The position numbers were made by a program, and so were the translations under genes. A stretch of DNA of 4,068 nt from a virus (taxonomy: Duplodnaviria > Heunggongvirae > Uroviricota > Caudoviricetes > Straboviridae): the IMG/VR virus record IMGVR_UViG_2802429229_000002; one strand, given 5' to 3'. Numbering within the stretch: position 1 is the stretch's first letter; each line of letters opens with the position of its first letter. Below the pieces are notes generated by a model. That model saw only the letters and a list, made by a program, of their open reading frames with translations. It made no database searches and was not told the DNA's origin. Positions 1 to 4,068 of the stretch are shown in pieces.

Positions 1-73
1 TGGATACGGTGGAAATGACGCGGGTGCCGTCGTTAATCTCCAGCACCTGCACGCCATGATGATAGTCGCTCAT
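1..73 (-). CDS. FI: Contractile tail sheath protein, N-terminal 24 codons only; gene continues past the window start
   Basis: Reverse complement of 1..73 translates as MSDYHHGVQVLEINDGTRVISTVS, which matches from memory the N-terminus of P2-family tail sheath protein FI. A GGAG Shine-Dalgarno lies 8 nt upstream of the ATG (complement of 71..73). Same strand and expected order relative to H and G. Confidence 0.8.
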   Translation of the reverse strand, partial: MSDYHHGVQVLEINDGTRVISTVS

Positions 74-94
74 CCGTTTAACTCCGTGGTTAAT

Positions 95-167
95 GGGTGC
101 AATTATTTTCTGTTGTGCAGAGTATGAGGCGCTATTTGACCTGGCTGGTCAGTGGATGAAACAACAG
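95..167 (-). promoter_or_regulatory. Candidate late promoter for the tail sheath operon (P2 PF-like), weak support
   Basis: On the minus strand an AATAAT -10-like hexamer (complement of 102..107) lies about 30 nt upstream of the FI ATG. An imperfect Ogr-type dyad, TGT-N12-CCA (plus 146..163; consensus TGT-N12-ACA, 5 of 6), is centred about 50 bp upstream of that hexamer. A 7-bp inverted repeat (110..116 and 161..167) brackets the region. No exact consensus dyad is present. Confidence 0.25.
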
Positions 168-196
168 ATAAAGAAAAGGCGGGCAATTCGCCCGCC
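168..196 (-). terminator. Rho-independent terminator between the cargo ORF and the tail sheath gene
   Basis: Perfect 7-bp GC stem GGCGGGC (178..184) and GCCCGCC (190..196) with a 5-nt loop. On the minus strand it is followed directly by TTTTCTTTAT (complement of 168..177). It lies about 175 nt downstream of the cargo ORF stop. Confidence 0.6.
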
Positions 197-371
197 TGTC
201 CTGATTTGTACTCACTCATTTTCCAACTGACTATTTACATAGTCCAAACGCTATCAAATCTGACTGTCTGCTTTGAGCGAGGTGCTGACATCCGCATGAA
301 TGTATGGAGCTGCCGCACACTCTAAAAATGATAGAACGTCTATATATTAATTATCCCTAAGTCCAGTTTTA

Positions 372-899
372 TTAATCAATTTTATTACTTTTACCTGCAA
401 CCTTTTTATTACAGTGATAATAAGAAATAGCACTAGCAAAATAGGATTTTGTCATCGACACGAAAAAATCCAACAAATCTGCCATGTTATCAATATCAAT
501 ATTTGGTTTAGTTTTACTGACTTTAGTAATCTTCATGTAGAAGTCCACAAACTTACTTTTTTCTTTATCCGTAATCTGATAATTCAATTGATGACTGATT
601 TTATTTCTTATGCTGTTAAAGTCTTTTATTCTTAAATATATTTCATCATAAGGGGGTTTTGCAGGCTCATGTTGTATTAAAGCTATTTTTTGTGAAAATG
701 TGAGTTTTGCATCACCCCAAGCTAACGAAGGATATCTTAATCCAAGATAATCAGTAATATACTTTTCAAGGCTCAAGTGCGCAGTAAGAAAGGCACCTAT
801 GAAGGCAACGTCAACCCCATCAACACGTTCCCATATGTTTTCATTTTCATCAGTCATACCTGTATACACAGCGGTTGATGCAAGATCTTTCCAGTCCAT
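372..899 (-). CDS. Hypothetical 175-aa cargo protein with a HEPN-like R-N-x3-H motif; candidate lysogenic-conversion or defence gene
   Basis: Uninterrupted 175-codon ORF. AAGGA Shine-Dalgarno (complement of 906..910) 6 nt upstream of the ATG, and an in-frame TAA two codons upstream of the ATG fixes the start. By eye the GC content is about 30% against about 50-60% in the flanking tail genes. Residues 98..103 are RNKISH (nt 591..608). No predicted signal peptide or clear transmembrane segment. I do not recognise a characterised family. Confidence 0.8.
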   Translation of the reverse strand: MDWKDLASTAVYTGMTDENENIWERVDGVDVAFIGAFLTAHLSLEKYITDYLGLRYPSLAWGDAKLTFSQKIALIQHEPAKPPYDEIYLRIKDFNSIRNKISHQLNYQITDKEKSKFVDFYMKITKVSKTKPNIDIDNMADLLDFFVSMTKSYFASAISYYHCNKKVAGKSNKID

Positions 900-934
900 G
901 CTTTATCCTTTTAAAGGTGAATTTAACGAGTTTA

Positions 935-963
935 ACTTTATCTCAACTCAATACTTATCTCAA
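935..963 (-). promoter_or_regulatory. Candidate sigma70 promoter proximal to the cargo ORF
   Basis: Minus strand reads TTGAGA, a 17-nt spacer, then TAAAGT. The predicted transcription start is about 28 nt upstream of the ATG at 899. The match is modest. Confidence 0.2.
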
Positions 964-1150
964 AATTTATGAGTGGACATAACATCCACAAAAAACTATT
1001 AAAGCCCTTTTACCTCTTATTATTGATGAAAATGTACATTTTTATAAAGAATGTCGAAGAACCTCCTCAGTGGAACTATCAACTACACATTGCAAGACTA
1101 GAGTATGTGCAAACCTTTTGACAAGGTTCTGAAATATTCATGGTGGCCTT

Positions 1151-1185
1151 ATTATATCAATTTATCTTCACTTTATACATTAACA
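1151..1185 (-). promoter_or_regulatory. Candidate extended -10 promoter distal to the cargo ORF
   Basis: Minus strand reads TGATATAAT (complement of 1151..1159), a perfect TGnTATAAT extended -10. The -35 is poor (TGTATA at 17-nt spacing). It would give a leader of about 245 nt. Confidence 0.3.
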
Positions 1186-1203
1186 TAGCATGATGTTGAT
1201 AAT

Positions 1204-1227
1204 GTCCGCTCCTAGCACAGAGCGGAC
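1204..1227. other. Perfect 8-bp inverted repeat (hairpin) without a U-tract, 62 nt downstream of the tail fiber assembly gene
   Basis: GTCCGCTC (1204..1211) pairs with GAGCGGAC (1220..1227) around an 8-nt loop. Neither strand has a clear T-run after it. It sits at the GC-composition boundary of the AT-rich island. Confidence 0.5.
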
Positions 1228-1288
1228 TGTCAGATTAGGCCTTACTCTGTACTATAGCTATGTTAACTAACACAAGAGATCATATCAC

Positions 1289-1816
1289 TTATTGCGGCAT
1301 TTCCGGCCATTCAGGATTTGCAGGATCCACACGGCTGACCAGAACACTGTAGCGTTCCCATGCTTCCAGTCGGCTACGCTCCTCATCTGTTGCCATGTTC
1401 AGCCTGACAGCGCGCTCCAGTGGCTGAATAACGCTTTCCGCTTCGGAAAGTAACGCGGCCTTTTGTGATTCTGCCTGTTGTTGCTGTTCGTCTGCCGTAT
1501 AAATCCGCTTAATCACGGCACCATCCTTAAACATCCATTTCCCTGAGTCATCAGCACGTCGGTTGGCGGTAATATCAGGAACCTCGACAACGCTGAAACC
1601 TTCAGGGTTGAGCGTTGAAGCATCTCTGGTGATGCCGACAATAATATTATTTTCATCGTAAACAATCTTTATCGTGTCTTCCTGAAAATTACTTACTTCC
1701 TCATACCAGTTTTTTCCGTCTTCGGACCATAACCAGATAACATCAAAATTCTTTGTTAGCTGATATTGTTCTTTTGTTTTTGGATTACCTGACTTAATGT
1801 TTTTTAAATGCTGCAT
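1289..1816 (-). CDS. G: Tail fiber assembly protein (chaperone)
   Basis: 175-aa ORF starting 3 nt after the tail fiber stop, with an AGGTG Shine-Dalgarno inside the 3' end of H. The sequence ([20 protein letters not shown] ... [13 protein letters not shown]) matches from memory the P2 G / lambda Tfa family, including the characteristic C-terminal tail. Confidence 0.9.
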
Positions 1817-1819
1817 AAT

Positions 1820-4068
1820 TTACACCTGCGCAACGTTATACCATGTGCCATTGATGTATTTTTGTATTGGTCTGAATACTGCTGGATCATCACCATCGAC
1901 TTCACCGACAATACCAAGCCCCGTGATTACATGGCCTGATTTTTCATACATCACGCCTTTTTGCATGGTCTGAACAACACGTGTGCCAAGTCTGACATCT
2001 CTCACATAGCGGGAATCAAAGTTACCGTAATCCGAGGGATTAACACGCCCCGTAATATTTATGGTTTTATTACTTTGAATACTTCCCGAGACAAAGCGCA
2101 TAACATGGACGCTATTAGCATAAACATCCAGATTACCATCACCATTTTGTTTAAAGCCCGTGTCATTATCACCCAAAACAATCGAATTACCGCCAAGAGC
2201 ACTGGATGTTCCTATACCCAGAGCACCATTCAATTGACCACCAGATAACGGCAGTGCACCGACATCTCCCGCTGTAGGTTTTCGCGTTGTGGTATAAAAC
2301 TCAGACCAGTCAGCCTCGAATCCGTAACCGTCACGAGCAGAACGATAAAAAATACCGCCGTTCTTATAATTAACGCGGAACTGGGCGGCGGGGCAACTTC
2401 CTTCACCGATATTAAAATGAAGAATTAACGTTGATGCCCCACTAATAGTTGCGTTATAGGCTCCGCTACTCCAGTTCCATCCAACGGCTTTATCATTCGC
2501 AACGGTGTCTCCTGTTTTTCCTGAAGCAAATGCACCAATATTTTTCGGCGTCAGGTTAATATCTGATGTTCCATCAAACGAAACGTTATTAATTTTACGG
2601 GCTGTTTTCAGCTTTGTTGCTGTCGCCGCATTGCCGGACAGTTCACCAGAAAGGCCAGCACTGAATGTCTGTTTCGCGCCCCATGTCTGGGCTTCGTCAA
2701 TGATTGGTACTCGTCTTGCTGTAATCGTGCGGCTTCCCGGATTTCCTGAAATACGCACCATAAAAAAGCGGTAGTTGGCTTTACTTACAGTGCTGCGCCA
2801 TACATGCATTGAGCGTCCCGAACCAGAATCATCACTCGGACCGACTGAGATGTTTATCAGGTTGCCATCAATGACGCCCCAGTCCATACCGTCGGGAATA
2901 TTGGTCATGTTATCCAGCCGAACGGTTATCAGACTGCCCGGCACAAAATCGTATGTCTGCCAGTCCAGACTGGATAGTTTTGCCACTGCGCCACCGATGC
3001 CCAGATTCAGAGGCAACGAAAAGGAGTTATATACTTCTCGCCATTCGGTCCATTTGCTCCCGGCGTAGACGCGCTCAAAAGTGCGCCCCTGTGTGGTTTC
3101 TGATTTCCCTGTGGTTGTGTAACGCTGCCAGACAGACACACCATCAAAACGTCTGATTACTTCCAGTATCCCAAGTAGTGTCGCGCCAACGGTGTCCAGC
3201 ATCGGACCATTGGTCGCTTTACCTGTAACGCTGTAAATACCTGGTGAGGTTACATCATTCAAATCACCGTCGTAATAACGGCTTTCTGACTGGTAGCCCA
3301 CTCTTGACCACGGCTCCCACTGTGGGTTCTCTGCATCCCACGAGGCCGAAAGACAGCGAACATAAACATTTCCACGGCTGGTCGTGTAACGCTGCGTTCG
3401 CGAGTAACCACCACCTTCAAGAACTTCAAGGAGTCCCTGACCATAACTTCCTTCTTCCGGATAGTTGCGGTCAAATGAAGCGATTGAGCCACTACTGTTT
3501 CGCCATAAACCAAGATGCTCTGCGCCTCCGAGCGTGTTCAGGTCAATGGTTGTGCTCAGGGGGCGTGTTGCAGACTGAACCTGACGCCAGTAACTCCACG
3601 GACCGTCTGAACCATTCCATGTGCCAGAAAGGTTGCGCATATAAACATTGCCTGTTCTGGTGGTATAACGCTGCATTCCTGAAAAATTACCGCCATTGAA
3701 TACCTCCAGTACACCGACTGCACCGTCTTCAGGGAAATTTTTAGCAGCCGTCGCGTTAGTGGATGTAGCTTTAGACCAGATACCTGAATAAGCCTTAACA
3801 GGACCAAACGTATTCAGATCAGCATCAACCGGCATTTCGCCATTGTTTTTCATAAACGTCAGGCTGGTAACGCCAACATTGTCCAGAAAAGCTGATTTAT
3901 CCTGGATATCTGCACCATTCTGATTTTTCGCCAGACGTGAATTTGCGTTGTCATTTGCTGTCTTGACCGCTTTTGGCGTTGCTGCCAATGACTCACTGGT
4001 GCTGTTTGTTGCACTGCTTAACTGAGTAAAGCCTTTTTCTGTCAGTGTGGCGTCAGGATGGCGGCGGG
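1820..4068 (-). CDS. H: Tail fiber protein (P2 H-like); the 5' end of the gene lies beyond the window end
   Basis: The ORF-track start at 3988 is an internal TTG. The frame stays open to the window edge, reading RRHPDATLTEKGFTQLSSATNSTSESL before AATPKAVK, so the true start is outside the window. At least 749 codons are in view. It has an N-terminal SSATNSTSE / LAATPKAVK motif, three internal QRYTT repeats, and a C-terminus (GIGTSSALGGNSIVLGDNDTGFKQNGDG ... NGTWYNVAQV) typical of P2-family H. Stop TAA at 1820..1822. Confidence 0.9.
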   Translation of the reverse strand, partial: RRHPDATLTEKGFTQLSSATNSTSESLAATPKAVKTANDNANSRLAKNQNGADIQDKSAFLDNVGVTSLTFMKNNGEMPVDADLNTFGPVKAYSGIWSKATSTNATAAKNFPEDGAVGVLEVFNGGNFSGMQRYTTRTGNVYMRNLSGTWNGSDGPWSYWRQVQSATRPLSTTIDLNTLGGAEHLGLWRNSSGSIASFDRNYPEEGSYGQGLLEVLEGGGYSRTQRYTTSRGNVYVRCLSASWDAENPQWEPWSRVGYQSESRYYDGDLNDVTSPGIYSVTGKATNGPMLDTVGATLLGILEVIRRFDGVSVWQRYTTTGKSETTQGRTFERVYAGSKWTEWREVYNSFSLPLNLGIGGAVAKLSSLDWQTYDFVPGSLITVRLDNMTNIPDGMDWGVIDGNLINISVGPSDDSGSGRSMHVWRSTVSKANYRFFMVRISGNPGSRTITARRVPIIDEAQTWGAKQTFSAGLSGELSGNAATATKLKTARKINNVSFDGTSDINLTPKNIGAFASGKTGDTVANDKAVGWNWSSGAYNATISGASTLILHFNIGEGSCPAAQFRVNYKNGGIFYRSARDGYGFEADWSEFYTTTRKPTAGDVGALPLSGGQLNGALGIGTSSALGGNSIVLGDNDTGFKQNGDGNLDVYANSVHVMRFVSGSIQSNKTINITGRVNPSDYGNFDSRYVRDVRLGTRVVQTMQKGVMYEKSGHVITGLGIVGEVDGDDPAVFRPIQKYINGTWYNVAQV

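Follow-up and report, generated by a model that had tools for sequence, protein, structure and literature searches.

Metal-independent RNase activity from a composite site formed by a dimer is a trait of the HEPN superfamily, and the signature of its catalytic domains is, as reportedly set out by Anantharaman et al. in 2013 (cited in PMC9122126), an Rx4-6H motif with a polar residue after the arginine. [quoted passage not shown] The study that described it selected standalone proteins shorter than 250 aa that have one HEPN domain and carry an Rx4-6H motif, counted 393 HepS homologs, and reported the movement of HepS between cargo sites as a self-contained defence gene (PMC13043305). The second described system that concerns this locus is the Z/fun site, which lies between tail genes and is one of the two classical hotspots of P2, with defence-like cargo possible (10.1101/2024.10.15.618418; PMC13586616; PMC9122126). 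The hotspot, its inverted repeats and prophage defence by solo HEPN proteins are already published; new here are the recognition of an unannotated family as HEPN and as a distant relative of HepS, the finding of this family in the P2 tail-gene slot, the origin of the E. coli cassette by deletion from a two-HEPN cassette, and the presence of the Z-region element at junctions outside P2.

Layout of the window

The window, by which we mean the whole stretch of 4,068 nt that was analysed, is a piece of a P2-like (Peduovirus) prophage. The nearest phage record is vB_EcoM-569R9, with 98% identity across the whole window, and other P2-like phages cover just 74–77% of it. On the minus strand the order is H, G, an AT-rich island and the start of FI (Table 1). 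H runs past the end of the window, the 2736-nt GpH gene of ON470601 covering the stretch 1820..4068, and FI is the tail sheath monomer GpFI by annotation in ON470601 and in five further records. The conserved region upstream of FI is, by its position, a candidate for the late promoter P_F, which we take to lie there from established knowledge of P2.

Table 1. Coordinates of features in the window
Feature	Position	Strand	Details
FI (tail sheath), 5' end	1..73	-	MSDYHHGVQVLEINDGTRVISTV...; first 24 codons
Conserved region upstream of FI	74..176	-	94-96% identity in all P2-like relatives
Intrinsic terminator before FI	177..197	-	9-bp stem with 7 G-C pairs, then TTTTCTTTATC
FI-side arm of breakpoint inverted repeat	257..291		35 nt, 80% complementary to 1202-1236; degenerate
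Exchanged AT-rich cassette	292..1201		minus strand; no homology there to other P2-like phages
HEPN-B, small single-domain HEPN protein	372..899	-	175 aa, WP_105282398.1
HEPN-B catalytic motif codons (Rx4H)	591..608	-	R98-N99-K100-I101-S102-H103; from alignments
Shine-Dalgarno-like AAGGA	906..910	-	6 nt ahead of the HEPN-B ATG; read from the sequence
Segment upstream of HEPN-B	937..980	-	80% identity to 3420-3463 of the Dryocola cassette (L023)
HEPN-A remnant	1028..1198	-	upstream region, AAGG, ATG at 1141..1139, about 45 codons, 19-bp deletion; blastn
G-side arm of breakpoint inverted repeat	1202..1236		holds a hairpin with a 9-bp stem at 1204..1227
G (tail fibre assembly)	1289..1816	-	Pfam Caudo_TAP 1e-36, phrog_136 2e-82; P2-like annotations
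H (tail fibre)	1820..>4068	-	Pfam Phage_fiber_2 and gp37_C; C-terminal ~750 codons

The AT-rich island at the Z/fun hotspot

The original prediction, made from the letters of the sequence, had placed an AT-rich island of about 0.9 kb at 320..1203 between G and FI, and the composition of the window bears this out. At a GC content of 0.316, positions 320-1203 are poorer in G and C than the flanks, where 1-230 and 1289-4068 together reach 0.475 (chi-square p=5e-17), and the lowest value among 884-bp windows within G/H is 0.419. The GC3 of the cargo ORF is 0.278, as compared with 0.432 for G and 0.427 for H, and the island is therefore real, its low GC lying well outside chance. The 50–60% GC that had been given for H and G was too high, as the two genes average 48% and 45%, respectively, and values of 53–59% are reached in local 100-bp windows at about 1281-1500 only.

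When five other P2-like phages were compared by blastn, homology on the FI side stopped at 280-291, or at 202 for one of them, and began again on the G side at 1201-1216. With breakpoints at about 292 and 1201, the predicted limits were some 30 bp off on the left and 2 bp off on the right. The G/H and FI flanks of the relatives are about 83–95% identical to those of the window, yet the content of the slot is unrelated, and comprises a 177–181-aa ORF, a pair of HAD and NUDIX genes, a two-gene set, pseudogenes, a 303-aa 'lysogenic conversion protein' or, in reference P2, Fun(Z), of 528 aa and encoded on the opposite strand. The comparison of the G-to-FI interval across P2-like relatives therefore gave unrelated cargo between shared breakpoints, and the cassette is foreign in composition and swapped between relatives. 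Of the GenBank records of this region, AJ512681-85, AJ512683 and AJ512685 name the slot 'Z-region' and annotate inverted repeats around it, and both the left and the right of these repeats are found on the two sides of the cassette. From the location between G and FI, the differing content with common breakpoints, the matching repeats and the literature on the site, we conclude that the island is almost certainly horizontally exchanged cargo at the Z/fun variable hotspot, as the original prediction had proposed.

The cargo itself is not fun(Z). The locus resembles the Fun(Z) hotspot in its G-FI slot, in the inverted repeats on either side and in foreign, AT-rich cargo that is presumed to benefit the host, whereas the cargo gene, here termed HEPN-B, lies on the late-gene strand and fun(Z) on the opposite one. 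HEPN-B was rejected as a homolog of Fun(Z) (AAD03288, 528 aa; BLASTP E=1.9), and comparisons with the 181-aa and 177-aa ORFs of P2 variants and with Fun(Z) gave E-values of 0.35–1.9, so that kinship with any of these was likewise rejected.

The island had also been described as cargo within a structural operon. Its character as exchanged foreign cargo stands, but the slot lies between two late operons and not inside one, because the P2 reference record (AF063097) has the V-operon terminator annotated after G and a strong terminator precedes FI at 197..177. The latter folds with -20.1 kcal/mol (z=-4.4), lies within the part kept in every relative, and would, as read from its sequence, halt transcripts of the cassette or read-through transcripts ahead of FI. 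The cassette thus has the V late operon (H-G) ending on one side of it and the F late operon (FI) beginning on the other.

Of 5426 complete E. coli genomes, 1652 have a P2-type FI junction, with 1914 such places in total. The cassette is present in 49–52 of the 5426 genomes and in one phage record, and fills about 3% of P2-type slots; strain JJ2434 (CP013835), a lysogen, is 99.9% identical. About 30% of complete E. coli genomes carry a P2-like prophage, and the hotspots of these prophages are well established as sources of new defence systems.

HEPN-B belongs to an unannotated family

HEPN-B is the only substantial ORF of the cassette, and the other small ORFs on both strands are without support apart from the remnant of a second gene, HEPN-A, described below. 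A scan for sigma-70 promoters gave 6 sites against 4.6±2.0 expected, which is not beyond chance; one candidate promoter-like site, at 963..935, overlaps the conserved segment upstream of HEPN-B, but as its consensus match is at the level of chance we do not claim a promoter. The exact protein, WP_105282398.1, is annotated 'hypothetical protein', is named in none of the papers searched, and falls in a cluster of 306 members. Searches of HEPN-B against Pfam, NCBIfam and PADLOC gave no match, including none to a HEPN-clan Pfam model above the gathering threshold, and the only match was to phrog_5483, of unknown function. The family is therefore missed by current defence finders, there being no PADLOC, Pfam or NCBIfam model for it.

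Close homologs (58–88% identity) are confined to Enterobacterales and rare, having been found in 3 of about 185,000 species-representative genomes. In 21 close homologs the string I97-R98-N99-K100-x-S102-H103 is invariant, together with H41, E45 and D93-F94-N95. An exhaustive profile search yielded 370 clusters, mostly of 160–210 aa, from which 49 distant sequences with about 25% identity were aligned; H41, E45 and R98 are invariant among these and N95, N99 and H103 are conserved in at least 90%. In a mixed alignment of 39 sequences, R98, N99 and H103 are invariant. The family thus displays an Rx4-6H motif with a polar residue (N/D/H) after the arginine. Below threshold, the distant members match the Pfam models HEPN_Cthe2314, MAE_28990, RiboL-PSP, pEK499_p136, Csm6_HEPN and DUF4145, nearly all of these matches being to HEPN-clan models. 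An apparent 8-aa insertion at the motif in vB_EcoM-569R9 corresponds to a run of Ns in the record and is not biology. Pairwise dN/dS values between HEPN-B and six homologs range from 0.10 to 0.21, and the gene has been under purifying selection.

Fold and relation to HepS

A first AlphaFold2 model, for which 21 close homologs were aligned, reached a pLDDT of just 54 and was set aside. The model that was used was built on the 39-sequence alignment with distant members, and has a pLDDT of 85.8 and a pTM of 0.78. It is all-alpha, with helices at residues 31–55, 68–75, 86–103, 111–127 and 139–170 forming a bundle that matches solved HEPN domains. When the model was compared with the PDB using Foldseek, HepS alone was matched at high probability (0.97), every other match lying at or below 0.18; the HepS match extends over the full length with modest scores (E=0.09, TM 0.44). 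A search of viral folds in BFVD gave no meaningful match (best E=0.2).

Sequence searches of the PDB led to the same protein. HepS (9oij) was the best match for the single protein (E=0.13), for a profile of the close family (E=0.016) and for a broad profile (E=1.4e-6, over only about 47 residues). In the last of these searches the chain of the H105A mutant of HepS scored 100-fold worse, and HEPN domains of Csm6 came next. Residues R98–H103 of HEPN-B align with R100–H105 of HepS. Taking motif, family conservation and predicted fold together, we are highly confident that HEPN-B adopts the HEPN fold and has kept its catalytic motif intact. Among characterised proteins HepS stands nearest to it, although the relation is remote, at 16–18% identity.

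With 175 aa, a single domain and the motif, HEPN-B would fall within the selection by which HepS was found. The two proteins differ in length (212 aa for HepS), in their low identity, and in their carriers, which are a lambdoid siphovirus for HepS and a myovirus with a P2 tail module for HEPN-B; in addition, the nearest relatives of HEPN-B have a second HEPN gene in tandem. Activation by tail-tip protein J, the tetrameric state and the tRNA targets known from HepS would, for HEPN-B, be predictions by analogy. HEPN-B is distinguished from HEPN-MNT toxin-antitoxin systems (type II/VII) by neighbours without MNT/nucleotidyltransferase: this domain is absent among the neighbours at 12 loci, and the cassette holds no other intact ORF. 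From Csm6/Cas13, AbiA/AbiF and Tha it is set apart by a locus without CARF, reverse-transcriptase/polymerase domain or ncRNA repeats, and Pfam models of those HEPN defence and toxin families stay below threshold for the HEPN-B family.

The similarity of HEPN-B to MtlR/YggD is structural only, and brings with it another reading, namely that HEPN-B is a non-catalytic HEPN-fold regulator or adaptor which would bind a protein or ligand, alter host or phage gene expression and so provide another kind of lysogenic conversion. We regard this as very improbable. The Pfam MtlR model has no match at E<=1, and the family strictly conserves Rx4H and occurs as cargo of mobile elements and not in a sugar operon. 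Conservation of Rx4H with its following Asn, H41 and E45 throughout the superfamily is the signature of catalytic HEPN domains, and the significant PDB profile matches are to nucleases only, HepS and then, weakly, Csm6.

Remnant of a second, putative HEPN gene

In Superficieibacter (locus L022) and Dryocola (locus L023) the HEPN-B homologs, at 87–88% identity, are preceded by an intact gene, HEPN-A, encoding 170 aa with the Rx4H string KKRNWLAH; in the Dryocola locus HEPN-A occupies 2681-3193 and the HEPN-B homolog 3501-4019. By blastn, 1198..1083 and 1080..1028 of the window align with 2624-2817 of the Dryocola locus at 84% and 78% identity, respectively. In a three-way alignment about 600 bp of HEPN-A, including its Rx4H motif, are missing from the window, and homology resumes at 980..937. 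The deleted form is present in 52 of 52 matching E. coli genomes and the intact pair in none of them. The E. coli cassette is therefore ΔHEPN-A plus HEPN-B, a deletion derivative of a two-HEPN cassette. Two other explanations of the interval 900-1200 were discarded: a type III antitoxin-like RNA or other ncRNA, since the interval has no tandem repeat arrays and no Rfam match at E<=1, and a plain non-coding leader, since the HEPN-A remnant aligns there.

HEPN-A has no match in Pfam or PADLOC, and comparison of HEPN-A with the profile of the HEPN-B family by hhalign gave similarity at the motif only, with a probability of 1.4%. As the resemblance is confined to the motif, we treat HEPN-A as a different HEPN-like family, and call it a putative HEPN protein by its Rx4H string only. 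Similar arrangements occur in Pectobacterium, where a 34%-identical paralog occupies the same upstream position, and at the locus of a distant homolog, where a neighbouring protein has a faint DUF4145 match.

It is mainly this deletion that calls for caution about the function of HEPN-B alone. The functional unit may have been the two genes together, as a heteromeric nuclease or as a toxin with its regulator, and HEPN-B would then be a decaying leftover, now inert or hitch-hiking. The intact tandem genes of the closest relatives, the tandem HEPN-like neighbours in Pectobacterium and at the distant locus, and the same deletion in all 52 E. coli genomes are in accord with such an origin, and the E. 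coli copies are too alike to show selection since the deletion. The HEPN-B ORF is nevertheless full length with all conserved residues intact and belongs to a cluster of 306 members, and the cassette has reached about 50 diverse complete genomes of human, animal, water and soil origin. Moreover, homologs without HEPN-A occur in Serratia, in a phage with a Phage_Tail_Tip protein, in a 186-like prophage and in a prophage with a P2-type tail module, so that HEPN-B exists alone elsewhere with dN/dS of about 0.1–0.2. We therefore consider it unlikely that HEPN-B is such a leftover. On a separate and speculative reading, HEPN-A and HEPN-B may act as a heteromeric nuclease whose two members regulate each other, in which case the E. 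coli version may have been re-tuned when HEPN-A was lost. The two-HEPN cassette and its deletion derivative form a natural pair for asking if small HEPN proteins with a role in defence depend on partners.

Genomic context and proposed function

HEPN-B stands alone in E. coli, in Serratia and in three prophage settings, and has a second HEPN gene beside it in Dryocola, Superficieibacter and Pectobacterium. Among the prophage homologs, one lies in a P2-type tail module beside AbiGi (P0020), one is a lone opposite-strand gene in the phage with the Phage_Tail_Tip protein (P0015), and one neighbours the CI repressor in a 186-like prophage that has a PIN-domain gene close by (P0017). The Serratia and Pectobacterium homologs are in chromosomal islets, of which that in Pectobacterium adjoins a DUF2971/PDC-S31 candidate defence gene, and a 30%-identical homolog adjoins a Multi_ubiq/ThiF/BubE operon. 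PADLOC gave no match for the cargo, HEPN-A and most neighbours, and matched the AbiGi and PDC-S31 neighbours only. HEPN-B thus recurs in prophage cargo sites, some of them beside defence genes. No constant partner gene, MNT antitoxin included, was found among the homolog loci examined, and the varied neighbours fit a self-contained defence gene that moves between cargo sites.

From this context, the conserved motif and the relation to HepS, we infer that HEPN-B is most likely an anti-phage or abortive-infection gene. By analogy with HepS, the lysogen would make HEPN-B in an inactive oligomeric state and a component of an infecting phage would activate it; paired Rx4H sites would then cut RNA, possibly anticodon loops of tRNA, whereupon translation would stop and the infection abort, an outcome from which both the lysogen population and the resident prophage would gain. 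That the mechanism is specifically that of HepS, with an inactive oligomer opened by a phage structural protein and cleavage of tRNA anticodons, is a possibility that we put forward tentatively. Since HepS is a solved and mechanistically understood distant relative, the function of HEPN-B is directly testable with R98A and H103A substitutions and a panel of phages.

The orientation of HEPN-B, which is that of H-G, bears on a further possibility, in which it is the phage that profits from the nuclease. Made by read-through of the late H-G transcript, the nuclease would degrade host or competitor RNA during lytic growth of P2, or would target satellites of the P4 type. The hairpin after G was not scored as a terminator, and the first strong terminator, at 197..177, lies past the cargo, so read-through of this kind can be envisaged. 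Homologs are, however, found in non-tail and non-phage contexts and in either orientation to their neighbours, slot cargo elsewhere is often on the opposite strand (Fun(Z) and EC58 ORF1, for example), and the precedents for solo HEPN proteins of prophages are in host defence (PMC13043305). A role in the service of the phage is accordingly quite improbable, and host defence remains the preferred reading.

A palindromic element at the cassette ends

The arms 257-291 and 1202-1236 form the longest inverted repeat of the region and lie exactly at both breakpoints. They pair at 28 of 35 positions, against 17.7±1.1 in shuffled sequences, and none of 300 shuffles reached 28. The 'right inverted repeat' of AJ512685 maps to 201-280 of the window, adjoining the FI-side arm, and its 'left inverted repeat' maps to 1205-1316, with the G-side arm within; being annotated as Z-region repeats in AJ512683 and AJ512685, the inverted repeats as such were already known. 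The hairpin in the G-side arm folds with -17.3 kcal/mol (z=-3.5), whereas the fold of the FI-side arm is weak (z=+1.25). This hairpin, which follows G, is without a T-tract and was not scored as a terminator.

A core GTCCGCT-N-AGCGGAC recurs at this junction in P2-like phages whose cargos are of four different kinds, and Serratia has several copies of it. The core of the element can be written as ATGTCCGCT-N8-10-AGCGGAC, and is contained in a repeat of about 35–70 nt. Beyond P2, both Superficieibacter and Dryocola have an arm-like copy ahead of the two-gene cassette, with no homolog of G or FI detected within 3.5 kb. In Pectobacterium three arm-like copies enclose two successive blocks, the two HEPN genes and then a 368-aa gene with the PDC-S31 gene, and in Serratia an inverted copy lies about 90 bp past the HEPN-B homolog. 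The layout of arm, HEPN gene or genes, some 80–100 bp and inverted arm is common to the window, Serratia and Pectobacterium.

From this shared layout we suggest that cassettes may be exchanged by recombination at a palindromic element that is dispersed among these sites. Site-specific recombination at the Z slot is said to have been discussed first by Nilsson in 2004. No recombinase was identified. A bolder version, in which the palindromes would be working sites that shuttle small defence cassettes between the Z slot of P2 and chromosomal arrays of Enterobacterales, somewhat in the manner of an integron but without a linked integrase, is speculative and, in our judgement, rather unlikely. The junction elements on phage and chromosome do offer a handle on cargo exchange, which according to the hotspot literature is still to be worked out. 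In two Serratia strains with different upstream flanks, homology ends exactly at a copy of the element (ATGTCCGCTTTTCGCTCACAGCGGAC), and more copies of the element, there of 64–72 bp, are present elsewhere in both Serratia loci.

Neighbours and unusual matches of the HEPN-B family

Some homologs of the HEPN-B cargo protein are found next to genes of defence type. In a P2-type prophage (locus L011), an AbiGi gene (Pfam 8e-58, PADLOC 2e-31) comes after the gene for a homolog with 61% identity, together with a gene encoding 228 residues that gave no match and may be the AbiGi partner; a single tail-module slot holds two cargo genes or systems. In Hydrogenophaga (locus L020), a Multi_ubiq / ThiF(E1) / BubE operon immediately precedes a distant homolog with 30% identity; ubiquitin-like conjugation clusters of this kind have been tied to phage defence.

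The sole phage record with the HEPN-B cassette, ON470601.1 (phage vB_EcoM-569R9), carries a run of Ns exactly at the Rx4H motif of the cargo ORF. Because of these Ns, the annotated protein of 183 residues includes 13 X residues and a seeming 8-residue insertion, which was accordingly ruled out.

In three giant proteins recovered by the exhaustive family-profile search, P0039 (4271 residues), P0147 (3978 residues) and P0152 (2278 residues), between 7 and 16 separate stretches match the profile, all of them covering the motif region (profile positions about 84–145). These matches could represent HEPN-like modules present in several copies, or be an artefact of composition.

Palindromes resembling the cassette arms

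Three palindromes resembling the inverted-repeat arms at the cassette breakpoints bound two consecutive blocks in Pectobacterium sp. PL64 (CP092070, 3115–7706), the first comprising a 166-residue HEPN paralog and HEPN-B, and the second a 368-residue unknown protein and DUF2971/PDC-S31. The region looks like a small cassette array. In two Serratia rubidaea loci (L013 and L014), such a palindrome precedes the HEPN gene by about 135 bp, and homology between the strains starts exactly at the palindrome, around position 3866. The same element, of 64–72 bp, recurs elsewhere in both loci and is therefore a dispersed repeat family.

Coordinates of features in the window and in related loci
Feature	Sequence	Position	Strand
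45-residue ORF, 'hypothetical protein' in several relatives (e.g. URC09634, YP_009877233)	window	93–230	+
Conserved terminator	window	177–197	
Arm-like palindrome, copy 1	L010 (PL64)	3123–3148	
Arm-like palindrome, copy 2	L010 (PL64)	4613–4634	
Arm-like palindrome, copy 3	L010 (PL64)	7680–7705	
Further copy of 64–72-bp element	L013	2222–2287	
Further copy of 64–72-bp element	L014	343–408	
Cargo ORF	L001 (ON470601.1)	1872–2423	
HEPN-B homolog and AbiGi region	L011	4708–6177	-
Ubiquitin-like cluster and distant homolog	L020	1956–3766	

Sequences on either side of the cargo slot

On the FI side, the small ORF overlaps both the conserved terminator and the region upstream of FI, and is therefore probably an annotation artefact. 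On the other side, the 3' half of the tail fibre assembly gene G (1289–1500) shares 84–89% identity with the corresponding genes of Mu, D108, P1, D6 and SfMu, and a second dip in GC content, to 0.35, covers the stretch where the 3' end of H meets the 5' end of G (1600–1900). This G/H stretch resembles the mosaic host-range module already known to adjoin the cargo slot.

Follow-up and report, generated by a model that had tools for sequence, protein, structure and literature searches.

What is encoded by the short, AT-rich gene that sits between the tail fiber assembly gene G and the tail sheath gene FI of a P2-like prophage? The question is raised by a stretch of 4,068 nucleotides of viral DNA from IMG/VR, here called the window (the whole stretch that was analyzed), in which a single open reading frame (ORF) occupies this interval. 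An initial annotation had read it as single-gene cargo with a HEPN-type motif and the layout of a standalone abortive-infection gene. Our literature search found no paper naming the cargo protein. We conclude with high confidence that it belongs to the HEPN superfamily and that its active-site motif is intact. As for its function, we judge it probable, with a good measure of reserve, that the protein is a stand-alone HEPN endoribonuclease, carried as a one-gene cassette in the G-FI hotspot and acting as an abortive-infection effector in the manner of HepS.

The Z/fun slot and its exchangeable cassette

All genes of the window are read on the minus strand (Table 1). The G-FI interval of P2 (NC_001895) consists of a terminator and fun(Z), so the slot that holds the cargo gene is the Z/fun locus, as the initial annotation had proposed. 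A 2026 survey counts the Z/fun locus among the defense hotspots of P2, together with one "within the tail genes"; the main hotspot is flanked by gpA and the portal gene (PMC13586616). In the blastn alignment with P2, homology is confined to positions 1 to 281 and from 1194 onward; the exchanged cassette therefore spans positions 282 to 1193, and it replaces 2071 bp of P2 comprising the terminator and fun(Z). The GC content is 32.8% in the cargo ORF and 32.7% in the cassette, compared to 47.3% in each flank, in keeping with the earlier description of the gene as AT-rich.

Table 1. Coordinates of the features of the window, ordered by position
Feature	Position (nt)	Strand	Details
P2 gene FI (tail sheath), first codons	1..73	minus	downstream flank of the slot
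Intrinsic terminator	167..197	minus	stem 197..177 plus U-tract; 9 pairs, 7 of them G-C; z = -4.26
AT-rich cargo cassette	282..1193		912 bp; 32.7% GC; from blastn against the P2 region
Cargo ORF	372..899	minus	175 aa, 528 bp; ATG start, TAA stop at 374..372
Codons R98-N99-K100-I101-S102-H103	591..608	minus	predicted HEPN Rx4H catalytic motif
Codons H41-L-S-L-E45, helix 1	765..779	minus	second invariant feature of the wider family
Ribosome-binding site AAGGA	906..910	minus	6 nt before the ATG; read from sequence
Three sigma-70-like matches	935..1160	minus	1160-1133, 1048-1019, and 963-935; candidate promoters only
Hairpin just after G	1204..1227	minus	dG -17.3 kcal/mol; no U-tract
P2 gene G (tail fiber assembly)	1289..1816	minus	upstream flank of the slot
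Gap from G to cargo ORF			389 nt
P2 gene H (tail fiber), 3' part	1820..4068	minus	5' end beyond the window

The two sides of the slot are marked by secondary structures. The hairpin at 1204 to 1227 is kept in P2, P24E6b, and P24C9, and homology between P2-like phages stops directly past it, which places the left boundary of the cassette there. At the other side, the terminator with its stem at 197 to 177 lies in the conserved P2 backbone outside the cassette, just upstream of the pF promoter region. The gene had been described as followed by a terminator. A good one does exist, the sole good intrinsic terminator and the first past the cargo ORF, but it lies 175 nt downstream of the stop codon and belongs to the P2 backbone, not to the cassette. 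The hairpin and this conserved terminator bracket the exchangeable cassette, and the hairpin may be the recombination boundary; the Z/fun slot of P2 is documented here as a site of cassette exchange between two conserved hairpins.

In other Peduoviruses the G-FI slot holds unrelated genes, namely, a HAD plus NUDIX pair, a pair encoding 373 and 75 aa, or genes for proteins of 177/197 aa. The 373-aa plus 75-aa pair occupies the slot of vB_EcoM-720R8 (locus L010, 348 to 1686), and the 177/197-aa proteins are encoded by co-directional ORFs labeled "FIG00644420" in P24E6b (L011, 403 to 996) and P24B2 (L012, 403 to 936). Both kinds of occupants are without a Pfam family and without similarity to the cargo ORF. 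When considered as distant relatives of the cargo protein, the FIG00644420 proteins proved unrelated (hhalign probability <1%). The slot occupants of these three phages are further uncharacterized cargo in a defense hotspot.

P2 fun(Z) is the gene for T5 exclusion and FUdR sensitivity that maps to the G-FI slot. The cargo gene has this position in common with it, and both are AT-rich accessory cargo, non-essential for the phage; the initial annotation had accordingly kept a Z/fun allele as one option. The best BLASTP alignment with Fun(Z) (NP_046777) has an E value of 1.9 over 6 residues, the proteins are 175 and 528 aa long, fun(Z) runs antisense to the tail operons whereas the cargo ORF is co-directional with G and FI, and the DNA of the cassette is not homologous to P2. 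The allele is thus ruled out at the sequence level by alignment, size, strand, and DNA, and we assign it a negligible probability.

The cargo gene, its signals, and its carriers

The cargo protein is an exact match to WP_105282398.1, annotated as "hypothetical protein." Both the ORF and the IRNKISH motif reported for it are present, the motif at residues 97 to 103 (nt 611 to 591, with the codon of I97 at 611 to 609), and the gene has a ribosome-binding site of its own (AAGGA, 910 to 906). The promoters proposed earlier do not stand up to comparison with chance: 6 promoter-like sites were counted, against 4.6 ± 2.0 in shuffled sequence, which is no excess, and the upstream region from 935 to 1160 is not conserved between contexts. 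One of these sites is overlapped by an AT-rich palindrome at 1019 to 1052, with 19-nt arms that are 84% complementary, which could be an operator-like site or a chance product of AT-richness.

The 389-nt gap upstream of the ORF contains no tandem repeats and no Rfam family, indicating that it does not encode a conserved partner RNA. A noncoding RNA or type III antitoxin within the gap was accordingly rejected as a candidate, the gap also being unconserved between contexts. At the other end of the gene, positions 167 to 416 (minus strand) give a sub-threshold Rfam match to STnc150, an Hfq-binding sRNA (21.6 bits against a gathering threshold of 60; E value of 0.013 to 0.045), which spans from the 3' end of the cargo ORF to the terminator. 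This match probably stems from AT-richness and from the terminator itself; a 3'-UTR-derived sRNA ending at the terminator is possible.

Escherichia phage vB_EcoM-569R9 shares 98% identity with the window and likewise has the ORF annotated as "hypothetical protein"; prophages in Escherichia coli chromosomes are >99% identical to the window. Within INPHARED, vB_EcoM-569R9 is the only phage with the gene (L001, 1872 to 2423), present there as a coding sequence of 183 aa (552 nt) with 91% tblastn identity. The whole G-FI cassette region is found in 49 of 5,426 complete E. coli genomes (~1%). E. coli JJ2434 carries the cassette, and RefSeq calls its ORF hypothetical. If the cargo protein is an abortive-infection effector, about 1% of complete E. 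coli genomes would carry an unannotated one-gene immune effector that is missed by PADLOC 2.0 and Pfam.

When would such a gene be expressed? Like H, G, and FI, the cargo ORF points in the direction of the late tail operons, and no U-tract accompanies the hairpin after G, so expression could come mainly from late read-through and not from lysogeny. This layout, which sets the gene apart from fun(Z), and the fact that no promoter stands out are what one would expect of an RNase or RNA-binding factor that serves the lytic or late program of P2, transcribed by read-through from the V-W-J-I-H-G late operon and employed in host shut-off, counter-defense, or superinfection exclusion, instead of an abortive-infection sensor-effector. 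Such a role in the phage's own program fits poorly with the occurrence of the same gene in non-phage chromosomal islands beside Avs5, SIR2, and AbiV genes, in a satellite-like element, and in P2 slots unrelated to late operons, and we consider it unlikely.

Motif conservation, fold, and comparison with HepS

The cargo protein has no match in Pfam (even at an E value of ≤10), NCBIfam, or PADLOC (2.0), and PHROGs assigns it to phrog_5483, a group of unknown function (1.7e-59). A search of 5.8 billion proteins yielded only 24 relatives, all from Enterobacterales, with 58 to 99% identity. Conservation was assessed in two alignments, A1 with 22 close homologues and A2 with 70 distant relatives of 20 to 29% identity. 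In A1, R98, N99, K100, S102, and H103 are invariant in all 22 sequences, as is the surrounding block DFNxIRNKxSHxLNY. R98 keeps its invariance in A2, where conservation is at least 90% at N95, N99, and H103. H41 and E45, located in the first long helix, are invariant in both alignments. When 1.84 billion cluster representatives were searched with a profile, 368 proteins were returned at an E value of ≤1e-3, including 88 at ≤1e-10; nearly all matches are 150 to 220 aa long, and RNx3H is found in 139 of the 150 best representative matches. Three giant matches (P0038, P0146, and P0153) are of low complexity, resemble mucins, and lack the motif; they were discarded as false positives.

HEPN proteins are recognized by an Rx4-6H motif with a polar residue after R and by an acidic residue that is conserved in helix 1 (PMC3710099). 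The conserved R-N-x3-H and the helix-1 acidic residue of the cargo family agree with this published signature. The acidic residue was also sought in its typical HEPN form, Ex3[KR]; position 49, four residues after E45, is T, S, D, or N in A1, with no conserved K or R there. How much does the motif itself tell? Rx4-6H arises in 24% of shuffles of the cargo protein and RNx3H in 0.44%, so that the bare motif, from which the initial annotation had started, is weak evidence, and the weight of the argument comes from its conservation, the fold, and the profile matches.

The AlphaFold (AF2) model of the cargo protein (pLDDT of 80.6, pTM of 0.75) predicts the all-alpha up-down helical bundle of the HEPN core fold. 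It resembles the HEPN structures of YggD/MtlR, HepS, HEPN-T, HepT toxins, Las1, AbiF, sacsin HEPN, and Cas13b, and it also matches the HEPN protein AF0298 (7.8). In Foldseek, HepS is the only credible PDB match (probability of 0.98 to 1.00, TM-score of 0.42 to 0.46); nothing credible was returned by a fold search of the viral collection BFVD. Sequence profiles lead to the same protein. Against the PDB, the A1 profile finds HepS with an E value of 0.016, and the A2 profile finds HepS with an E value of 6.4e-7 and the Csm6 HEPN domain with 0.0045. These matches to HepS and Csm6 align on the catalytic RNxxxH helix (NSIRNKISHQLNYQITDKE in the cargo protein, NNIRNKYAHKIEYIITDED in HepS), and R98-N99-K-I-S-H103 aligns to R100..H105 of HepS.

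Comparison of A2 family members with Pfam gives scattered sub-threshold matches, the recurrent ones being to HEPN families (HEPN_Cthe2314, Csm6_HEPN, MAE_28990, RiboL-PSP, Abi_2, and DUF4145). DUF4145 (PF13643) is matched by 1 of the 70 relatives (E value of 0.0093), and its threshold is not reached. The cargo protein and its family stay below the curated threshold of every HEPN Pfam family, so membership in Abi_2, DUF4145, or another curated HEPN family is not supported, and the family lacks a model in the libraries searched (Pfam, NCBIfam, and PADLOC). Profile and fold comparison, proposed in the initial annotation as the way to check the HEPN domain, hence gave no curated Pfam match, and it is the invariant R-N-x3-H, the AF2 model, and the A2 profile match to HepS that bear the domain out.

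With the HEPN superfamily at large (DUF4145, Abi_2/AbiD/AbiF, AbiV, AbiU2, RiboL-PSP, and Csm6 HEPN), the cargo protein has in common the four-helix core and the Rx4H motif with N after R; it also has an acidic residue in helix 1, though not the typical K or R four residues further on. The Abi-type families are, like the cargo gene, linked to defense islands and mobile elements. It differs from these other families in having no fused N- or C-terminal domain and in not being in an operon with R-M, MNT, or RT genes. A HEPN fold need not be catalytic, and the cargo protein could be an inactive regulator of the MtlR/YggD type (PDB 3C8G and 3BRJ), binding protein or RNA without cleavage. MtlR and YggD are housekeeping regulators in mannitol operons, and many of them are without the catalytic motif (PMC3710099). 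In the cargo protein, by contrast, R-N-x3-H is invariant or nearly so family-wide and the helix-1 acidic residue is invariant, and its gene is mobile and adjoins defense genes, the contexts examined being prophages and defense islands with no mannitol operon among them. There is also no Pfam match of the cargo protein to MtlR (PF05068) at an E value of ≤10, and the sequence profiles match the catalytic HepS and Csm6, not MtlR. A noncatalytic regulator is therefore very unlikely in our estimation.

HepS (STM14_3211; PDB 9OIJ and 9OIK) is encoded by the Gifsy-1 prophage of Salmonella Typhimurium 14028 (Sargen et al., Nature 2026, PMC13043305). It is a solo HEPN protein that is made constitutively without a partner and remains a non-toxic closed tetramer until triggered; opened by the siphovirus tail-tip protein J, it cuts the anticodon loops of tRNA-Thr/Ile/Ser, for which R100 and H105 are required (PMC13043305). 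HepS-like proteins are delimited as stand-alone proteins of <250 aa with RX4-6H and no partner gene, often on prophages, and the HepS homologue set contains 393 sequences (PMC13043305). The cargo ORF has the same properties, with 175 aa, a single domain, conservation of the ORF only, and residence in P2-like prophages, and HepS is both the closest solved structure and the closest characterized model for its product. The two are nevertheless distinct. Their sequences are significantly similar only over ~39 residues around the motif, identity is 14 to 17%, and the TM-scores given above are modest. Their carriers differ as well: the cargo gene occupies a tail-gene slot of a P2-like myovirus, and the HepS gene occupies a replication/antirepressor slot of a lambdoid siphovirus. 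A 42-aa HepS fragment had no tblastn match in phages, and the corresponding degenerate DNA pattern had 0 occurrences in genome contigs.

HEPN effectors in abortive infection, a solo prophage HEPN in the form of HepS, and the slot as a hotspot are already known, and with the characterization in 2026 of HepS as a prophage-borne solo HEPN abortive-infection protein, the novelty of the cargo gene is lower than was initially assumed. If it works as HepS and other HEPN effectors of abortive infection do, the cargo protein would be made in the lysogen and rest as an inactive homo-oligomer. A signal from the infecting phage, probably one of its proteins, would rearrange the oligomer so that R98, N99, and H103 of two protomers come together in a composite RNase site that needs no metal. 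The cutting of cellular RNA at this site, possibly in tRNA anticodon loops, would then stop translation, and this arrest would abort the infection, protecting the lysogen population and the prophage with it. If true, the cargo protein would add a second example, of independent evolutionary origin, of a solo HEPN in which one protein senses and kills, and it would be one member of a wider family that comprises several hundred clusters. Since its carrier is a myovirus and not a siphovirus, the trigger would have to differ enough to spare P2's own proteins. With 528 bp and two obvious catalytic mutants, the gene would also offer a compact system for asking how a partner-less toxin stays silent and what it senses.

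Contexts elsewhere and mobility of the gene

Does the gene travel alone? Seven kinds of context were compared, and conservation covers only the ORF, reaching at most from 15 nt before it to 47 nt after it; homology with the Pectobacterium copy, for example, begins 15 nt before the ATG. The confinement of DNA similarity to the ORF across contexts indicates that the gene moves as a bare one-gene unit. No neighbor is common to all contexts examined, and neither a partner ORF nor an MNT gene was found in them, confirming the earlier view that the gene has no partner.

The G-FI slot holds the gene in 7 of 10 IMG/VR loci. In the P2-like IMG/VR contigs L023 to L029, the cargo is 97 to 99% identical, and the neighboring genes vary much more, with G alleles at 76 to 100% and divergent C termini of H. 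Near-identical cargo beside divergent G and H points to independent exchange, either of the cassette or of the host-range genes next to it. Elsewhere the gene is found in the gpA-portal slot, in one case beside HicB and a PDC-S15 (FRG) gene; beside a P2 CI repressor, with a PIN-domain neighbor; after the tail fiber of another P2-type phage, adjoining AbiGi; and with an integrase and D5 primase in a satellite-like element, adjoining DUF4238. In chromosomal islands its neighbors are Avs5 (1463 bits), a SIR2 protein (PDC-S25), AbiV (2.9e-73) with PDC-S31/DUF2971, and an HTH-RT pair; DUF2971 also accompanies the RT. These neighborhoods associate the cargo gene with defense genes, an association that is not proof of a defense function.

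Could the gene instead encode the toxin of a toxin-antitoxin or addiction module, with an unrecognized antitoxin and with prophage stabilization, not phage defense, as its main role? The antitoxin could be a small protein, a noncoding RNA of the kind seen in AbiF-type systems, or an MNT-like factor that is not linked to the gene. Among the contexts, however, conservation is limited to the ORF and extends neither to the upstream gap nor to any of the flanks, and the gap is free of tandem repeats and Rfam matches. The contexts examined contain no MNT gene or other common neighbor, and no conserved adjacent antitoxin gene as expected of a HepT-MntA-type pair. HEPN-like ORFs do lie upstream of some homologues (see below) but are absent from P2 contexts, and HepS provides a precedent for a partner-free, non-toxic solo HEPN. 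We regard a toxin-antitoxin module as quite improbable.

The abortive-infection reading likens the cargo protein to HepS. A further possibility, to which we give less than even credence, is that it represents a separate family of solo HEPN sensor-effector RNases, one without a curated model, with a cue of its own (not the siphovirus tail tip) and/or an RNA target of its own, spread by bare-cassette movement. The proposed marks of this family are R-N-x3-H and, in helix 1, a His-x3-Glu that does not vary, and ~370 clusters (50% identity) match its profile. Its members would be bare one-gene cassettes moving between all P2 hotspots, satellites, and chromosomal islands.

Some homologues have a second HEPN-like gene nearby. 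In Pectobacterium sp. PL64, the ORF directly upstream of the homologue (L004, 5284 to 5784) encodes a 166-aa paralogue with the motifs HLVVEH ... KMRNKFAH. This paralogue matches the family with an hhalign probability of 97.6% (E value of 4e-12) and has a weak match to DUF4145 (17.8 bits versus a cutoff of 23.1). The homologue and its upstream paralogue are thus two solo HEPN genes in tandem, and tandem paralogues of this family could form hetero-oligomers with combined trigger specificities. A different arrangement is seen in Superficieibacter (L019, 4194 to 4706) and Dryocola (L020, 4181 to 4693), where an ORF of 170 aa with KKRNWLAH lies ~300 nt upstream of the homologue and adjoins an Avs5 or SIR2 gene. 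It was rejected as a member of the family (hhalign probability of 1.8%, with no Pfam and no PADLOC match) and may be another unmodeled HEPN-like gene.

Follow-up and report, generated by a model that had tools for sequence, protein, structure and literature searches.

What occupies the 389 nt that separate a tail gene from the cargo gene next to it in an E. coli P2-like (Peduovirus) prophage? The stretch of prophage DNA that we analysed (4,068 nt, hereafter the window) contains a cargo slot, that is, a variable site within the P2 tail genes, and the cargo gene in this slot starts a long way from the tail gene that precedes it. An earlier note on this DNA had described an AT-rich gap of about 390 bp between the G stop and the cargo ATG that lacks any credible open reading frame (ORF), and had taken the length itself as a sign of a regulated leader or a small RNA. 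The description agrees with our measurements, whereas the interpretation holds only in part. The locus is laid out as follows.

4066..1820, minus strand: tail fibre gene H
1289..1816, minus strand: tail-fibre assembly gene gpG (Pfam Caudo_TAP, E 1e-36), whose stop sets the start of the gap
1288..900, minus strand: the gap, 389 nt, between the gpG stop and the cargo ATG
372..899, minus strand: cargo gene B, 175 aa
from about 72, minus strand: first codons of the tail sheath gene FI

The gpG stop codon TAA lies at 1291-1289 and the cargo ATG at 899-897; the corresponding gene carries a gpG annotation in E. coli JJ2434 as well as in phage vB_EcoM-569R9. That phage and about 50 complete E. coli genomes share this arrangement at 96.7-99.8% identity. 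Within the gap, the longest minus-strand ORF has 20 codons, and the plus strand holds one spurious ORF of 50 codons (969..1121) besides others of at most 27 codons. The GC content of the gap (33.4%) compares with 44.9% for G, 48.1% for H and 32.8% for the cargo gene, and it is uneven: positions 1288-1202 are backbone-like at 43.7% and positions 1201-900 cargo-like at 30.5%. Long gaps are common at this G-FI hotspot. Among about 30 distinct cargo types with a co-oriented first ORF, the distance from the boundary hairpin described below to the first ORF of at least 90 aa ranged from 8 to 772 nt and reached 300 nt or more in about 8.

A gene remnant and a deletion junction in the gap

Comparison with related loci divided the gap into segments of different origin, listed here in the direction of the genes.

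1237..1288, minus strand: P2 backbone, 3' flank of G, which aligns with L-413C, P2, pro147 and P2_2H1, all with unrelated cargo
1202..1236, no strand assigned: left boundary element, consisting of AATCTGACAG and a hairpin (stem 1227-1219 / 1212-1204)
1142..1201, minus strand: former upstream region of a gene that we call gene A, with its Shine-Dalgarno sequence TAAGG (1150-1146); contains TGATATAAT
992..1141, minus strand: gene A pseudogene remnant, codons 1 to about 58, with a 20-codon ORF at 1141-1079 (MNISEPCQKVCTYSSLAMCS) that is frameshifted thereafter
992..1003, minus strand: deletion junction, TTTAATAGTTTT, which resembles one site inside gene A as well as another one 5' of the cargo gene
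900..1003, minus strand: the cargo gene's own upstream region, common to L003, L004, L017, L013, L016 and L021 in differing contexts

The first 87 nt (1288-1202) are common to the window and L-413C, P2, pro147 and P2_2H1, and among phage sequences many Peduovirus records match window 1201-1400 at 91.5%. Beyond this backbone, the sequence follows gene A. Intact A is found together with the cargo gene in Superficieibacter (L003, A at 3194-3706), Dryocola (L004, A at 3181-3693) and Citrobacter freundii (L017/L018), at 81-84% nucleotide identity, and in these cassettes a gene A of 170 aa lies about 300 nt upstream of the cargo homologue. Positions 1142..1201 together with the hairpin show 84% identity to the region 5' of intact gene A in Dryocola, and 1142..1201 also aligns with L003, L017 and Enterobacter L156. 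Using blastn, we directly observed homology between window 1235-1083 and L004 3087-3239 (83% over 153 nt, E 1e-40) and between window 1239-992 and L003 3102-3367 (273 columns, E 9e-29); tblastn placed gene A residues 1-18 in frame -3 and residues 28-42 in frame -2. The remnant retains the Shine-Dalgarno sequence and the ATG (1141) of gene A and encodes MNISEPCQKVCTYSSLAM where intact A has MDTSEHCKEVYAYFGLAM. Its reading frame is visibly broken: a stop follows codon 20, two small deletions (19 nt and 5 nt) are present, and about 552 bp are missing.

The junction is likewise a direct observation. Gene A-derived homology extends to 992 and cargo-proximal homology begins at 1003-1030, which places the junction within 1030-992. 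In Dryocola L004, copies of the 12-nt junction site lie at 3343-3354, inside A, and at 3895-3906, about 105 nt before the cargo ATG, so a deletion of about 552 bp between the two look-alike sites accounts for the window. All three marks by which we recognised a pseudogene remnant are thus present: homology to an intact gene, a destroyed frame and a hypervariable slot, here a cargo site with conserved flanks (G and FI) and more than 40 sequences after the boundary hairpin.

Based on these findings, we consider it very likely that the gap is no dedicated leader and that its 389 nt are a composite produced by gene loss. In the ancestral cassette, the two boundary elements would have enclosed gene A (170 aa), on the side of the left hairpin, and gene B, with about 300 nt of spacer between the genes. 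In the lineage that now occupies the gpG-gpFI slot of E. coli P2-like prophages, two similar 12-nt sites (TTTrATwGnwTT) would have been the end points of a deletion that cost the cassette about 552 bp, namely the 3' two thirds of A together with most of the spacer. From 1288 to 900, the gap now consists of 87 nt of P2 backbone with the hairpin, the old A upstream region with its ribosome-binding site, a decayed stretch of A coding sequence (about 150 nt) and about 100 nt of B upstream region with a Shine-Dalgarno sequence; B would still be expressed and functional alone. In terms of length, about 210 of the 389 nt are the promoter/ribosome-binding region and the pseudogenised 5' end of the deleted neighbour, and 87 nt more are P2 backbone; the earlier inference from length to a regulated leader or small RNA is therefore unsupported.

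The same elements could logically be read with the opposite polarity, the short form of the window being ancestral and A having been inserted in the Dryocola, Superficieibacter and Citrobacter cassettes. Nothing specific speaks for this order of events, and we regard it as extremely unlikely: the window holds A codons 1 to about 58 with start, Shine-Dalgarno sequence, frame-breaking indels and a premature stop, traces that an empty site would not hold, and A is a widespread intact family.

Intact A adjoining the cargo gene was present in none of 5426 complete E. coli genomes, and the remnant was present in 52 genomes; among phage records, the only match to intact A was a 29% tblastn match in PSP3. 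The same deletion occurs in all ten E. coli-type copies examined, with 0-2 differences in the remnant, and the distal 147 nt are invariant across the ten. The remnant and the A upstream region, at about 83-84% identity to Dryocola L004, have changed less than B has at its synonymous sites (pS 0.35). This low divergence and the invariance fit recent spread and one-sided decay; the remnant or the A upstream region may also be under some constraint, for example as a retained promoter.

The gene A family comprises 136 clusters from Gammaproteobacteria and beyond, with proteins of about 170 aa that lack annotation (P0025-P0144). An R95-N-x-L-A-H100 motif (RNxLAH) is invariant, and the predicted structure is all-helical (pLDDT 91). 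Searches with gene A against PDB (fold and sequence), Pfam and PADLOC gave no significant match; a marginal Pfam match was to HEPN_RiboL-PSP (E 0.01). Gene A is thus a candidate uncharacterised HEPN-like defence gene, with the motif and the marginal Pfam match as the sole basis. We also considered A and B as paralogues, which we rejected (hhalign probability 0.3%; nothing in BLASTP), and as an obligate pair, which does not hold because either gene is found without the other. This independence is directly observed: A without B stands beside an HNH gene in Enterobacter and beside an integrase in Serratia. In Citrobacter freundii (L017/L018 3100-4640), genes for AlpA-type, winged-helix and DUF2971 proteins and for a P4-type integrase surround intact A and B, a setting that we interpret as a satellite-like or integrative island.

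Promoter-like sites, transcription and RNA structure

The earlier note had pointed to a perfect extended -10 about 250 nt upstream of the ATG and to a second promoter-like element about 35 nt upstream. Both exist. The first, TGATATAAT, lies at 1159..1151 on the minus strand, 252 nt 5' of the cargo ATG, and fits TGnTATAAT; at least one TGNTATAAT also occurs in 36 of 200 dinucleotide-shuffled windows (18%). The second, TTGAGA-17-TAAAGT at 963..935, ends 36 nt short of the cargo ATG. Promoter-like sites are not enriched in 1..1900 (6, against a shuffle mean of 5.9). The extended -10 is absent from the intact relatives, in which the same positions read TGAATTAAT, TGAAATGAT, TGAGTTAAT and TGAATTGGC. 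In the window, TGATATAAT sits 9 nt ahead of the old ATG of gene A and overlies its Shine-Dalgarno sequence; the nonamer is window-specific and the gene A Shine-Dalgarno sequence is conserved.

Closer to the cargo gene, the upstream region contains a degenerate -10-like TGTTAT (984-979), where close homologues have TATAAT about 85 nt upstream; the spacer at this degraded site lacks 2 nt in the window compared with the close homologues. A conserved TTGAGA-A/T-rich motif (949-938) and a Shine-Dalgarno sequence AAGGA (910-906) follow. Conservation 5' of the cargo ATG ends at 15-81 nt in most homologues (blastn) and reaches about 130 nt among the closest homologues (alignment). Because close homologues retain these last ~130 nt in unrelated genomic contexts, the cargo gene very probably has its own promoter somewhere within them. 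Six other E. coli copies read TTCTAC where the window and the copies closest to it have GTCCAC (positions 975 and 978), and the GTCCAC version makes a 6-bp stem, GUGGAU/GUCCAC, over the degraded TGTTAT.

Read-through from the tail operon has to be considered as well. A scan of 900-1288 returned no terminator-like site, so none lies between G and the cargo gene, and the first strong intrinsic terminator downstream of G is located beyond it.

177..197, minus strand: intrinsic terminator, a 9-pair stem followed by TTTTCTTT, after the cargo gene and before FI

This terminator (-17.1 kcal/mol, z = -4.82) lies in conserved backbone and is the only strong one between G and FI. Because it follows the cargo gene, transcripts of the late V-G operon would have to cross any co-oriented cargo. 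We propose that three sources would contribute, in some combination, to transcription of cargo gene B: a weak proximal promoter, with its -10 decayed to TGTTAT; the retained gene A promoter region, in which window-specific changes gave TGATATAAT and may thereby have strengthened it; and read-through from the late V-G operon, which would be unhindered in 1288-900.

The second of these sources could carry more weight than a contributor's. The retained gene A upstream region with TGATATAAT might act as the principal promoter for the cargo gene in the lysogen, and the mRNA would then begin with a 5' UTR about 245 nt long; this would be compatible with the origin of the gap as a scar, but would add a present-day function for the region. 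The site is exact and arose by substitutions in the lineage of the window relative to TGAATTAAT and TGAAATGAT, the proximal -10, TATAAT in relatives, has decayed to TGTTAT with loss of 2 nt from the spacer, and the region is invariant across ten E. coli copies. However, a lone match is expected by chance at the shuffle frequency given above and promoter-like sites are not enriched, the invariance of 147 nt is not significant at ~1% divergence, and no terminator blocks read-through from the late operon. On balance, we consider such an exapted promoter possible but somewhat doubtful.

We then asked what the RNA of the gap would support. An Rfam search of the whole window at E values up to 10 gave three sub-threshold matches, none credible. 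The best E values in 900-1288 were 6.9 and 8.1, and the matches in the gap were to BsrC (18.5 bits; gathering score 38) and to the DUF2693 RNA (16 bits; gathering score 81). The minimum free energy of the gap (z = -1.07) was equalled or bettered by 17 of 100 shuffles, and the proximal 120 nt (1010-890) gave z = +0.19. The analysis of RNA structure and covariation across homologues that the earlier note had suggested as a check yielded 0 consensus pairs in RNAalifold (cargo-proximal 100 nt, 9 homologues). A dedicated cis-regulatory leader or small RNA in 900-1288, such as a riboswitch-like element, an attenuator or an sRNA, might be expected from a gap that is long and AT-rich and has promoter-like sites and local hairpins. 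It is nevertheless very improbable in light of the missing Rfam match at E <1, the unremarkable folding energy, the lack of consensus pairs and the end of conservation 15-81 nt from the ATG in most homologues; moreover, backbone and A remnant account for most of the sequence.

Some HEPN toxins have RNA partners, and the cargo protein is HEPN-like (see below), which raises the idea of a type III toxin-antitoxin-like arrangement with an antitoxin RNA (ToxI-like or an AbiF-like ncRNA) 5' of a HEPN toxin gene. The earlier note had seen no tandem repeats of the ToxI kind, and a search with TRF bears this out: its sole matches were a 2-copy 12-mer (score 34) in the gap and, within the cargo ORF, a 6-mer, and direct repeats in the window are limited to scattered 2-copy families. 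Tandem direct repeats are thus absent and no terminator stands between the gap and the putative toxin gene. In addition, the cargo homologues of Serratia lie 68 nt from the boundary hairpin without any of the gap sequence, and HepS, the nearest characterised relative, functions without an antitoxin and shows no toxicity on overexpression (PMC13043305). Taken together, these observations leave a toxin-antitoxin reading with next to no probability.

Boundary elements of the cargo slot

The left boundary hairpin folds at -17.3 kcal/mol (z = -3.26). Viral contigs that we scanned for the hairpin-shaped element, GTCCGCTC-N8-GAGCGGAC, continue beyond it with more than 40 different sequences; it occurs in over 40 distinct P2-like loci, and divergence starts right after GGAC(A/G)T. 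It does not look like an intrinsic terminator, as it has no U-tract, AUUAUCAA comes next and the terminator scan does not call it. Among 32 variants, its stem positions were paired in 85.2% of cases compared with a shuffled mean of 85.1%, with one compensatory cell. With the paired fraction equal to the shuffled value, there is no support for an RNA stem under selection or for an attenuating terminator. Because the stem does not covary, our data suggest a DNA-level site rather than an RNA structure.

A second copy of the element lies on the far side of the cargo gene.

257..291, no strand assigned: right boundary element, an inverted copy of 1202-1236 (28/35 positions, 80%)

The right element is kept in P2-like phages, and it also follows the cargo homologues of Serratia, Citrobacter and other loci. 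The cargo slot thereby lies between the two members of an imperfect inverted pair (about 36 nt), AATCTGACAGTCCGCTCTGTGCCAGGAGCGGACAT and AATCTGACAGTCTGCTTTGAGCGAGGAGCGGACAT (L036-L155; L003, L013, L019-L021). Left and right copies agreed at 22-32 of 37 positions in 26 of the 27 pairs scored; the remaining pair (12/37) is apparently spurious. In P2-like phages, the pair brackets at least 25 different cargos of 0.9-5.9 kb. Outside P2, it brackets the A/B or the B-only cassette on the Serratia rubidaea chromosome, in the Citrobacter integrase/AlpA island and in Superficieibacter. One could speculate that the pair serves as recombination or mobilisation sites by which defence cassettes would shuttle between tail hotspots, satellite-like islands and chromosomes, a role that we rate as unlikely. 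The pair may nonetheless bear on the route of cargo exchange, which is mechanistically unexplained in published work, and we found no mention of a boundary hairpin or terminator of the G-FI slot in the hotspot papers that we searched.

Four loci with unrelated cargos (L054, L083, L107 and L133) share with the window a loose AACAT-N6-8-TGTTAAT motif in the first ~45 nt past the left hairpin, followed in these four by GGGAGCAG. The motif might be a small dyad site, or else a trace of an older layer that these slots have in common.

The cargo gene and comparison with known systems

Homologues of the cargo protein occur in several Enterobacterales at 60-88% protein identity, and it matches phrog_5483; PADLOC, NCBIfam and Pfam gave no usable match. 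In the motif R98-N-K-x-S-H103, residues R98, N99, K100, S102 and H103 are invariant among 19 aligned sequences. The best Foldseek match of the predicted structure (pLDDT 76.6) was HepS (9oij; probability 0.98, E 0.026, TM 0.40), and a profile comparison with HepS gave E 0.012 over 45 residues spanning the catalytic motif. The cargo product is thus predicted to be a HepS-like solo HEPN protein. Its dN/dS of 0.08-0.15 against seven relatives indicates that the gene is under purifying selection. The gene has no conserved partner: the upstream neighbours vary and include A, a DUF4145-like gene, SIR2_2, TetR, ADH, Ogr and CI-type repressors, and in B-only cassettes the boundary hairpin is just 68-194 nt from the ATG. 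Because purifying selection persists after loss of the neighbour, the scar supports the view of the cargo gene as a self-sufficient HepS-like HEPN gene.

Defence-type neighbours of cargo homologues were found at the following positions.

L016 3284-3784
L021 3-1304
L017 4829-5611
L021 2240-3016
L023 4798-5778

The genes near B homologues encode a further small protein, with a KMRNKFAH motif (with weak DUF4145 and HEPN_Cthe2314 matches) and SIR2_2, DUF2971, DUF4145 and DUF4238 proteins, which is typical defence-island company. When the locus of phage vB_EcoM-569R9 (L001 3173-3724) was compared with window 372-899, all 40 of 40 differences over 1.2 kb fell inside the cargo ORF; the phage gene has a 24-nt insertion and encodes 183 aa instead of 175 aa, and the gap and both flanks are identical. 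This pattern points to a recombination patch or a diversifying change confined to the defence gene.

Gene-loss remnants are ordinary in phage defence hotspots. In a survey of thousands of P2/P4 elements, nearly all carried pseudogenes, ~90% of which were very small intergenic remnants; defence loci held more than half, and the authors took them for recombination leftovers (PMC13586616). According to the same work, P2 and P4 do not exchange defence cargo, and the exchange mechanism was left open (PMC13586616). Like those remnants, the segment described here is a short non-coding stretch in a P2-like hypervariable locus with homology to an intact gene elsewhere. It differs in being a single case resolved to its donor gene, frame-breaking indels, microhomology junction and deletion size, and in its location, the tail-gene (G-FI) hotspot and not the main gpA-gpQ locus. 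The case opens no new mechanism; it provides a resolved example of a microhomology deletion in a P2 defence hotspot, where published surveys give such remnants only in aggregate. For annotation, it implies that promoter and RNA predictions in phage cargo slots need a prior check against intact relatives.

The Z/fun-orf30 'TO region' of P2 is the same G-FI slot with AT-rich lysogenic-conversion or defence cargo, and in the P2-type variant of the slot about 270 nt separate the G stop from the cargo start. The cargo of the window is a different one, and its gap is explained by a specific gene remnant. ToxIN resembles the window in having a non-coding stretch 5' of a ribonuclease-type gene on a mobile element, whereas the stretch in the window has neither tandem repeats nor an intervening terminator and is not conserved with the putative toxin gene.

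The closest parallel for the cargo itself is HepS of the Salmonella prophage Gifsy-1, a constitutive abortive-infection nuclease encoded by a single gene without a partner (PMC13043305). Both are prophage-borne, similar in size, all-helical (in the case of the cargo protein, as predicted) and without a conserved partner gene, and the RNKxxH motif of the cargo aligns on the catalytic R100-H105 of HepS (PDB 9oij). The similarity is weak (16% identity, TM ~0.4, profile E 0.012), and the genomic settings differ, HepS occupying a lambdoid accessory slot and the cargo gene a P2-type tail hotspot.
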